A DNA stretch of 64,000 nucleotides from a virus. The DNA is taken from IMG/VR virus record IMGVR_UViG_3300045256_000567, one strand, 5' to 3'. Shown here piece by piece: positions 1 through 64,000 of the stretch (positions are counted from its first letter, which is position 1; the number at the start of each line of letters is the position of its first letter). Under the pieces are notes generated by a model. That model searched no databases and was not told the DNA's origin. It saw only the letters and a program-made list of their open reading frames with translations. Made by a program: the position numbers and the translations under genes.

Positions 1-288
1 CTCCCTAGTTGACTTCACAACATTTTTGGTAACTTTATCAGTAAAATAATAATCATAAATATAATCAAAAGAAATTGAAAAATCACTTAAAGTCTTTGAT
101 AGATTTATTATAAAGAAAAAAATAGGCTCTATTGAAGTTTTTATATTTATTGGATACGCGCCAAAAAAATTATTTAAACCATATCTATAATATGCATTTA
201 AATAATCTTCGTCTTCCCTGGAAGATATATTTATTTGTACTATAGGGAAATCTTTTTTATAAAGAAAAAAGTCTGTAAATATTTGCAC
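1..288 (-). CDS. Hypothetical protein, 3'-truncated by window edge; GTG start, probably leaderless from the LE-junction promoter
   Basis: Open frame by manual translation from GTG at 288 to the window start (VQIFTDFFLYKKDFP...). TGTAAT -10 at 302-297, 8 nt upstream. Confidence 0.6.
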   Translation of the reverse strand, partial: MQIFTDFFLYKKDFPIVQINISSREDEDYLNAYYRYGLNNFFGAYPINIKTSIEPIFFFIINLSKTLSDFSISFDYIYDYYFTDKVTKNVVKSTRE

Positions 289-301
289 AGAAATATATTA
301 C

Positions 302-1533
302 AACATATGTTTGCAGAAAGCCTACGCTTTTAAGCGTAGGATGAATGCAAACAAACGCTTTGAATATGGTATAATGTTAGCAGGTAGTAATGATAAAGTC
401 TTTCAAATACCGACTGTATCCAACCAAGCCTCAGATAAAGGATTTAGAAAAAACCTTGTTTCTGTGTCGTCAACTGTACAATACTGCTTTGGAACAAAGA
501 AGGGAATTGTACAAAAACTACAAAAAGTCTATCACCTACTATGAACAAGATAAACAACTACCCAAAATAAAAACAGAGCGTCCAGAATACAAGAATGTAA
601 ATGCACAGGTTCTTCAGGATGTGCTGAAAAGGGTAGACAAAGCCTACCAAGGGTTTTTTAGGCGTATTAAAACGGGTGAAACACCTGGTTTTCCAAGGTT
701 CAAAGGTGAAAATAGGTACGATAGTTTCACCTTTCCTCAAGCAAGCTTGACAGGAATCAAGATTCAAGAAGGCAAAAACAGAGTTTTGGTTCATAGAATT
801 GGTTCTATAAAATGCAAGTTTCATAGACCGCTTAAAGGTCAAATAAAGACAGCTTCTATAAAAAGGGATGGTGATGAATGGTATGTCATTTTCACCTGTA
901 TCACAGAACCAAAGAAACTTCCTGAAAACCAAGATGCAGTTGGAATAGACCTTGGCACTAATCCAAACTTCCTAACCACCTCTAACAGTGAAATGGTTCC
1001 TGCTCCTAGGTATTTCAAGAATTCTGAAGATAGGCTTGCCAAAGCACAGAAAATAGTTTCAAAAAGAAAACCTGGTAGCAACAGAAGGAACAAGGCTAAG
1101 AAATTGGTTGCTAAAATCCACAAGAAAATAGCAAACCAAAGAAAGGATTTTCATCACAAGGTAGCAAAAGACTTGGTGAATAAATATGGAACCATAGTAC
1201 ACGAAGACCTAGATATAAAACAACTCGCCCAAACTAGAACAGCTAAAGGTGTCCTAGATGCAGGTTGGGCGCAATTCCTAGCAATACTTGCCTACAAAGC
1301 GGAAGAAGCTGGTAGTCAAGTAATAAAAGTAGATCCAAAATACACAAGCCAAGATTGTCCCGTTTGCGGTAACCGAGAAAAACATCCGCTTTGGGTACGT
1401 ACCTATACCTGCGCTAAATGCAACACAACCCTTCATCGGGATATTGCAGCAGCACAAAATATCTTGGCTAAGGCTCGGACGGAGCCTTCGCTAAATGCGA
1501 GAAGCCCAATTCTTTAGAATTGGGAGTCGTCAC
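302..1533 (+). mobile_element. IS200/IS605-family tnpB-only (IS1341-like) element, copy 1
   Basis: TTAC (298-301), 15 nt, AAAG, then LE hairpin CCTACGCTTTTAAGCGTAGG (321-340). RE is GAAG, hairpin CCCAATTCTTTAGAATTGGG (1505-1524), AGTCG, TCAC (1533). Same architecture as IS608 ends. Confidence 0.92.
390..1517 (+). CDS. tnpB: RNA-guided endonuclease TnpB (copy 1)
   Basis: N-terminal YRLYPT; RuvC motifs GIDLG, VHEDL, HRDIAAAQN; CPVC/CAKC zinc finger. Confidence 0.96.
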   Translation: MIKSFKYRLYPTKPQIKDLEKTLFLCRQLYNTALEQRRELYKNYKKSITYYEQDKQLPKIKTERPEYKNVNAQVLQDVLKRVDKAYQGFFRRIKTGETPGFPRFKGENRYDSFTFPQASLTGIKIQEGKNRVLVHRIGSIKCKFHRPLKGQIKTASIKRDGDEWYVIFTCITEPKKLPENQDAVGIDLGTNPNFLTTSNSEMVPAPRYFKNSEDRLAKAQKIVSKRKPGSNRRNKAKKLVAKIHKKIANQRKDFHHKVAKDLVNKYGTIVHEDLDIKQLAQTRTAKGVLDAGWAQFLAILAYKAEEAGSQVIKVDPKYTSQDCPVCGNREKHPLWVRTYTCAKCNTTLHRDIAAAQNILAKARTEPSLNARSPIL

Positions 1534-1574
1534 AATAGGTTTTTAGAAAGAGCATTTTTTAAGGTTTAAATCGT

Positions 1575-2375
1575 ATGTCAATAATAAAAAACTATTTTAC
1601 AAAAATTACGGAAACAAATTTTAATGAATTAGATTTTTTTAAATATCAACTTTCTCCTGAAAATTTAAAAAATAAAATATTTGAAGAGACAATTAAAAGA
1701 ATTAGCAACGATTCAATAAAATACTTTGATCTCCTAGATTGGAGTTTAGATAATTTTTCTATAGCAAAAGACAGTAATAATTGGACTATTTCTTCATACA
1801 TTAATAAAAACAAGCTTTCACTCCCACTTTTACCAACAAAAAATATTTTTTATTATGAATTGCTTCCTTTAACTACCGATAATGACTATATTTTTAATTT
1901 CATTTTTAATTCAAATGTTATAAACCCAACGTATATTTACGTATTTTTTGAAGAAAACGGTCAATATACAGATCAATTTTATTTAGATTCTAGCAGTTTT
2001 AACGATGCTGGAAATGGTCGTATTTTTATAAACGGACAGGTGTCTATTCCTAATCAAACTGGTAAATTAGGTCTTGTACTTTATAATTCATCTAAAACTA
2101 TGTTCAAAATTTATATTGATAAAATAGATAATAATTATTATTTTGTTCCCGACCTTAGTATAAATGTTTACAGCTATATAAATAATTTAAATCTTTTATA
2201 TAATTTATTTCCTATTTTTTATTATTCTAATTCTAACAATACATATTCGTATTCTTATACTATTCCGATTTCTTCCTCTTATGAAGTTTTATTAGCATCT
2301 ATACATTATAAAGATTCGTATATTCAAAAATATTATAAGACATATCTCCCGCCACAAAAAAATCCAAGTCAATAG
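1575..2375 (+). CDS. Hypothetical (possibly virion) protein
   Basis: 266-aa ORF, N/Y/F-rich, no recognised motif. Confidence 0.7.
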   Translation: MSIIKNYFTKITETNFNELDFFKYQLSPENLKNKIFEETIKRISNDSIKYFDLLDWSLDNFSIAKDSNNWTISSYINKNKLSLPLLPTKNIFYYELLPLTTDNDYIFNFIFNSNVINPTYIYVFFEENGQYTDQFYLDSSSFNDAGNGRIFINGQVSIPNQTGKLGLVLYNSSKTMFKIYIDKIDNNYYFVPDLSINVYSYINNLNLLYNLFPIFYYSNSNNTYSYSYTIPISSSYEVLLASIHYKDSYIQKYYKTYLPPQKNPSQ

Positions 2376-2378
2376 AAA

Positions 2379-2416
2379 GTGACTACTCCCAATTCTAAAG
2401 AAGTGGGAGTCGTCAC
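2379..2416. repeat. 38-bp RE-RE palindrome P1 between convergent genes; probable bidirectional terminator
   Basis: GTGACTACTCCCAATTCTAAAGAAGTGGGAGTCGTCAC; supplies the TGA stop of 2413..3510. Confidence 0.88.
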
Positions 2417-3510
2417 AAAAACCAAAAACTTTCTATGCTATGATTAATAAGATTATATACAAATATATACCAACAAGAAGTTGCAATTGAAGCAAATTCA
2501 TATATACCATAGTTTGTATCTTTTCCTATAGAGTATGGAAAAATATTCTCCTCCAGAAAATAAGATAATTTTTTAGATTCTTCATTAAATTCAATATTTT
2601 GTTTATATATAAAACTTTTTGCATAAAATGCCATGAAATAGCCACGGAACCAAATTTCAGTATTTGTGTTTGGATATCCTAAATTACTATTTAATTTTTT
2701 ATATATTATTGGAGATAGGTGACTTTTAAAGTCCCTTTCTCTAAAATATTCTTCTAAATATTTTATATTTGAATATAAATAATTTTTGTTTACTCCAATT
2801 TTATTCAAAAATATAGAACCCATAGTGTATGTATTTATATTTCCAGAATTAGAGTTTAAAATTTCTACCAATTTTTCTCCATCCCAAAAATTATTTAATA
2901 TAGAAGATTTCAAAGAATTGGCTTTCGAAAGATATGTAGGATTTTGTGTTACTGCATACACACTTTTTAAAGAAAAGTATGTGTATATGCTATCGTCCAA
3001 TAAATAAGAATTATACACATAAGTATTATCAAAAGAATTGTTTACATATACCCCATACCCTCCTCTTACCAAACCATTTTGTTGAATTTCTGAAACTAAG
3101 TAATCTGCTACAGATTTTATAAAATCTTTATTTTCGTTAGTTTGAAGTTCGTTAATAAAATTATAACTAACAGAAAGAGCTTCTAACATCCATGCAACAG
3201 ACCAATTCCTTATATATTCGTCTGAATGAAATCCGTAACAATAATAATAAAAGTTAAATGAATTTTTTGAATTTAAAAGTTTTTTAGACGTATTAAAAAT
3301 ATTAATGATATTATTTTTATAATAATCATTTTGGGTTACACGATATTCTGACACTAAAGAGAGTAATGTTGATGCTAAATTATTTAAATTAGTTTTAACT
3401 TCCTGAATGGAGCTTGTATTTATAGGAGGCGTAGGTATTGAGGGTGGAGGGGGCGGCGGGCTTCCGCAAATACTTGAACATTGTTGATATGTAATTATGT
3501 GAAGACTCAT
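2413..3510 (-). CDS. Hypothetical protein with CSSIC-polyPro N-terminus and possible (alpha/alpha)6 glycosidase-like domain
   Basis: 365 aa. NPTYLSKANSLKSSILNNFWDG and EIWFRG segments are reminiscent of six-hairpin glycosidase-like folds (weak). Confidence 0.6.
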   Translation of the reverse strand: MSLHIITYQQCSSICGSPPPPPPSIPTPPINTSSIQEVKTNLNNLASTLLSLVSEYRVTQNDYYKNNIINIFNTSKKLLNSKNSFNFYYYCYGFHSDEYIRNWSVAWMLEALSVSYNFINELQTNENKDFIKSVADYLVSEIQQNGLVRGGYGVYVNNSFDNTYVYNSYLLDDSIYTYFSLKSVYAVTQNPTYLSKANSLKSSILNNFWDGEKLVEILNSNSGNINTYTMGSIFLNKIGVNKNYLYSNIKYLEEYFRERDFKSHLSPIIYKKLNSNLGYPNTNTEIWFRGYFMAFYAKSFIYKQNIEFNEESKKLSYFLEENIFPYSIGKDTNYGIYEFASIATSCWYIFVYNLINHSIESFWFL

Positions 3511-3748
3511 AATTTTAAAAAAATTAGGCTTCTCGTATTTAGCGAAGACTTTGTCAGCGCCTTAGTCAAAACATTTTGTGCTGCTGCAATATTCCGATGA
3601 GGGGTTGTATTGCATTTGGTGCAGGTATTGGTTGTATACAGACGGTACTTTAAAGACTTGATCATTACTAAACTATATTGTATCATATTCAGAGTGCGCG
3701 TTTTCATTAACACTACACCTAAAGGTGTAAGCTTTCTGCAAACGTGTT
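3499..3748 (-). mobile_element. Internally deleted tnpB mini-element M1 (LE, fused tnpB 5'/3' ends, degenerate RE)
   Basis: TTAT at 3752-3749, LE hairpin, MIKSLKYRLY fused to TCTKCNTTPHRNIAAAQN, RE ending GAGTCTTCAC at 3499. Confidence 0.9.
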
Positions 3749-3794
3749 ATAATTTAGAAGGGAGGATGCAACGTTAAAACGCTGCTAACAACCA

Positions 3795-4259
3795 ATGAAG
3801 GTTACTTTATTAAAATTTTCAGATCCAAAAAAAGAGCAGGAATTCAATGAACAGATAGAAAATTATTCTGGTGCATTAATTGGATATTTTTTATCTTTTT
3901 ATTTAGTTGGTAGACTTTTAGAAAACGATAAATTAAAAGATAAAATTTATGAAAAATTTACATTTTTTAAAAGTAAAGAATTTTCAGAGTTTTTTTTAAA
4001 TTTAGAAGATATGATGCGTAAAGACGGCGAGGAAATTTTATCTACAGAGTCTTTAAAATCTATTAATCTTCTTACAAAAACAATAATCGGTACTTTTATA
4101 AATTTTTACCAAATTTTACTAAAAGAAAACGCGCAGATAAATTATTTAGATATAGATGAAAGTATATTGGAGTTACTTTCAGAGGGTGGAACGGACGGTG
4201 CGGAGGAGATGAAAGGAATTTTAGAAAAAATGACAATCACAAAGGCAATAGTTGCGTAG
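3795..4259 (+). CDS. Hypothetical protein
   Basis: 154-aa ORF downstream of the LE-junction TG-t-TATAAT (3745-3753). Confidence 0.75.
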   Translation: MKVTLLKFSDPKKEQEFNEQIENYSGALIGYFLSFYLVGRLLENDKLKDKIYEKFTFFKSKEFSEFFLNLEDMMRKDGEEILSTESLKSINLLTKTIIGTFINFYQILLKENAQINYLDIDESILELLSEGGTDGAEEMKGILEKMTITKAIVA

Positions 4260-4309
4260 AAAATTGTACCAGGCTTGATTTCACAGGATATAAATGGTAT
4301 ACTTTGGGC

Positions 4310-4579
4310 ATGCCTATTAAATACAACCCCTTCACAATGAAGTATGAGTTTGTTAACGAAGATTTTGAGCTTGTTCAGAACGAGTTTACTGGTCAGTATG
4401 AGTGGGGGCATCAAAAAGATTTATCTTATTCACCAAATCTCATGAAGTATTCTAAGAAAGGAAAAAAATTAGTAGAAAAATGGAATAATTTTACTAATAA
4501 ATATGAGTTTGTACCAGAAGATTGGGTTCTTAGACAGAATCCTTTTACCGGTAAGTATGAGTACGCCCCAAAAGATTAA
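4310..4579 (+). CDS. Small tandem-repeat protein (NPFTGKYE-type repeats)
   Basis: Five imperfect repeats. TTGATT-N17-TATACT promoter ends 6 nt before ATG 4310. Confidence 0.8.
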   Translation: MPIKYNPFTMKYEFVNEDFELVQNEFTGQYEWGHQKDLSYSPNLMKYSKKGKKLVEKWNNFTNKYEFVPEDWVLRQNPFTGKYEYAPKD

Positions 4580-4608
4580 CGAGCACAACAGAAATCCGTA
4601 CTCTCGCC

Positions 4609-4640
4609 GCCGCCTGTGAAGTTGACGCAGGCGGTTTTTT
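4609..4640 (+). terminator. Intrinsic terminator
   Basis: CCGCCTG...CAGGCGG stem followed by TTTTTT. Confidence 0.75.
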
Positions 4641-4701
4641 GTGGTACTGTATGTGGTACAGACACCGTCGCTGTGGCGAGTTAGATATGTGGAGGGGAAA
4701 A

Positions 4702-5286
4702 ATGGAAAAGATAAGTTTCGAATCAGATTTTGTTAAGGATTTAAATAACATAAAAAGTATCTTTAGAAATAAAATAGATGAAATACTAGACAACTATATT
4801 ATTTGTAATAACCATATTTTGTGCGTAGGAGCAGAAGAAATTTCTTTAAAACTAATAACAAATCCAAATATTTTAGCTATTTCTGATGATTCGCCCATAA
4901 TTATAACTAGGGCAAAATTTTATTTTGAAGATGATAACATATTTTTCTTAGATTCAGAGGAAAAATTTCCTCTGGAGAAATTATTTAAAAATACAGTTGT
5001 AAAAGAAATGTTTGAAGAAACAACAAATACTTTTAATTCTAAAGAATTTTATTTACAGAGATCTTTATATACTATATCTGTAAACGTATCTTCAGAAGAT
5101 TATAAAATGAATTTTTTAACTTTAGCCGATAAAGTTTTTTCTGGATCAAAATATGCTATTGAATTAGACTTGGCAGAAAAAAATGAAATTAAAGAAATAT
5201 CTATAGGAAATATATATGAAGAAATAAATCAAAAAAACATTTTTATTGTAAAATATAAAACACATCTAGAAGGTTTTAGTTTTTAG
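4702..5286 (+). CDS. Hypothetical protein
   Basis: Start reassigned to ATG 4702, after a GGAGGGG SD. Confidence 0.7.
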   Translation: MEKISFESDFVKDLNNIKSIFRNKIDEILDNYIICNNHILCVGAEEISLKLITNPNILAISDDSPIIITRAKFYFEDDNIFFLDSEEKFPLEKLFKNTVVKEMFEETTNTFNSKEFYLQRSLYTISVNVSSEDYKMNFLTLADKVFSGSKYAIELDLAEKNEIKEISIGNIYEEINQKNIFIVKYKTHLEGFSF

Positions 5287-5302
5287 AAAACTTAAAGTTC
5301 CT

Positions 5303-5836
5303 CTACAAAATTTTATATGTATAGTTAACAAAGTCATCAACTTTTTTTATTATATTATTCAAATCATCAACCTTTCCTTCAAATAATAAGTTATCATATT
5401 CATATAATTTTTGCAAAGTGTTTATTGAATATGCTATAACTGCAAGTATAAATGGCATATATAGTTTTTTATCTATTTCTAGAAATGAAAACATTTCTTC
5501 AATATCTTGTTCAAAGATAATATTTTCATTAATAGTAAATAGGTTTGCCCCTAAATAAAATAATTCATCTATTTTTATAGATTCTGCAAAAATAGATAAT
5601 TCCACAATTATCGATAATGTTTGTGCTTTTAATGACTCATATACTTTTACAGAGGGCCAATCTTCATAACTATTTTTTAATTTTTCTAAATAGACCTTTG
5701 CAAAATCTACATTTCTTGTATACAGGTTTTGTTTAATAAAAAGATGCATTTCAGAATTAAGGATATTATAATTTGGAGTTTTTGCTTCTATTGCTCCAAA
5801 TTTTTTCACCATATGCTTTAATGTTTCTTTAACCAT
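5303..5836 (-). CDS. Hypothetical protein
   Basis: 177-aa ORF coupled to the upstream gene. Confidence 0.7.
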   Translation of the reverse strand: MVKETLKHMVKKFGAIEAKTPNYNILNSEMHLFIKQNLYTRNVDFAKVYLEKLKNSYEDWPSVKVYESLKAQTLSIIVELSIFAESIKIDELFYLGANLFTINENIIFEQDIEEMFSFLEIDKKLYMPFILAVIAYSINTLQKLYEYDNLLFEGKVDDLNNIIKKVDDFVNYTYKIL

Positions 5837-6489
5837 CAGAAAATTTCCTCAAGAAAATAGTTTTTTTGAGCTAATGTGTTAATTAGCTTGTTATATTTTA
5901 CATCATACATATAAAATCCTCCTACAATATTTATATAATACGAAACTTCTGATAGATCATGTCTTATTGGATCAATGTATATGTGAATTTTTCTTTTTAT
6001 ATCTTTTGACGTTTTCTTTATAACCTCATCTAATGTTTCTTTTAAATTTCTTTTCCTTTGCTGAAACTCATGTTGTTTTATTTCTATATATACTAATAAA
6101 TATCCTTCTGACTCTACAAATATATTTCCTTGTAAACTTTTGAAAAATATTTTTGTATTTTCTCTATTTAAATTTTGAAAAATTTGTTTATCAATTTGTA
6201 TATCTAAAGAGATTAAATCTTTTTTATCATCAATATTTGTATTTTCTGAATCTATATTTTTATTAACATAAACATTTACATATCTTTTTTCTTCTGGTTT
6301 TGTAATCTTTAATTGAAATCTTTCATCTTTTAAAAAAACGTTAGATTCAAAAAATAAATTATTAAAAATTTTTTTTGCCATTAAATTGTATTGTTTGTAA
6401 AACCTTTTTAAACCTCTCTCTACACATTCTTCTTTAAATAAAATAATATCGGAAAAATTTAAAATAAGAGGTTTCTTATTTGATCCCAT
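5836..6489 (-). CDS. Hypothetical protein
   Basis: 217-aa ORF with GGAGG SD, downstream of an LE junction. Confidence 0.75.
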   Translation of the reverse strand: MGSNKKPLILNFSDIILFKEECVERGLKRFYKQYNLMAKKIFNNLFFESNVFLKDERFQLKITKPEEKRYVNVYVNKNIDSENTNIDDKKDLISLDIQIDKQIFQNLNRENTKIFFKSLQGNIFVESEGYLLVYIEIKQHEFQQRKRNLKETLDEVIKKTSKDIKRKIHIYIDPIRHDLSEVSYYINIVGGFYMYDVKYNKLINTLAQKNYFLEEIF

Positions 6490-6513
6490 TTTTTATTCCT
6501 CCAAAATTTTTAT

Positions 6514-6690
6514 AATACACGTTTGCAGAAAGCTTACACCTTTAGGTGTAGTGTTAATGAAAACGCGCACTCTGAATATGATACAATATAGTTTAGTAAT
6601 GATCAAGTCTTTCAAATACCGTCTGTATACAACCAATACCTGTGACAAAGCAGTGACGACTCCCAATTCTTTAGAATCTGGAGCCATCAC
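6514..6690 (+). mobile_element. Mini-element M2 (LE, tnpB stub, RE palindrome P2 at 6653-6690)
   Basis: TTAT at 6510-6513; LE nearly identical to M1; same CTGTATACAACCAATACCTG deletion junction; then GTGACGACTCCCAATTCTTTAGAATCTGGAGCCATCAC. Confidence 0.88.
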
Positions 6691-7057
6691 TTCTTAAAAA
6701 TTTATCTACCCCAAAAGAGTATTCTTTTTGTCTTTCTTCCTCATTTTTTATTTTATGCTGTACATAGGTGTCTACTATTACTGATATTTCATCTGTAAGA
6801 AATTTTAATTCAGATATTAAATCTCTATGCTCGCGAATTGACGTGGCATTATCAATTTTTTTTCTTATAGGATCTATAAAAAATAAATTTATATAATATA
6901 ATAAATCTTCTTCCACCTTCTCACTTCTTTTTTCTACTATATATGTATCAAAATAATATTCACATACATTAATTATTTTTTTCTCACACAAAAACTTGAT
7001 GTGATTAGAAATTGTAAAAATTATAGTTTTTATATCTGAATGATTAATTTCTAACAT
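6671..7057 (-). CDS. Hypothetical protein; C-terminus and stop encoded inside P2
   Basis: 128-aa ORF ending RSDGSRF* within the palindrome. Confidence 0.7.
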   Translation of the reverse strand: MLEINHSDIKTIIFTISNHIKFLCEKKIINVCEYYFDTYIVEKRSEKVEEDLLYYINLFFIDPIRKKIDNATSIREHRDLISELKFLTDEISVIVDTYVQHKIKNEEERQKEYSFGVDKFLRSDGSRF

Positions 7058-7853
7058 TTTTTAACCCCCTGCAAACTATGCTATAATTACATTCTAAACA
7101 ATTTGATCCTATTTTTTTAGGAAAATTGTTTGTTTTTATGGATTTTAATATTTCATTTATTGTTTTATTCAAAATTTTTCTCTCTGGAGAATTTTCATTA
7201 AATTTTCTAAAACTGGCAGAAAAGTTTTTAAAATTAAGCTCATAAAAGGTTGGATAATAATCTAATGAATTTAGTTTCTTTAACATTGAGGAATAAAAAT
7301 AAAATTGCAAAGACATTATAGAGCTATTAGATGTTGCTTTATCTGTATTTTTCAAATCAAAAATCACTAATTTATTGGTTTTTTTATCTAACATCACAAT
7401 ATCTATAAATCCTAAAAGAGTGATATTGTTTTTTAACTTTATTTCTAACTTTTTTTCTATTTCAACCACGTTAAATCTATCATTAATTATGGGTACTTTT
7501 TCTTTTAGTTTATTTAAAAAGTTTTTTATTTCATCTGAATTTTTAGACAATATGTAGTAATCAATATTTTCTTTACCTAAATTTACTTTTTTAGAGTTGA
7601 TAAATTTATTAAACTCATTAAATGAGTTTTCTACATTTGGGTAATCAAACAGAACCCATTTGTCCTCAATAAACTCTGCAAAAACAGAATAAAAAAGGTA
7701 ATGATATATGCTAGAAATACCTTTTGAGTTTATACTAGAATTTGTCTTTTTTATGTTACTGGCTTTCAAATAAGAATTATATGGACAAAATATGTATCCT
7801 TTAACTACAGATGGAGAAATAACAAAACCATTAAACGATATATTCTGAATCAT
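7044..7853 (-). CDS. PD-(D/E)XK RecB/Cas4-like nuclease
   Basis: GFIDIV...IFDLK motif, QFYFY, N-terminal CP and C-terminal CLECNYSIVC. Start uncertain. Confidence 0.8.
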   Translation of the reverse strand: MIQNISFNGFVISPSVVKGYIFCPYNSYLKASNIKKTNSSINSKGISSIYHYLFYSVFAEFIEDKWVLFDYPNVENSFNEFNKFINSKKVNLGKENIDYYILSKNSDEIKNFLNKLKEKVPIINDRFNVVEIEKKLEIKLKNNITLLGFIDIVMLDKKTNKLVIFDLKNTDKATSNSSIMSLQFYFYSSMLKKLNSLDYYPTFYELNFKNFSASFRKFNENSPERKILNKTINEILKSIKTNNFPKKIGSNCLECNYSIVCRGLKNVRN

Positions 7854-9450
7854 CAGCAGTCTCCTCAATAGTTTCTTCATCTTCAGTATTTTCTATAGCT
7901 TTTACTGGTTTTATACCAAGTCTATTGGCAATTATTGAGTTTATATTAGTTTCTCCCGCTAACAATTTCTCTAAATCATATTTTTCTGGTTGTATTTCTA
8001 AAAGCAGGCTATATGATTTTTCGTCTAAGGTATCTGTTTCACCTAATATATATTCTAATATAATTTTAGCCGACTTAGAATTAAATTTATATTCTTTTAT
8101 ATTTTTTATATCTTTTGCATTATTTGGATCATTTTTTAATAAATACACCAACGCTTTCAATAATCTCCTTTCTTTGGGAGATATATAATCTATATCTTTA
8201 AGAATTTCGTATGATGCAACATTTGATTCTTTAGCTAACGACAACTCTACTCTTTTTACAAGATAACCTATTTGATATTTTGATCTTTCACACACCCTAA
8301 TCATTAAATTATACGCATGTGAGTTATTTTTGTACATTTTTAAATATTTAAATACTTTCTTTATCAGTTCTTCTCTAAGAATATCTATTGAGGTATTTTT
8401 AGGAAACTGTTTTTGAATAGATTTTAAATGGTGATTTATATAAAAATCATAAATATTTTTATATTTAATATTGTTCAAAAAATCATCTAAAGACTGAATT
8501 TTTAAAACTTCATCTATATCTTTTTGATACGTATGAAAGCCAAATACAGGATTAAAACTTGCCCTATTTGACGATATTATTGTTTTTGCAAAATCTGCAT
8601 ATGACAACAGTCCAGGTTCATCTTGATCCATCAAAAATCTAACAGAACCAAACTTATTAAGAAGATTTATTTGTTCTATAGACAAATTTGTTCCTAAAAT
8701 AGAAACAGCGGGGATATTCCTGCTAAGTAAAGCAAGCGCATCGTATACGCCTTCTACTACAAATACATAATCTATTTTCTCTTTAAATGCTAAATAGTAT
8801 GCTTCATCATAAAACATTAAATATTCTTTTTTAGGAAATCTATTAAACAAGTATTTTGGTAACCTTTCTCCAGTACTTCTCCCTACAAAACCTACTAATT
8901 TTTTATTAAAAAATATAGGAAAAATTAGTCTACCACCAAAGGAAAACTTATAGTCTCCGTTTGCGTGTCTGTTTATAATACCTAGGTTTGTTAAAAAATT
9001 TTGAAAATCTTCATTTTTTATATTTTCTAGAAGTGCTGAAGTTTTGTCGAAAGGTATATAATGGGCTGGGTAGTCTATATAAACACCTAGTCTCTCAAAA
9101 TTATATTTTTTTGTAAAATCATCGTCTGAATATTGTTTTAAAAGAGAATAAAAATTTTCTAAAGAGTTATTTTCTTTTCTGTATCGTGTGTTGTTTAAAA
9201 GCTCTTTATATCCATACTTTTCTACTAATACATTATTAACTTCTTCTAACGGAATACTTTCTATATATGATACAAACTGATATACATTCCCCCCTCTTTT
9301 ACAACCAAAACAATAAAATACATTTAAATCAGTGTTTATATGAAAAGACGGAGTATCTTCATCATGAAAAGGACAAAGACCATAGTATTGATTTTTACTT
9401 CTGCTTCTCAACAGTGTAAATTTAGAGGCTACCTCATATAAACTCACCAT
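7831..9450 (-). CDS. dnaG: DnaG-type DNA primase
   Basis: CPFHDEDTPS...CFGC zinc domain; TOPRIM VVEGVYDAL and DQDEPG. Confidence 0.95.
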   Translation of the reverse strand: MVSLYEVASKFTLLRSRSKNQYYGLCPFHDEDTPSFHINTDLNVFYCFGCKRGGNVYQFVSYIESIPLEEVNNVLVEKYGYKELLNNTRYRKENNSLENFYSLLKQYSDDDFTKKYNFERLGVYIDYPAHYIPFDKTSALLENIKNEDFQNFLTNLGIINRHANGDYKFSFGGRLIFPIFFNKKLVGFVGRSTGERLPKYLFNRFPKKEYLMFYDEAYYLAFKEKIDYVFVVEGVYDALALLSRNIPAVSILGTNLSIEQINLLNKFGSVRFLMDQDEPGLLSYADFAKTIISSNRASFNPVFGFHTYQKDIDEVLKIQSLDDFLNNIKYKNIYDFYINHHLKSIQKQFPKNTSIDILREELIKKVFKYLKMYKNNSHAYNLMIRVCERSKYQIGYLVKRVELSLAKESNVASYEILKDIDYISPKERRLLKALVYLLKNDPNNAKDIKNIKEYKFNSKSAKIILEYILGETDTLDEKSYSLLLEIQPEKYDLEKLLAGETNINSIIANRLGIKPVKAIENTEDEETIEETADDSEYIV

Positions 9451-9481
9451 ATTAGCATGGTATAACACCCCCGCTCAAAAT

Positions 9482-10126
9482 TCAACTTTGTGTAAAGGAG
9501 AACTCAAATCTATCAAATGCAATCTCTTCAGAAACTTCTTTTGGTGACACATAGCACCGTTCACATCTAGGTTCATATGTTATGTTTACCTCAAACTGTT
9601 TTGGAATGAAAGGCACAGGAATACCGTCTAATAATCCTTGATTAAACATAGCTTCCCTTCCACATATACTACACTCCGATTTAAACCTTTCTTTATAGTC
9701 AGCGATACTAATCAAATACTCAAACTGTGGATATGTTTTTCCAATATAATCTTTCTCTAAACTTAAAAACCCAACAAGCGGATTATCTAATCTGTCCCTT
9801 ACTAAAAAAAATAAATGTTTCAATTCTTCTACAGCAAATAAGTGAGATTTAACTATATGAATAACTCTCAATTTTCTTGCCTCACCTATTTTCAGTTTTA
9901 TAAAATCTTTAAAAGTAAACACTATATCTGTTTTAATTTTTTTATTTTTATAAAAAATTATTCCGTTTTCAAAATCAGGATCGTTTTCTGGAGATATGAT
10001 AATATGGCGCAAATTAAAATCTTTTGGATCTTTTTTTATAGGAAAATATTCAAATGATACAGAATTATAAATTAATTCTCTTTTTCCCGATTCTACTGTT
10101 CCATAAAATACTGAAATTACGGCCAT
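9482..10126 (-). CDS. tdk: Thymidine kinase-like protein (divergent)
   Basis: GTVESGK P-loop, CSIC...YEPRCERC zinc/lasso region; canonical DEAQF absent. Confidence 0.7.
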   Translation of the reverse strand: MAVISVFYGTVESGKRELIYNSVSFEYFPIKKDPKDFNLRHIIISPENDPDFENGIIFYKNKKIKTDIVFTFKDFIKLKIGEARKLRVIHIVKSHLFAVEELKHLFFLVRDRLDNPLVGFLSLEKDYIGKTYPQFEYLISIADYKERFKSECSICGREAMFNQGLLDGIPVPFIPKQFEVNITYEPRCERCYVSPKEVSEEIAFDRFEFSFTQS

Positions 10127-10171
10127 AAGAAAATAATACAATACATTTGCATATTTTTCAACAAAAATATA

Positions 10172-10879
10172 TCAATCTTCTTGGTACATAGATTTAAACA
10201 GACTTTCTTTAACTTTAATTAAATCAATTCCTTTGCTGTTTATATAAAAATAAATTTCCCCTTTGTTCTTAACAACTTTATGCACAAGATTCCTTTCTAC
10301 GGCTTCGTTTAATGATAAATATACATCCGCTGAAAAAGTTTTTCCCGGTTCCCAGGAAAATTTATCAGATATTTGTATATCTTTTAAAATATATGACTCC
10401 AATATTTCTTTTAATTTTTCATAAAGCTGTTGAGTATTAATCATTGCATCTTTAATGTTGGTAAATTCTGGCATGATAATTCTAACATCATGAATCATAA
10501 AATAAGAAAAAGGTGTGGACAGTCTATTTTCCTTCGGAAAGGATAAATAAATATATACACCACTACTTGCAATAAGAGAATCAGCAACTATAAAAATTTT
10601 TCTATCAAACATTCTTACGAAGCTAATAAATCTTAACGCGTCGTCTACATTACCACCTGATGTTGAAAAAAATAAAACTATAGGAATTGAGTAAAACCTT
10701 AAATTCGAAATGTATTCATAATCAAGTAGAGAAGCGTCCAAATTTGATAGTGAATTAATTAAATCATTAATATTTTCCTCGTTTATGTCTGAAGAAAAAT
10801 AAATTTCGTTTGGAAGCTTAATAACAGAGTTTGCATTATTGCCTTGAGATTCAAAAGACCCAATCTTCATTTTCTTCAT
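10172..10879 (-). CDS. clpP: ClpP-like protease
   Basis: STSGGNV, IASSG and FMIHD motifs. Confidence 0.85.
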   Translation of the reverse strand: MKKMKIGSFESQGNNANSVIKLPNEIYFSSDINEENINDLINSLSNLDASLLDYEYISNLRFYSIPIVLFFSTSGGNVDDALRFISFVRMFDRKIFIVADSLIASSGVYIYLSFPKENRLSTPFSYFMIHDVRIIMPEFTNIKDAMINTQQLYEKLKEILESYILKDIQISDKFSWEPGKTFSADVYLSLNEAVERNLVHKVVKNKGEIYFYINSKGIDLIKVKESLFKSMYQED

Positions 10880-11738
10880 AATACTCTTTCTCCTTAAGAA
10901 TAGTTTGTATATATTTAATTTTTCCGTTATTATCTACTGTTTTATTGAAATTGGGCCAACAAAGTTTTGTAAAAGCGCAATATGAACATTGCCAAGGAAG
11001 TGTTCTTTCAATATAAAATTCTGTTTCTACTTCATTATATACGTATGGTCTTTCTGGAAGTTCGCCAGTTTTAAATCCGTGAATTGCGGACTTAAAACGT
11101 TTTATAGATTCGTCTACAACTGATTGGTTGTAAACTACGGGAACTATTTTTCTATGGCTGGTTCCTTTATTATAAACCCAAAGATATGCTTCGCGTAAAC
11201 CAGTAGCATACATATAAACATTAAGCTGCGCGATGTAGTCTTTGGGAATTTCCCTATCAAATTCTTTCCAAGCTCTTTCGTTTACAGTTTTTATATCTAA
11301 TAAAACATCTTTATTTTTTAGTTTTAAAATCCCATCTATATGTCCAAAAATCTTAAACCCGTCTACTTCAATATACACTTCTTTCTCTTGATCCACAAGT
11401 TCGTTTACTTCAGATATTATTAATCTTTCAACATCATGTACGATATGACCTAGCTGAAAAATACTAATTGCTCTTGGGCTTAATGGTTCCTTTTTCTCAG
11501 GAAAAAGCATAGAGTATGATATTGCTCTAGGGCATTTTCCAGAAGAAGAAAATCTCAACATGCTTTTTAAAGAATCTTCTGGATTATACTTTAAGTTTAT
11601 AGGAATGTTTATTTCTCCTCCATTTTTATATATATGAGACAAATACTCTTCTACAGAATTTAAGACATCACTTATGCTGTTTAAATTTGGAGGTTTATTA
11701 TATTTTTTCTTATTAGATAAGATTTCCTCTATTGACAT
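10851..11738 (-). CDS. PD-(D/E)XK RecB/Cas4-like exonuclease
   Basis: CPR, GHIVH, GHIDG...LLDIKT, QLNVYM, CSYCAFTKLC. Confidence 0.88.
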   Translation of the reverse strand: MSIEEILSNKKKYNKPPNLNSISDVLNSVEEYLSHIYKNGGEINIPINLKYNPEDSLKSMLRFSSSGKCPRAISYSMLFPEKKEPLSPRAISIFQLGHIVHDVERLIISEVNELVDQEKEVYIEVDGFKIFGHIDGILKLKNKDVLLDIKTVNERAWKEFDREIPKDYIAQLNVYMYATGLREAYLWVYNKGTSHRKIVPVVYNQSVVDESIKRFKSAIHGFKTGELPERPYVYNEVETEFYIERTLPWQCSYCAFTKLCWPNFNKTVDNNGKIKYIQTILKEKEYYEENEDWVF

Positions 11739-11790
11739 ACATATATAATAACATCAAATAAATGTTTTGGGAAGACCCCCCCTAATTTAC

Positions 11791-12033
11791 AGAACAGTTT
11801 GCAGAAAGCCTACACCTAAAGGTGTAGGATGAATGCAAAAATTGAAATTCTATGGTATAATAAACTTGTGCAAAAGAAGCACACCAAATCCTACAAAGCT
11901 GAAAATGCTGGTAGGTACTTGAATTATAAGATTCAAGGTAATCATCGGGAAAATAAGAAAATACCGATAATGGCTTGGACGGAGCCTTCGTTAATTACGA
12001 GAAGCCCAATTCTTTAGAATTGGGAGTCGTCAC
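11791..12033 (+). mobile_element. Non-coding mini-element M3 (LE, promoter, omegaRNA, RE)
   Basis: TTAC at 11787-11790, LE hairpin CCTACACCTAAAGGTGTAGG, RE ending TCAC at 12033. Confidence 0.9.
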
Positions 12034-12053
12034 AAAATAAAAATAAGTATGCC
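11868..12053 (+). ncRNA. Stand-alone TnpB omegaRNA 1 (scaffold ~11868-12033 plus guide AAAATAAAAATAAGTATGCC)
   Basis: TG-g-TATAAT at 11853-11861; seven successive hairpins; 3' 62 nt identical to the RE of tnpB copy 2; identical copy at 56079-56256. Confidence 0.75.
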
Positions 12054-12612
12054 TACTTATGTTATTTCTTATACAAGTTGTTCAAGCATTTGCACGCCTC
12101 CACCTCCGCCACCACCTGTTCCAGAAAGCTTTGAAATTTTATTAAATAAAGGTACTATTTATCTTAAAAATATCCCTCAGTCTCCACAAAAACAAATAAT
12201 AGAAGTGTTTTTTGAGTACCTAGATAAATATTTAGTAAAAAATATAGATACACAATCTGAAAACAATTATGTTATTTCTACAAAAATTGAAAACGCAAAT
12301 ATTTATTATTATGGTAACGTATCTATTACTTTTTACGAAGATATAAGTGATCTATGTAATTTTTCTATAAATAAACATTATATAAATCAAGATGACATAT
12401 ATCCATCATATATTAGTGTAGAAATACAATCAATAGATAATGATGCTGAACTGGGATATATTTATATATTATATTCAAGTAATACTAAATCTGAAAAATA
12501 TATTATTCATATACAAAATAATATCTCAGAGTTAATTAATAAAAGTATACTTATATATGATGAAGATGCTGATAATATAGATATAAGCGCATTCTGTGTA
12601 AATACAATTTAA
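12049..12612 (+). CDS. Hypothetical protein with CSSIC-polyPro N-terminus
   Basis: MPTYVISYTSCSSICTPPPPPPP, similar to the N-terminus of 2413..3510. Confidence 0.75.
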   Translation: MPTYVISYTSCSSICTPPPPPPPVPESFEILLNKGTIYLKNIPQSPQKQIIEVFFEYLDKYLVKNIDTQSENNYVISTKIENANIYYYGNVSITFYEDISDLCNFSINKHYINQDDIYPSYISVEIQSIDNDAELGYIYILYSSNTKSEKYIIHIQNNISELINKSILIYDEDADNIDISAFCVNTI

Positions 12613-12622
12613 AGGAGCTTTT

Positions 12623-13438
12623 GTGGAAAATATACAAAAATTAAAAAATTTAAAAAATTCTATAAGAAATTTTTATGAAAAAAACGGATTATTACCGCAA
12701 GAAATAATAAATATAACTCAAACAAATGATTTAGAAAAATCTTTAAGTATACTAGAAAATAAAATAAAAACAGACAATTTAATATTAAATATATTTTCTG
12801 GATTGTACGAACAATTATTTAGCACAAATCTTTCATCTAACCAAAACACTACAAAATTTATTCATAGTGATAATAATAAATTTTATAGAATTGATGAAAT
12901 ACAAACTAATAATTTAGACGATTCTATATTTTACAATATTACCATTAATGTTAGTTTTACTAATTTTTCCATTAATGACATAGATTATTTATCATTAGGT
13001 ATAAGTTTTGATGGCAAGAATTTTTACTCAAAATTATTTTTTAACAGCCCTCAAAATTTACTAAACATTTCTGCTGGACCCAAAGAAAATAGATTACAAT
13101 CTATCGTATGTGTAATCAAAGAGAATATTTCAAGTTTACCAATTATTTTTTTAAATAATAATAGATCTTTTACATATTTTTCTAATGAAGTACCATTATT
13201 TTCATATAATGGAAATATAAAAAACAACTACTCCCAAGTACAATTAGATCAAAATAATCAGCCATTAAATATATTAATGGGCGTTTTAGTAAACACAAAT
13301 AAAAATACTAATATTTTGCTTTCTTCTGATCTTAAAAAAACATCCTCTTCAGATTTAGAAAATAGAATTTCAATTAGTGTATATAAAGTTTTTAAATCCT
13401 TCTCTAATAGAATACGTGTCAATTCCGCAATCATTTAA
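12623..13438 (+). CDS. Hypothetical (possibly virion) protein
   Basis: 271-aa ORF, AAGGAG SD. Confidence 0.7.
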   Translation: MENIQKLKNLKNSIRNFYEKNGLLPQEIINITQTNDLEKSLSILENKIKTDNLILNIFSGLYEQLFSTNLSSNQNTTKFIHSDNNKFYRIDEIQTNNLDDSIFYNITINVSFTNFSINDIDYLSLGISFDGKNFYSKLFFNSPQNLLNISAGPKENRLQSIVCVIKENISSLPIIFLNNNRSFTYFSNEVPLFSYNGNIKNNYSQVQLDQNNQPLNILMGVLVNTNKNTNILLSSDLKKTSSSDLENRISISVYKVFKSFSNRIRVNSAII

Positions 13439-14845
13439 ATTTTCTATTCTGTCTATCTTTAGTTTGAAGATATCTACAAAAATTGATAGAGAGTCTTTTA
13501 GAATATTTGTAAAGTCTTTAGGAAGGCTATATCGAAAATAACTTTTAAGATCTGATAATTCAAATACTGTTCCTAAGGAAATCTTTTCTTCTCCATAATT
13601 AATCCATCTTCCTTTAGCTATTAATACTAATACATTTTTAGATTTTAAGTACTTAAATACCTTAGAAATGTCTCTTTTGCTTATACCGCGCTTACTTAGC
13701 GCATTATACCCCATTACAAATCTCTTACCAAAAATAACAGATTTATATACGATATCAGACAAAATTGTTTCAATAGATTTTTTTGATGCATCTATTTCTT
13801 CTTTTTTTATTGATGATATAATTTGTATCGCTTTCTGATAATTTTCGTTGGTAACAAATAAAAATTTAAAAGAATACTCTGGTAAATATTCATAAAGAGA
13901 TGAGAATGAAATTTTTTCTCCTTTTTTTATTCTTGAAAAAGTTCTAGATATAACGTTTACTCTACTTTTAAATTCTTCATCTTCACTTATTAAAATCTTA
14001 ACAATATCCAAAAACTTAGAAAAACTAACTTTCATTGCAGCCGCCAGGCCAGAAAATGAATAAATTATATTATTTCTATTTCCTTTATAGTAGTATTTCT
14101 TAAGATCATTTGCTATTTCAAGTAAAAAATTTTCTCTTTGCTCTTCTGTAACAGGAATTAATTCCAATTTTTCATAGGATTCATTATCTATAGATAAATT
14201 AATTCTAGACAAATACTGAACAGAATGCTGCATTAATGGAATTCTTTTCAAAACATTGTCTAAGGTGCTTTCGTTATTTGCATATCTAAAAAACTTTTGG
14301 GTAAAAAAATTAAGTTTCTTCTTAAATGATACTTTTTCATTTTTATGATAGAAATTGTAATTAACTACCCCACCATATCCATAGTAATCAATGCTATCAC
14401 TAAAAATACATATTTGCTTCCCAGGACTACTTGGAACAAACTCAACCTTACAATTAAAATAATTTTCAGCAAGCTTTGCCATTATATCAGAAAAAGCATG
14501 CATTTTAGAAAATAGAACCCTATCTGTAAATGGAATGTATATATGAGCCCTACCACCAAGCGATCTATTTGAATAAGAATTTATATTAAAAATATCGTGT
14601 AAAGCACGCTGAAACATAACAACACGTTGAGGATCATATGCACAATCAACATCTAAAATAGACAAATAAGAGAACCCGCCTTCACATATAGAAGAAGAGC
14701 TTAAAACAACCGATCCAGAAATATAGGAAAACATAAGCCTACTACTATACTCAGTAGATCTAAAAGATTTAAAGGAAGACGGCGAATACACCGCCCTATC
14801 ACCTTTTTTATACCCTAATCTAGACTCTATAAAAGAAAAAGACAC
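13370..14845 (-). CDS. AEP-superfamily primase/replication initiator-like protein with PriCT-like and probable wHTH domains
   Basis: ILDVD (motif I), SLGGRAHIY (motif II), GNRNNIIY (PriCT-like); GGAGG SD. Confidence 0.7.
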   Translation of the reverse strand: MSFSFIESRLGYKKGDRAVYSPSSFKSFRSTEYSSRLMFSYISGSVVLSSSSICEGGFSYLSILDVDCAYDPQRVVMFQRALHDIFNINSYSNRSLGGRAHIYIPFTDRVLFSKMHAFSDIMAKLAENYFNCKVEFVPSSPGKQICIFSDSIDYYGYGGVVNYNFYHKNEKVSFKKKLNFFTQKFFRYANNESTLDNVLKRIPLMQHSVQYLSRINLSIDNESYEKLELIPVTEEQRENFLLEIANDLKKYYYKGNRNNIIYSFSGLAAAMKVSFSKFLDIVKILISEDEEFKSRVNVISRTFSRIKKGEKISFSSLYEYLPEYSFKFLFVTNENYQKAIQIISSIKKEEIDASKKSIETILSDIVYKSVIFGKRFVMGYNALSKRGISKRDISKVFKYLKSKNVLVLIAKGRWINYGEEKISLGTVFELSDLKSYFRYSLPKDFTNILKDSLSIFVDIFKLKIDRIENLNDCGIDTYSIREGFKNFIYTN

Positions 14846-15007
14846 TACTATCCTCCAAATTTAAATACACCGCACCTATCAACGTACACTGAGCACATAC
14901 TATAGAAATCTCCCAACTACATATGTCACCGCAGACACACTTTCCCCCAGACCGCTTCAGCTATAACACACCCGCGCCAATGTTGGTACACTATATATAC
15001 TGAAAAA
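14846..15007. other. Candidate replication origin region
   Basis: Non-coding, C-rich on + strand, repeated ACCGC/ACCCGC words, local strand-skew switch, flanked by the AEP gene and near polA. Confidence 0.4.
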
Positions 15008-15445
15008 CTAAAGGTACGACTTGCATAACCCCTTTAGTACTTCCTTAGTAAACTGTGTGTACGTAAGACTCAGTAGTTCCCCGTTTTCGTAGAAGTGTAT
15101 CCGCTTGAACCTTAGCTCTTTTAGCACAGTTGCACAGTATATGCATGGCTTTGTGTTTTTTAGCTCCGCCTTTCTGTACCCCACTATGTATATGTCAGAC
15201 GGTATGAATTTTTTCTTTTTGGCTTTGTAGTAAAAGTCTAGTTCCGCGTGTAGGGATAGAAATTCGGGGTAATTGTGCTTTACTTGTACGCTTGTTATGT
15301 ACTTATTGTGGCCTACTATTATTTCTTTTTTATTAATTCCTATGCAGTACATTGTTATTTTACCGTCGCTTCTTTTCGGTTTTAGTTTTTTTACCGTTGG
15401 CGGTAGTTCTTCTTTTTTACTATAAAACGTTTCAGGCTCCTCCAT
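15008..15445 (-). CDS. Cytidine/dCMP deaminase-family protein
   Basis: HAE...PCIYC zinc-deaminase motif. Confidence 0.75.
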   Translation of the reverse strand: MEEPETFYSKKEELPPTVKKLKPKRSDGKITMYCIGINKKEIIVGHNKYITSVQVKHNYPEFLSLHAELDFYYKAKKKKFIPSDIYIVGYRKAELKNTKPCIYCATVLKELRFKRIHFYENGELLSLTYTQFTKEVLKGLCKSYL

Positions 15446-15504
15446 TTCGGCTCCCCCGTTGCATAATATTAGCATTTCTTTTGTTTTTGTGGTACCATTT
15501 GATT

Positions 15505-17607
15505 ATGTTGGGGTATAAAAAGTTAGTTGGTATTGACATAGAAACATCGTCTGATGACGGAAGGGGGAGCTTGGATCCTATAACTGGTAAGATCGCTCTT
15601 GTTCAGATTGCTGAGGAAGTAGATGGAAAAACTGTGGTTAACCTTTACAGGCCGTGGGATGATAACTTTGGCGATGTAGTTAGGTTATTAGAGGATAAGA
15701 GTGTTTTAAAAATAGGCCATAATTTAAAGTTTGACCTATCCTTTTTTTATATGAATAATGTTTTTCCTGAGCCTGTTTTTGATACGATGGTAGCATCGCA
15801 GGTTTTGTATTCTGGTAATGATTCGCCTGATGATATTTCTGAAGTACTAGAGGCTATAAAATCTGATATGCAGTCTACTCAAGATTGGCTTATCGAAGTT
15901 ACTGGAAAGAAAAAAATTAAAACTACTAGATTTTCTCATTCTTTACAGGCGTGTCTAAAGAGAGAAATAAATATTTTTCTTCCAAAAGATGTTCAACATT
16001 TAAATTGGCTTTCTGGACTATCAGAAGCGCAAAAAGAATACGCAATAAATGATGTTAAATATTTAATTCCATTAGCAAGGACTCTTTGGAGAAAGTTGAA
16101 AAGCTTTGAATTGGAAAAAATAATTGACCTAGAAATGAAGTTTCTTAAAGTTATGGTAATGCTTGAGCTTACTGGAGTAAAAATTGATAAAAAAGGATGG
16201 ACCGAAAATATAGAAAAAGAAAAAAAAGAATTAGAAAAAATTGAGAAAGACCTAAAATTAAATATATATAAAAACTTTGTAAAAAAAGAAAATCAATTAT
16301 CATTAAACTTATTTGATGAAGATTCTTTTAATGCTAATAAAATAAATTTAAATTCTTCTTTACAAATGGCAAAAATTTTTGGATTAAATGATGTTTCAAA
16401 GTTAACTTTACAAAAATTAGACAATCCTATAATTAAAAAATATGAAGAATATAAGAAAAAAGCAAAAGTAGTTTCTACTTATGCTAAAGAATATTTAGAA
16501 AAATTAGATTTTAATGAAAGAATACATAGTTCTTATTCGCAAACTAGAACAGCTACCGGAAGAATTTCTTCATCTTCTCCAAATCTTCAAAATGTACCTC
16601 CTTGGTTTAAAAAATATATTAGAGCTGAAGATGGTTATATTTCTGTATTTGTAGACTATTCACAGGTAGAGCTTAGAATTCTCGCATATCTTTCTGGCGA
16701 TGAAAAGATGATAGAAAGTTGCAATTCAACTGATATACACTCTTCCAACGCTAGAAAAATTTTTAATATACCAGAAAATGAACCAGTTCCATCAGATTTG
16801 AGAAAGAAAGCAAAAACTGTATCTTTTGCAATTCCATATGGTTCATCTGCTTCAGGATTGGTTATGCGCGGAATGTTTAATAATTTAGAAGAAGCAGAAG
16901 AAACAATTAAATTGTTTTACGATAAATTTCCTAAAGTTAAAGAATTTCTTGAATCTAGTGCAAATAAAGCCGAAAAAGGACTTACCAGAGATGCTATTGG
17001 GAGAACAAGAAGGTATGATGTTCCTTATATTTCTCATGAAGAAGAAGATGCATACAAAATGATTAGAGAAATAACTATGAATTCATCAATTAGATTTGAT
17101 GATGAAATAAAAGAAATAGGAATAAATGAATTTGCAAAAAAATATTCTTTAAAGAAAAAGTATATAGATTTAGCACTTTCTTATATAGATAAGAGAAGAA
17201 GAATAAACAAAATTAGAAGGGAAGGTCAAAACCATCCGATTCAAGCAACTTCTGCTTCAATTACAAAAACCGCTATGGTAGATCTTTTAAACTTTTTGTC
17301 CCTAACTGGTTATGGTTATATGACGCTTACTGTACATGATTCTGTATTTTTCGAAATAAAAAAAGACTACATTTTTGAAGCGGTTGAAGGTATAAAAACC
17401 ATAATGGAAAATGCTGGACCTAAAGTGTTTCCTGGTATTATAACTCCTGTTGATATAGAAATAGGAGAAAAAATTATTAAAAATTGCTTTAATTGTGGTA
17501 AAGAAATTGAAATTAATAGATTTGAATTAGATTATTTAAATAGAAACATAATTGACTACGACTATGAAAAATATATTTGCGACAATTGTGTTGCGAAAAA
17601 CAATTAA
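15505..17607 (+). CDS. polA: Family A DNA polymerase (3'-5' exo and pol, no 5'-3' exo)
   Basis: DIET, GHNLKFD, YAINDV exo motifs; ATGRISSSSPNLQN, DYSQVELR, KTVSFAIPYG, VHDS. Start set at ATG 15505. Confidence 0.96.
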   Translation: MLGYKKLVGIDIETSSDDGRGSLDPITGKIALVQIAEEVDGKTVVNLYRPWDDNFGDVVRLLEDKSVLKIGHNLKFDLSFFYMNNVFPEPVFDTMVASQVLYSGNDSPDDISEVLEAIKSDMQSTQDWLIEVTGKKKIKTTRFSHSLQACLKREINIFLPKDVQHLNWLSGLSEAQKEYAINDVKYLIPLARTLWRKLKSFELEKIIDLEMKFLKVMVMLELTGVKIDKKGWTENIEKEKKELEKIEKDLKLNIYKNFVKKENQLSLNLFDEDSFNANKINLNSSLQMAKIFGLNDVSKLTLQKLDNPIIKKYEEYKKKAKVVSTYAKEYLEKLDFNERIHSSYSQTRTATGRISSSSPNLQNVPPWFKKYIRAEDGYISVFVDYSQVELRILAYLSGDEKMIESCNSTDIHSSNARKIFNIPENEPVPSDLRKKAKTVSFAIPYGSSASGLVMRGMFNNLEEAEETIKLFYDKFPKVKEFLESSANKAEKGLTRDAIGRTRRYDVPYISHEEEDAYKMIREITMNSSIRFDDEIKEIGINEFAKKYSLKKKYIDLALSYIDKRRRINKIRREGQNHPIQATSASITKTAMVDLLNFLSLTGYGYMTLTVHDSVFFEIKKDYIFEAVEGIKTIMENAGPKVFPGIITPVDIEIGEKIIKNCFNCGKEIEINRFELDYLNRNIIDYDYEKYICDNCVAKNN

Positions 17608-17677
17608 AGAATGCCCTTGACAAAAATTTAAATTTATTTTATACTCTATGTGTAAAGGGTACTATTGGTGATTAATT

Positions 17678-18232
17678 ATGAATAGCAAGTGGAATAGGCA
17701 AGAAATTAAGAGCTTAATAGATTTGAGAAAAAACGGGTACACTTGGTTTGAGATTTCTAAAAAACTTAACAGGACAAAAGATGCTGTTCGAGTTAAGTAC
17801 AAAAGTGTTGTTTCTAAAGAAGATAATAAAGATAATTATTTTAGTGATCATAAGACTAAAAAAATTATTGATAAAAAAGGTAGAGAACTGACATTTTGGA
17901 CAAAAGAAATGGTAGTAGATCTTGTTCAAATGAAGTCTTCTGGATTTTCTTGGAGAGAGATAGCTAAAAAGTTAAAAGTTACACCAAAAGCGGCAGAACA
18001 CAAATATCGTTATTTATTAAGAGCCGATGCAAAATCTTTATTTATTCAAAATGAAACAGAAAAGAAAAATTTAGAAAATTTAATAGATTCGTATAGATAT
18101 GTAGTGAAAAAGTTAATAGGTAAAGGAAATGAATATTTAGAAAGTATTTTAGCAGCCGAGAATTACTTTTTACGTACACAAAATAAAGAAGGTTTTTTTG
18201 AATTGATAAAGACAATAAAAAATTCATCTTAA
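17678..18232 (+). CDS. Tandem HTH (Myb-like) DNA-binding protein
   Basis: Two W-x-x-x-E...G.(T/S)W.EI.KKL repeats. Confidence 0.7.
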   Translation: MNSKWNRQEIKSLIDLRKNGYTWFEISKKLNRTKDAVRVKYKSVVSKEDNKDNYFSDHKTKKIIDKKGRELTFWTKEMVVDLVQMKSSGFSWREIAKKLKVTPKAAEHKYRYLLRADAKSLFIQNETEKKNLENLIDSYRYVVKKLIGKGNEYLESILAAENYFLRTQNKEGFFELIKTIKNSS

Positions 18233-18274
18233 AATTAAGACTCCCCGAAACAAAAAAACGGGGAGTCTTAATTT
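18232..18274. terminator. Bidirectional terminator
   Basis: 16-bp perfect inverted repeat AAATTAAGACTCCCCG/CGGGGAGTCTTAATTT between convergent genes. Confidence 0.85.
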
Positions 18275-18283
18275 CTTTTAAGG

Positions 18284-19516
18284 CTAACGAGTGTAAGCGT
18301 CTGAAATCCAACCAATAATATTACCAGCGTTGTCATATACAGGAATAGCGCCATAAGGACCAGTGATATAAGACTTGCTGTCTGGGTATGCTTTACCAGA
18401 TTCCATTACAGTATAATCAAAAGTGTCTCCGAATTGAACAGGAACACCTATTGCTACACCACCACTATCTATTAAAACTACCCCATCTGAATAATTGCTT
18501 CCCTGGAAAGCTAAATATACTGTTACATTTTGTTTTATTCCAGGAGTACCAGGAACTACTTGCACAGAATAAGTAGAAGGACGGAACCAATCTTTTAGTC
18601 CTTCAGAAAGTATAGTTTTAGCTAATGATTTAAATGAATTTTTGGCAGTAGCATTTGTTATATTATTTGCAGCAGTATCTACTGCGTTAGAAACCAAAAC
18701 ATTAAAATCAATTAATCTTTCAGGTCTTCCAATAATAGTATAATTTCCGTTTAATGGTTTTTCTAAAGTTGCTGTATAAGGGAAAAATTCTAATCCGCAA
18801 ATATCAAGAACCACATCTTTTACATTACCTTTTGCTAGGGTATCAGAAAAAGAAAATAATCTTTCGTCGTCTAATAGTGGCCTATTATCATGACTGAATT
18901 TTTGATTTAAATCAAATCTCAGCCAAATATCACCATTATCAAGTTGTTCTAAAGTAATAGATGTGCAAGTAGAAAGTTTTTTAGTAAACCAATAAGTAAA
19001 TAAAGATTTTGGGTTACTTAAATAATCGACAAACATGTTATCATTGTAAGTACTAGGAGAAGCTGAAACATCTGATTTTAGTAGGTCAAAGAAGTCATTA
19101 AAAGCTACTGCATAGTAATCGTGGCTAGCTAATCTATAGTCACCTACACGGAATAGAAGAATTGGCACGACCTTTGCATCTTCATAAGCTTTGAGTAGTT
19201 CAAAAGCGCTTAAATCAACATTAGTGTCAAAAACTGGAGATGAAGTAGAAGCACCGAAAACTAATCGTAAAGATTTTCCTACTGTGTATCTATCATCTAA
19301 CTCCGATGGTGAAACAGCTTGAAATTTTATAGAACTAGTAGATGTATCCCAAACAGGGACAACCTCAGCACTCACACCTCCATAAATTGCAGGGTTTAAG
19401 AATATATTTATTTCTTTGTTATCTGAAGACCTCACAAAATATGAATATCTACCACTATAAGACGCAACTGCCCATTTTGCACCCAAGTATTTTACACTGT
19501 ACCCGCTTCCTGTCAT
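18284..19516 (-). CDS. Hypothetical, probably virion structural protein
   Basis: 410 aa, S/V/G-rich, strong AAGGAGG SD. Confidence 0.7.
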   Translation of the reverse strand: MTGSGYSVKYLGAKWAVASYSGRYSYFVRSSDNKEINIFLNPAIYGGVSAEVVPVWDTSTSSIKFQAVSPSELDDRYTVGKSLRLVFGASTSSPVFDTNVDLSAFELLKAYEDAKVVPILLFRVGDYRLASHDYYAVAFNDFFDLLKSDVSASPSTYNDNMFVDYLSNPKSLFTYWFTKKLSTCTSITLEQLDNGDIWLRFDLNQKFSHDNRPLLDDERLFSFSDTLAKGNVKDVVLDICGLEFFPYTATLEKPLNGNYTIIGRPERLIDFNVLVSNAVDTAANNITNATAKNSFKSLAKTILSEGLKDWFRPSTYSVQVVPGTPGIKQNVTVYLAFQGSNYSDGVVLIDSGGVAIGVPVQFGDTFDYTVMESGKAYPDSKSYITGPYGAIPVYDNAGNIIGWISDAYTR

Positions 19517-19567
19517 AAATTTATAATACCTCCTTTAAGTATTATACTTTTATATTTGTAATATTTT

Positions 19568-19861
19568 TTACTGGAATTTTTCTTTTTTTATCGCCTCTAT
19601 AAAATTTCCTAAAAATACTAAAGAAATTCCTAAAATTTCAATTGAAAGATATAAAAAATCATTAGTAAAGGAATTACTATTATCAAAAGAAACTCCTATC
19701 AAAAATATTATACTTCCAATAAATTTTAACCATACAGATTCCCTATTGTCATGGACAACACTGTAATATCTCATTAAAAAAAGAAAAATTATATTATATA
19801 CTGAATAAGCCACAATTATAGTTTTAAAAAATTCCTTTGTAACCTCTATAAAAGCATCCAT
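19568..19861 (-). CDS. Small membrane protein
   Basis: Three hydrophobic segments; GAGGAG SD. Confidence 0.7.
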   Translation of the reverse strand: MDAFIEVTKEFFKTIIVAYSVYNIIFLFLMRYYSVVHDNRESVWLKFIGSIIFLIGVSFDNSNSFTNDFLYLSIEILGISLVFLGNFIEAIKKEKFQ

Positions 19862-19886
19862 ATGCTCCTCTATCTGTATTTTACTA

Positions 19887-20132
19887 CTAGTTTTTGTTTT
19901 CTTTATTTATTTTATCATCTTTTAATGTTTTATATTCTTTATACATTTTTTCGTCTTTTATCATTTTGCTTGTAAATTCTTGTACACCTAATAATGCACC
20001 CCAAGCTGCTCCAAGGAAGACAGCCCAACCATTTGGAATATCCGAATTAGTAATAATGGTTTTTATAAAAAAAGAAAAAGATGCTATAAATGTAAAAAAT
20101 AGTAGAAATTTTTTTTCTAAATTGCTGTCCAT
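19887..20132 (-). CDS. Small membrane protein (possible holin-like)
   Basis: Two hydrophobic segments and a charged C-terminal tail. Confidence 0.6.
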   Translation of the reverse strand: MDSNLEKKFLLFFTFIASFSFFIKTIITNSDIPNGWAVFLGAAWGALLGVQEFTSKMIKDEKMYKEYKTLKDDKINKENKN

Positions 20133-20235
20133 AAATGCTATACCTTTTATATTTTATAGAGTGTTTTTTGTTTTTTCTGTTTGCTGTACGACTCTTGACA
20201 TAGAAGAAATGCATGTGTATCATGTTGATGTGCAT

Positions 20236-20311
20236 GGGACGTTAGCTCAGAGGTGAGAGCAGTCGGCTCATAACCGATTGGTCGCAGGTTCAAATCCTGC
20301 ACGTCCCACCA
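20236..20311 (+). tRNA. tRNA with CAT anticodon, probably tRNA-Ile2 (lysidine) rather than Met
   Basis: Full cloverleaf GGGACGT/ACGTCCC, GTCGG-CTCATAA-CCGAT, TTCAAAT, encoded CCA; TTGACA-N17-TATCAT promoter upstream. Confidence 0.92.
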
Positions 20312-20333
20312 AATTTTTTTAATATTTGTTAAA

Positions 20334-20440
20334 GTGACGACTCCCAATTCTTTAGAATTGGGAGTTGTCACTTCATATACAAGAAATTTAGTTGCATTCA
20401 TCCTACGCATAAAGGCGTAGGTTTTCTGCAAATCAATGTT
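20334..20440 (-). mobile_element. Minimal 107-bp LE+RE element M4 (RE palindrome P3 at 20334-20371)
   Basis: TTAT at 20444-20441, LE hairpin CCTACGCCTTTATGCGTAGG, palindromic RE ending GTCGTCAC at 20334. Confidence 0.88.
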
Positions 20441-20454
20441 ATAATAAAAACAAG

Positions 20455-21489
20455 TTGAAACGCATAGAAGATATCTATAAAAAGAAAATAAATGATATTG
20501 TAAAAAAGAAATTACCGTATATTGTTGCTAATGAAAATATACTTGAAAATCCTGATAAAAAAATAAAAGTAAAAATTCCTATTTTAGAAGAACCATATTT
20601 TAAACCCCATTACTCATCTGACAGTAAAGGATCAGGTGGGTTAGATTCTGGTAATGGAAAAGGGCAACCAGGAGAAAGTAGCGCTGATTATGTTGTTGAA
20701 GCAGAATTTTCTGTAGATGAGATTGCAGAACTAATTTTTGAGCAATTAGGATTACCAAAGTTAAAACCCAAAAAATCTGGAGAAGAAATAGATGAAATAA
20801 AAGTAAATGGAATTTCAAAAACTGGTCCAATGTCTAGAATTCACAGAAGAAAAACTCTACAAGAAATTATAAAAAAGAGTAGAGTTACAAAAGATGATTT
20901 AAGGTATAGAGATTTAAGAGTATTAAAAAATCCAATATTAAAAGCAGTTATTTATTTAGCAAGAGATTTTTCTGGTTCAATGACTGAAGAAAAAAAATAT
21001 AAAGTAAGATCTGCATCATTCTGGATTTTAAAATTTTTGGAAAAAAACTATCCTTTTGTAAAATTAAAATTTGTACTTCATGATACAGAGGCGTTTTTTT
21101 CTGACGAAGATACATTTTTTAAAGCTAATACTGGAGGAGGAACAAGAATATCTTCAGCATTTAAATTGATTTATAAAGATATAAAAGAAATAGATGATGG
21201 AGAAACTAATTTTTATGTTTTTTACTTTTCTGATGGAGAAAATGAGCATCATGATAATTTACCTGCTGTTGAATTTATTGAAAAACTTAACACGAGTGTA
21301 AATATGCTTGGTTATACGCAAGTAACATATTCATCCAATTACTTATATACAGGAATGTACGACTATTTATTTGATAAAATTTTAGAAATAGAAAAGAAAA
21401 AAAGAAATTTAGAAAACGTAAAGATATCAATTTTTTCTAGTGTAAAACAAACTCTACTTACTTTTTTTGGAGACGCTATAGATGGATAA
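20455..21489 (+). CDS. yeaH: YeaH/YhbH (DUF444) vWA-like protein
   Basis: IPILEEPYF...GQPG, DFSGSM MIDAS, GGGT, YFSDGEN. Confidence 0.88.
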   Translation: MKRIEDIYKKKINDIVKKKLPYIVANENILENPDKKIKVKIPILEEPYFKPHYSSDSKGSGGLDSGNGKGQPGESSADYVVEAEFSVDEIAELIFEQLGLPKLKPKKSGEEIDEIKVNGISKTGPMSRIHRRKTLQEIIKKSRVTKDDLRYRDLRVLKNPILKAVIYLARDFSGSMTEEKKYKVRSASFWILKFLEKNYPFVKLKFVLHDTEAFFSDEDTFFKANTGGGTRISSAFKLIYKDIKEIDDGETNFYVFYFSDGENEHHDNLPAVEFIEKLNTSVNMLGYTQVTYSSNYLYTGMYDYLFDKILEIEKKKRNLENVKISIFSSVKQTLLTFFGDAIDG

Positions 21490-22813
21490 TTTTACAAAAT
21501 ATAGACAATCTTTTGATAATAATTATCAAAAGGATGCTAGAGATATATATGATTTTGTAGTAAATGATCTTGGATTAAAACCTAAAGATACAGATTTTAT
21601 AAAAGCTGATCAAAGTAGAATTTTGATGCTTGTGGCTTATCTATTTCCATTAGCTCTTCCTCATTGGAGTAGAGGTAGGGACTATATAATTGCCAAGAAA
21701 GAAAGTAAGAATTCTAAAATATACGAAATTGTATTTAATACAACACCATCATTAGCATATATACTAGATACTGCTAAACATGGAGAAATTAAATTTATAA
21801 TTGCACACGTTTACGGTCATACACATATTTATGGAAATTCTATATACGAAAATTCCGATAGTGATATTTTACAAAAATTAAGATATGCTTTGGACTTATA
21901 TCATGAAAAAGAAAGTATATATGGAATGGAGCATATAGACAAATTTATAGAATTTGTGCATTCGCTAAGATATATTTTTTCTTCAAAAAAATTTGTAAAA
22001 AACTATGGATTTAATTTTAAAAAAGAAGAAAAAGATCCAATATTAAGTAAATCCATATTAAAAAATGTATATAAAAATAATTTAGATAATAGGCAAAATA
22101 TAGAAGACAAAGATGATGACTTGTTTAATTATATAATTAACAACTCTCCTCTAGAGGATTGGGAAAAATACTTAGCTTATGTAGAAAAAGAATTTTCTGA
22201 TCATGTATATGAAAGAGCAAAGTTAAAATATGTACATGAAGGTTTTGCAACATGGACTCACAGAAAAACATTTTTGAAACTATTCAATGAAAAAGATTTT
22301 TTTGAAAGCTTATTTCTTGATATAGGTATTTATCCTGATATAAAAAACCCGTATTGGTTTGGTTCAAAAATTTTAGAAGCTTTAGAAGATGAGGGGTATA
22401 ATATACCTGAATTAGTAAAAACAATTTCCGATGGGGAATTATTTTACGGATATTTTTCTAAAGATATATGGAAAAGAATAGTATTTGAATTTAAAAATGA
22501 GGTTAGCAAAGAAGAGCTTAATGAACTTTATGAAAAGTATGAAGAAATAAAAAACATGTTTGTTAAAGGATATGCTTATCAACAGCTTCCAAAAATTTAT
22601 ATAGACAATTACCCATCTTTATATCAATCTAAAGAAAGCTGGATAGTTGTAAATAAAATACTTGACGATAAAGATAATAAAAATTTTGAATTAAAACTCA
22701 CTTCCGATACTCCGCTAGACGAAGCATACGCAAAAGGAACAGTAGAACATATAGCTAATGTTTGGAAAGGTAATGTTACTTTAAGATACCCGAACCCACA
22801 AAACAAAAAATAG
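21482..22813 (+). CDS. spoVR: SpoVR-family protein
   Basis: HWSRG, IYEIVFN, AHVYGH, EGFATWTH, NPYWFG. Confidence 0.9.
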   Translation: MDNFTKYRQSFDNNYQKDARDIYDFVVNDLGLKPKDTDFIKADQSRILMLVAYLFPLALPHWSRGRDYIIAKKESKNSKIYEIVFNTTPSLAYILDTAKHGEIKFIIAHVYGHTHIYGNSIYENSDSDILQKLRYALDLYHEKESIYGMEHIDKFIEFVHSLRYIFSSKKFVKNYGFNFKKEEKDPILSKSILKNVYKNNLDNRQNIEDKDDDLFNYIINNSPLEDWEKYLAYVEKEFSDHVYERAKLKYVHEGFATWTHRKTFLKLFNEKDFFESLFLDIGIYPDIKNPYWFGSKILEALEDEGYNIPELVKTISDGELFYGYFSKDIWKRIVFEFKNEVSKEELNELYEKYEEIKNMFVKGYAYQQLPKIYIDNYPSLYQSKESWIVVNKILDDKDNKNFELKLTSDTPLDEAYAKGTVEHIANVWKGNVTLRYPNPQNKK

Positions 22814-22838
22814 ATTTTTGTGTTAAAATTAGAATAAC

Positions 22839-24710
22839 ATGTTAAACTTTAATTCCTTAAAATCTCCGAGTTGGAAAGGAAATTTTAAACAGTGGTTTGA
22901 AGAAATTTTTTTAAAAAATCCAGAAAAATATTCAAGAAGTTCTCACAAATATTTGTATGATGCCCTTTATTATTTTGGAGAAACAAAAGGAATCCCTAAA
23001 AAACTAAAAGATGAAATCTACGGAGTAGACGAATCTCTTAATGAATTTTTAAAAATTCTTAAAGCAGCTTCTGAAAATCATGATGTACGAAGAAGGATTC
23101 TATTGCTTGTAGGTCCAGTAGGTACAGCTAAAAGTACTTTAGTATATATAATTAAAAGAATACTGGAAGAGTATTCTTATACAGAAGATGGGGAAATTTT
23201 TGCAATTTCTGATTGCCCAATGCAAGAAGATCCACTTCATCTTATTCCACAACATTTGCGAAAACATATTTATGATGAATATGGAGTAGAAATAGAAGGA
23301 GAACTATGTCCGGTATGTCAATATAACTTGGAAAACAAATATAATGGGAATATAGAGAATGTAGAAATTGAAAGATTTGTTTTTTCTGAAGCTAAAAGAA
23401 GAGGTATTGCTACTTTTGTTCCAGGTGATTATAACTCCCAAGATATTTCAGTATTGGTTGGGACAGAAAACTTTTTACAATATCAGAAATATGGTGACTT
23501 TTCACATCCATTATCCTGGAATTTTAATGGTTCTCTTTTCAATGCTAATAGGGGGCTTCATGAATTTGTAGAAATTCATAAAGCTAAACCCGATTTATTA
23601 TTTCCATTGTTAGTTTTAGCTCAAGAAAGACAAATTAAGGTTGATAGGTTTGGTTTAATTTCTGCTGATGAAGTATTAATTGCTCATACAAACTATACAG
23701 AATATCAAAAATTTATTAGCAAAAAAGAAAATGAGGCTTTTAAAGATAGAACTAGAGAAATTGAATGGAAATATAATCTTTCATTAGATAATGAAGAAAA
23801 GATTTACCAAAAAATGCTGAAACAGAAAAAATCAAAAACTCATATTGCTCCTTTTACTCTAAGATTCGTTGCTGCTATATCCATTTTGAGTAGACTAGAA
23901 GAGGAAAGGACAAAAGAAGATTCTAAAGGGAAGGGATATACTATGCTTGATTTATTGAAATTATATAATCATGAATTTGATGATAGACTTAGAGAAGAGG
24001 ATTTAGAATCTGCAATGCATAAAAATGATGGGAAAAAAGGAATTTCCCCAAGAATAGCTGTTGATTCCATTTCTTTTGCAATGTCAAAAAATTCTTCTGT
24101 AATGCCATATGATGCTATAAATGAACTTTATGAATTATCAAATAAACAATCATCAGATATAAATCCAGATAAATTAGAAAAACTTATTGAAATTTACAAA
24201 CCAGAATATCATAAATGGATAAAATCTGTAGTCTTTGAAGCATTTATAGGGTCTTCATTTGCTAAAGAATGTAAGGTATATTTTGATAAATATATAGAAC
24301 ATGCATTTTCGTCTGTGGAAAATGGTAAAGTAAAAGATCCATTTACCGGTAAATATGTAGATTTTGACGAAAAATATTTAAGATCAATAGAAGATGTTAT
24401 TGGTATTACAAAAGAACAAGCTAGAGATTTTAGGTCTAAACTTCTAATAAAAATATCAGCATTAATGAGAGAGAAAAAAGAATTTGGTTATGATGTAAAC
24501 CCAAAATTAAAAGAAGCTATCGAAAAGAAAGTAATGGAAGATAAGGCAAATTTCATTAGAGGTACTATTACATCTTATGTGCATAACGATGAACAACTTC
24601 AAGCTTTAAATGAGGCTAGAAAGTTTTTAGTTGATAAGTATGGATTTAATGATGAAAGTGCTTCCGATGCAATAAAATTGGTAGCTAGCTTACTAGACAA
24701 CACGGCTTAA
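22839..24710 (+). CDS. prkA: PrkA-family AAA+ serine kinase/ATPase
   Basis: GPVGTAKST Walker A, CPMQEDPL, ANRGLHEFVE, AHTN. Confidence 0.93.
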   Translation: MLNFNSLKSPSWKGNFKQWFEEIFLKNPEKYSRSSHKYLYDALYYFGETKGIPKKLKDEIYGVDESLNEFLKILKAASENHDVRRRILLLVGPVGTAKSTLVYIIKRILEEYSYTEDGEIFAISDCPMQEDPLHLIPQHLRKHIYDEYGVEIEGELCPVCQYNLENKYNGNIENVEIERFVFSEAKRRGIATFVPGDYNSQDISVLVGTENFLQYQKYGDFSHPLSWNFNGSLFNANRGLHEFVEIHKAKPDLLFPLLVLAQERQIKVDRFGLISADEVLIAHTNYTEYQKFISKKENEAFKDRTREIEWKYNLSLDNEEKIYQKMLKQKKSKTHIAPFTLRFVAAISILSRLEEERTKEDSKGKGYTMLDLLKLYNHEFDDRLREEDLESAMHKNDGKKGISPRIAVDSISFAMSKNSSVMPYDAINELYELSNKQSSDINPDKLEKLIEIYKPEYHKWIKSVVFEAFIGSSFAKECKVYFDKYIEHAFSSVENGKVKDPFTGKYVDFDEKYLRSIEDVIGITKEQARDFRSKLLIKISALMREKKEFGYDVNPKLKEAIEKKVMEDKANFIRGTITSYVHNDEQLQALNEARKFLVDKYGFNDESASDAIKLVASLLDNTA

Positions 24711-24737
24711 TTTTGTAAAATAAATAAATACACTTAG

Positions 24738-24814
24738 GGGGGATTAGCTCAGCGGACAAGAGCAAGCGCCTTCTAAGCGTTAGGTCGCAGGTTCGATTCC
24801 TGCATCCCCCGCCA
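24738..24814 (+). tRNA. tRNA-Arg(TCT)
   Basis: GGGGGAT/ATCCCCC acceptor stem, AGCGC-CTTCTAA-GCGTT, TTCGATT, encoded CCA. Confidence 0.93.
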
Positions 24815-24830
24815 TATTTTTTGGAGGATT

Positions 24831-25382
24831 ATGGAGTATAATCTTGTAGGTATAATAGGAAAAGCTGGTTCAGGTAAAGATAAATTTTTTAGTACAGTTT
24901 TAGCTAAATATAACTATACTAGATTGGCATTAGCGGATCCTGTAAAAGTTATTACCTGTTTCTATCTTTTAAATTCTATACCTATAAAAGATGAAAAAGA
25001 TAGGCTTAGACTTTTTTCTTCCGTATATAAAGAAGTATTTTCAATGGATAAATCTTCTTTAATTAGAATATTGCTTCAGCAAGTAGGTACAGAAGTTGCT
25101 AGAGAACAAATTTCTCCAGATTTTTGGATAGATATAGCAACTCCACTTGTATTAGAAAGACTAGAAAAGAAAATAAAAGTTGCCATTACAGATATAAGGT
25201 TTATAAATGAAGCAAAATGGATTAAGAGCTTAGGCGGATATATTATAAAGATAGAAAACAAAGGAAAATACAGTGATAAAAGCAATGAAGCTAACCATGC
25301 TTCCGAAAAAGAATTGGAAGATATCAAATATGATTTTACATCAGATGAGTTTGAAAAAGTTTTGAACCAATACTATGAGTAG
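24831..25382 (+). CDS. Deoxynucleoside monophosphate kinase
   Basis: GKAGSGKD, LADPVK, LQQVGTE, TDIRFINE, HASE. Confidence 0.9.
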   Translation: MEYNLVGIIGKAGSGKDKFFSTVLAKYNYTRLALADPVKVITCFYLLNSIPIKDEKDRLRLFSSVYKEVFSMDKSSLIRILLQQVGTEVAREQISPDFWIDIATPLVLERLEKKIKVAITDIRFINEAKWIKSLGGYIIKIENKGKYSDKSNEANHASEKELEDIKYDFTSDEFEKVLNQYYE

Positions 25383-25905
25383 AAAAATTTACTTAGATAT
25401 AGATGGTGTAGTTGCTGATATAGTAGGACGTATAGTACAGCTAGGATTTCCCATACCGAAAACTTATACTTTTCAAGAGTACAATAAAACCGATAGATTG
25501 TATTTGAAAAATTTGTTTGATACACCAAATTTTAATTTAAGTTTGAATGTATTACCAAGTGCAAAAGATGCTGTAGATTTGCTGGAAAAACTTGATCTTT
25601 TTGGTGGATTTTTAACTAGTAGAACCTCCTCTAAAGAAGTTATAACCTCAACAAAAAAATGGTTAACTAATCACGGTTTTAGCGATAATGTAATTTTTAG
25701 AAAAGATAAACATGAATATTTAAAAGAAGTTAATGCATTAGGTATTGTAGAGGATAATCCATTAATTGTACCTTTATTAAAGAAGTATAACATAGTTTAT
25801 GTTATTGTTTCCTGCCCATATAATGAAGGCGTTTTACCAAGGGCAAATAATACATTAGATGCAGTTAAAAAGTTAATTAAAATACTGCAAAAAGGAATAT
25901 TTTGA
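25375..25905 (+). CDS. HAD-family 5'(3')-deoxyribonucleotidase
   Basis: DIDGVVAD, LTSR, VEDNP, PYN. Confidence 0.85.
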   Translation: MSRKIYLDIDGVVADIVGRIVQLGFPIPKTYTFQEYNKTDRLYLKNLFDTPNFNLSLNVLPSAKDAVDLLEKLDLFGGFLTSRTSSKEVITSTKKWLTNHGFSDNVIFRKDKHEYLKEVNALGIVEDNPLIVPLLKKYNIVYVIVSCPYNEGVLPRANNTLDAVKKLIKILQKGIF

Positions 25906-25931
25906 TATATAGTTAAAAAATAGAGGATTTT

Positions 25932-27053
25932 ATGTTCGAAAAGCTAAACATCATAGAAAAGTTTTTAAACGACCATCATAAAAAAATTTCTAATTACCAA
26001 CAAAGTTACATATTAAATAATCAACATTTAATTTACAGTTTTAAAGATTATTTATTAATTCAAGGAGTTTTTACAGGAAATAGCAGAAAAAATATAGATA
26101 CTTCAACTAAAGTAACAGATGTTTATGGGAATAAAGTTACTTTATCAATACCTTTTGTATCTTCTGCAATGAAATTTTTCGGAAATGAATTTATTAATTC
26201 TTTAAAGAAAATAAAAGAAGAAAAAAATCTATTTATTCTTCATTTTTATCCCAGAGTAGGAGTAAACTTATTAGAAATAAAAGATATCTTAAAAGATTTT
26301 AAATTTTCAGTATCTATAGGAGTTAATACTGATTTAAGAATAATTGAAGAATTGATGAGTACAAACAACGTAGTTTTTATTTCTTTAGATATTGCGCATG
26401 GAGCTATTAGACCGGCTGCTAAAAAAATTTTGGAACTTTCGCAGCTTACAAAAACCGGTATTGTTTGGGGTAATTTCGGTTCTATAGAATCTATACTTTA
26501 TGCTTTGTTGATTTTTAAAGAAGCAAATATTGAAGATGGTTATATTAAACTTGGTATAGGAAGTGGAAGTGCGTGTACAACTAGAATGAATGCTGGTGTT
26601 GGTATGTCTAATATGTTATTGATTAATATGTATAAAGAATTTTTTGAAGGATACGATTTTTACGAATTAAGAAAAGATTTAGAATTACATGATCTAGATT
26701 ACGTTAAAACAATTCTCGATGGAGGCTTTAGAAGTTATGGAGATTTAAATAAAGCCGCTGTTTTTTCTGATTTGGTTATGACTGGACAATTGTTTATAAG
26801 CGAAGAAATGGAAGGTAATATTTATTACGGCATGGCTTCTGAAGAAGCTAAAAAATTAGAAAATAAAAGCGGGTATGTAGAAGGAAATAAATATTTAGTT
26901 AGAGAAAAGAAATCCCTTATAGAAATTGTTGAAAGTATGCAGCAAAACCTTAGATCTGCTATTAGTTATGTAGGTGCGGAAAATTTAGAGCAATTTCGTA
27001 ACAAAGCTAGTGTAGTTTTGTCTAGGACTAGCGAGGAAGGTTTTTGGAAATAG
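25932..27053 (+). CDS. IMP dehydrogenase/GMP reductase-family protein
   Basis: DIAHG, GIGSGSACTTR, DGG, YYGMAS, LRSAISYVGA. Confidence 0.88.
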   Translation: MFEKLNIIEKFLNDHHKKISNYQQSYILNNQHLIYSFKDYLLIQGVFTGNSRKNIDTSTKVTDVYGNKVTLSIPFVSSAMKFFGNEFINSLKKIKEEKNLFILHFYPRVGVNLLEIKDILKDFKFSVSIGVNTDLRIIEELMSTNNVVFISLDIAHGAIRPAAKKILELSQLTKTGIVWGNFGSIESILYALLIFKEANIEDGYIKLGIGSGSACTTRMNAGVGMSNMLLINMYKEFFEGYDFYELRKDLELHDLDYVKTILDGGFRSYGDLNKAAVFSDLVMTGQLFISEEMEGNIYYGMASEEAKKLENKSGYVEGNKYLVREKKSLIEIVESMQQNLRSAISYVGAENLEQFRNKASVVLSRTSEEGFWK

Positions 27054-27100
27054 GTATATAGACTATATGGTTTTTGTATGGTAGCATATGTATTGTGGAT

Positions 27101-28450
27101 ATGGTTAAGAGCTCTTTAAACGCTGGCGATGTAAAAGATCAGGACAGATATTTTATAGAACTTGAAATATTATTTGCTTCAATAAAACATAAAAATAAAT
27201 TTCTCGGTCACGTAAATTTTTTAAATAAAGAATATTTTATTTATTTTTCAGAAGCTTTTGAATATGTAAAAGATCATCATATAGAACCTGTATCTGCTAT
27301 TCTTTCTGATTTAATATCAAGAAAGTTAATTTCAAAGGAAGATTTAGATCTTTTTGATCAAATTGTTCCCGATGAAAGCGATTTAAAAATCACACGACAA
27401 TACGCAGATTGGCTACAAAAATCTTATAAAAGAGAAAAAGCATTAAACGCTTTACAAAAAATTTCTCTTTCTAAGAATTATGACCTTGAAAGTATTTATA
27501 AAAGTCTTAAAAATATAATTGATGAAATTTCGATAAGTACATCATCTTCATCTATTTTAGGTATAGAAGATATGTACAATGAATTTACTAATGATCAAAA
27601 AAAGCCCGAAACATATAGATTTGGGTTTAGATTTACTGGACGATCTTTAGATGATTATGTATATGACATGATACCTGGCAATACTATAGTTATTGGTGCT
27701 AGACCTGGTATCGGTAAAACTTTATTATCAATACATGTTGCTTTGAGTCATGCAATTGAAGATACTCCTGTGCACATGATTTCTTTTGAAATGACAAAAG
27801 CACAGATTTTTGGTAGATTGATTTCTATGGTTTCAAAAATACCCGCACATAAAATTTTTAAAAAACAATTAGATGAAGATGATTTAGAAACAATTAGATT
27901 AACCACAGAGTCTATGAAAACTTGGCCTTTATACTTTACTTCCACAAGTGACGGAAACATAGAATCTATAGAATCTTTAATAAGAAGGAGTGTGTATGAA
28001 AATGGAACTAAGATGTTCATCATTGATTATCTGCAATTGATGAGTAATCCTAGATTTTTTGGAAATAGACATCTTGAAATTGGTTCAATAGCTCAAAAAT
28101 TAAAAACTCTAGCTATTGAATTAGACACATGCATAATAGAAATATCTCAATTATCCAGAAAACTTAATGAAGAACCTGAAATTGATGATCTTAAAGAAAG
28201 TGGCGATATTGAACAAGCCGCATCAATGATTGCATTGTTGTCAAATATAAAAGATGAAAAAATAGATGATAATGGAGTTGTAAAGAGATATATAAAACTA
28301 GCAGTAAAAAAGCAAAGAAATGGTCCTTTATTTTCTTCTGTTGTTTCTTACGATACAAGAAGTTTTGATTTTACCGCAGAAGAACTTACTTTAGGTATAT
28401 CTAGTAAAAAACGTTCAAACGAAAAATCTAAGAATAGAGAAGAGGAATAG
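27101..28450 (+). CDS. dnaB: DnaB-like replicative helicase
   Basis: GARPGIGKT, SFEM, IDYLQL, SQLSR, LKESGDIEQ, KQRNGP. Confidence 0.95.
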   Translation: MVKSSLNAGDVKDQDRYFIELEILFASIKHKNKFLGHVNFLNKEYFIYFSEAFEYVKDHHIEPVSAILSDLISRKLISKEDLDLFDQIVPDESDLKITRQYADWLQKSYKREKALNALQKISLSKNYDLESIYKSLKNIIDEISISTSSSSILGIEDMYNEFTNDQKKPETYRFGFRFTGRSLDDYVYDMIPGNTIVIGARPGIGKTLLSIHVALSHAIEDTPVHMISFEMTKAQIFGRLISMVSKIPAHKIFKKQLDEDDLETIRLTTESMKTWPLYFTSTSDGNIESIESLIRRSVYENGTKMFIIDYLQLMSNPRFFGNRHLEIGSIAQKLKTLAIELDTCIIEISQLSRKLNEEPEIDDLKESGDIEQAASMIALLSNIKDEKIDDNGVVKRYIKLAVKKQRNGPLFSSVVSYDTRSFDFTAEELTLGISSKKRSNEKSKNREEE

Positions 28451-28475
28451 ATCTTAAATCGCAAAATTTTGAGGT

Positions 28476-29703
28476 GTGACGACTCCCAATTCTAAAGAAT
28501 TGGGCTTCTCGTAATTAACGAAGGCTCCGTCCAAGCCTTAGCCAAGATATTTTGTGCCGCTGCAATATCCCGATGAAGGGTTGTATTGCATTTTGCACAG
28601 GTATAGGTACGTATCCAAAGAGGATGCTTTTCTCGATTACCGCAAACAGGACAGTCTTGGCTTGTGTATTTTGGGTCTACTTTTATTACTTGCCTACCAG
28701 CTTCTTCCGCTTTGTAGGCAAGTATTGCTAGGAATTGCGCCCAACCTGCATCTAGGACACCTTTAGCTGTTCTAGTTTGGGCGAGTTGTTTTATATCTAG
28801 GTCTTCGTGTACTATGGTTCCATATTTATTCACCAAGTCTTTTGCTACCTTGTGATGAAAATCCTTTCTTTGGTTTGCTATTTTCTTGTGGATTTTAGCA
28901 ACCAGTCTTTTAGCTTTGTTCCTTCTGTTGCTACCAGGTTTTCTTTTTGAAACTATTTTCTGTGCTTTGGAGAGTGTTTTTTCATACTTCTTGAAATACC
29001 TAGGAGCAGGAACCATTTCACTGTCAGAGGTGGTTAGGAAGTTTGGGTTAGTACCAAGGTCTATTCCAACTGCATCTTGGTTTACAGGAAGTTTTTTTGG
29101 TTCTGTGATACAGGTGAAAATTATATACCATTCATCATTCTCCCTTTTTATAGAAGCTGTCTTTATTTGACCTTCAAGCGGTCTGTGAAACTTGCATTTG
29201 ATAGAACCAATCTTATGCACCAAAACTCTGTTTTTACCTTCTTGAATCTTGATTCCTGTTACGTTTGCTTGAGGAAAAGTAAAGCTGTCATATCTTCCTT
29301 CGCCTTTGAACCTTGGATATCCTGGTGTTTCACCTTTTTTGATACGCCTAAAAAACCCTTGGTAGGCTTTGTCTACCCTTTTCAATACATCCTGAAGAAC
29401 CTGTGCATTTACATTCTTGTATTCTGGACGCTCTTCCTTCAAACTAGGTAGTTGGTTAGCTTGTTCATAGTAACCAATGCTTTTCTTGTGGGTTTTGTAT
29501 AATTCCTTTCTTTTTTCCAAAGCAGTATTGTACAGTTGACGACACAGAAACAAGGTTTTCTCTAAATCCTTGATCTGAGGCTTGGTTGGATACAGACGGT
29601 ATTTGAAGGACTTGATCATTACTAAACTATATTGTATCATATTAATAGTACGCGTTTGCATTCATCCTACACCTAAAGGTGTGGGTTTTCTGCAAACTGT
29701 TCT
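28476..29703 (-). mobile_element. IS200/IS605-family tnpB-only element, copy 2
   Basis: TTAT at 29707-29704, LE hairpin, tnpB, RE ending TCAC at 28476. Confidence 0.92.
28492..29619 (-). CDS. tnpB: TnpB (copy 2)
   Basis: Same motifs as copy 1; start set to MIKSF. Confidence 0.96.
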   Translation of the reverse strand: MIKSFKYRLYPTKPQIKDLEKTLFLCRQLYNTALEKRKELYKTHKKSIGYYEQANQLPSLKEERPEYKNVNAQVLQDVLKRVDKAYQGFFRRIKKGETPGYPRFKGEGRYDSFTFPQANVTGIKIQEGKNRVLVHKIGSIKCKFHRPLEGQIKTASIKRENDEWYIIFTCITEPKKLPVNQDAVGIDLGTNPNFLTTSDSEMVPAPRYFKKYEKTLSKAQKIVSKRKPGSNRRNKAKRLVAKIHKKIANQRKDFHHKVAKDLVNKYGTIVHEDLDIKQLAQTRTAKGVLDAGWAQFLAILAYKAEEAGRQVIKVDPKYTSQDCPVCGNREKHPLWIRTYTCAKCNTTLHRDIAAAQNILAKAWTEPSLITRSPIL

Positions 29704-29732
29704 ATAATGTTAATGTTAATAGGAGCCAAAAA

Positions 29733-30329
29733 ATGACTGAAGTAGAAAAAGCAAAAATAAGAATAGAACTTACAAAGCCATTTCCTGATGATGCAATATC
29801 ATTAAGGTTAGATAGAAAGTTATCTAGTGGATCATTTCTTGCTGTACCATATTTAGATGTAAGATACATTGTTTATAGATTAAATAGTTTAATACCTGGT
29901 CTTTGGACTTTAAAAACAGAAATACATCCTTTACAAATTTCTTTTGGTTCTGATCATGTTGCTGCCGGTCATACTGCAATTGTAACATTGACTATTATGG
30001 ATGTTTCAATGACTGGAACTGGATCTTCATATTTGGTATATGATGAACAGGTAGACAAACTAAGAAAACAAGATGTAAAGCTAGATCCAAAATCCTCAGA
30101 AACCGATGCAATAAGAAGAGCAGCCGCTAATCACGGAATTGGGCTTTATTTATGGTTTGTAAGAGATCCAATTTTTGTTAAAGATCAGGAAGAAATTAGA
30201 TCGCGTAATTCTCCCAACATCAAAAAAGCCTTAGAAAATATCAGACTTCAAGGAAAAAAGATGTACGAAGATACAAAATCATACTTTGAAAAAGAAGGAA
30301 AGTTGATGTTTGGGGGTATAAATGGTTGA
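29733..30329 (+). CDS. Rad52/Rad22-family single-strand annealing protein
   Basis: LTKPF, YLDVRYIVYRLN, KSSETDAIRRAAANHGIGLYLW. Confidence 0.88.
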   Translation: MTEVEKAKIRIELTKPFPDDAISLRLDRKLSSGSFLAVPYLDVRYIVYRLNSLIPGLWTLKTEIHPLQISFGSDHVAAGHTAIVTLTIMDVSMTGTGSSYLVYDEQVDKLRKQDVKLDPKSSETDAIRRAAANHGIGLYLWFVRDPIFVKDQEEIRSRNSPNIKKALENIRLQGKKMYEDTKSYFEKEGKLMFGGING

Positions 30330-31308
30330 GGATATTTTAAAGAAGTTTAGAAAAAAGTTTAGTGAAGATGATATAAAAATAGCCAAAGAAGTAAGGAATG
30401 ATAAAGAAGAAGTAGTGTCTACTGGCATCCTCACAGTTGACTATGCTTTAGGGATTGGTGGTCTTCCTTTAGGAAAAATATATGAGCTTTATGGTCAAGA
30501 ATCGTCTGGTAAAACATCTTTGTCTCTTATAATTGCATCTCAAATGCAGAAAAAGGGAAAAACATGCGCGTTTATAGATGCAGAAAATTCTTTTGATCCT
30601 GATTGGGCGGCAACTTTAGGCGTAGATATTGATAATCTTATAATTGTAAATCCTATGTCTTTGGAAGATTCTCTTGATAAAGTTGAATTTTTAATATCAA
30701 ACGGTGTAGGATTCATAGTTTATGATTCTGTTGTTGCTGCACCTACTGTATCTCAAAATTCCGGTGAATATGGAGACACACATGTAGGAGTAAGAGCACG
30801 AGTTCTTAGCAATGCACTTTCAAAAATGATTCCTGTATTGAGAAAAAATTTAGCTTCTATTCTCTTTATTAATCAAGTTAGAGAAAAGATAGGTGTATAT
30901 GGAAATCCTGAAACAACTCCTGGAGGTAGGGCATTAAAGTTTTTTTCATCTATAAGAATGAATACAAGAAAAAGATCAATTAAAGGTGAAGAATTTCCTG
31001 TAGGAGATGAAATATTTATAACTATAGAAAAAAATAAGTTTGCTCCACCACAAAGGAAAGCAAAATTTTTGCTGTTTTACGATGGAAAATATTCTATAGA
31101 TTATGTGGAGTTATTGCAAAAATTAGAAATAGTAGAAAAAACGGGTGCTTGGTATAATGAAAAAGTTACTGGTAAAAGATTTCATGGCGCATCTGCAATG
31201 CTTGAAGAAATAATGAATAACCAAGACTATAAAAATATAATGGAACAAAAAATAAAAGAAAAAATTTCTTCTGTTGATGTTTTATCTGAAAACGACCATG
31301 ACGAATAA
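30322..31308 (+). CDS. recA: RecA recombinase
   Basis: GQESSGKT, FIDAE, NQVREKIGVYGNPETTPGGRALKF. Confidence 0.96.
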   Translation: MVEDILKKFRKKFSEDDIKIAKEVRNDKEEVVSTGILTVDYALGIGGLPLGKIYELYGQESSGKTSLSLIIASQMQKKGKTCAFIDAENSFDPDWAATLGVDIDNLIIVNPMSLEDSLDKVEFLISNGVGFIVYDSVVAAPTVSQNSGEYGDTHVGVRARVLSNALSKMIPVLRKNLASILFINQVREKIGVYGNPETTPGGRALKFFSSIRMNTRKRSIKGEEFPVGDEIFITIEKNKFAPPQRKAKFLLFYDGKYSIDYVELLQKLEIVEKTGAWYNEKVTGKRFHGASAMLEEIMNNQDYKNIMEQKIKEKISSVDVLSENDHDE

Positions 31309-31795
31309 TAATTGCGAAGATTTAAAAAATTTATTAAGAGAGAAAAAATTTAAAGAATTAGGAAAAGAATATTTAAAATTTATTCATGAATTAGAATGTA
31401 TAGTATGTTACTCTAATATAGACTTACAAATAAAAAATGAGCTAAAGAATACTTTAATTGCTCATCATGAAAATTTATCTTTTTGCTTTTCTGGGTACAA
31501 AAGAATAACTGATTTTACAGCAATACCTTTATGTGAATTTCATCATAAAAACAGACACAAAGAAGGTTTTTCTATTTATAAAAAGTGGTTTGGAGATGAA
31601 AAATATGTTTTTTTGTGGGTGTTTACAATATTGGAAATATTTTTTTCTAGAAAAAATTATGTAAACATAAATCTTGTGCTACATACTTTAATGAAATCTA
31701 TGAAACATGAAAAAATTGATCTGTTGACTTTAAAACAGAAGTTTGATAGTGTATTATTGGGAATAAAAGATGGCGAACAAGATACAGATATTTGA
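31298..31795 (+). CDS. DUF968/HNH-like zinc-binding protein
   Basis: CIVC...AHH...AIPLCEFHH...H. Confidence 0.65.
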   Translation: MTNNNCEDLKNLLREKKFKELGKEYLKFIHELECIVCYSNIDLQIKNELKNTLIAHHENLSFCFSGYKRITDFTAIPLCEFHHKNRHKEGFSIYKKWFGDEKYVFLWVFTILEIFFSRKNYVNINLVLHTLMKSMKHEKIDLLTLKQKFDSVLLGIKDGEQDTDI

Positions 31796-32282
31796 AAAAT
31801 TGTTCGAAGAAATAAATGAAGCATATAGAATAAATTTTAATGATATAGCTTCATCTCTTTACCTTCCTGTAGAAGGTAATGGATTTATTGATTTTTCGGT
31901 TGTTGATTCTTTCACTCCAGAGGAATTATCAAAAGCACTTTTTACTACAATATCTTGGTTAGATCATATAAATTATAAGAAAAGTCTTATTGAGGCTATT
32001 GTTCATTCTAAACAAATTGAATTGAACACTAAATCAGCGGCGCTTTCTATAGAAATAAGAGCTAATATACAAAATGAAACTGGAAAAAAAGTTACGAATA
32101 GCGAGGTAGAAAGCATCATTTCTATAAACGAAGAAATAATGGGAATGAATAGAAAAATAGAGATTTATAAATCTTATTTACATTACTTAGAAGGTTTATA
32201 TAAAGTAATGGAAATACTACATTATTCCGTAAAATTTAGGCTAGATCAACTAAACACAAATCTAAGAAAGAATAGTTTTTGA
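31770..32282 (+). CDS. Hypothetical coiled-coil protein (possible recombination mediator)
   Basis: 170 aa, helical, in the recA cluster. Confidence 0.6.
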   Translation: MANKIQIFEKLFEEINEAYRINFNDIASSLYLPVEGNGFIDFSVVDSFTPEELSKALFTTISWLDHINYKKSLIEAIVHSKQIELNTKSAALSIEIRANIQNETGKKVTNSEVESIISINEEIMGMNRKIEIYKSYLHYLEGLYKVMEILHYSVKFRLDQLNTNLRKNSF

Positions 32283-32285
32283 AAT

Positions 32286-33101
32286 ATGCGCGGAGAAATA
32301 ATAAATCTATCTTATGGTGGCTTTGTTCAATTGGTAGATTATATGGGATCAGATGAAACAATTGCAAATTCTGCAAGAGTTTCTTATGGCGGTAAAAAGA
32401 AAAGATCAGATGAAGATTTAATAAAATATTTACTTAGAAATGAACATATGTCTCCATTCGAAATGGTAGAATTTATGTTCATTATTAAAGTACCAATTTT
32501 TGTTGCTAGGCAAATGTTTAGACATAGAACGGCATCATTTAACGAAATTAGCGGAAGATATACTCAATATGAAGAAGAATTTTTTGTACCCAATGAATAT
32601 AGAATAGATTCTCAAACTAACAAACAAGAGTCAGAATTAATAGAAAATGAAAACTATTTAGAAGAAGTGAAAGTATTGGTAGACGATATAAACAAAAAGT
32701 CTTTTGAAGTATATAACAAACTTCTACACGAAAAAAAATTAACAAAAGAGTTGTCTAGAACAGTGCTTCCTTTAGGAACATTTACTAAGTATTATTATAA
32801 ACAGGATTTAAGAAATCTTATGAATTTTTTGAGGTTACGATTAGATAATCATGCACAGAAAGAAATAAGAGAAGTCGCCAATGCAATAGAGTATTTTGTC
32901 AAAAATATAACACCAATCACATACAGCGCTTTCAAGAGCTATATTATGGAGTCTATGAGGATAAGCAGAGAAGACCTACACTGCTTACCCAAAGAGGAGA
33001 GGATAAAAATATTAGAGGCTTTTAAAAACATGATACAATATCAAACTTCAAAAACTCGAAAAAAAGAGCTAGAAAGAATGCTTGAGGTATTGTTTGCATA
33101 G
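32286..33101 (+). CDS. thyX: Flavin-dependent thymidylate synthase
   Basis: ARVSY, HMSPFE, RHRTASFNEISGRY, HAQKEIR. Confidence 0.96.
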   Translation: MRGEIINLSYGGFVQLVDYMGSDETIANSARVSYGGKKKRSDEDLIKYLLRNEHMSPFEMVEFMFIIKVPIFVARQMFRHRTASFNEISGRYTQYEEEFFVPNEYRIDSQTNKQESELIENENYLEEVKVLVDDINKKSFEVYNKLLHEKKLTKELSRTVLPLGTFTKYYYKQDLRNLMNFLRLRLDNHAQKEIREVANAIEYFVKNITPITYSAFKSYIMESMRISREDLHCLPKEERIKILEAFKNMIQYQTSKTRKKELERMLEVLFA

Positions 33102-33112
33102 GGAGGGGAAAC

Positions 33113-33298
33113 GTGAAAATGTATATCGTGATGAAAATTTATAGTATAGAAGACGCTATTGATGCAGGGCCATTTAAGTTAAAATGGGCAGAAGATGAAG
33201 AAGAATGTAAAATTCTGTTTGCTTTTAAATCCAAAGAAAAAGCTCTAGAAATGGCCGGAGATCCTTCCCTTGTATTAGAAATTGAAACTATAGAATAA
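33113..33298 (+). CDS. Hypothetical protein
   Basis: 61 aa with GGAGG SD. Confidence 0.6.
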   Translation: MKMYIVMKIYSIEDAIDAGPFKLKWAEDEEECKILFAFKSKEKALEMAGDPSLVLEIETIE

Positions 33299-33306
33299 AA
33301 GTGATT

Positions 33307-33849
33307 ATGGAAAAAATTTTTTACACAAAAACAATTGAAACAGCTAAAGACCTTAAGCTTGATTATTCTAATAATGCAGGAATTGATTTATATCCAGATG
33401 TTAATAGCTGTCTAAAAAATTCTTCTGATTTTTATGAAAATTTTTCCAATTATTACGATTTTTACAGTAGCGAAGAGGGGACTTTAAAAGTTCTAATTAA
33501 AAAAGAGCCATCTGTAGTTATTGTAGACACACCATACGTATTTGCATTTCCAAAAAGCGTACACGGGATTGTACACGGACGTAGTGGAAATTTCTTTAAA
33601 AGTGGAATAAATGTGTTTAATGGAGTTATTGATTCCTCTTATAGAGGAAGTATAAAAATTGGACTGATTTTTAATAAAAAAGGTATATACAACATAGACA
33701 ATGAAAAAGCGGTAGCACAACTTGTACTTGTTGGAGTTTTAGGGGGTGGATTTAGCCTTGAGTACGTAGATAAAGATCAGTTCTATAGTGAGTTTTTTAA
33801 TACAGAGAGAAAAGATAAAGGGTTTGGATCTTCAGGGTACATCTCGTAA
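33307..33849 (+). CDS. dut: dUTPase
   Basis: AGIDL, GRSG, GVIDSSYRG, AQLV, RKDKGFGSSG. Confidence 0.93.
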   Translation: MEKIFYTKTIETAKDLKLDYSNNAGIDLYPDVNSCLKNSSDFYENFSNYYDFYSSEEGTLKVLIKKEPSVVIVDTPYVFAFPKSVHGIVHGRSGNFFKSGINVFNGVIDSSYRGSIKIGLIFNKKGIYNIDNEKAVAQLVLVGVLGGGFSLEYVDKDQFYSEFFNTERKDKGFGSSGYIS

Positions 33850-33904
33850 AATGTTGTAAATTTTGAGGTTTTGTGGTACAATATCATATAGGAGGAAGTC
33901 TGTC

Positions 33905-34507
33905 ATGATTACTGACAAAAACACGGCAATTTTAGTTGGTAAGTTGGGAAAGGTAAATCATAAAAACTTTGAAGTTGTTATTGACGATAAAAGGTTTGTA
34001 GTTGAGTTTACTAAAGAGTTTAATTCGGAGAAGTTTGCTAATTTAGATGGAAAAGATTTGTATGTACTAGTTGTAGGTATGCTTTCTAATGGTATGTCTA
34101 GAGATTTTGTGTATCCTACACACGTAATGTTCTCTAAGACTCCTCAAAAGGAAAGGAGAATTGTCTCTCTAACCGGAACAGTTTTTGGTGTATATGAATA
34201 CGATAAGCGATATCGTGTAATGTTGGATTCAAAAAATGTAAAAGTTACTAGAACCTTTCTTACCGTTTTCAAAAATCGCGGTTACGATTTAAACAAAGAT
34301 TTGGTAGGTAAGAAAATTATGGTTGATGGAATTTTAGATGTATATGAAGGTAAGTTTTCTGTTATAGCAGATTTCCTTTATACAGATCTAAAAGATGAGG
34401 AACTAGTCGCTCAATATAAAGAAGTAGATAATAACAGCGTAAATAGTGAAGAAAATAATAAATTTACAGAATCTGTACCAGACCATGAAGAGGACTTTGT
34501 TTTGTGA
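33905..34507 (+). CDS. ssb: Single-stranded DNA-binding protein (two OB-like folds, acidic tail)
   Basis: NTAILVGKL start, second OB-like repeat, C-terminal DHEEDFVL; TTGTAA-N17-TACAAT promoter. Confidence 0.7.
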   Translation: MITDKNTAILVGKLGKVNHKNFEVVIDDKRFVVEFTKEFNSEKFANLDGKDLYVLVVGMLSNGMSRDFVYPTHVMFSKTPQKERRIVSLTGTVFGVYEYDKRYRVMLDSKNVKVTRTFLTVFKNRGYDLNKDLVGKKIMVDGILDVYEGKFSVIADFLYTDLKDEELVAQYKEVDNNSVNSEENNKFTESVPDHEEDFVL

Positions 34508-34515
34508 GGTGAATC

Positions 34516-34731
34516 ATGAAGTATAAACTAAACGATGTAAGCGCAAAGGAACTAGAAGACTTTACCGTAAATCTAGAAGAAGAGTATAGACTTTTGTTGA
34601 TGTCTCTACAAAAAATTTCCAATGGAAAGAAAGTTGGACTTAGTGCTACTAGAAAACATTCTCTAGAACTACAGAATCTATTGAAGAATTTGAGAAAAGC
34701 GTTGAGAAATTTTGAATTTGAGCAGGTTTAA
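34516..34731 (+). CDS. Small protein resembling the Hc1/histone H1-like N-terminal domain
   Basis: GKKVGLSATRKHSLELQNLLKNLRK. Confidence 0.5.
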   Translation: MKYKLNDVSAKELEDFTVNLEEEYRLLLMSLQKISNGKKVGLSATRKHSLELQNLLKNLRKALRNFEFEQV

Positions 34732-34752
34732 TCATTTTTAATTTTTCTAATA

Positions 34753-34789
34753 AAAGCCTAGCAAAAACTTATGCTAGGCTTTGTTTTTT
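34753..34789 (+). terminator. Intrinsic terminator
   Basis: AAAGCCTAGCA...TGCTAGGCTTT followed by a T-rich tract. Confidence 0.75.
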
Positions 34790-34824
34790 CAAAATGGCGG
34801 TATTTGTATTTAAAATTGTATGTC

Positions 34825-34845
34825 TTCTGCAAATTTTGCTATAAT
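34825..34845 (+). promoter_or_regulatory. LE-remnant extended -10 promoter upstream of the portal operon
   Basis: TTCTGCAAATTTTGCTATAAT matches the LE-junction promoter pattern but has no hairpin. Confidence 0.6.
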
Positions 34846-34867
34846 ATAATAGAAAATTTATCGTAAA

Positions 34868-35518
34868 ATGGATAATAGAATTGAAATAAATTTTGACAAT
34901 TATAACACTTCCGTTTATCAAAACGTAAAAAACGGAAAAAATAATATTTTAAAAATACTTTTTCCAATATTAGTAGCTATATATGTTGCTTACGTTTATA
35001 TTTATAAATTTTTAAAATCTAGAGTTCCATTTGTAAAAGATGAACATTATGCAGTATTAAAAAATGAAGCCTTTAATAATTATTTAGCTGATAAAAATAA
35101 TTATTTTTCAACTACAAGATATAAAGATGTTTCCAACTCATTTAACTTAAAAAATGAAATTCCAGAAACTATAAGTGAATATTATGAAAACTCTACTACG
35201 AAAGAAGGTATAATAAATTTTATATTTTACGAAGCTTTTCTTCCTTCATGTCTTAATATTTATTATGATCCAGATATCTGTACTAGCTTAAAATACAAAT
35301 ATAATGTGTTTTTGTTTTATTATGGAAATAATTATGACAATAATACTTTGGTGTTTTCAAATTTAAGCTTGCCTTATACTTTAGGTATAAGTGTAGATTC
35401 TCAAAATAATGAAATTATAAAAAGAGTTGTTTATTCAGATTACTTTGTTAAAAGTATAAATAATCTTTTTTCTTCTCATCTTGTATTCTATAAATTAGAG
35501 TTTTTAACTATAACTTAA
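34868..35518 (+). CDS. Hypothetical protein
   Basis: 216-aa ORF. Confidence 0.7.
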   Translation: MDNRIEINFDNYNTSVYQNVKNGKNNILKILFPILVAIYVAYVYIYKFLKSRVPFVKDEHYAVLKNEAFNNYLADKNNYFSTTRYKDVSNSFNLKNEIPETISEYYENSTTKEGIINFIFYEAFLPSCLNIYYDPDICTSLKYKYNVFLFYYGNNYDNNTLVFSNLSLPYTLGISVDSQNNEIIKRVVYSDYFVKSINNLFSSHLVFYKLEFLTIT

Positions 35519-35527
35519 AGGAGCGCT

Positions 35528-38515
35528 ATGCTAGAAGATGTTATCAAATCAATAATTAATGTAACTCCAGATAAGCAAAAAAAACCTGTATTATATTTAA
35601 ATTCTAGAGTAAATCAAGCGTTATCTTTGGGAAGAGGAAAAGATTATCCAGGTTTTAAACCTTTACTTACCTATAGAGCGTTGGCCTGGAACTCTACAAT
35701 AGTATATTCAATTATTATTTTTAGAAGAAACCAGGTATTGAAAAAAGAAAAAATTGTAGTTCCATATAATAATCAAGAACCTACATTCAGATTTTCTATA
35801 CTTGAATATTCTCCTGAATCTCTTTTATATTTACCTTCTATAGATGAAGCTGATGCTATCGCAATATTAAAGCTTTATAGAAAATATAAAAATTCTGATA
35901 TAAAAGAACCGTTCACAATTCAAAACTTTAAAAATAAATTAAATGAATCGGAAAAAACAATATTAAATCACATAGAAGAAAAACATATAGAATATTATTT
36001 AAATAGAATAAGAGACACAAAAAAAATAATAAACTTTTTAAACAAACCAGACCCATATTTTTCAGAAGTTAATAATTGGGAACATTTGCTTTCAATGGTG
36101 CTTGATGATATATTGACAATAGATAGAGGAACAATTCTTAAAGTTAGAGATGATCGTGGAAAATTAATTTCTTTAGTACCAGTTGACGGTACAACAATAA
36201 AACCTGTTGTAAATGAAAATAATGGAGTAGTTGAAAACTATGTTCAAGAAGTTGATGGAGCCATTGTTAATGAATATATTGATAAAAAAGATATTATTTT
36301 ATTTAGACAAAATATAACTCCAGATGTTTATATGTATGGATATTCAATAGCACCAATAGAAATACTTTATAAAGCTATACTTTCTGATATTTTTATTGAT
36401 AAAGGAAACTTAGATTATTATAGAAAAGGTGGGTCTATACCAGAAGGTGTAATTACTATAGAACCACCTTCTGTAAAAGATGGAGATGTATATCCACAAT
36501 TAAGCAGAGAACAGCTTGAATCAATACAAAGACAACTTCAAGCTATAATGATGGGTGATTATACGCAAGTTCCAATTTTATCTGGAGGAAAATTTACTTG
36601 GATTGATTTTAAAGGAAAAAGGAGAGATATGCAATTCAAAGAACTTGCTGAATATGTGTCAAGAAAGATATGCGCTGTTTATCAAGTTTCACCTCAAGAT
36701 GTAGGAATAACTTCTGATGTAAATAGAGCTACAGCAGAAGTAATGGCTTCGATGACTAAAGCTAAAGGATTAGAGCCATTATTAGCAAATATATCAAGAG
36801 GATTTGATTCTGTTATAGATGAATTTAGACCGCAAAGAGATATTAAATTATGGTTTAAAGAAGATGACCTTGAAAAAGAAAAAGAATGGTGGTCAAGTGT
36901 TCAAGGAATGTTAAATTCTGGTTTTAGAACAATTAATGAACTTAGAATGGAAAAAGGTTTAGATCCAGTACCTTGGGGTGATGCTCCATTTTCTGGATTA
37001 CGTAATTGGGAGCCGCCTAAACCAGAAGAAAATAAAGAATCTCCTGGTAGCGGTATTCCTGGGGGAGCGCTTGGGGGTATGCCTGGAATGGATATGGGTG
37101 GTATGCAAGGTATTTTAGGAGGTGCACCTAATGCTTCTTCAGGTCCAGGTGGTGGTGCTGGAGCATCGGGAGGTTTAGGTGGTTTAGAAAGCCTTTTAAA
37201 TACTCCAGATGTAGGACAAGATCAAGGTGCACAAGGCTTAGATGCATTGAAACAGATGCTTCAAAAGTCTTTTGATGTTAAAGATACAGTTGAATTAATA
37301 AATGACAACAACTATCTTAATGACGAAGAGTTACTTAAGAGAGTTTTAAAAACAATAGGATCTGAATCTATAGTAGAATTCATATCTAACGACTTAGAAA
37401 ATGATTTAGAAGTCACACCAGAAGAACTTATTCAACACAATTTTAATAGTAAGATTTCTAATGGAAAATTAGTTATAGGGGAAGGTGGGTTGTTAGAAGT
37501 ACATCTTTTAGCAAATAGTAATTTTGATTTTGATTATAAAAAAATATTAGAATTAATGTCATTACATTACGATTGCTCTTCTTTACCAAAAATTTCTATA
37601 GAAAGTAATGAAATAGATAAATTCTCAAAAATAAATTTACATATATGCACTCCAATGCAAGGAAATATTGTAACGCTTTTAGATAAGCTAAATAGAGATT
37701 TTTATAAAAAACCAGATGTACTATATATACATTCAGACCAAAAAATTTTTGAAGAAATTTTACCAGTAAAAGAAAAAAATAATTTAATTTTGTATTCTCT
37801 ACTACCAGAAGACTATAAAGAAAATAATTTCAATAAACTTGTCGAGATATATGGGTATGATGAATATGCGTTCCTGTTTTCACCCAATAAATATATAGAT
37901 TTAATTAAAGAAGAAATGTTCTCAAATGAAGAGTTAAAAAATAGGCTTTCATGTGTTTACGGCCCACTATCTCTGTTTGCTATCGCTAAAGCAACAAATA
38001 AATATGGGGAAAATTTTATAATGCATTTATTAAATTCAAAAAATAAACAAGTGAGCACTATAACTAAGTATGTATTACTAGTAAATTCATATGATTTTGA
38101 AAAAGAATATAATGAAGAAGATATAAAACTAGATTTATTAGAAAATGAAAATAACTTTAATTTAAATAAACTATACGCTAATATATATATTGAAAATTTA
38201 GAAGAAGCTATAGAGTACTTAATTAATTATCTACACTCTATCAACGAAGATTCAGATTATGAATTTTCTAGATTTTTAAATATTATAAATTATGTTATTT
38301 TTGAGCAAGGCAATCAAGAGATTGCAACTAGTTTTATTAGTAAATTAATGAATGTTGATCAGACTGTAGATTCACTAGATTTTTTTGAATTGGTAGAAAA
38401 ATGTATTAATAATATAAAAAATCCTATAACAAAGTCATTGGTAAGAAAACACATGTTGGGAGAGAAATTAGAAAAAGAAGAGTATAAATTGATAGAAGAT
38501 TATGTTACAATCTAA
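35528..38515 (+). CDS. Portal protein with Gly-rich linker and long C-terminal extension
   Basis: LVPVDGTTI, YGYSIAPIE, DMQFKE...ICAVYQVSPQDVG, TINELRMEKGLDPVPWGD (HK97-type portal motifs). Confidence 0.9.
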   Translation: MLEDVIKSIINVTPDKQKKPVLYLNSRVNQALSLGRGKDYPGFKPLLTYRALAWNSTIVYSIIIFRRNQVLKKEKIVVPYNNQEPTFRFSILEYSPESLLYLPSIDEADAIAILKLYRKYKNSDIKEPFTIQNFKNKLNESEKTILNHIEEKHIEYYLNRIRDTKKIINFLNKPDPYFSEVNNWEHLLSMVLDDILTIDRGTILKVRDDRGKLISLVPVDGTTIKPVVNENNGVVENYVQEVDGAIVNEYIDKKDIILFRQNITPDVYMYGYSIAPIEILYKAILSDIFIDKGNLDYYRKGGSIPEGVITIEPPSVKDGDVYPQLSREQLESIQRQLQAIMMGDYTQVPILSGGKFTWIDFKGKRRDMQFKELAEYVSRKICAVYQVSPQDVGITSDVNRATAEVMASMTKAKGLEPLLANISRGFDSVIDEFRPQRDIKLWFKEDDLEKEKEWWSSVQGMLNSGFRTINELRMEKGLDPVPWGDAPFSGLRNWEPPKPEENKESPGSGIPGGALGGMPGMDMGGMQGILGGAPNASSGPGGGAGASGGLGGLESLLNTPDVGQDQGAQGLDALKQMLQKSFDVKDTVELINDNNYLNDEELLKRVLKTIGSESIVEFISNDLENDLEVTPEELIQHNFNSKISNGKLVIGEGGLLEVHLLANSNFDFDYKKILELMSLHYDCSSLPKISIESNEIDKFSKINLHICTPMQGNIVTLLDKLNRDFYKKPDVLYIHSDQKIFEEILPVKEKNNLILYSLLPEDYKENNFNKLVEIYGYDEYAFLFSPNKYIDLIKEEMFSNEELKNRLSCVYGPLSLFAIAKATNKYGENFIMHLLNSKNKQVSTITKYVLLVNSYDFEKEYNEEDIKLDLLENENNFNLNKLYANIYIENLEEAIEYLINYLHSINEDSDYEFSRFLNIINYVIFEQGNQEIATSFISKLMNVDQTVDSLDFFELVEKCINNIKNPITKSLVRKHMLGEKLEKEEYKLIEDYVTI

Positions 38516-40493
38516 ATTAGATAAAACATACCCAAATATAAAAGACATTTTCACGTCAAGTGAAACTTGGCTGGAGTTTTTAGTTGATGAAATATACAAA
38601 ATATCTAAAAACTTAATAAATTTTTTTGGGGAAAAATCTGATAACTCTAATATTTTTATCAATTTTGTAAACCATGTAAAAAATGAAAAAGATTTAGACA
38701 AATTTTACCTTATAAAACAATTAAATTTATATAAAAGTAAACTAATAGAGCTAACAAATAGTTTATTAATAGAAAATAAAGAAAGGGATACAGAATATTT
38801 TTACTTAAGCGAACAATTTTCCAGGTTGATTTTTTCTTTAAAATCATTTGGTTTGCTGGAAAATTTAATAGAATTAATGAATTTATCTTATAACTCAAAG
38901 AAGAATGATATAAATTTATTTGTTACAAAACAATACGTATCAGATATATTGTCTTCTGAAGCGGCAAAAATTCAATATCTATTAGAAAATTCATTGTTTT
39001 TTATTTTTACAAATAGAAGAGAAAAGAAAAATTTGAAAATTTTGCTAGAAAGCCCATATTTTTATAAAACGCTGGCTTTATTGTATACAAAACAAGATTT
39101 AAAATTTGAGTCCTTAACAAAAATTTCAAAAATATACCAAGTTGATTTATCGAATGAAAAAGATTTGGTGAAAATTTTTTTAGATACATCTAATTGGTCT
39201 AAAAGTGATGCACTTAATTTAGTTAATTTAGGATATAAAAGTTTTCCAACATTTTTAAAATTTTCTATAGAAGAGTTTGGTGATGAGAAAAAAATAAATG
39301 AATATTTAGAGATTTTTTATTTTTTAAGAGTTCCAGTAGACGAAAATTTTGAAATACTAACTGTATTTATTGAAAAAGAGGATGATAAAAAAATTTTAGT
39401 AGATCAAGAAAATATATTAATGAAAGATTCTTTTTTATCAAATAAAGATTTTTCTTCCTTTTACCCAATATATGAATCAAGCGTATTGGTAGATTTATAT
39501 AAAAATAATATCTTTGAAAAAATAACTTATCTATCCCACAATGCTGTAAATAGGAAATTGTTTGCTGAATATAGTTCGTCTAAAGAATTTGGAGTAAAAA
39601 ATGATCTTGGTATTTATTATTATCCAATTAGAGTTCTTTCTGGACTAGAAATAAATTATGAGTTATATTTGCTGCGGCAGAAAGAAAAAATAAATAAATT
39701 TAATTTAATTTTAGATACTAATGAATCCAAAGAAGAAGTTATTTTTGCTGATACTTATAAAGATTTTATAAAAGAAGACTCTTTTTTTAAAATTTTTTCA
39801 AATTTTTCTGATTTTTCAATAAAGTTTCATAACTCATATGGTGACAAAAAACGACAAAAACAACTAATAAAAGATCTTTTATTTGTTAATAAATTTGATA
39901 ACTTTGATATAAATAAATTGTATTCATTATTTTTAAGAATATATACACAAAAAAATTCTTTATATACAGACGTTTCTTATTATAGGATGATCTTTTCTGA
40001 TCTTATTAAAATATTGTTTGAAAATAGTTTTTTTATGTATACAAACACTGAAAACTTTTTAGAAAAAACAAATTATTTTATTTTGCACCAAGAAAATTTA
40101 AAAGATTTTTATTGGACTCACTCAATAACTTTAGTAGAAAGAAAAAACAGGAATGTTTTACCAATAATGATAGGAATATCATATTCAGATAATTTTGATA
40201 CTTTTTCTTCATACCCATTTTTAAACTTTCTTGATTATTCAAAATTTATAACTTCAAACATAAATAGATTTCAAAAAGATAAAACTTATAATTTATACCT
40301 ACCAAAATTATATACAATACTACTATCAAATGATAAAATATCAATAATAAATTATAATAAAATTCAAGATTTTTACACAGAAAAAGAGTATGAAGTAAAA
40401 ACTAGTTATACTGATTTTAATGATCCTATGAAAGTTGAACATGTAAATATTTCTTATATGCCCGTGATTCCGGCGCTAAATATTGTAAAATAG
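38502..40493 (+). CDS. Hypothetical protein
   Basis: 663-aa ORF in the structural operon. Confidence 0.75.
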   Translation: MLQSKLDKTYPNIKDIFTSSETWLEFLVDEIYKISKNLINFFGEKSDNSNIFINFVNHVKNEKDLDKFYLIKQLNLYKSKLIELTNSLLIENKERDTEYFYLSEQFSRLIFSLKSFGLLENLIELMNLSYNSKKNDINLFVTKQYVSDILSSEAAKIQYLLENSLFFIFTNRREKKNLKILLESPYFYKTLALLYTKQDLKFESLTKISKIYQVDLSNEKDLVKIFLDTSNWSKSDALNLVNLGYKSFPTFLKFSIEEFGDEKKINEYLEIFYFLRVPVDENFEILTVFIEKEDDKKILVDQENILMKDSFLSNKDFSSFYPIYESSVLVDLYKNNIFEKITYLSHNAVNRKLFAEYSSSKEFGVKNDLGIYYYPIRVLSGLEINYELYLLRQKEKINKFNLILDTNESKEEVIFADTYKDFIKEDSFFKIFSNFSDFSIKFHNSYGDKKRQKQLIKDLLFVNKFDNFDINKLYSLFLRIYTQKNSLYTDVSYYRMIFSDLIKILFENSFFMYTNTENFLEKTNYFILHQENLKDFYWTHSITLVERKNRNVLPIMIGISYSDNFDTFSSYPFLNFLDYSKFITSNINRFQKDKTYNLYLPKLYTILLSNDKISIINYNKIQDFYTEKEYEVKTSYTDFNDPMKVEHVNISYMPVIPALNIVK

Positions 40494-40499
40494 ATATAT

Positions 40500-42275
40500 A
40501 TGCTATTTGATTTTATAAAAGAAACGCTTTCTTTGTATGATAACGAAGCAGAGTATTTTCCAGTAAGGGTTACTTATATAAATGATCCTTTAGATGCAGA
40601 CCCTGGAAAATCAGATTTTTATGCTACAGGACATAGAGTAGACACGCCTAGGCAAGAAACTATTACTATTTATGTTCCTAGTAAAAATTTTGTTTTAAAT
40701 GTTGGAGACTATATTTTAGTAAAACATTTAGGAAATGGATTTTCTGTTTATATATCTCACCTTTATACAAAACAACTAACGAAAATAAATGCGGGAAATA
40801 AAGAGGAAGCAATTTCTCATGAAGAACTTTCTTTAGCAAGACCGATACTACCTCAACTTACATATAGATATTCGGTTGGAGAAGTTTATAATAATTCTGT
40901 TGTTTATTTATCTGCAATAGATTCATATAGAGCAAAAGAACCTAATTTTAAATATAAATTTTTTGTTGAATTTCCTTCTTTAGTTTTATATAAAAGATTT
41001 TATGACGTTTTTGATTATGATAATAAATTTGCCGATATAGTAGATGATAAAAACGAAGACTTAGAATCCAGAAAGAAAATTTTTTATTTTTCTCATAATC
41101 CAAAAGAAAAAGATTTTTTAATAAACCTTAATAAAGATAATTTATTTCCTTTTAGGCCAGATCCAGTTTTTGATTCTTTACATTCTAAGTCGGCGACTAA
41201 TGAAAAAAAACTTTTACTAGAAGAAGAAAATAAATTTGATTTAACTGCTATAGATGAATACAAAACCGATAAATATCCATTATTAGATTTTAGGCAAAAA
41301 ATAGGTGATGATAAATTTTTATTTACTGCTTATGACGAAATTATAAATAAAGATACACCTTACGAATCACTAAAGTTAAAAGAAGATATTTTTGATATTT
41401 TTTATGCACAAGAGTTTTATGAAGTAAAAATAGGAAGAAATAAATTTGGATTATATAAAATATCAAAAGAAGATACCTTTGTAACACTAAAAAGCGCTTA
41501 TGACCAGCAGTTTTCCGCACTAAAACAAAAAGATCTCGGACAAGTAAGAATTAGAAACCTAGATGGATCGTCTATATTATTAGAAAGCAACTCATCTTAT
41601 AAGCGATCTTTTATAGGTACAAATCCTTCATTGATTTTTGAACAGTTTTATAAAGATCAATATCAACATATACTTTTATTAAATGCAGAGAAAAACAATT
41701 TTTACTCATTGCAAACCAGTGGGGGAAGTCTAAGTGATTACTCCTTCCTTCTTTTACTTAAAGGAAATAAAGATTCTTCCTTAAATAGAACAAATTTTGA
41801 TTATTTCTCCTTAAACTCTTCACAAACTATAGCATACGGAGCAAAACAAAATGGAAATATAGGGTATGCTTCGCTATCTGTTGGTTCTAACTCAATTTTT
41901 AAATTAAGATTAGAATCTACCCGTAAAATTGAACTTACTTTAGATGCCAATACAAATGAACTTATTTTTATGAATTCTTTGTCTGGTCAACCAAATACAA
42001 TGTATTTTAAAGATAAACAATTTATGCTTACCAACAATGATAGAGATATAGATATACACATTGACGGGATGGTGTATATTGATAAAAATTTAATAGTTAA
42101 TAGTAATACAAATTTAAATGATACTTTAACTGTTCAAGGAATATCTACTTTCAACGGTCCCGCTACTTTTAACAGTTTAGTAACAATGGGTTCTGGATTT
42201 TCTGCTAGCGGAGCAGCTACTGTTAATGGAAAACAATTAGCTTGTTTTTCTGGTTCTAATGTTGTGCCTTGTTAA
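40500..42275 (+). CDS. Probable baseplate spike/tail-associated protein
   Basis: OB-like N-terminus (LNVGDYILV) and beta-repeat C-terminus. Confidence 0.5.
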   Translation: MLFDFIKETLSLYDNEAEYFPVRVTYINDPLDADPGKSDFYATGHRVDTPRQETITIYVPSKNFVLNVGDYILVKHLGNGFSVYISHLYTKQLTKINAGNKEEAISHEELSLARPILPQLTYRYSVGEVYNNSVVYLSAIDSYRAKEPNFKYKFFVEFPSLVLYKRFYDVFDYDNKFADIVDDKNEDLESRKKIFYFSHNPKEKDFLINLNKDNLFPFRPDPVFDSLHSKSATNEKKLLLEEENKFDLTAIDEYKTDKYPLLDFRQKIGDDKFLFTAYDEIINKDTPYESLKLKEDIFDIFYAQEFYEVKIGRNKFGLYKISKEDTFVTLKSAYDQQFSALKQKDLGQVRIRNLDGSSILLESNSSYKRSFIGTNPSLIFEQFYKDQYQHILLLNAEKNNFYSLQTSGGSLSDYSFLLLLKGNKDSSLNRTNFDYFSLNSSQTIAYGAKQNGNIGYASLSVGSNSIFKLRLESTRKIELTLDANTNELIFMNSLSGQPNTMYFKDKQFMLTNNDRDIDIHIDGMVYIDKNLIVNSNTNLNDTLTVQGISTFNGPATFNSLVTMGSGFSASGAATVNGKQLACFSGSNVVPC

Positions 42276-42540
42276 AAAAGTTTTTCATATTTAGAACAGA
42301 AACTACCATATCAATTAAACCTGATATAAAATTAATTATATCCTTTTGTTTTTCTTCAGGTAAATTTGTAAAATTTAATACCTCATCTAAAAGATCTAAA
42401 GCTTTTTGCTTCTTTTCCAAAGAAGTCATAGTTTTATTTTTAGCAATCTCTTCTACTGTTTTCACTACATTTATTACGGTTGGTAGATACTTTGTTACAT
42501 ATGAAATTAAAGCGATTAGTGTTGGTATATAGTTTAGCAT
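42256..42540 (-). CDS. Small protein, holin-like
   Basis: N-terminal hydrophobic helix, VEE...EKKQKA, LIDMVV pattern. Confidence 0.5.
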   Translation of the reverse strand: MLNYIPTLIALISYVTKYLPTVINVVKTVEEIAKNKTMTSLEKKQKALDLLDEVLNFTNLPEEKQKDIINFISGLIDMVVSVLNMKNFFNKAQH

Positions 42541-42669
42541 AATTATTTCTCCTATTTATATTTTAATATAAATTTTTTAAAAATTTTTTGTAGGTATATT
42601 TTAATTTTGAAGGACTCCATGTTCAAAAGTTTATTGACATCGTGAGGGGTTTGCGTTAAAATATTTTTT

Positions 42670-44043
42670 GTGCTGCCTGAAAGTCAATCTACAAACCATA
42701 AGTCACAAATAAGTGCTAAAAAATATATAAATTGCTTTAGAATAAATTATTCTAATTTTGATAAAGAAAAGTTATATTTTCCTTTGCTTGAAAACAATTT
42801 TTTTCCAGAATCTGTAATTCTTCACAGCGAAGAAGAAGAAAATTCTGGAAGCATAATATTACCTACAAGAATTGCAGAAATGTCTGGTTTGACAAATTTA
42901 ATTACAGACAAAAAAGAAATATCTCCTAAATCTACACTATATTTTAATAATCCATTAAAAGAACTTTTTACTCCTACGGAATGGCAGAATAAAGCTATAG
43001 ATTATATAGTGTCTAAAAACGAAAGAAATGGAATTGTTAAAGCACCTACAGGGTCAGGAAAAACTATTTTCGCCTATTTTCTTTTAAATAGACTTAAAGT
43101 TCCTGCAATTATTGTTGTTGATAGAGATGTTCTAGTTGAACAATGGATTGATAGAGCTAAAGAAATATTTGAAAAAGTAAATATAGAAAAATTAAATTCA
43201 AAAAATATAGATCAACTAGAAAAAAATACCTCTGATTTTTTAGTAACAACTGTACAATTTCTTATTTCATTAATAAAAAAAGATTATCAAAAATATCTTA
43301 ATTTATTTGATAAATCAATTTATAATGCAATAATTTATGACGAGGCACATACAACTTCCGCTGCTAAGGCTTTTGCAAAAAGTGTATCACTGTTTCCTAA
43401 TTTTTATTATTTATTTGGACTTACCGCAACTCCAGAAATAAATAATTTTCCTATGCACAAATTTACTGTTGGTCCAGTGATTATAGACGCAGAGAGATTT
43501 GGTTATAGAAATGCTTTAAAAAATCTTCTACAAGTTAAAACCATAAAGAAAAATTATAACTTAAAATTTAGGACTTGGCCTGGAATACAGCAGTATGCTC
43601 TAGTTTCTAACTATCAAACAGTACTTGAAAAAAATGAAGATTTTAGAAGAGATTTAATTTCTCAAATTAAATTAAATTTAGATCAAAACAGAACAATATT
43701 AGTAGTGGTGTCTAGAATAGAGACAGTTAATTTTTTATCTAAAGTTTTTTCTTTTGCAAAAGTATTAACGTCAAAACAAAAATCTAGTATAGATAATACT
43801 ACCAAACTTATATTTGCGACCTATGGTACTGTTTCCAAAGGATTTGATTATAAAGCTTTAGATACTATCATATCAACATTGTTTGTTTACGGTAAGGTTT
43901 CTAGTATACAGCTTATAGGAAGAATTTTAAGACAAACGTCTAATAAAAAACTTCCTATGGCTATATTTATGTATGATGAGAAGATTGAAAAGATGTTAAA
44001 TATAAACCTTCAAAAAGAACTAGAAACAAAGCTAAAAAAGTGA
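42670..44043 (+). CDS. SF2 DExH helicase
   Basis: APTGSGKT, DEAH, LTAT, QLIGRILR; TTGACA-N17-TAAAAT promoter. Confidence 0.93.
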   Translation: MLPESQSTNHKSQISAKKYINCFRINYSNFDKEKLYFPLLENNFFPESVILHSEEEENSGSIILPTRIAEMSGLTNLITDKKEISPKSTLYFNNPLKELFTPTEWQNKAIDYIVSKNERNGIVKAPTGSGKTIFAYFLLNRLKVPAIIVVDRDVLVEQWIDRAKEIFEKVNIEKLNSKNIDQLEKNTSDFLVTTVQFLISLIKKDYQKYLNLFDKSIYNAIIYDEAHTTSAAKAFAKSVSLFPNFYYLFGLTATPEINNFPMHKFTVGPVIIDAERFGYRNALKNLLQVKTIKKNYNLKFRTWPGIQQYALVSNYQTVLEKNEDFRRDLISQIKLNLDQNRTILVVVSRIETVNFLSKVFSFAKVLTSKQKSSIDNTTKLIFATYGTVSKGFDYKALDTIISTLFVYGKVSSIQLIGRILRQTSNKKLPMAIFMYDEKIEKMLNINLQKELETKLKK

Positions 44044-44087
44044 TAAACCCTACGATTTATTATACTTAAATGTGCTATCTATTTTAT

Positions 44088-45560
44088 ATGGTAAGAACAC
44101 TAATAAGCTTTTTGGTGTTGGTTGGAGTATCGTTTGCGCAGAATTTTGCAAATTTTGATCCTCCACATTACATAAAAGAATTGGGATTAGAGAAGTGCGC
44201 CCCTACTAAAGATTTAATTGAATTAAGAAAATTAGAAAAATTTTATTTATCACAAACTAGGCAAATTTGGAACGAAACTTTTAGTACTTGGCCTAATGAT
44301 GTTGGCGAAGGAATGTGGAATAGCAGGATTTTATATGGAAAGCAATTTAAAATATATTTTAGAGACTATCAAAAAATAAATAACAAAATTTATTATAAAA
44401 CTGCACGAGGAGTAAAAGAGGTTTCAGAAAAAGATTTAGAAGATTTTTCGGATTTTATAGTTCAGTATTTAAAAGATGGAGTTGATAACCTTTATAAGGT
44501 TTATTCTAATTTCGTTCCAATTAAAGATTTTGAAAAATACAACAAAGAAATAAATGATTCACAATTAGGTACAGTAACTTTAAGAGATTTAATGTTTTTG
44601 CCATATATTCTTGACAAGTCTGATTTTGTACCAAATGAAATTTATATTACTCCAATGGAACCTTGGGGTATGGTATATCTATCTTTTTATAGAGGAGGAG
44701 TTTCTAGGGTTTTCTTAAACCCAGAGGCTATGTTTTATGATTGCCTATATGGAAAACCCACAGTAGTACAACATGAGTTGTCGCATAATCAAAATTCTCT
44801 GCAATGGTTGCCTTTAGGAAGTTACGTAGATTTCGAAATTATGGCTGAACTAGCTTCTGGAGTTTGGAACAGTGATTATTATTGGGAACTTTTACACCCT
44901 TATTTGCTTCCTTTAAATGATTTAATTCATGCGTTTTTTGGGTTTGATTATATGAATTCTGGAACAGTATTTGATTTTAAAGCAGAGCCAGCTGGTATTA
45001 GATGGACTAATGAAGCAAGAATTAAAGAATACCAGGAGCAGTGGGAAAAAATGAAAGAATATTTAACTGATTGGGTCAGAAAGTTCTTTACAGACTTTTA
45101 TGAAGACCCTCTTTTTGCTGTATCTACTAACATGAATTTATGTTGGGATAATGCATTTCTTTCTTTGAGCTTTTCAAGTCAGTTTGAGCTTGCGGGGTTA
45201 AGTGGTTTTGAGAATACACAAAAATGGTTGAGTGCAAACGAAAAACTAATTGAAGACACTTGGGAAAGAGCTAAACAGGACGTAGGTAATTCTATAGAGT
45301 CAGATAAAAAGCCCTCAGACAACTCCTTTCAATCGTTTAGAAATAGAAGAGATTTTTGTCCTCAACCATATACATTTACAGCTAATAAATCAAAAACATT
45401 ACAAGAATTAAACAAAGTTGTACAAGAAGATTATAAAACCTACGGCAAAGAAGTTGTTTTTAATAATATACTAAATGGAAAGTACGATGGTTTTTTGAAA
45501 AAAATAAAAGAAGAGGTTTTCAACGGACTAAAAGTTGATTCATATAAGGAGAGAAAGTAG
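44088..45560 (+). CDS. Secreted protein with HExxH motif
   Basis: Signal peptide ending SFA; HELSH. Confidence 0.65.
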   Translation: MVRTLISFLVLVGVSFAQNFANFDPPHYIKELGLEKCAPTKDLIELRKLEKFYLSQTRQIWNETFSTWPNDVGEGMWNSRILYGKQFKIYFRDYQKINNKIYYKTARGVKEVSEKDLEDFSDFIVQYLKDGVDNLYKVYSNFVPIKDFEKYNKEINDSQLGTVTLRDLMFLPYILDKSDFVPNEIYITPMEPWGMVYLSFYRGGVSRVFLNPEAMFYDCLYGKPTVVQHELSHNQNSLQWLPLGSYVDFEIMAELASGVWNSDYYWELLHPYLLPLNDLIHAFFGFDYMNSGTVFDFKAEPAGIRWTNEARIKEYQEQWEKMKEYLTDWVRKFFTDFYEDPLFAVSTNMNLCWDNAFLSLSFSSQFELAGLSGFENTQKWLSANEKLIEDTWERAKQDVGNSIESDKKPSDNSFQSFRNRRDFCPQPYTFTANKSKTLQELNKVVQEDYKTYGKEVVFNNILNGKYDGFLKKIKEEVFNGLKVDSYKERK

Positions 45561-45562
45561 AA

Positions 45563-46897
45563 ATGTTAAAGAATATTTTTATAATCATTGGTTTGTTTTT
45601 GTTAACCAGTTGTGCCGTAACAATGCCCGGAGCTTTTTACTCTAATGCTCCATCTGATTGGACAGATGAACAAAAAATGGTAGCTTTTTACTATGCTTTA
45701 CAAAAATGGGGAACCAAAGAAACCGCAGATGGAAGAGTTATTAATAGAGAAGTACTTTCTGTTTATGATGTTTATGACACGATATTGAGACTAAATGAAG
45801 ATTTAAGTTTTGCATTAAAAGATAAGGGTTTTCTTAATTATGTAACATGGAAAGGGGCCTCCCCAGCGGTTCAAAGACTTAATGCTTCTCTGACGATACT
45901 TTCTAAATGTTTTACTGCCTATAAAATTCAATCTGATTTAATAAAAATATTTTCTATAGATAGAAAAACTACTACAGTAGAAAAAGAAGGGTATTCTACA
46001 AGATTGATTACTTTGTGCGACGGACTAAAAGATAAATTAAAATTAGATGAACCTTCTATAGAAAAAGCAAAAGAAGAAGGCCGCTTAATGCTTTCTAGAC
46101 TTTACAAAATTTCTTTAGCTACAGAATACGGAGAAAAAGAAATTGAAGTTAGAAATTACAAAGTACTTAATGATGTGTCCTTTGAAAGTGAAGAACAAAA
46201 ATTTAATTATTACTTTACTCCCAGTGATTATATAGAAATAGCATACGCCGAAGAACCAAATACTCCAATTGTTAGAGTGTATAAAACCAATAAAGAAACA
46301 AATCAAAGTTATGTAATTTCAAGTACAGATGAACCAGGAAGCTATGGGTTTGGGTTGCCTAGTAAATTAGAAAGTATTATAGTTGTTGACGGAATGGATT
46401 GGATCGCTGCAAACTTAAAAAACTTATTTAATACAAAAGTTGCGCAAATAGATGTATATAAAGATAAAAAGCCAATAGAAACACATATTGTAAGAGCTGG
46501 TGAAAAAATTCAAACATGGGAAGATGGAGAATTCACAGTTCCTTATGGTTATTCCTCTTCTAATTTCTTCGCCGATATAGAATCCGATAAAAACGCAACG
46601 GAACAAAGAAAAGATAATTTAACAGTAATGAAATTTTACAAAAAGATATATACGGACGTAAATGTACAAGAAATATTTGTACCAAAACCAGAATTTAAAG
46701 TTATTAAATCAGCCACATTGATTTCTGATAGGATACAGGTTGATTTGCCTTTAAAGCCATCAGTAACCGCAGATCCTGCTTATTTTGGAACTTTAACATA
46801 TGTAATATATAAAGAAGGTGCTGTTTCTTGGATGCTTTGGGATTCTAATGGAGACGGAAAGTTTGATAAAAGAAGAAAGGTAAATTGGGTTTGGTAG
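45563..46897 (+). CDS. Lipoprotein
   Basis: Lipobox LLTSC; C-terminal DSNGDGKFD. Confidence 0.75.
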   Translation: MLKNIFIIIGLFLLTSCAVTMPGAFYSNAPSDWTDEQKMVAFYYALQKWGTKETADGRVINREVLSVYDVYDTILRLNEDLSFALKDKGFLNYVTWKGASPAVQRLNASLTILSKCFTAYKIQSDLIKIFSIDRKTTTVEKEGYSTRLITLCDGLKDKLKLDEPSIEKAKEEGRLMLSRLYKISLATEYGEKEIEVRNYKVLNDVSFESEEQKFNYYFTPSDYIEIAYAEEPNTPIVRVYKTNKETNQSYVISSTDEPGSYGFGLPSKLESIIVVDGMDWIAANLKNLFNTKVAQIDVYKDKKPIETHIVRAGEKIQTWEDGEFTVPYGYSSSNFFADIESDKNATEQRKDNLTVMKFYKKIYTDVNVQEIFVPKPEFKVIKSATLISDRIQVDLPLKPSVTADPAYFGTLTYVIYKEGAVSWMLWDSNGDGKFDKRRKVNWVW

Positions 46898-46909
46898 ATA
46901 CAAAAAAAG

Positions 46910-46940
46910 AAAAAGGAGAGATATTTTCTCTCCTTTTTTT
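46910..46940. terminator. Bidirectional terminator
   Basis: AAAAAGGAGAG...CTCTCCTTTTT between convergent genes. Confidence 0.8.
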
Positions 46941-46951
46941 GTTTTTTTCAA

Positions 46952-48127
46952 CTACTCAAATTCTACAAAAAACTTAGCTTTATTACCAAACTTTCTTTTC
47001 TGCTCTACTGATGTAGATTTTACAACAGCTTTTTTTCCTACTCTATCAGAGTATTTAAGGTTAAATTGACGGGCAAACTTTTGAGCTTCTTGTCTAATTT
47101 CAAAAATAGGCTCATTTTTAGAAACAGAATTATGAGCAGAAAGCATAGATTTTGTTAGTGCCATTGGGTTTTCCATATCTTCATGTTCCATAGATTCAGA
47201 AGTTGAAGTAGTTGCGGTTAAGGCTTTTTCTTCTTCAGGATTATTTTCTTCAGAAGTCATGGTTTCTGTTTCCATAGGTTCCATTCCCATATTTTCTTTT
47301 TCATTTTTATCATTATCTTGCATTTCGATGATAACAGCACCTTCTTCGACTGGTTCATTTTGAACCTTACCTTCTATTTTTTCTAAAAGACTTTTGTCCA
47401 TTTCTTCATCTTTATCAAGCATATCAACTATCGAATCCATTTCTTCTTTTGTTAAAGCTCCTAAGCTCATTTTAGCTTCCAGGTAACCATGAAGCATTGC
47501 TTTTTCATCTTTCATCAATTTCTTACCTTCACGAAGCTTTTCAAAAACTGAATTCATACCTTCAGAAGAATTTACAGATTTTTGTGTCATTATTGGGGTG
47601 TGTTTTATTTCTTCTTGAAGTTCGCCAGACTTGTAATCACAAGATTCTTTATTTGTAAGCTTACCATCCTTAACTGCTGAATAAGCACCTTCTGTATGCG
47701 CAACATTTTCTTTATTTTGTTCAGAAGTTTGGTTTTCTTTTGTTTCTTTTATTATTTTCTCTATAGAAAGTATTACGTTTCCATCTGTAGATACATCTAC
47801 AGCAGATTTACTAATTGCCACATAATTATATTCAGTATTTTGAAGCTTTGGGAAAAGAGATTTTAAAGTAGTGTGATCCCTCATTTGTTTTGGAACTCTA
47901 ACTATAACAAAATCATTTACGTTTCCGAATTCTAAAGTTAGATATGTTTTTAGTGCTTCTTTTGTACGAGAAAAATATAGCATACTTTTTAACCCCCGTT
48001 TATGAGCTTCTTTCACTGTTACTCCGTTTCTATTATAATACATTCCAGAGCAAATTGCTTTTGCTTTTTTTTCTGAAACTCCTTTTTTTAAGTAAGACTC
48101 TTTACAATGTTCATATTCCTTTGGCAT
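46952..48127 (-). CDS. Hypothetical acidic protein (possible head/scaffold-associated)
   Basis: 391 aa, E/M-rich low-complexity middle. Confidence 0.65.
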   Translation of the reverse strand: MPKEYEHCKESYLKKGVSEKKAKAICSGMYYNRNGVTVKEAHKRGLKSMLYFSRTKEALKTYLTLEFGNVNDFVIVRVPKQMRDHTTLKSLFPKLQNTEYNYVAISKSAVDVSTDGNVILSIEKIIKETKENQTSEQNKENVAHTEGAYSAVKDGKLTNKESCDYKSGELQEEIKHTPIMTQKSVNSSEGMNSVFEKLREGKKLMKDEKAMLHGYLEAKMSLGALTKEEMDSIVDMLDKDEEMDKSLLEKIEGKVQNEPVEEGAVIIEMQDNDKNEKENMGMEPMETETMTSEENNPEEEKALTATTSTSESMEHEDMENPMALTKSMLSAHNSVSKNEPIFEIRQEAQKFARQFNLKYSDRVGKKAVVKSTSVEQKRKFGNKAKFFVEFE

Positions 48128-48164
48128 ATTTAATATTTTAAATTAAATTAATGAAGATTTTAAT

Positions 48165-49652
48165 TTAATTCCAAGTTCCAGCGTTGTTCCCTAAATATAT
48201 TTCCATTAAATATTTATCAAAAAACTCTTTTTTAGCTTGCTTTCTTTGTGTTCCAGCGGGATAAACAGAGAAATCATTTCCTAAAACCGTAATAATGTTA
48301 TCATTATTTATTATATTTTCTACATTTTTTGGTTTTCCATATTCTCCTAAAACAGCATAGTTCTCATCCCAAACTCTAGCGATAATTTTATCTTCTATAT
48401 TTGAGTACATGTAAAAAGCTGGTAAATATATTTGTAAAGAATTATATGGTAATGGTAGATTTTGTGGAACATATTTTATTTCCCAATAATCTGCATCCCA
48501 TACTTCTCTAGTTTCAGGTACATGTTGAACCCATTTATATTTAAATACCCTTCCTGTAAATCTAGCGTTAGTTAAATTATTTTCAAATTCTGTTAGATAA
48601 TTTTGAAAAAGAGTAAACGCATCATTTGGAATTCCACTAGATTCACTAAAGCCAATTGGATAGAAAATATTTATTATTGGAGCGAAGTCAATCATTTTTA
48701 CAACATTTCCGGTAAACTCTAATTTTATATCACCAGAAACCACTTCAAAAGCTACTGCTTCTTGCAAAGAAGCAACATAAATATCAGATGCGTTTATATT
48801 TATTGTAGTAAATGTGATGCTATCTTTGTATATTTTTACAGTTGCGGTGTTTGTTGAAGATAAATTGGTAATATTATATCCTAATATTGTAAAAGGAAAT
48901 CCTAATTTATCTCCCGATGAAAGATTAAAAGAAAGTAAACTAATCTTCCTATTAAATTCACTTATCTGTGCCCATCCACCTACATATTCATCATTTAGCG
49001 GTCTATCTAAAGATTCCCAAAAATTTTTAATCCTTGCTTGTATTTCAGATATTTGACCTCCTGGAAGTGGTTTTAATACATCATTTTCATCTGAAGTAGG
49101 AAATATAGATGTTATAAAACTAGAAATTAGTGTATTGAATAAATCTGTTGAAAAATTACCATCAGTTGACGCTAATTTAGTTCCATTAAACCAGTAATCA
49201 ACTTCCAATAAAGACTCTGAATTATAGGGTCTGTTTACTGCAAGTGAATCCCCATATGCATACGTTTCGGTAAAAAATCCATCTGTGTTTAATGGATTGT
49301 ATAATACATAGTTATTATTTATATCTTGTATATAAAGGTTTGGAAATCTAGGAGCTAATAAATCATCGGAAGCAAAAGTAAATGTTTCAAATATAACATC
49401 ATATGTACCAGTACCAACATACTCAAATCTTATATAATTTGTGGATACAGAAAATTCTCCATAAGAAGAAGGATTAACAATTACCCAAGAATCTACAGTA
49501 CTTTCACTAAAATATACCTTTACTGGAACAGTACCTTTATTCATTACTCCAATGAAAAAAGATATATAATTTAATCTTAAAATATCAGATTTAGTAGTAA
49601 ATTCAAAAGTATGCAACTCCTCCACATAGTTTGGTAAATTTGAAGAATTCAT
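48165..49652 (-). CDS. Probable virion structural protein
   Basis: 495 aa, beta-rich, AAGGAGG SD. Confidence 0.65.
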   Translation of the reverse strand: MNSSNLPNYVEELHTFEFTTKSDILRLNYISFFIGVMNKGTVPVKVYFSESTVDSWVIVNPSSYGEFSVSTNYIRFEYVGTGTYDVIFETFTFASDDLLAPRFPNLYIQDINNNYVLYNPLNTDGFFTETYAYGDSLAVNRPYNSESLLEVDYWFNGTKLASTDGNFSTDLFNTLISSFITSIFPTSDENDVLKPLPGGQISEIQARIKNFWESLDRPLNDEYVGGWAQISEFNRKISLLSFNLSSGDKLGFPFTILGYNITNLSSTNTATVKIYKDSITFTTININASDIYVASLQEAVAFEVVSGDIKLEFTGNVVKMIDFAPIINIFYPIGFSESSGIPNDAFTLFQNYLTEFENNLTNARFTGRVFKYKWVQHVPETREVWDADYWEIKYVPQNLPLPYNSLQIYLPAFYMYSNIEDKIIARVWDENYAVLGEYGKPKNVENIINNDNIITVLGNDFSVYPAGTQRKQAKKEFFDKYLMEIYLGNNAGTWN

Positions 49653-49704
49653 TATTTATTAACCTCCTTTAAATATTGTATATTTTTCTTCGGAAAAATA
49701 CACT

Positions 49705-50103
49705 TCAAATAAAAACATCTTCTCCTAATATTTTTACGCCATTTGGAGAAATAGAGCAATCTGAAATTTTATTTGGGTCTGGATATATAAGAATATTCTT
49801 AAGATAAATTATATCGTCCATATCAGATGTTATTTTTGCGGCGAAATAATATTTTTTAAGATTGAAGAATAAAACAAAAACATAAAAGTTTGGTTTTGGT
49901 GTTAATACATCATTTGCTATTAATTGAACTTCTGCGTTACCATAATTGTTTGTATGAACGGTCTGTACTGTAGTAGGCAAATAAATTCTTCTATTATCTT
50001 GCACAAAATATACATTTTGTGGGTATGGATATACTTCTACCCTAGCATTTTCAATAGGTCTTGGAAATAGACTAGATGTTTCTATTTTTACAATTTTTAA
50101 CAT
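49705..50103 (-). CDS. Probable tail/baseplate-associated protein
   Basis: TNNYGNAEVQL prealbumin-like pattern. Confidence 0.55.
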   Translation of the reverse strand: MLKIVKIETSSLFPRPIENARVEVYPYPQNVYFVQDNRRIYLPTTVQTVHTNNYGNAEVQLIANDVLTPKPNFYVFVLFFNLKKYYFAAKITSDMDDIIYLKNILIYPDPNKISDCSISPNGVKILGEDVFI

Positions 50104-50744
50104 AGCCTATCTGTACTAGAGAATATTAATTCTGCTGCGTTTGTATTTGCAGGTATGTTAGAAACTTTTACTAATTTACTAAAATTTAATTCGGGAACAG
50201 AAGCTATATAATCGTAGGATCTATTTAAGTTTATTTCAAAATATCCACTAGAGTCGGTTATTGTTGAAGTAGTCATAGAACTATATGGAGAATTATCTGT
50301 ATAAGTAAGAGTATTTGCTACAGTAAAAGATAAAACTTTATCACTTAGCGGATTTCCTAAAGCATCATAAATATTTCCATAAATTTTTACTAACGAAGGA
50401 TTGACGAAATAATTTCCATAATGAATAAATTTGCTATCTTCTGAAATACCATCAGATATTTTTATATCTAATATAGATGGTTTTGGTAAAACAGACGAGG
50501 GAATTTCTACTATATAATAAAATTTTCCAACTTCAAAATCATTTAAAAATACACTATGTTGATATGTTGTGGAGTTTGGTGAAGAAGATGTACTCCATTT
50601 GTTTTGTATCAAATTAAAGTACACATATAAATTGTTTGTATAAATAAAAATAGTTAAAGTCAAATCATTAGTATTGTTTTTTCTAGCTAGAAAAGTTAAT
50701 TTTTCTCCAAATTTAAAATATTCTTTTATATATAGGTTGACCAT
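50097..50744 (-). CDS. Probable tail/baseplate-associated protein
   Basis: IYGNIYDALGNPL...TDSSGYFEI pattern; ATG 7 nt after an LE-junction TATAAT. Confidence 0.6.
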   Translation of the reverse strand: MVNLYIKEYFKFGEKLTFLARKNNTNDLTLTIFIYTNNLYVYFNLIQNKWSTSSSPNSTTYQHSVFLNDFEVGKFYYIVEIPSSVLPKPSILDIKISDGISEDSKFIHYGNYFVNPSLVKIYGNIYDALGNPLSDKVLSFTVANTLTYTDNSPYSSMTTSTITDSSGYFEINLNRSYDYIASVPELNFSKLVKVSNIPANTNAAELIFSSTDRLC

Positions 50745-50751
50745 TTAATTT

Positions 50752-50780
50752 ATTATAGCACGTTTGCAGAAAACCTACGA
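50752..50780 (-). promoter_or_regulatory. Half LE forming a TG-c-TATAAT promoter; also the guide region of tnpB copy 3
   Basis: TTAT-AGCACGTTTGCAGAAAACCTACGA directly abutting the RE at 50781. Confidence 0.75.
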
Positions 50781-51950
50781 GTGACGACTCCCAATTCTAA
50801 AGAATTGGGCTTCTCGCAAGAAGCGAAGGCTCCGTCCGAGCCTTAGCCAAGATATTTTGTGCCGCTGCAATATCCCGATGAAGGGTTGTATTGCATTTGG
50901 CGCAGGTATAGGTACGTATCCAAAGTGGGTGTTTTTCTCTGTTACCACAAACAGGACAATCTTGGCTTGTGTATTTTGGGTCTACTTTTATTACTTGCCT
51001 ACCAGCTTCCTCCGCTTTGTAGGCAAGTATTGCTAGGAACTGTGCCCAACCTGCATCTAGGATACCTTTAGCTGTTCTAGTTTGAGCAAGTTGTTTTATA
51101 TCTAGGTCTTCGTGTACTATGGTTCCATATTTATTCACCAAGTCCTTTGCTACCTTGTGATGAAAATCCTTTCTTTGGTTTGCTATTTTTCGATGTACCT
51201 TGGCAACTAGTTTCTTAGCCTTGGTTCTTCTGTTGCTACCAGGTTTTCTTTTTGAAACTATTTGTTGTGCTTTGGCAAGCCTATCTTCAGACTTCTTGAA
51301 ATACCTAGGAGCAGGAACCATTTCACTGTCAGAGGTGGTTAGGAAGTTTGGGTTAGTACCAAGGTCTATTCCAACTGCATCTTGGTTTACAGGAAGTTTT
51401 TTTGGTTCTGTGATACAGGTGAAAATGACATACCATTCATCATTCTCCCTTTTTATAGAAGCTGTCTTTATTTGACCTTCAAGCGGTCTGTGAAACTTGC
51501 ATTTGATAGAACCAATCTTATGAACCAAAACTCTGTTTTTACCTTCTTGAATCTTGATTCCTGTTTTGCTTACTTGAGTAAAGGTGAAGCTGTCATACCT
51601 ATTTTCACCCTTGAATCTTGGGAAACCAGGTGTTTCACCTTTCTTTATACGCCTAAAAAAGCCTTGGTAGGCTTTATCTAACCTTTGTAGCACATCCTGA
51701 AGAACTTGACTATGTATATTCTTGTATTCTGGAAACTCTTCCTTTAGTTTAGGAAGTTGACTATTTTGCTCGTAACGGCTAATGGTCTTTTTGGAACTTT
51801 TGTACACGTCACGTCTTTTTTCCAAAGCAGTATTGTACAATTGACGACACAGAAACAAGGTTTTCTCTAAATCCTTGATCTGAGGCTTGGTTGGATACAG
51901 TCGGTACTTGAAAGACTTGATCATTGCTGACCTTTATTATACCATATTCA
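50781..51950 (-). mobile_element. tnpB element copy 3: intact RE, no canonical LE
   Basis: RE ends at 50781; upstream TGAATATGGTATAAT promoter as in copy 1; only an LE hairpin arm remains, at 52081-52093. Confidence 0.8.
50797..51924 (-). CDS. tnpB: TnpB (copy 3)
   Basis: All RuvC and zinc-finger motifs intact. Confidence 0.96.
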   Translation of the reverse strand: MIKSFKYRLYPTKPQIKDLEKTLFLCRQLYNTALEKRRDVYKSSKKTISRYEQNSQLPKLKEEFPEYKNIHSQVLQDVLQRLDKAYQGFFRRIKKGETPGFPRFKGENRYDSFTFTQVSKTGIKIQEGKNRVLVHKIGSIKCKFHRPLEGQIKTASIKRENDEWYVIFTCITEPKKLPVNQDAVGIDLGTNPNFLTTSDSEMVPAPRYFKKSEDRLAKAQQIVSKRKPGSNRRTKAKKLVAKVHRKIANQRKDFHHKVAKDLVNKYGTIVHEDLDIKQLAQTRTAKGILDAGWAQFLAILAYKAEEAGRQVIKVDPKYTSQDCPVCGNREKHPLWIRTYTCAKCNTTLHRDIAAAQNILAKARTEPSLLARSPIL

Positions 51951-52093
51951 GGAATGTCACACTATTCAATCGCTTGTACATTATACCAAAAATTTATTAC
52001 CATTGTATTATGTGAGGGAGTCCATGTATCCCCGCTTTGAAAAGCGGGGAATTATAGCTCCCCCACACCCCCTCAATTTTTTAAAGGTGTAGG

Positions 52094-52131
52094 GTTACAA
52101 TTCCCAGTTCTTTAGAACTGGGAATCGTCAC
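52094..52131. repeat. RE palindrome P4 with compensatory substitutions
   Basis: GTTACAATTCCCAGTTCTTTAGAACTGGGAATCGTCAC; supplies the TGA of 52128..55253. Confidence 0.85.
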
Positions 52132-55100
52132 GGGTTTGGATGCAAAACAAGCACATAAATTTCATTGCTTATTGAATAGGGAAGGTTTAGCATTCTATAA
52201 CTTTGCGATGGCGTGTCAATTATAAGTTGATAAGGAATATATAAATTTTGTATAGAAGTATCTAAAATTCTTAGATTATAACAATAAGAGGTAGAAGTTA
52301 GAAAAACAGGGCGTATAAATTCATATGTACTTGAATCCAAAGGATCGTTTCTAGTATCAAAACCAGAGGATTTATTAATAATTAAGTTTGCGTCGCCATC
52401 TGCATTTAAAGCTATTATGTAATAAGTTTTTCCAGATTCAAATTTATATCCATGCGGGAAAAGTTTTTTATCACTAATAAATAGTGAATTATCGCTATTT
52501 ATATTATAGTTATTAATATCTAAAAGCAATTCATTAATTACGGCATTTTTATTACTTATTAAGTAATTAGTAACATTTAGACTAAAACTTGAAAATTTAT
52601 TTATATAATATTGATCATTAGAAATGACTTCTTCATTGTAAAGAAAATTCTCTATACATATATCTAAATGTTGAGATAAAAAAGAAAAGTAGCAAGGCAA
52701 ATAATAATTAAAATCAAAACTACTGTTTAACAAGTTTTTAAACGAAAAATTGTATGTATATATGAACGTTGCCGGAATTAAATCCTGTAAATCTTGGTTT
52801 TCAGGGTTGATAACATCAATATTAAAAACATATGGTCTAAAAACATGTACGGTACTTCTTGGAGATTTATCGGGGCTAGAAGAAAATTCGGCTAGAGATA
52901 CCCGTCCATTAAAATAGTTTAATATTTGACTAGTTGAGAGGTAATCGTTATTATTTAATTTAATATTTAAATTTAAATTTTTATCTTTAAAAACAATTGG
53001 TAAATACTCAACAAAAATAAAATCAAATACGGGGTAGGATAAAGAGGCATCATTTGTTGCCTGTGTTTTTGAAAAACTTTCACCTTTGAATTTTATTCTT
53101 ACAGAAAGCGGATCGTAAACATATGTGTCCTCGCTTAAGTATGTAGTGTATCCTCCTACGTCAATAAATGAAAAATATTCACTGTTTAATATATAAGGTT
53201 TAATATTGTTATTAACGTAATTAGACAATGGTAAATCTAAAGGAGGTATAAAATCAACTATATTATTATTTATTGATATAATATCAGTTTTTGAAGTAAA
53301 CTCATTATCAGAATTAATATTTGATGGTCCAAAATATGAGAATAATGAAAAAAATCTTGTAGGTGAATATTTGTTGCCATAATTAAATATATCAGAAAGA
53401 AATTGTAAAAACTCATTTAAGGCATTTGAGTTATTTTTTAAGGACACCAATGGAACGTGTGTAAAAACATTACGTACTATTGACAAATCCTGGTGAGATG
53501 GTAGCTGAGTTAAAAACATCATATCTTCAGATTGCCATGATGAGGAAGATACATCAACGCCTGGGTACGTTTGTGTTAAATAATTTAATGTTAAAGAATT
53601 TAAACTAGATATGAAATCATTAAAATTATTAAAATCTGGAATATCCAAAGTAAACTCTCTGGGAGTTTGATCATACGCGGGAACATACGAATATAAAATA
53701 AATCTGTTTGGGTTGTTTTTGTCGTTATTATTCTTATACAATACCACAACCGGTTTGTTGTTACTTGATAGACTTGTCAGATCAGAAAAATAAAAATTGT
53801 TTAAAACCCAAGCCTTTAAATTGCTGTAGGTATTTTTATTAAAATAATATTTTTTATCATTTTGAGCAAACTCATCCTCAACGAAAAGCTTTAGTGCTTT
53901 ATATACAAACAATCTCCCAAAATTTATAGATGGAAGACTTATAGAACCGGAATAAGATCCTAAGCTACTAGAATATGTACCTAAAGAAAGTATACTATTT
54001 ATAGTACTTGTAGAAAAATTACTTATTACATTATATATTGCGGGATAAAAATTATCTAAAAAATTTTTTGCAGTTAGGAAAATTCCCGAGTCTATTTGTG
54101 GATTTAAAAATTCAAATATACCCAATTTATTTAATGGATTTTGGTTATTTATTGTATTAAAAGAATATGTAAAATTTCCCGAAAAAGATAAATAATCTTT
54201 ATCAAAATGAAAGCAAACCTTTACTGGAACATTAGAAGTTTTTACATCAATTGTGCAATAAGTATCATTATTATTAGAAAATACAGCGCCATTATCAGTA
54301 TAAAAATCCTTAAATCCATTTTGTCCGCCTGTATTAAACCCAAAATTATTTACTTCTGGGGAGTATCCGAAAAATTTATTAGTTCCTATTGGTACAGATT
54401 CCATATTTTCAGCCGCAGTAATATTCTTAGAAAAGTTTAATGATGTTAGCGGACCTTCTGGATTTATTTTGTAAAATATTTCTTTCCCCGGAATTAATGA
54501 TAAAAAATAAAAATCATTTAAGTTATTACTATATTTACTATTCTCGTAATAAAAATTACTTATAGAAAAATTATTAATAGTAGTTTCATAAATATTATCT
54601 GAATTTGCTTTATAATTGCCGTCGTAGGTAAAAGGTAAGTATAAACTATATATGTAATATTTTGGATATATATTTTGTCCTATGCTTGGAGATACAAAAT
54701 TATAAGTTGGATCAATAGAATCATTTCCATATACAACAACAAAAATATCTATAGTAAGTATTCCTGCAAAAGAAAAACCCACATTAAACAAGTTTGTATT
54801 GTAAGTACTATCAAAAGAGCTTTCTGCCACGCCTATGGATTTATTTATATCTTGAATATTATAATTAATAGAAAAGCCGTTGTAGTAATTGTCTACAGGA
54901 TGATTATCCGGCAATTTGTCAAGTATTAAATTAACTAAACTTAAATCTACACCGGTATTACTGGGATCAATAAAAATGTACTTATTATTAATTTCATCAA
55001 AAATGGCAAATTTAGGAAGAACTTTTTCTTTAGTTAAATTGTTTAATAAAAAAGAAGAAACAACTTGCTTTAAAGTACTTTTTGTAGTTATATCAACAAA

Positions 55101-55253
55101 ACCCTTTCTTTTCCATGTCGGGGATTTTATATAATAAACATCTGGATAGGTATGTATTTTTATTGCTTCCCTATCAGGAAAAACAAAAGAAGAATTACCT
55201 ATGATATCTGGTGATGTGTATTCATTAATATCTGAACAACCTAAAGTTCTCAT
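52128..55253 (-). CDS. Large probable virion structural protein
   Basis: ~1041 aa, N/S/F-rich; true start MRTLG lies 7 nt after an LE-junction TATAAT. Confidence 0.75.
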   Translation of the reverse strand: MRTLGCSDINEYTSPDIIGNSSFVFPDREAIKIHTYPDVYYIKSPTWKRKGFVDITTKSTLKQVVSSFLLNNLTKEKVLPKFAIFDEINNKYIFIDPSNTGVDLSLVNLILDKLPDNHPVDNYYNGFSINYNIQDINKSIGVAESSFDSTYNTNLFNVGFSFAGILTIDIFVVVYGNDSIDPTYNFVSPSIGQNIYPKYYIYSLYLPFTYDGNYKANSDNIYETTINNFSISNFYYENSKYSNNLNDFYFLSLIPGKEIFYKINPEGPLTSLNFSKNITAAENMESVPIGTNKFFGYSPEVNNFGFNTGGQNGFKDFYTDNGAVFSNNNDTYCTIDVKTSNVPVKVCFHFDKDYLSFSGNFTYSFNTINNQNPLNKLGIFEFLNPQIDSGIFLTAKNFLDNFYPAIYNVISNFSTSTINSILSLGTYSSSLGSYSGSISLPSINFGRLFVYKALKLFVEDEFAQNDKKYYFNKNTYSNLKAWVLNNFYFSDLTSLSSNNKPVVVLYKNNNDKNNPNRFILYSYVPAYDQTPREFTLDIPDFNNFNDFISSLNSLTLNYLTQTYPGVDVSSSSWQSEDMMFLTQLPSHQDLSIVRNVFTHVPLVSLKNNSNALNEFLQFLSDIFNYGNKYSPTRFFSLFSYFGPSNINSDNEFTSKTDIISINNNIVDFIPPLDLPLSNYVNNNIKPYILNSEYFSFIDVGGYTTYLSEDTYVYDPLSVRIKFKGESFSKTQATNDASLSYPVFDFIFVEYLPIVFKDKNLNLNIKLNNNDYLSTSQILNYFNGRVSLAEFSSSPDKSPRSTVHVFRPYVFNIDVINPENQDLQDLIPATFIYTYNFSFKNLLNSSFDFNYYLPCYFSFLSQHLDICIENFLYNEEVISNDQYYINKFSSFSLNVTNYLISNKNAVINELLLDINNYNINSDNSLFISDKKLFPHGYKFESGKTYYIIALNADGDANLIINKSSGFDTRNDPLDSSTYEFIRPVFLTSTSYCYNLRILDTSIQNLYIPYQLIIDTPSQSYRMLNLPYSISNEIYVLVLHPNP

Positions 55254-55260
55254 AAAAGAA

Positions 55261-55353
55261 ATTATAGCAAAGTTTGCAGAAAACTTACAAAATATGTTTG
55301 CATTCATCCTACGCTTAAAAGCGTAGGCTTTCTGCAAACATATTTTGTAAAAT
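55261..55353. promoter_or_regulatory. Nested LE cluster acting as a divergent promoter
   Basis: LE head (+) at 55266, full LE (-) from 55346, 18-bp inverted repeat at 55285-55302/55333-55350. Confidence 0.75.
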
Positions 55354-55359
55354 ATTTCT

Positions 55360-56067
55360 ATGGAAAAGAAAATTAAATTAGAACTTAAAAAGAAACTTAT
55401 AGATCTAGTATCTCAATTTGAAGTTTCACGAGATTGGGGTAGGGTTGCTGGAAATTTTGATGGACAAATTTTGTCTTACGGTCCTTTACAGTGGAATATT
55501 GGACAAAGCACTCTTTTTTACGTTTTAAAAAGGATTCCTCAAGAAGTTTTGGAAAAATATCTTGGTTCTGATTTTGTTAAAAGTTTGTCCTCAAATTCTT
55601 CATTGAGGTATTTTGTTTTACACAATATCTTAGGCAAAAATGGAAATGTTCTTCCTGGTTGGTCTAAAAAATTTTCTGATCTAGCTAAAGAGCCTTCTGT
55701 TATATCCGCATTTGTAGTTTCTGCGGAGCCTTACTTTATAAAATCTAACGATTGTTTAAATGAACTTGGTTTTACTACAGAAAGAGGAGCAGCTTTATGT
55801 TTTGACATAACTGTACAAAATGGTGGTCTAAGAAAAGATCATAAAATTTTATATACTAGGTATATAAGCACTAAAAATCCGCAAAATGAGTGGGAAAAAT
55901 ATAAAATACTAGCAAATGTAATTGCTGAATTAGCTAACCCACAGTGGAAAAATGATGTATTAAATAGAAAACTTACCATTGCACTTGGTAAGGGTTCTGT
56001 GCATGGAGTAAATATAGATTTAGAAAAAGATTTTGATATTTCTTATAATCGAACCTGGTACATGTGA
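55360..56067 (+). CDS. Probable endolysin (lysozyme-like)
   Basis: GNFDGQILSYGPLQWNIGQSTL, FDITVQNGG, DVLNRK, G.VHG motifs typical of putative phage/bacterial peptidoglycan hydrolases. Confidence 0.7.
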   Translation: MEKKIKLELKKKLIDLVSQFEVSRDWGRVAGNFDGQILSYGPLQWNIGQSTLFYVLKRIPQEVLEKYLGSDFVKSLSSNSSLRYFVLHNILGKNGNVLPGWSKKFSDLAKEPSVISAFVVSAEPYFIKSNDCLNELGFTTERGAALCFDITVQNGGLRKDHKILYTRYISTKNPQNEWEKYKILANVIAELANPQWKNDVLNRKLTIALGKGSVHGVNIDLEKDFDISYNRTWYM

Positions 56068-56244
56068 CGACACCGCACGTGACGACTCCCAATTCTAAAG
56101 AATTGGGCTTCTCGTAATTAACGAAGGCTCCGTCCAAGCCATTATCGGTATTTTCTTATTTTCCCGATGATTACCTTGAATCTTATAATTCAAGTACCTA
56201 CCAGCATTTTCAGCTTTGTAGGATTTGGTGTGCTTCTTTTGCAC
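56059..56244 (-). ncRNA. Stand-alone TnpB omegaRNA 2 (scaffold to 56079 plus guide GTGCGGTGTCGTCACATGTA)
   Basis: 56079-56256 is the reverse complement of 11856-12033; driven by TG-c-TATAAT. Confidence 0.75.
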
Positions 56245-56250
56245 AAGTTT

Positions 56251-56334
56251 ATTATAGCACAGTTTGCAGAAAGCCTACTCCTAAAATCACAGGCTTTCTG
56301 CAAACTTGTATTGTAAGAACATATAGTGTATACT
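56251..56334. promoter_or_regulatory. Back-to-back LE pair forming a divergent promoter
   Basis: TTAT-AGCACAGTTTGCAGAAAGCCT...AGGCTTTCTGCAAACTTGTATT-GTAA; rightward TTGTAT-N17-TATACT. Confidence 0.72.
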
Positions 56335-56341
56335 AAACACA

Positions 56342-56914
56342 ATGGGCTTCTCACTATTTTTAGACGTTGCCTTAAGAAATACAGGTCTCGCATTAATTGA
56401 GGATTTGAACATCATAAATTTAGATATTATTAAATATAAAAACAGTTTTGACGGAATAGATTTTGTATCTATAGACGGGCACAGAAAGTTTTTAGTTAAA
56501 AACTTTAAAGAATTAAAGGAAAATTATAAAATAAAAAAACTAGATAGAATTTTTTTAGAAGCAGATGTTTTTGGATTTAGGAAGGGGGGGTTTAAAATAA
56601 AAGAACTAATGACTATAGTAAGAATTAATTATGCATTTTCATTACAGCAAGTTTTTAATTTAAATGCTAAGTATATAAAATTTATACCAGCACATATTTG
56701 GAAAAAAGAACTTTTCGGGTCTTCCAATATAAAAAAGCCTTTATATAAAGACTTTGTTATTAGTAAAGTTGAAGAAATAACATGCAGCACATTAAATAAA
56801 AAAATTTCTCACGATATAGTTGATTCTTTAGGAATCTTTTTATATGATTACAAAATGTCTTGCGGGAATTGTAATGATAATCTCGTTTTTTCTCCTCCTG
56901 ATGGACAATACTGA
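56342..56914 (+). CDS. RuvC-like Holliday junction resolvase
   Basis: FLDVALRNTG, IFLE, WKK, HDIVDSLGI. Confidence 0.75.
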   Translation: MGFSLFLDVALRNTGLALIEDLNIINLDIIKYKNSFDGIDFVSIDGHRKFLVKNFKELKENYKIKKLDRIFLEADVFGFRKGGFKIKELMTIVRINYAFSLQQVFNLNAKYIKFIPAHIWKKELFGSSNIKKPLYKDFVISKVEEITCSTLNKKISHDIVDSLGIFLYDYKMSCGNCNDNLVFSPPDGQY

Positions 56915-57001
56915 TACATATGTAGGTTAAAAACCACTTAAAAACTTTCCTCAATTAACCATCTAAAAAATGTGCTAACATAGAAAATCCAAGGAGAATA
57001 T

Positions 57002-59398
57002 ATGGATATATTAGATCGTTATTTATTAGTTGACGAAGGTAAATACAACTATGAGGAAATTGATAACTTTTTGATTGATATTTTTAACAAATTTTCAAAC
57101 AACAGATCAAAGTTTATAAGTAGCTTTGAAGAAGCATTAAATTATGGAGAACCAGAAAATTATCTTGATAAAGAAACTATTGATAACGCATTTAATGCTT
57201 TAAATAAAAGCGGATTAATTGATCAAATTAAAAACTCTCTAAAAAGTTTTTACAAAACAGAAGATTTAATAGAAGATTTCTTTTTACAAAATATTTCATA
57301 TGAGGTTTATTCTCAAAAATATCAATTAAAGTACAAAGACATTGACAACGAAATGTATCCCGTTGATAAAACTCCATTTCATACTATAGCTAGGGTAGCC
57401 CTAGCAGTATCTTTGGTTAGTACTAGGTACAGTACTAAAATTGATTACAAGACATTTAGAAATTTGTTTGTTAACTTTTTTTACATGCTCGCTATGGGAT
57501 ATAGCGCTGGTGGTGGAAGGATTATGGCAAATGCTGGTTCTTCAGTTTATAAAACTGCTACTTCTCTCATTAATTGTACTGTTATGAGTCAAATCCCTGA
57601 TTCTATGGAAGGAATTATGGATGTTTTAAAAGATGCCGCGCTTTCTTTGAAAAGCGGAGCTGGCGTTGGTTATGATTTTTCAACTATTAGACCTAAAGGT
57701 TCATTTGTGCAAGGTGCAGGTGCAGATACCTCGGGCGTTACATCTTTTGTAGAAATTTATGACAAGATGTGCTCTACTATTATGTCTGCTGGAGGCAGAC
57801 GAGGAGCACAAATGGCTGTTATTGATATACAGCATCCTGAATCTATAGAATTTTTTCAAGCAAAAAGAAAAGATGGAACTTTACGTTACTTTAACATTTC
57901 CTTGGCTCTAACGGATAAATTTATTAATGCAGTGAAAAATGATTTAGATTTTGAGCAATGGTTTTGGGAGTTTGATTCTTTTATTCCAAAAGATGAGTTG
58001 ATAAGAGATATGACGTTTAAGAATGAAAAAGTGGCAATTGTAAAAAAAGAAAGAACACCATTTGATTATTCTGATTTTAATTATTTTGTTTTTGAAGATT
58101 CTCATATGCTAATGAAATATGAAAAAGTGACTGAAGGGTTTGTAAAAGTTTATAAAAAGAAAGTATACAATAACACAAAGGCATCAGAACTATATGATGT
58201 AATAATGAATTCTACATATGATTATGCAGAACCCGGAATCATCTTTATAGATAGAATTAACGAAAACAACATTTTAAATGAAAAAGAATATATAAGAACA
58301 ACCAATCCATGCGGTGAGCAGCCTTTACCACCATATGGTTCGTGTAATCTTGGATCTATTTTTGTTCACCGATTCGTAAAATCTCCTTTTTCCAAAGAAG
58401 AACATAATAATAATTTTGATTTTGAAAACCTGGAAAAAACAGCATTTTTAATGAACATTTTCCTTGATTTTGTCAATGATATTACTAATTTGCCCTTGGT
58501 AGATTTAAAAAGAAACGCATACGTAAAGCGTAGACATGGACTTGGAATTTCTGGAATTGCAGATTTGTTTATTATGAGCGGATTAATTTATGGAGAAAAA
58601 GAATCTATTGATTTTACTGAAAATATTATGAAAACAATACAAAAAAGCTCGCTTATTGCAAATATATATATGTCCAACCTTATTTCTCCTGCACAGATTG
58701 ATATTAGCGTAAAAGATTGGTTTAGAGTTTTTCCACATTTAAAAAACCACGTTAATGAAATATCTTCCATATTTTCTGAGGATAAAGATAGTATAGAAAA
58801 TCTTCCTCTAAGATTTTCTCACGGAACTTCTATTGCCCCTACCGGAACTATGTCATTAACTTGGGGAAACAATGTAGCTAATGGTATCGAACCAGTATTT
58901 TCTATATCGTATCTAAGAAACATAAGAGTACCAGGAAAGAAAACTAAGGTTCAGGAAGAAGTATTTGATTTTGCAGCAATTCTTTATAAAAATATGTTTG
59001 GTAATTTTAAGAAAGAAGATTATTTTGTAACAACAGATGAGATTACAGTACAACAACACGTTAATGTGCAAGCTGCGGCACAAAAATATGTAGATTCTGC
59101 TATTTCAAAAACCTGCAATATTCCAACTGATTATCCTTTTGAAGATTTTAAAAAGGCTTACCTATCAGCACATGAAATGAGGTTAAAAGGATTTACAACA
59201 TTTAGATTTAATCCAAAGTTTTCTGTAGGAGTTCTTGTTAAAGAAAAAGATTTAGAAAATATGTCTATTGAGTTTGAGTTAGATAATGGAGAAAAAATTG
59301 TAGTAAAAGGTTCTGAAAAGGTGTTTTATGATGGGGAAGAGCATGTAGCTGCAAACCTTTATGAAGCAATAAAAGAAAACATCTATGGAAAAATGTGA
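57002..59398 (+). CDS. nrdJ: Class II (adenosylcobalamin-dependent) ribonucleotide reductase, large part
   Basis: GGRIMANAG, INC, RRGAQM, TNPCGEQPL, APTGT, AISKTCN. Confidence 0.9.
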   Translation: MDILDRYLLVDEGKYNYEEIDNFLIDIFNKFSNNRSKFISSFEEALNYGEPENYLDKETIDNAFNALNKSGLIDQIKNSLKSFYKTEDLIEDFFLQNISYEVYSQKYQLKYKDIDNEMYPVDKTPFHTIARVALAVSLVSTRYSTKIDYKTFRNLFVNFFYMLAMGYSAGGGRIMANAGSSVYKTATSLINCTVMSQIPDSMEGIMDVLKDAALSLKSGAGVGYDFSTIRPKGSFVQGAGADTSGVTSFVEIYDKMCSTIMSAGGRRGAQMAVIDIQHPESIEFFQAKRKDGTLRYFNISLALTDKFINAVKNDLDFEQWFWEFDSFIPKDELIRDMTFKNEKVAIVKKERTPFDYSDFNYFVFEDSHMLMKYEKVTEGFVKVYKKKVYNNTKASELYDVIMNSTYDYAEPGIIFIDRINENNILNEKEYIRTTNPCGEQPLPPYGSCNLGSIFVHRFVKSPFSKEEHNNNFDFENLEKTAFLMNIFLDFVNDITNLPLVDLKRNAYVKRRHGLGISGIADLFIMSGLIYGEKESIDFTENIMKTIQKSSLIANIYMSNLISPAQIDISVKDWFRVFPHLKNHVNEISSIFSEDKDSIENLPLRFSHGTSIAPTGTMSLTWGNNVANGIEPVFSISYLRNIRVPGKKTKVQEEVFDFAAILYKNMFGNFKKEDYFVTTDEITVQQHVNVQAAAQKYVDSAISKTCNIPTDYPFEDFKKAYLSAHEMRLKGFTTFRFNPKFSVGVLVKEKDLENMSIEFELDNGEKIVVKGSEKVFYDGEEHVAANLYEAIKENIYGKM

Positions 59399-59407
59399 AA
59401 GGTGTAT

Positions 59408-60067
59408 ATGGTTGATATATCAAGTAAAATTTTAAATGTAAAGCTCTTAGAGAGCAGCAAAACAAATGAAAAAATCGAAAATCTTTCAACAACAGACAAT
59501 ACATCCTGCAATGAAACTCAAAAAGATACTTTAACAAGAGAAGACATAGTAAAAGGATTCACAATTAGAATTAAATACAATGAAGCTTCATATTATTTTG
59601 TTCTGAATTTTAATTCAAATAAAGAACTAGTAGAACTTTTTGTAAATTCTTCTACAACTTCTCCAGAAATTAATGCATTTATTCAAACGGTGGCAAGATT
59701 GGTTTCAAACTTATTAAAGTATAAGGTTCCAATAGATAAGATAATTAAGCACCTTGATGGAGTTGATTCCGGTCAAGTTTACATATGTCGTTTTCCTGGT
59801 AAGGATAAAGGTAAATTTATAAAAAGTATCCCTGATCTAATATCTAAAGTTCTTACTTATTATTCCGATTACGATTTTGTTCAATCTCTTATTTCAAATA
59901 ATAACTTTGAATCAGAACAAAATAATAATTCAGATATAAAAGAAGAGAAAAAAGAAATTAATAAAAAGAAAAATTCTTTTACTTGCCCATCTTGTGGTGA
60001 AAATAATGTTAAGATAGAGGAGGGCTGTCTTACTTGTTTGGATTGCGGGTGGAGTAAGTGTAGTTAA
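59408..60067 (+). CDS. NrdJb-like (TSCPD) RNR C-terminal subunit with zinc ribbon
   Basis: ELFVN...ARLVS, SIPD, CPSCG...EEGCLTCLDCGWSKCS. Confidence 0.85.
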   Translation: MVDISSKILNVKLLESSKTNEKIENLSTTDNTSCNETQKDTLTREDIVKGFTIRIKYNEASYYFVLNFNSNKELVELFVNSSTTSPEINAFIQTVARLVSNLLKYKVPIDKIIKHLDGVDSGQVYICRFPGKDKGKFIKSIPDLISKVLTYYSDYDFVQSLISNNNFESEQNNNSDIKEEKKEINKKKNSFTCPSCGENNVKIEEGCLTCLDCGWSKCS

Positions 60068-60105
60068 AAATTTAAATTTATGATATAGTATTAGTGAGGA
60101 GGTTT

Positions 60106-60567
60106 ATGCGCGAGTTTGAAGTAATTGATAATTGGACTAAAGAAGTAGAAGAACAGTATAATAGATTACACAAAAGGTATATTGAATTGGAAAAAAATAT
60201 AGAAGAGTTGAGTGCAGAGGAAAAGAAACTTGAAGATAAATGGAGGCATTTAAATCAAAACATTAGATTTTGTGAAATTTTAGAAAAATCACTAGATTTA
60301 GACAGATCTTTTGATAATAACCACACTTACTATAATGTTGAAAATAACAATAGAAGAGACGCGATTAAATTTTTAAAGAACGAACTTCAAAGCAAATCTC
60401 AAATAAAATATAACGAACTAAAAGCAGTTGAAGAAAAACTAGAATATTTAAAAAAAGAATATGAAGTCGTTAAAGCAAAAATGAGTAGTTATAGTAGTTT
60501 GCTTAATTACTTAAATCCAGTAAACAACACATTAAATAAAATAATGCTTAATCAAGAGGATTTTTAG
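60106..60567 (+). CDS. Coiled-coil hypothetical protein
   Basis: E/K-rich heptads; GAGGAGG SD. Confidence 0.7.
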   Translation: MREFEVIDNWTKEVEEQYNRLHKRYIELEKNIEELSAEEKKLEDKWRHLNQNIRFCEILEKSLDLDRSFDNNHTYYNVENNNRRDAIKFLKNELQSKSQIKYNELKAVEEKLEYLKKEYEVVKAKMSSYSSLLNYLNPVNNTLNKIMLNQEDF

Positions 60568-60605
60568 GCGCTAAGCAAATAAAAAAATTAATCTAGGAGA
60601 ACGAA

Positions 60606-60806
60606 ATGGACATAAATAAGCTAAACGAAGAAAGAGAACAGCTTTTAAACGAGCTAGCTAGAGTTGAAAAAATGCTAAAAGACCTAGAAACTAGAAAAAA
60701 GCTAGTAAGCGAAAGATTAATTTATCTAGAAGGTGCATTAGATGCAATAAGAACTATACAAATTCAACAACAATCCGCACCAAACGAAGAAATTGTTAAT
60801 ATTTAA
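60606..60806 (+). CDS. Small coiled-coil protein
   Basis: 66 aa, AGGAG SD. Confidence 0.7.
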   Translation: MDINKLNEEREQLLNELARVEKMLKDLETRKKLVSERLIYLEGALDAIRTIQIQQQSAPNEEIVNI

Positions 60807-60817
60807 AGGAGACAAAA

Positions 60818-61261
60818 ATGCTTTTAGATCAAAATGGAAACCCAATTATTACCGAATCGGAAAAAAAGAACATGTACGTCCCATCTTTTTTAGGTGTGTA
60901 TACTGCTGTTTATGAAAATAAACAAGTCGTAACGGAAAATCAACAACCAGCTTTTATTCTAATGTTTATTGTTCCTACAAAAAAATTTGAACTATATTCT
61001 CAAAATACAGAAGTTTTAGTAAATATAATCAGGAGTCAATTAGTAAATTACTATGTTTCAGATTTTCTAAAAAAAGATTTAAAAAATATTTCTCAAGAAG
61101 AACTTGAAAAACTAGCTTTGGATTTTATGTCAAATTACAAAGTAGAAATTTCTCCACAAGGAATTCCAATGGATTACGTAACTGTAGATAACATTGATGA
61201 AAAAGAAATTCTTAAGGAACTAGAAGCAATCAAAACTGAAGAAAAAGATAACCAAAATTAA
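60818..61261 (+). CDS. Hypothetical protein
   Basis: 147 aa, AAGGAG SD. Confidence 0.7.
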   Translation: MLLDQNGNPIITESEKKNMYVPSFLGVYTAVYENKQVVTENQQPAFILMFIVPTKKFELYSQNTEVLVNIIRSQLVNYYVSDFLKKDLKNISQEELEKLALDFMSNYKVEISPQGIPMDYVTVDNIDEKEILKELEAIKTEEKDNQN

Positions 61262-61276
61262 AAATAAGGAAAAAAT

Positions 61277-61618
61277 ATGCTAAAAGAAGTTTTTTCTTCA
61301 GTACAATTAATAAATTCTGTTTTAATAAGAATATCAAAAAGTGAGGAAAGATACACCCAAAGTGGCTTATTTATTCCAGTGGACGATAAACCTACAAATT
61401 ATGGACTTCTTTTAAAAAAATCGTCTTTTGTAACAAAGGAGTTTGAGAATTTTAATGAAGTACTAAATTCAATGGACGAAGGATGCACAGTTTTTTTTAA
61501 CGCAAAAGCTACATATAATGTGATTGAATTAGATGTAGGTATAAATGATAACAATTCAAAGTATTTAATAGTTCCGCTAGATCAGATACAGGCGTTTTCG
61601 GTCACACCGAAAGGCTGA
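61277..61618 (+). CDS. groES: GroES-like co-chaperonin
   Basis: VLIR...EERYTQSGLFIP mobile loop; G.TVFF; YLIV...I.A. Confidence 0.75.
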   Translation: MLKEVFSSVQLINSVLIRISKSEERYTQSGLFIPVDDKPTNYGLLLKKSSFVTKEFENFNEVLNSMDEGCTVFFNAKATYNVIELDVGINDNNSKYLIVPLDQIQAFSVTPKG

Positions 61619-61632
61619 AAATAGGAGGTGTT

Positions 61633-61842
61633 GTGGACATAGTAGTTAAAACTAAGGAATCATGTTCGTGTAAATTTGTTGATACATTTCGGGTTATTAA
61701 TAATGAAGGGGTTTTTAAACTATATGTTAATGGAGTATTAATTGGGGATGGTATAGAAAAAATAAAAAATTTTTTCGAGAATATAAAAGAAAACTTAGAT
61801 TTAGAGGATTACAATAAAGTAATTAAATTTTTGGAGTTCTGA
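61633..61842 (+). CDS. Hypothetical protein
   Basis: 69 aa, AGGAGG SD. Confidence 0.65.
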   Translation: MDIVVKTKESCSCKFVDTFRVINNEGVFKLYVNGVLIGDGIEKIKNFFENIKENLDLEDYNKVIKFLEF

Positions 61843-61844
61843 AA

Positions 61845-62324
61845 ATGTTATTGTCTCCACTAGAAGTACTAATCCTTGTTTCTTCTATAAGTTTCTTTAT
61901 TGTATATGTATATATAGTATATATAAAACATGCCTTTAAAATATTTAGCTCGCATTTTTCTGAATTAAATCATTGTTTTATATGTTTGGGGTTTTGGATC
62001 TCTTTATTTTATTTTGTTTTTTTGAATTATAGAATAGATTATTCAATTGATATATTGAGTAATTTTTTTGCATTTCTTTTTATTATATTAGGTTCTTTGT
62101 ATTCTTATAAAGAAAGCTCTTTGTTTAATTTTGTAAAAGAAAGAAAAATTTTTCCTTTTAATTTAGGTAAATTTGGTTTATTTTTGTCATTATCTTTTCC
62201 TATTTGGATGATTTTAATTTTAATGTTAATAATTAAAACTCCACTTTATATTATTTCTTATTCCGTAGCATCTTCATTTTTTATACTTATATACAAAAAA
62301 ACTTTGGAGGCTCTTGATGGTTAA
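61845..62324 (+). CDS. Membrane protein (DUF1360-like CxxCxxxW motif)
   Basis: Multiple TM segments; CFICLGFWIS. Confidence 0.6.
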   Translation: MLLSPLEVLILVSSISFFIVYVYIVYIKHAFKIFSSHFSELNHCFICLGFWISLFYFVFLNYRIDYSIDILSNFFAFLFIILGSLYSYKESSLFNFVKERKIFPFNLGKFGLFLSLSFPIWMILILMLIIKTPLYIISYSVASSFFILIYKKTLEALDG

Positions 62325-62622
62325 TGTAAAAACTGATGAAATAATAAAAACCATAGTACCTTCGCTAAATAAATCAAATACAAATAAAATATTTTTTAAA
62401 AAGTCTTTAACTAGCTTTAATAAATTAAAGAAAATATTAGCAAAAGAGTTAAATTTAGAAGGAGATTATAATTTTTCTTCTATAGGATTTCCTATAAATG
62501 AACTTATTTCAATTCTGTATAATAAGGAAGAGTGGGGAAAAAATGAAGTTAAATTGTTAGATACACAATTTTCAGATTATGTTGTAAAATATCTATTGAA
62601 AAGGGTAGCAGAACTTTTTTAG
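62317..62622 (+). CDS. Hypothetical protein
   Basis: ~101 aa, GGAGG SD. Confidence 0.65.
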   Translation: MVNVKTDEIIKTIVPSLNKSNTNKIFFKKSLTSFNKLKKILAKELNLEGDYNFSSIGFPINELISILYNKEEWGKNEVKLLDTQFSDYVVKYLLKRVAELF

Positions 62623-62630
62623 GTGCAAAA

Positions 62631-62969
62631 ATGGAAACTAAAAAAGAAAATATAAAAGAAGTAAAATTAGTATTGTTTTTATCTAGATCATGCGCTCATT
62701 GTAAAAAACTTATTTCTGAAAATGCAGAATTTATTTTTGATTCAGGAATTGAACAAATATTTTCAGAAGAAGAAAATTTTAAAAATAAATATAAAAAAAT
62801 TCATGACTTTTTTTTAAAAACAAATCCAGAGCTTGCTAAGTATGAATATATAACTCCTGTATTGGGTATTTTTGATAAAAATGATAATGTTGTTCAAGTT
62901 ATACCAGGATATAATTTAGTAAAAGAACAGTTTGATTCCATAAAAAACAAGGTGAAGGTTAGTGAATAA
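62631..62969 (+). CDS. Thioredoxin/glutaredoxin-like protein
   Basis: CAHC active site and cis-Pro motif ITP. Confidence 0.75.
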   Translation: METKKENIKEVKLVLFLSRSCAHCKKLISENAEFIFDSGIEQIFSEEENFKNKYKKIHDFFLKTNPELAKYEYITPVLGIFDKNDNVVQVIPGYNLVKEQFDSIKNKVKVSE

Positions 62970-63411
62970 ATTATTAGAACTTTATTATAAAAATAATTCT
63001 CAAAAAGATCAAAGTTTAATAATTGATCTTACTAAGTTATCGCGCATAAGCAATGTATCAGAGTATTTTACAATACAAACATATGTAGATGATTATTTAA
63101 TTTCAACTATAACCAATAACGCAGTTTTATCATCTTTAAATTCTTTTGTTTATACAATTGAAAACAAAATTCCCAGCAATTCAGAACTGATTTTAGAGAT
63201 AAACACAATATCAAATGAATATATAGTACATATGTTTGACTTTGGTAATTTCAATATTGTAGAATTTTCAAAAAATTATGAAATCAATATAAAAAATATG
63301 TTAAACTTAGATAAGTTTGTAGTAAATTATATTAGACCGCAAAGTTTAGTTGTAAATGTCTCTGATTTAATTTTAATAAATTATTTATCAAAATCATTAG
63401 ACATACAATAG
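62962..63411 (+). CDS. Hypothetical protein
   Basis: 149-aa ORF. Confidence 0.65.
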   Translation: MNKLLELYYKNNSQKDQSLIIDLTKLSRISNVSEYFTIQTYVDDYLISTITNNAVLSSLNSFVYTIENKIPSNSELILEINTISNEYIVHMFDFGNFNIVEFSKNYEINIKNMLNLDKFVVNYIRPQSLVVNVSDLILINYLSKSLDIQ

Positions 63412-63417
63412 GTATAT

Positions 63418-64000
63418 ATGCCATATTACTTTACAATAGCGCAAAAAACGGGATCTTCTAACAGATTTTTATGTGTTTCAGATACACCTATAACGGGAAA
63501 TAATTTACCATCTACAGCTACATGCGTTAAATTGCAATCTCAAGGTACAGATGAGGGGTATTGTCCGCCTTCCGGTACCGATTTGCCTAAGAAAAACTAT
63601 ATTACATACGATGCAAGCAATAATTCAATTACCTTATATAAAGCTAATGCTGGGCAAAATTGCTCTGTAAATTATAGTCCTGTTACTATACAGTTAGGTA
63701 AACAGTCTAATTATTTGTATTTTAGAGCTATGATTTTGTACTCATTTTCAATGAAAAATTATAGTGTGGCTCCTTGGGATACATCTACAGCTCCTTCTTC
63801 TGATAGAGCAAAATTAAGCCCGTTTTCTATAGAAGCTTGGTATTTTCAATTTGACTCTTTAGAAGACGCAATTAATTGGAATAATCCTAAAAATTATTAT
63901 TTAACTCCTTTAGCTCCAAATGCAGTAACATCTATTTATTCAAATGGTAGTGAAACACTAGCAAGAGGAGTTGGTTGGGCTAGAGAGCCCTGGTATATTA
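63418..64000 (+). CDS. Probable virion protein, truncated by window edge
   Basis: Frame starting MPYYFTIAQKTGSS that appears open to the window end. Confidence 0.6.
   Translation, partial: MPYYFTIAQKTGSSNRFLCVSDTPITGNNLPSTATCVKLQSQGTDEGYCPPSGTDLPKKNYITYDASNNSITLYKANAGQNCSVNYSPVTIQLGKQSNYLYFRAMILYSFSMKNYSVAPWDTSTAPSSDRAKLSPFSIEAWYFQFDSLEDAINWNNPKNYYLTPLAPNAVTSIYSNGSETLARGVGWAREPWYI

What the first reader, a model, noticed from the sequence alone, without database searches (positions are those of the whole stretch)
50752..50800. Guide of TnpB copy 3 is complementary to the LE/promoter family itself
Seen: the RE abuts a half LE, so the guide is TCGTAGGTTTTCTGCAAACG. Guide positions 2-18 match 20416-20432 exactly, and LEs at 309-328 and 55321-55340 match with few mismatches. 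The bases at the TAM position there are TAAAG/TAAAA, not TTAY, and copy 3 has the most divergent TAM-reading region. Inference: either a harmless nested insertion, or an RNP aimed at many LE-derived promoters (global regulation, copy-number control, or attack on LE-bearing rival phages).
Basis: partly seen in the sequence, partly recalled or inferred. Interest (0 to 1): 0.75.

Follow-up and report, generated by a model that had tools for sequence, protein, structure and literature searches.

The report
TnpB element nested in another element's hairpin
A phage-borne RNA-guided nuclease gene (TnpB copy 3) sits inside the hairpin loop of a second transposon-derived mini-element, so its guide RNA is simply one arm of that hairpin; this is an ordinary nested insertion, not a nuclease aimed at the phage's own promoters.

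Summary
The right end (RE) of TnpB copy 3 stops at 50781 on the minus strand. The next 20 nt (50780->50761) belong to the repeated left-end (LE)/promoter family. They match 20416-20432 at guide positions 2-18, and match 308-327 and 55321-55340 with 3 mismatches.

- **Copy 3 has its own complete left end.** It is a second type ("LE-B"), shared with IS copies in Thermus phages T72, TSP4, phiLo and YS40_Isch. The element is a canonical 1,300-bp unit, 50781-52080.
- **The other half of the split hairpin lies on the far side.** It is at 52082-52093, an exact 12-mer of the family's inner stem and loop. It ends in TTAA, where 10 LE-B relatives carry TTAT, TTAG or TTAC.
- **The critical part of the guide covers the variable part of the hairpin.** Guide positions 1-7 fall on the inner stem. 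No site in the window combines TTAN with fewer than 3 mismatches in the first 12 positions.

The best reading is a nested insertion into the loop of an ~76-nt mini-element that forms a terminator-promoter cassette. The guide would then serve canonical TnpB homing or retention against the uninterrupted allele. Family-wide regulation or attack is unsupported here.

Another reader (e1-5792413) reports a 19-nt identical site outside this window, which I could not check. Note e1-5792415 proposed the same nesting earlier.

The parts
50761..50780 (-). Predicted 20-nt guide of the copy-3 omegaRNA. It is the distal arm (reverse complement of an LE-A left arm) of the split hairpin, and covers about -36 to -17 of the downstream gene's promoter.
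   Evidence: It starts right after the conserved RE end.
50752..50760 (-). Extended -10 box (TGCTATAAT), 7 nt before the ATG at 50744. On the + strand it reads as the TTAT target plus the first bases of the LE-A end.
   Evidence: The leaderless '-10 next to ORF' pattern in Deinococcus-Thermus is described in PMC12340547. The simple two-hexamer scan did not call it.
50097..50744 (-). Downstream phage gene (phrog_31677, homologue of phiYS40 gene 165).
50781..52080 (-). IS200/IS605-type, TnpB-only element 'copy 3', 1,300 bp, running from its LE-B left end to its RE.
   Evidence: Boundaries come from comparison with T72, TSP4, phiLo and YS40_Isch copies, which are 1,250-1,283 bp when full length.
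50797..51924 (-). tnpB copy 3 (375 aa). The RuvC D/E/D residues and the zinc-finger cysteines are present.
   Evidence: Pfam HTH_OrfB_IS605, OrfB_IS605 and Cas12f1-like_TNB. Alignments to ISDra2 TnpB and to the paralogues.
50781..50865 (-). 3' part of the omegaRNA scaffold: three stem-loops ending in GGAGTCGTCAC.
   Evidence: The fold has z = -4.8 against shuffles. The 13-sequence consensus has 9 of 20 pairs with compensatory changes. No Rfam family matches.
51925..52080 (-). LE-B left end of copy 3: a G-rich box, a TATAAT, a GC-rich stem-loop, then the tnpB promoter.
   Evidence: The same architecture occurs in 10 copies from T72, TSP4, phiLo (7 copies) and YS40_Isch. It is absent from phiYS40.
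52081..52084 (-). TTAA at the transposon-adjacent (TAM/target) position of copy 3.
   Evidence: The 10 LE-B relatives carry TTAG (5), TTAT (3) or TTAC (2) at the same distance from the G-rich box.
52082..52093 (-). Proximal remnant of the split hairpin: inner stem plus loop (CCTACACCTTTA).
   Evidence: It is an exact 12-mer shared with the LE-A hairpin at 11817-11828. All hits with up to 1 mismatch lie in LE-A hairpins: 6 found against 0.30 expected.
52094..52131 (.). Degenerate RE-type palindrome. It is the right end of the host mini-element and overlaps the stop codon of the 52128-55337 ORF, so it is terminator-like.
20334..20446 (+). Intact reference mini-element with the same layout: RE palindrome, inverted LE-A hairpin, extended -10, gene. 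It contains the best guide match, at 20415-20434.
55262..55345 (.). Half LE-A (+) abutting a full inverted LE-A hairpin. It holds two guide-like sites (55271-55290 minus, 55321-55340 plus), neither with TTAN in register.
309..352 (+). LE-A hairpin of tnpB copy 1. The guide-like site at 308-327(-) has mismatches at positions 1, 8 and 20, and AAAA at the TAM position.
11797..11840 (+). LE-A hairpin of the 240-nt mini-element. On the minus strand it reads TTAG followed by a guide-like arm with mismatches at positions 1, 2 and 8.
56262..56305 (.). Symmetrical double LE-A arm. On the minus strand it reads TTAG followed by a guide-like arm with mismatches at positions 1, 2 and 8.

Best explanation
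**What it is.** Copy 3 is a complete, non-autonomous IS200/IS605-type element of 1,300 bp on the minus strand. It comprises an LE-B left end, tnpB, the omegaRNA scaffold and the RE.

**Where it sits.** It transposed into the single-stranded loop of the left-end hairpin of a pre-existing ~76-nt mini-element, 3' of a TTAA. That mini-element (an LE-A hairpin plus an RE palindrome) serves as the terminator-promoter cassette between the ~1,040-aa gene and the phrog_31677 gene.

**Why the guide looks like the LE family.** A TnpB guide is whatever 16-20 nt follow the right end. Here that is the distal hairpin arm, so the guide necessarily resembles every other LE-A copy.

**What the RNP would do (inferred).** The TnpB looks catalytically intact. 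By canonical TnpB rules its RNP would cut only duplex DNA reading TTAN followed by the guide sequence. That sequence is the uninterrupted allele of this same mini-element, found in a co-infecting or sibling genome, or left after excision. Repair from a copy-3-bearing genome would then restore the insertion (retention, homing or gene drive).
- Its own site is protected because TCAC replaces TTAN.
- The other LE copies are protected by a wrong TAM, mismatches in the first 12 guide positions, or both.

**Shown versus inferred.** The nesting, the boundaries, the TTAN rule for relatives, the intact catalytic residues and the lack of good targets in the window are shown. Expression of the omegaRNA, the actual TAM of copy 3 and homing are inferred.
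For: **Distinct, complete left end.** The copy-3 left end is shared with 10 IS copies in Thermus phages. Full-length relatives measure 1,250-1,283 bp against 1,300 bp here.

**Target motif.** Those 10 relatives have TTAG, TTAT or TTAC six nt before the G-rich box. Copy 3 has TTAA.

**Both flanks rebuild a hairpin.**
- The left flank is an exact 12-mer found otherwise only in LE-A hairpins.
- The right flank is the other arm.
- In-silico excision restores a CCTAC...GTAGG stem next to an RE palindrome, an extended -10 box and an ATG. This is the same order as the intact cassette at 20334-20446.

**Guide start is well defined.** The RE end and omegaRNA stems are conserved with compensatory changes.

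**Nuclease looks active.** The RuvC D/E/D residues and the zinc finger are intact.

**No good target in the window.** A systematic scan found no TTAN site with fewer than 3 mismatches in guide positions 1-16.

**LE-A is a genuine IS end.**
- Its conserved outer part and variable inner stem recur in an archaeal MAG, a CPR bacterium and a Flammeovirgaceae MAG. In the last, a tnpB homologue lies downstream.
- The motif family is absent from phiYS40.

**Published rules.**
- The guide is about 16 nt of flanking DNA, and duplex cleavage needs a TAM (PMC8612924).
- TAM contacts are essential, and double mismatches in positions 1-12 abolish cleavage (PMC10097598).
- TnpB drives homing to vacant sites and gene drive in multicopy replicons (abstracts of 10.1101/2023.11.20.567912 and 10.1101/2025.02.20.638934).
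Against: - The proximal half of the host hairpin is incomplete. Only the inner stem and loop remain, and the outer arm is replaced by the RE palindrome.
- The two inner-stem halves do not pair perfectly (CACC type on one side, CGA type on the other). A later deletion, mutation or recombination must therefore be assumed.
- TTAA is not seen among the 10 relatives.
- No tnpA was found in the 64 kb, so mobilisation needs a transposase supplied in trans.
- No copy-3-free allele was found in any collection.
- Aa 36-80 is unusually divergent, so the copy-3 TAM could differ from TTAN.
- An unchecked note (e1-5792413) reports a 19-nt identical site upstream of the capsid operon, outside this window. 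Its TAM context is unknown.
Confidence: 0.8

Rival explanations
1. Family-wide duplex targeting. The copy-3 RNP binds or cuts many LE-derived promoters in the phage or in rival phages. It would act as a global regulator, a copy-number controller or a weapon.
For: - Eleven further LE-family sites in the window match the guide with 1-4 mismatches in its first 16 nt.
- The TAM-reading segment of copy 3 is the most divergent of the three paralogues.
- Some TnpBs accept weak TAMs (abstract of PMC11043419).
- An unchecked note reports a 19-nt identity at a late-operon promoter outside the window.
Against: - No site in the window combines TTAN with fewer than 3 mismatches in guide positions 1-12.
- Guide positions 1-7 lie on the variable inner stem, while the conserved motif lies in the more tolerant distal part.
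- The RuvC site is intact, so binding a perfect self-site with a TAM would cut the phage's own genome. This is unlike the nuclease-dead TldR repressors.
- The exact 17-mer gave only 11 context-free chance hits in IMG/VR. The LE-A left end gave no hit in GenBank phage records. None of the first 120 hits of the promoter-form pattern in metagenomes had hairpin context. No LE-bearing rival phage is therefore known.
Confidence: 0.06
2. Single-strand interference. The guide is complementary to the top (transposing) strand of LE-A ends. On single-stranded DNA, TnpB needs no TAM. The RNP could therefore bind or cut LE-A transposition or replication intermediates, so that an LE-B element suppresses LE-A elements.
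For: - ISDra2 TnpB cleaves matching ssDNA without a TAM (PMC8612924).
- The strand paired by the guide is the LE-A top strand in every copy.
Against: - Every LE-A copy in the window has at least one mismatch in the first 12 guide positions.
- The left arm is normally sequestered in the hairpin.
- No tnpA is present in the window to generate such intermediates.
- Nothing suggests selection for this. Nesting alone explains the sequence.
Confidence: 0.04
3. Recombination scar or inert relic. The RE/half-hairpin junction arose by recombination between repeated LE and RE copies rather than by transposition. Alternatively, copy 3 is no longer expressed, so the guide has no activity at all.
For: - The outer proximal arm of the host hairpin is missing and the stems do not pair perfectly.
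- The three tnpB copies are mosaics, about 95% identical in aa 201-375 but 62-78% identical in aa 36-80, which indicates recombination or gene conversion among copies.
- The flank after the copy-1 RE shares an 8-mer with the copy-3 guide.
Against: - The junctions fall exactly at the LE-B and RE boundaries defined by 10 independent relatives, with a TTAN-type motif in place.
- The ORF, the catalytic residues, the promoter-like extended -10 box and the omegaRNA stems are all intact.
Confidence: 0.1

Closest known systems
IS200/IS605 TnpB-omegaRNA elements (ISDra2, IS608 type), which act as homing or retention nucleases
   Same: - Same protein domains and a 3' omegaRNA scaffold that ends at the RE.
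- The guide is the DNA flanking the RE.
- The target motif lies 5' of the LE (TTAC in IS608, TTAN here).
- The element's own site is protected because the RE ends in TCAC.
   Different: - No tnpA nearby.
- It resides in a lytic-type phiYS40-like phage.
- Its left end (LE-B) is known only from Thermus-phage copies.
- Its insertion site is the hairpin loop of another IS-derived element, so the guide is itself repeated DNA.
TnpB gene drive in multicopy plasmids (10.1101/2025.02.20.638934)
   Same: An IS nested in another mobile replicon. TnpB cutting of IS-free copies would bias inheritance. A replicating or co-infecting phage genome pool is analogous.
   Different: Not demonstrated for phages. 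Here the drive target would be a promoter cassette allele.
TldR, the TnpB-like nuclease-dead repressors
   Same: These would be the precedent for a TnpB-family RNP that binds promoters.
   Different: TldRs have lost RuvC activity and are not flanked by transposon ends. Copy 3 keeps the D/E/D residues and both ends, so it is not a TldR.
IS200/IS605-derived miniature elements (PATE/MITE-like).
   Same: The host of copy 3 is an ~76-nt LE-hairpin plus RE-palindrome unit without coding capacity, like 20334-20446. Longer ~240-nt units lie at 11790-12033 and 56079-56310.
   Different: Here they consistently sit between genes, with the RE palindrome at the upstream gene's 3' end. The LE/target junction forms the -10 box of the next gene.

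Membership tests
IS200/IS605-family TnpB element | TnpB protein with HTH_OrfB_IS605, OrfB_IS605 (RuvC) and zinc-ribbon TNB domains | tested here: met
   Pfam E-values of 6e-14, 4e-26 and 5e-25. Alignment to ISDra2 TnpB structures 8exa and 8h1j at E = 4e-57.
IS200/IS605-family TnpB element | Intact RuvC catalytic triad (ISDra2 D191, E278, D361; the numbers for E278 and D361 are from my own knowledge) and CxxC...CxxC zinc finger | tested here: met
   The D of GIDLG, the E of HEDL, the D of HRD and four cysteines are conserved in copies 1-3 and align to the ISDra2 positions.
IS200/IS605-family TnpB element | Structured omegaRNA scaffold that overlaps the 3' end of tnpB, ends at the RE boundary and is followed by a flank-derived guide | tested here: met
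   Thirteen sequences share stems, 9 of 20 pairs have compensatory changes, and all end in GGAGTCGTCA(C/T) with unrelated flanks. Expression was not tested. No Rfam model matches.
IS200/IS605-family TnpB element | Conserved target/TAM motif immediately 5' of the left end | tested here: met
   LE-B relatives carry TTAG (5), TTAT (3) or TTAC (2), and copy 3 carries TTAA. LE-A copies carry TTAT or TTAC.
IS200/IS605-family TnpB element | Y1 (HUH) TnpA transposase in the element (autonomous form) | tested here: not met
   tblastn of the YS40_Isch TnpA against the window gave nothing below E = 2. Copy 3 is therefore a TnpB-only, non-autonomous element. The rest of the genome was not searched.
IS200/IS605-family TnpB element | RNA-guided, TAM-dependent DNA cleavage by the RNP | not testable with these tools
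   This needs a TAM-library and cleavage assay.
TldR (nuclease-dead TnpB-derived repressor) | Loss of RuvC catalytic residues and loss of transposon ends | tested here: not met
   The catalytic residues and both ends are present.
IS605-derived miniature element (host of the insertion) | LE hairpin and RE hairpin of the family in one orientation, no ORF, flanked by the target motif | tested here: met
   After in-silico removal of 50781-52080, the unit reads: TTAT, LE-A left arm, loop, inner stem, RE palindrome. The LE right outer arm is missing, so the unit is degenerate.

The most novel reading that the evidence does not exclude
The copy-3 RNP is not only a homing device. It may also act on LE-derived late promoters of its own or related phages. 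One route would be the reported 19-nt identical site upstream of the protease-capsid operon, outside this window, if that site carries a usable TAM. The other would be TAM-independent recognition of single-stranded LE-A top strands. Either would give RNA-guided control of promoters, or of competing LE-A elements, by a transposon nuclease that a phage has retained.
Probability: 0.08. Interest if true: 0.8.

Novelty: new member of a known kind. Interest (0 to 1): 0.3.

Why it matters
A guide that matches a repeated promoter family looks like evidence of regulation. This case shows it can arise purely because one IS605-type element landed in the hairpin loop of another.

It also gives a clean example of two left-end types (LE-A and LE-B) that share one tnpB/omegaRNA/RE module inside a phiYS40-like phage.

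It predicts a concrete homing target: TTAA followed by the 20-nt arm. That prediction could be used to test whether TnpB drives IS inheritance during phage co-infection.

The wider picture of phage promoters and terminators built from IS ends is more interesting, but it belongs to other findings of this scan.

Tried and rejected
**Access to the rest of the genome and to read data**
- No whole genome is held for this window.
- The window's own protein is not on record for contig look-up.

**Search for a copy-3-free allele**
- The neighbouring gene had no relative in IMG/VR.
- Its only close relative (66% identity, L036) and phiYS40 have a different upstream gene, with no IS or motif. They are uninformative about the empty site.

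**Exact-pattern scans**
- RE 24-mer in IMG/VR: 0 hits.
- Guide plus -10 27-mer in metagenomes: 0 hits.
- Guide 17-mer in IMG/VR: 11 hits, all without hairpin or promoter context, so they are chance.

**Other searches**
- The LE-A left end has no blastn match in GenBank phages.
- Rfam has no family for the omegaRNA.

**Ideas rejected**
- That the motif is an ancestral phiYS40-type promoter consensus: phiYS40 lacks it.
- That LE-B elements generally insert into hairpin loops: flanks of the 10 relatives show no consistent split hairpin.
- That copy 3 has a truncated left end, which was my first impression: it has a complete LE-B.

Full report
**Setting.** The window has 29% G+C and is part of a large phage related to Thermus phages phiYS40 and TMA. 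The portal protein is 50% identical, and the genes downstream of the finding are syntenic with phiYS40 genes 165-168. It carries three tnpB genes with the full Pfam architecture:
- copy 1 at 390-1517 (+)
- copy 2 at 28492-29619 (-)
- copy 3 at 50797-51924 (-)

No Y1 transposase (tnpA) was detected in the 64 kb.

**The observation.** Aligning the three copies and all solo right ends shows that similarity stops exactly after GGAGTCGTCAC. The same terminus closes the elements of Thermus phages T72, TSP4, phiLo and YS40_Isch.

Thirteen sequences share three 3' stem-loops, and 9 of the 20 predicted pairs are maintained by changes on both sides. The copy-3 region folds well below shuffled controls (z = -4.8). 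In ISDra2 the omegaRNA matches the tnpB 3' end and RE, and its last ~16 nt are flank-derived (PMC8612924).

The 20-mer has four other matches with up to 3 mismatches, against none in 100 shuffles. Positions 2-18 equal 20416-20432. The bases at the TAM position of the matches are TAAAG or TAAAA.

Copy 3 seemed to lack the left-end hairpin of copies 1 and 2, which I call LE-A. LE-A consists of TTAY, 5-7 nt, and a long imperfect hairpin followed by an extended -10 box.

Comparison with relatives shows that copy 3 has a different but complete left end, LE-B. LE-B consists of a G-rich box, TATAAT, a GC-rich stem-loop and a C-rich box. It is shared with 10 IS copies in T72, TSP4, phiLo (7 copies) and YS40_Isch. 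Full-length relatives measure 1,250-1,283 bp, and copy 3 measures 1,300 bp at 50781-52080.

Six nucleotides before the G-rich box the relatives read TTAG (5), TTAT (3) or TTAC (2). Copy 3 reads TTAA at 52084->52081. The transposon-adjacent motif of this lineage is therefore TTAN, and copy 3 fits it.

**The nesting.** Immediately 5' of that TTAA lies a 12-mer at 52093->52082. It is identical to the inner stem plus loop of the LE-A hairpin at 11817-11828. All its matches with up to 1 mismatch are LE-A hairpins: 6 found against 0.30 expected. Immediately 3' of the RE lies the guide, which is the reverse complement of an LE-A left arm.

Removing 50781-52080 in silico gives this order on the minus strand:
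1. RE-type palindrome (52131->52094, overlapping the stop codon of the upstream ORF)
2. a CCTAC...GTAGG stem with a TTTAA loop
3. the conserved distal arm
4. TGCTATAAT
5. 7 nt, then the ATG at 50744

The intact cassette at 20334-20446 has the same order. Copy 3 therefore sits in the loop of the LE-A hairpin of a small, degenerate mini-element, in the opposite orientation and 3' of a TTAN motif. That is what peel-and-paste insertion into single-stranded DNA predicts. Note e1-5792415, from an overlapping window, reached the same conclusion. I derived it independently and added the LE-B evidence, the TAM evidence and the 12-mer statistics.

Two caveats apply. The outer proximal arm of the host hairpin is missing. 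The two inner-stem halves are of different subtypes, so some later decay or recombination must be assumed.

**Is LE-A a real transposon end or a phage promoter?** Several results bear on this.
- phiYS40 lacks the motif family.
- A gapped pattern for the two conserved outer segments found the same architecture elsewhere: conserved outer parts around a co-varying inner stem-loop, often preceded by TTAT. It occurs in a Woesearchaeota MAG (three contigs), a Curtissbacteria genome and a Flammeovirgaceae MAG. In the last, a tnpB homologue lies ~480 nt downstream.
- In the window, every LE-A copy with the conserved distal motif faces outward towards a -10-like hexamer, most of them a short distance before a start codon. 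The hexamer is formed by the TTAY target plus the first LE bases.
- A -10 element placed directly before the ORF is the leaderless pattern common in Deinococcus-Thermus (PMC12340547).

LE-A is therefore a bona fide IS end that here doubles as promoter DNA. This agrees with notes e1-5792403 and e1-5792414.

**Can the copy-3 RNP act on the family?** I scanned both strands for sites with up to 5 mismatches in guide positions 1-16.

| Site | TAM position | Mismatches in positions 1-16 |
|---|---|---|
| 50780(-), own site | TCAC | none |
| 20415(+) | AAAG | 1 |
| 55321(+) and 327(-) | AAAA | 1, 8 |
| 55290(-) | TATT | 2, 6 |
| 11815(-) and 56280(-) | TTAG | 1, 2, 8 |

For ISDra2 TnpB, alanine changes at TAM contacts Y52, K76, Q80 and T123 abolish cleavage, and those at S56, F77 and N124 reduce it. 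Double mismatches within positions 1-12 also abolish cleavage (PMC10097598). A thermophilic archaeal TnpB accepts weaker TAMs, but is then very specific for its target (abstract of PMC11043419).

The guide's TAM-proximal positions 1-7 also fall on the inner stem. That is the part that varies between copies and between phyla. The conserved motif occupies positions 8-19. This is the opposite of what a family-wide guide would need.

Copy 3 keeps the RuvC triad and zinc finger. It is therefore not a TldR-like repressor, and a perfect TAM-bearing self-site would be cut. No LE-bearing rival phage was found in IMG/VR, in GenBank phages or in the metagenome sample.

**The TAM-reading region.** Differences among the three paralogues are concentrated in aa 36-80.

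| Pair | Differences in aa 36-80 |
|---|---|
| copy 1 vs copy 3 | 17 of 45 |
| copy 2 vs copy 3 | 16 of 45 |
| copy 1 vs copy 2 | 10 of 45 |

By comparison there are 0 of 35 differences in aa 1-35 and about 5% in aa 201-375. A second small cluster lies at aa 114-121. These segments align to the ISDra2 TAM contacts.

At seven of the positions where copy 3 differs from both other copies, it shares the state of T72 or TSP4 (or both), including 39, 47, 71 and 72. Part of the divergence therefore reflects copy 3 keeping the LE-B-lineage state while copies 1 and 2 changed. The only direct evidence on the copy-3 TAM is its own TTAA.

**Most likely mechanism.** The sequence is explained by nesting (confidence about 0.85-0.9). 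The function of the guide is inferred to be the canonical one, at about 0.6 given nesting. The RNP would cut the uninterrupted allele, TTAA followed by the arm, in sibling or co-infecting genomes or after excision. Recombinational repair would then copy the element back. This has been shown for IS605-family elements and for multicopy plasmids (abstracts seen).

A remaining unconventional possibility is TAM-independent action on single-stranded LE-A top strands, to which the guide is complementary (PMC8612924).

The main open item is the 19-nt identical site upstream of the protease-capsid operon that note e1-5792413 places outside this window. I could not read it.

**Verdict.** The exciting interpretation is not supported in the available 64 kb. 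The finding is a well-documented nested insertion of one IS605-type element into another's hairpin loop.

Noticed in passing
L038, L040, L041 (Woesearchaeota MAG), L039 (Curtissbacteria), L042:5015-6640 (Flammeovirgaceae MAG): The LE-A architecture recurs across phyla: conserved outer segments around a co-varying inner stem-loop, often preceded by TTAT. In L042 it lies ~480 nt upstream of a tnpB homologue. It looks like a widespread, possibly undescribed, left-end type of a TnpB element lineage.
   Followed up: partly
window 1534-1553 versus 50761-50780: The flank after the copy-1 RE shares the 8-mer TAGGTTTT and about 12 of 18 positions with the copy-3 guide. The copy-1 left flank (about 284-301) contains a TTTGCA..GAAA remnant. 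Copy 1 may also sit in a decayed LE-A hairpin.
   Followed up: partly
tnpB copies 1-3, aa 36-80 and 114-121: Amino-acid differences among the three paralogues cluster in the REC/WED segment that aligns to the ISDra2 TAM contacts. They differ at 22-38% of residues there, against 0% in aa 1-35 and about 5% in aa 201-375. This suggests mosaic recombination or diversifying selection on TAM or heteroduplex reading.
   Followed up: partly
window 56064-56107 (-): The RE of the mini-element at 56079 is followed 7 nt later by a second GTCGTCAC. This looks like a remnant of an earlier right end at the same site, which would mean repeated insertion at one place.
   Followed up: no
window 11790-12033 (+) and 56079-56310 (-): Two ~240-nt mini-elements share the segment from a TATAAT box through a shortened omegaRNA-like scaffold to the RE (the compared stretches are identical). 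Their upstream LE parts and their guides differ. They look like stand-alone omegaRNA genes.
   Followed up: no
window 52128-55337 (-): This ORF is 1,069 aa as listed, or about 1,040 aa from the likely leaderless ATG near 55250. It has no Pfam or PHROG match. It replaces the phiYS40 gene-164 homologue at this position, is driven by a half-LE promoter, and ends inside an RE-type palindrome.
   Followed up: partly
LE-A hairpin loops at 326-331, 11814-11823, 20407-20415 and 29671-29680: The loops occur in both orientations relative to the arms (TTTAG in some copies, TAAAG in others). Only some copies therefore present TTAG next to the distal arm. This may reflect loop inversion.
   Followed up: no
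L013/L017 (Thermus phage YS40_Isch, about 91.6-91.9 kb): An unannotated 261-bp LE-B mini-element, with an internal tnpB fragment and an RE, lies in an intergenic region of YS40_Isch. phiYS40 itself has no LE-B copy.
   Followed up: partly

Follow-up and report, generated by a model that had tools for sequence, protein, structure and literature searches.

A probable solo omegaRNA gene present as two identical inverted cassettes in a phage with three tnpB genes

Introduction

Guide RNAs that stand apart from an effector gene have been described before. The passages of PMC10691335 that cite Altae-Tran 2021 report that stand-alone omegaRNAs work in trans with compatible effectors, and in the same part of that source these RNAs appear as evidently mobilised. 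PATEs (palindrome-associated transposable elements) of IS200/IS605 likewise often encode omegaRNAs (Meers et al. 2023, PMC10055086). In ISDra2 TnpB (PDB 8H1J, 8EXA and 8BF8; PMC10097598), the omegaRNA overlaps the 3' end of tnpB, its 5' part is dispensable, and a pseudoknot involves its last nucleotides, with the pseudoknot loop pairing with those that immediately precede the guide. Trim1 and Trim2 were engineered from this RNA by removing the part that overlaps coding sequence and capping the helix with a short loop; the activity of such trimmed omegaRNAs is intact or improved (PMC10097598).

Here we describe two cassettes in a 64,000-nt stretch of large-phage DNA, referred to below as the window. 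The window has a G+C content of 28.8% and contains two tRNAs, and its DNA found no match, near or distant, in the phage collection. Its genes include the following.

35528-38515, portal gene
57002-59398, ribonucleotide reductase gene

We read the sequence at 56079-56259 (minus strand), with a probability of about 0.6, as a solo omegaRNA gene, that is, a derivative of the phage's IS605-family TnpB elements that has neither tnpB nor a left end. So read, the cassette is a well-documented example of the already-known stand-alone omegaRNAs and not a new kind of system. Like the published examples, it is an effector-less locus that lies beside effector loci of the same family in one genome, with the guide outside the right end, and its use in trans by a compatible TnpB would be expected. 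Whereas the part of PMC10691335 cited above presents stand-alone omegaRNAs as evidently mobilised, the cassettes have no left end of the family and use a phage-type promoter, reside in a phage and form an inverted pair that bounds a probable inversion. With PATEs they share a short, protein-less and TnpB-derived make-up, in which the right end and omegaRNA scaffold are kept and the non-coding middle is shortened. PATEs, however, keep both ends (as in L123 and L126, ~348 bp, at different sites), whereas the cassettes lack a canonical left end and their upstream parts differ. The likeness to ISDra2 lies in the overlap between omegaRNA and the tnpB 3' end, which is seen in the resident copies, and in a cassette loop that could pair with the last nucleotides before the guide; the scaffold sequence is different, and the TAM is TTGAT in ISDra2 but probably TTAGA-like in the phage. 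As in Trim1 and Trim2, the coding-overlap part has been removed and the helix is capped by a short loop. Those two RNAs are engineered, whereas the trimming of the cassette is natural and leaves the 5' stem in place.

Results

Two cassettes identical from the -10 box to the right end

The cassettes and their main parts are located as follows.

11853-12053 (+), cassette 1: promoter 11853-11861, scaffold 11862-12033, guide 12034-12053
56079-56250 (-), scaffold of cassette 2: 172 nt from the -10 box to TCAC, identical to 11862-12033 (+)
56251-56259 (-), predicted extended -10 promoter of cassette 2, TGC-TATAAT, from a reading of the sequence
56059-56078 (-), guide position of cassette 2: the 20 nt past the right end, of which 56064-56078 form a putative 15-nt right-end relic

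Alignment established that 11856-12033 (+) and 56079-56256 (-) are exact reverse complements, with 178 of 178 positions equal. Identity extends from TATAAT, with TATAATAAA, common to both cassettes, as its left limit, to the right-end motif TCAC. The flanks diverge from the first base past TCAC, and 5' of TATAAT the copies show only scattered agreements, which include the TG of the extended -10 box; a repeat search lists the pair as 184 nt at 99%. The preliminary description had named the exact reverse complementarity and both of its limits, and the alignment of the two copies confirmed them. Its view that conservation covers the -10 box and the RNA, and not a whole mini-transposon, also holds, because the hairpins upstream of the two cassettes are 73-77% alike and the canonical left end is absent.

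The guide of cassette 1 differs from that of cassette 2 and reaches into the start codon of ORF 12049-12612. In cassette 2, which reads along the minus strand, the flank extends over the stop codon of ORF 55360-56067. This overlap supports one half of an earlier claim that cassette 2 runs antisense into the 3' end of a lysin gene; the other half, the identification as a lysin, was not sustained, since Pfam and PDB sequence searches with this ORF returned nothing. The ORF matches only PHROG 30036, which is of unknown function, and PF01374 is carried by distant homologues (34-35% identity).

The positions of the cassettes bear on a quite improbable reading in which the cassette is a cis-acting regulatory RNA, copy 2 acting antisense over the 3' end of ORF 55360-56067, copy 1 forming a structured 5' leader of ORF 12049-12612, and the scaffold serving as a stabiliser. 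The orientation of the cassettes and their overlap with both ORFs are as a cis-regulator would require, and a terminator-like hairpin lies ~90 nt downstream on the cassette strand (55972-55992). This site, however, is inside coding sequence and may be a chance match, and the guide window overlaps only ~9 nt of the coding sequence of ORF 55360-56067. Moreover, one identical sequence would need opposite roles in the two contexts, and the relatives offer no support for such regulation.

The scaffold matches the omegaRNA of the resident tnpB genes

Three full-length tnpB genes are present in the window.

28476-29619 (-; ORF 28492-29619), tnpB with built-in omegaRNA, copy A: Pfam domains; 64.4 bits with covariance model R1
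390-1533 (+; ORF 390-1517), tnpB with omegaRNA, copy B: 91% amino-acid identity to 28476-29619; R1 66.5 bits
50781-52075 (-; ORF 50797-51924), tnpB, copy C: canonical left end at 51995-52075; R1 65.8 bits

All three ORFs carry the Pfam OrfB_IS605, TNB and HTH domains, and the proteins are 90-91% identical pairwise. They align over their full length to ISDra2 TnpB (E 1e-55) with conservation of the RuvC D/E/D residues, and in this alignment D187/E272/D351 and the zinc finger are present in each of the three. Their nearest relatives come from Meiothermus, Thermus and Calidithermus, with 64-67% amino-acid identity, and from two viral contigs. The TnpBs of a 29% G+C phage thus have their closest kin in high-G+C thermophilic Deinococcota, and the omegaRNA ends are conserved nearly base for base, which suggests horizontal transfer between very different hosts.

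The scaffold was aligned pairwise with the final 260 nt of copy A (28476-28735), and two blocks correspond directly.

56079-56140 (-), 3' module of three helices plus AGTCGTCAC: 62/62 positions equal to the tnpB right end 28476-28537
56197-56222 (-), 5' stem-loop from inside the tnpB coding region: 23/26 positions equal to -243..-218 of the full-length copy

Sharing these 62 nucleotides at its 3' end, the tnpB at 28476-29619 is the likeliest of the three to encode the cognate nuclease of the cassettes. Relative to 28476-28735, ~115 nt that encode the zinc finger have been exchanged for a 26-nt hairpin, an extra 21-nt hairpin is new at the 5' end of the scaffold, and small deletions have turned the 3' strand of the long-range helix into a local hairpin. 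The scaffold is predicted to fold into seven hairpins (-51.3 kcal/mol; z -4.9 against shuffles). The antisense strand folds nearly as well (z -4.6), and folding energy therefore does not separate the two strands.

Covariation in the family supports the helices. In the 5' stem, compared across 16 relatives that include archaeal ones, 86.5% of cells are paired and 7 of 12 pairs change on both sides; none of 500 shuffles reached this covariation score, and slid controls collapsed. Among relatives, covariation is likewise seen in three helices of the family omegaRNA: terminal, long-range and TTCG..CGAG. Because both copies are identical, the covariation is that of the family, and the cassette itself adds none that would indicate selection on its rebuilt middle. 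At the 3' side, the tnpB 3' ends and right ends of relatives contain the same module, terminating in GGAGTCGTCAC, and the cassette scaffold ends in AGTCGTCAC, as in all relatives. Near the 3' end, just before the guide, the scaffold has a CGUC with which its loop GACG can pair, and this putative pseudoknot would occupy the position of the one in ISDra2.

The covariance model R1 was built from 15 foreign sequences (Deinococcota and metagenome relatives), with none from the window. It finds exactly five strong full-length matches in the window, namely three tnpB-linked scaffolds at 64-66 bits and the two cassettes, each at 60.3 bits. Cassette 2 is matched at 56079-56142 over model positions 1-91 of 91 with an E-value of 2e-10. 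A model of purely foreign origin thus bears out the proposal in the preliminary description of an omegaRNA-type scaffold without tnpB.

Several tnpB-less derivatives in the window are in decay (3499-3747, 6511-6696 and 20333-20444). One of them contains the first 40 nt of tnpB and a degenerate scaffold (26.6 bits), and the other two consist of a hairpin and a right-end palindrome only.

A real, if unlikely, alternative is that a tnpB element decayed and the cassette is its neutral leftover, without RNA function of its own. The phage would then be using the promoter (for ORF 12049-12612, at copy 1) and a hairpin stack that possibly ends transcription of ORF 55360-56067 (at copy 2), and the identity of the copies would reflect very recent duplication or recombination. 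It fits such a leftover that the antisense of the first hairpin of the cassette has a terminator-like score on the strand of the upstream gene, and that the three decaying derivatives and the right-end palindromes also lie at gene ends and junctions. However, copies in decay score at most 27 bits with R1 (3499-3563, 26.6 bits), whereas the cassettes are pristine over all helices. Also against a neutral leftover, the deletion spared the covarying 5' stem and the whole 3' module, and local helices re-formed where the long-range helix lost its partner.

Neither cassette carries the left end of the family

TTAGA precedes the left end of the family, a G+C-rich block that forms a hairpin of its own and is shared with Thermus and Meiothermus elements; it is conserved from Thermus to 51995-52075. 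This is its single canonical occurrence in the window, and it is absent from both cassettes. In two relatives, L035 and L038, a Y1 tnpA lies upstream of tnpB, and the family is therefore IS605-type; tblastn with the TnpA proteins of these two relatives detected no tnpA in the 64-kb window. With no canonical left end at the cassettes and no tnpA in the window, we therefore regard the cassette as a solo guide-RNA gene and not a mini-transposon, and it would be immobile for TnpA because the canonical left end is absent. A PATE has both family ends and exists as copies identical from end to end; here one of the ends is missing, and identity is confined to the interval from TATAAT to TCAC.

Among metagenomic relatives, tnpB-less elements of ~348 bp were observed at three sites, L123:5633-5990 (-), L126:4280-4628 (+) and L122, and they are nearly identical. 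Consisting of a left end, a non-coding omegaRNA and a right end, these are true PATEs of the TnpB family to which the cassettes belong. A first pattern search of the metagenomes returned nothing, and a second pattern returned only G+C-rich relatives.

At four places in the window (2378-2422, 6652-6696, 20333-20377 and 52093-52137), the terminal hairpin of the right end is extended to a near-perfect 38-nt palindrome. These palindromes lie mostly at gene 3' ends or after tRNA-Met, and they may be terminators or fold-back repair products.

Predicted cassette promoters and the hairpins upstream

One further feature lies between cassette 2 and the adjacent gene.

56263-56304 (no strand), symmetrised hairpin: TTTCTGCAAAC on both arms, one toward the cassette and the other toward ORF 56342-56914

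The earlier remark that the promoter part upstream of TATAAT has been swapped between the copies proved correct. Cassette 1 has TGG-TATAAT-AAA in a tnpB-promoter context, as upstream of 51924. Cassette 2 has the phage-type TGC-TATAAT-AAA behind the symmetrised hairpin, an arrangement of the TTTCTGCAAAC..TGCTATAAT type that is also seen at 50752-50775, and its -10 box shares its form with phage promoters at 50752-50760, 55261-55269 and 34838-34846. A -35 box is absent, so that the predicted promoter is called from the extended -10 box only; the cassette promoters are missing from a simple sigma-70 scan, in which a -35 box is obligatory. In copy 1, which shares its strand with ORF 12049-12612 and lies 15 nt ahead of the start codon of that gene, the promoter would drive the gene. 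This is as expected of a neutral leftover kept for its promoter, but a promoter by itself has no need for 172 nt of conserved structure.

Both cassettes and the tnpB copies at 390 and 28492 are preceded by a hairpin with arms TTTGCAGAAAGCC / GGATGAATGCAAA, the outward one of which supplies the adjacent phage gene with a promoter (TTTCTGCAAAC, 1-5 nt, TG-n-TATAAT). The neighbouring TTTGCAGAAAGCC hairpins had been taken for the left end of the transposon, and we rejected them as the canonical left end of the family after aligning the 50781-52075 copy with Deinococcota relatives, which contradicts that assignment. They may belong to a second, IS608-like family as its left end, or they may be a promoter module of the phage. 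Their layout is TTAC or TTAT, then 19 nt ending in AAAG, then the hairpin; we take this to recall the left end of IS608. The TTTGCAGAAAGCC/GGATGAATGCAAA hairpins are absent from two tnpB-free phage relatives, G001 and G002, the former having TTGACA-type promoters at the matching junctions, and IMG/VR returned no instance of the promoter-hairpin module.

Eight copies of the hairpin were noted in the window, at 299-351, 3690-3742, 6511-6563, 11787-11839, 20380-20432, 29644-29696, 55286-55338 and 56252-56304, and their stems covary (CGC/GCG vs CAC/GTG). In the region 50781-52137, tnpB copy C seems to split a phage hairpin: a half that ends in TTTAA precedes the left end, and its counterpart follows the right end. 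The guide of this copy (50761-50780) is the 3' arm of a promoter hairpin, and it matches the hairpins at 327, 11815, 20415, 29679, 55321 and 56280 with 1-3 mismatches in 16 nt.

Guide sequences

Within a window of 28.8% G+C, the 15 nt past the right end of cassette 2 are G+C at 10 of 15 positions. Of the nine occurrences of the motif GTCGTCAC in the 64 kb, eight belong to right ends or to their palindromes; the remaining one is found 7 nt past the end of cassette 2. The preliminary description was thus accurate in calling this guide G+C-rich and in noting a second end motif within it. Beyond these 15 nt, the guide at 56059..56078 runs antisense to the final codons of ORF 55360-56067 and to its stop codon. 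Compared with the right-end termini of two relatives, L034 and L070, the 15 nt agree at 13/15 positions. In every right end, the distance from TTAGA in the terminal loop to the terminus is 15 nt, equal to the length of the segment after cassette 2, and TTAGA also precedes the canonical left ends. The simplest reading is that the 15 nt are a relic of an older right end, into the loop of which another element once inserted. Because the 27 right ends of relatives include no tandem ends, this nested-insertion origin rests on one case.

The same doubled motif had been likened to a one-unit repeat-spacer, and GTCGTCAC placed twice at 7 nt is not to be expected by chance in A+T-rich DNA. Even so, we find a nascent CRISPR-like unit (right-end motif, 7-nt spacer, right-end motif) hardly credible. 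Direct repeats of CRISPR are ~20-40 nt with spacers of similar size; here the repeat is 8 nt when exact and 15 nt when approximate, the gap is 7 nt, both far below any repeat or spacer size, and the motif repeat of cassette 2 occurs once. Furthermore, in alignment the 15 nt correspond to the terminal stretch of a right end, and a doubled motif of this kind is found in no other right end of the window and in none of the 27 of relatives.

With or without a TAM, targets of the guides were sought across the window, allowing up to 3 mismatches, as well as in two related phages, and only the cassettes' own flanks were recovered; a search of IMG/VR found neither guide, nor the right-end 29-mer. The suggestion that the cassettes form a family acting as a functional guide library finds no support in these results, which fit a neutral leftover. 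Within the phage itself, the guide of cassette 2 has four mismatches to the resident right ends in the seven TAM-proximal positions. Since ISDra2 does not tolerate double mismatches in positions 1-12 (PMC10097598), this guide should not cut the resident right ends.

Gene order and a probable inversion between the cassettes

Cassette 1 has the following gene as its upstream neighbour.

10851-11738, exonuclease gene, adjoining cassette 1

We compared the window gene by gene with the relative G001, the proteins being 40-90% identical. Gene order is broken at ten points or more, every one of them marked by a hairpin or by a piece derived from tnpB. At cassette 1 the exonuclease gene meets the ORF 12049 block, at cassette 2 ORF 55360-56067 meets the ORF 56342 block, and the two inverted cassettes bound a 44-kb segment, 12034-56078. 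Inverting this segment restores the pairs seen in G001, in which the exonuclease gene accompanies ORF 55360-56067 and the ORF 12049 block accompanies the ORF 56342 block. The present order therefore probably came from recombination between the inverted copies, a case that is good but, given the number of rearrangements relative to G001, is not proof. Because the inversion returns both sides to the arrangement of a tnpB-free relative, it is also probable that the copies are kept identical by recombining with each other. Gene conversion accompanying this recombination probably explains why the cassettes are 100% identical whereas the tnpB copies are 90-92% alike in the repeat search, and recent copying or gene conversion, as put forward in the preliminary description, fits both this difference and the inversion-bounding pair. 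The 44-kb segment may flip by homologous recombination. The perfect identity could, on the other hand, be simply the result of a very recent event.

Discussion

Based on these comparisons, we propose a plausible course of events for the solo omegaRNA gene. First, the extended -10 promoter would give rise to an RNA of ~165-170 nt plus guide, which a resident TnpB would bind in trans. The bound TnpB would then cleave DNA in which the 16-20 nt flanking the right end are found beside a TTAGA-like TAM. Whatever adjoins the right end would act as the guide; in cassette 2 this is first the 15-nt relic and then the 3' end of the neighbouring gene. The relic, from an older right end, would have been left when one element inserted in the TTAGA-bearing loop of the terminal hairpin of another. 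TnpA would be unable to move a cassette of this form. Homologous recombination or gene conversion would have given rise to the two copies and would hold them identical, and the 44 kb between them would have been inverted by this recombination.

A more far-reaching version, which we consider improbable, is that the phage has uncoupled guide-RNA genes from transposition. Gene conversion would then keep identical a dispersed, array-less set of trans-acting guides for the three TnpBs. The guide of cassette 2, a TTAGA-like TAM followed by the 15-nt relic, would be directed against the terminal hairpin of a TnpB element that is older or a rival, or, during co-infection, against sister phages that have no cassette. 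In addition, the inverted pair would serve as a 44-kb flip switch, and one copy would have been re-wired to a phage-type promoter.

The general picture of TnpB systems is unchanged by the proposed solo gene, as stand-alone omegaRNAs are already published. What is particular to these cassettes is the natural trimming, the loss of the left end, the swap of promoters, the use of a putative right-end relic as guide, and the pair that bounds the probable inversion. They would provide a clean natural omegaRNA freed from coding overlap, in which the 5' stem, a pseudoknot-capable loop and three 3' helices are kept. This trimming follows the logic of engineered compact TnpB guides and marks elements that are likely to be important in this TnpB clade. 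The cassettes further suggest that a solo guide-RNA gene need not be a transposon to persist, and that recombination can use such genes as substrates and so reshuffle a phage genome.

An observation of a different kind concerns the region next to copy C. An ORF of 1044 aa within 52128-55262 has no family match and is flanked by a hairpin promoter and a right-end palindrome. Its counterpart in G001 is only 25% identical, compared with 60-90% for the neighbouring genes.
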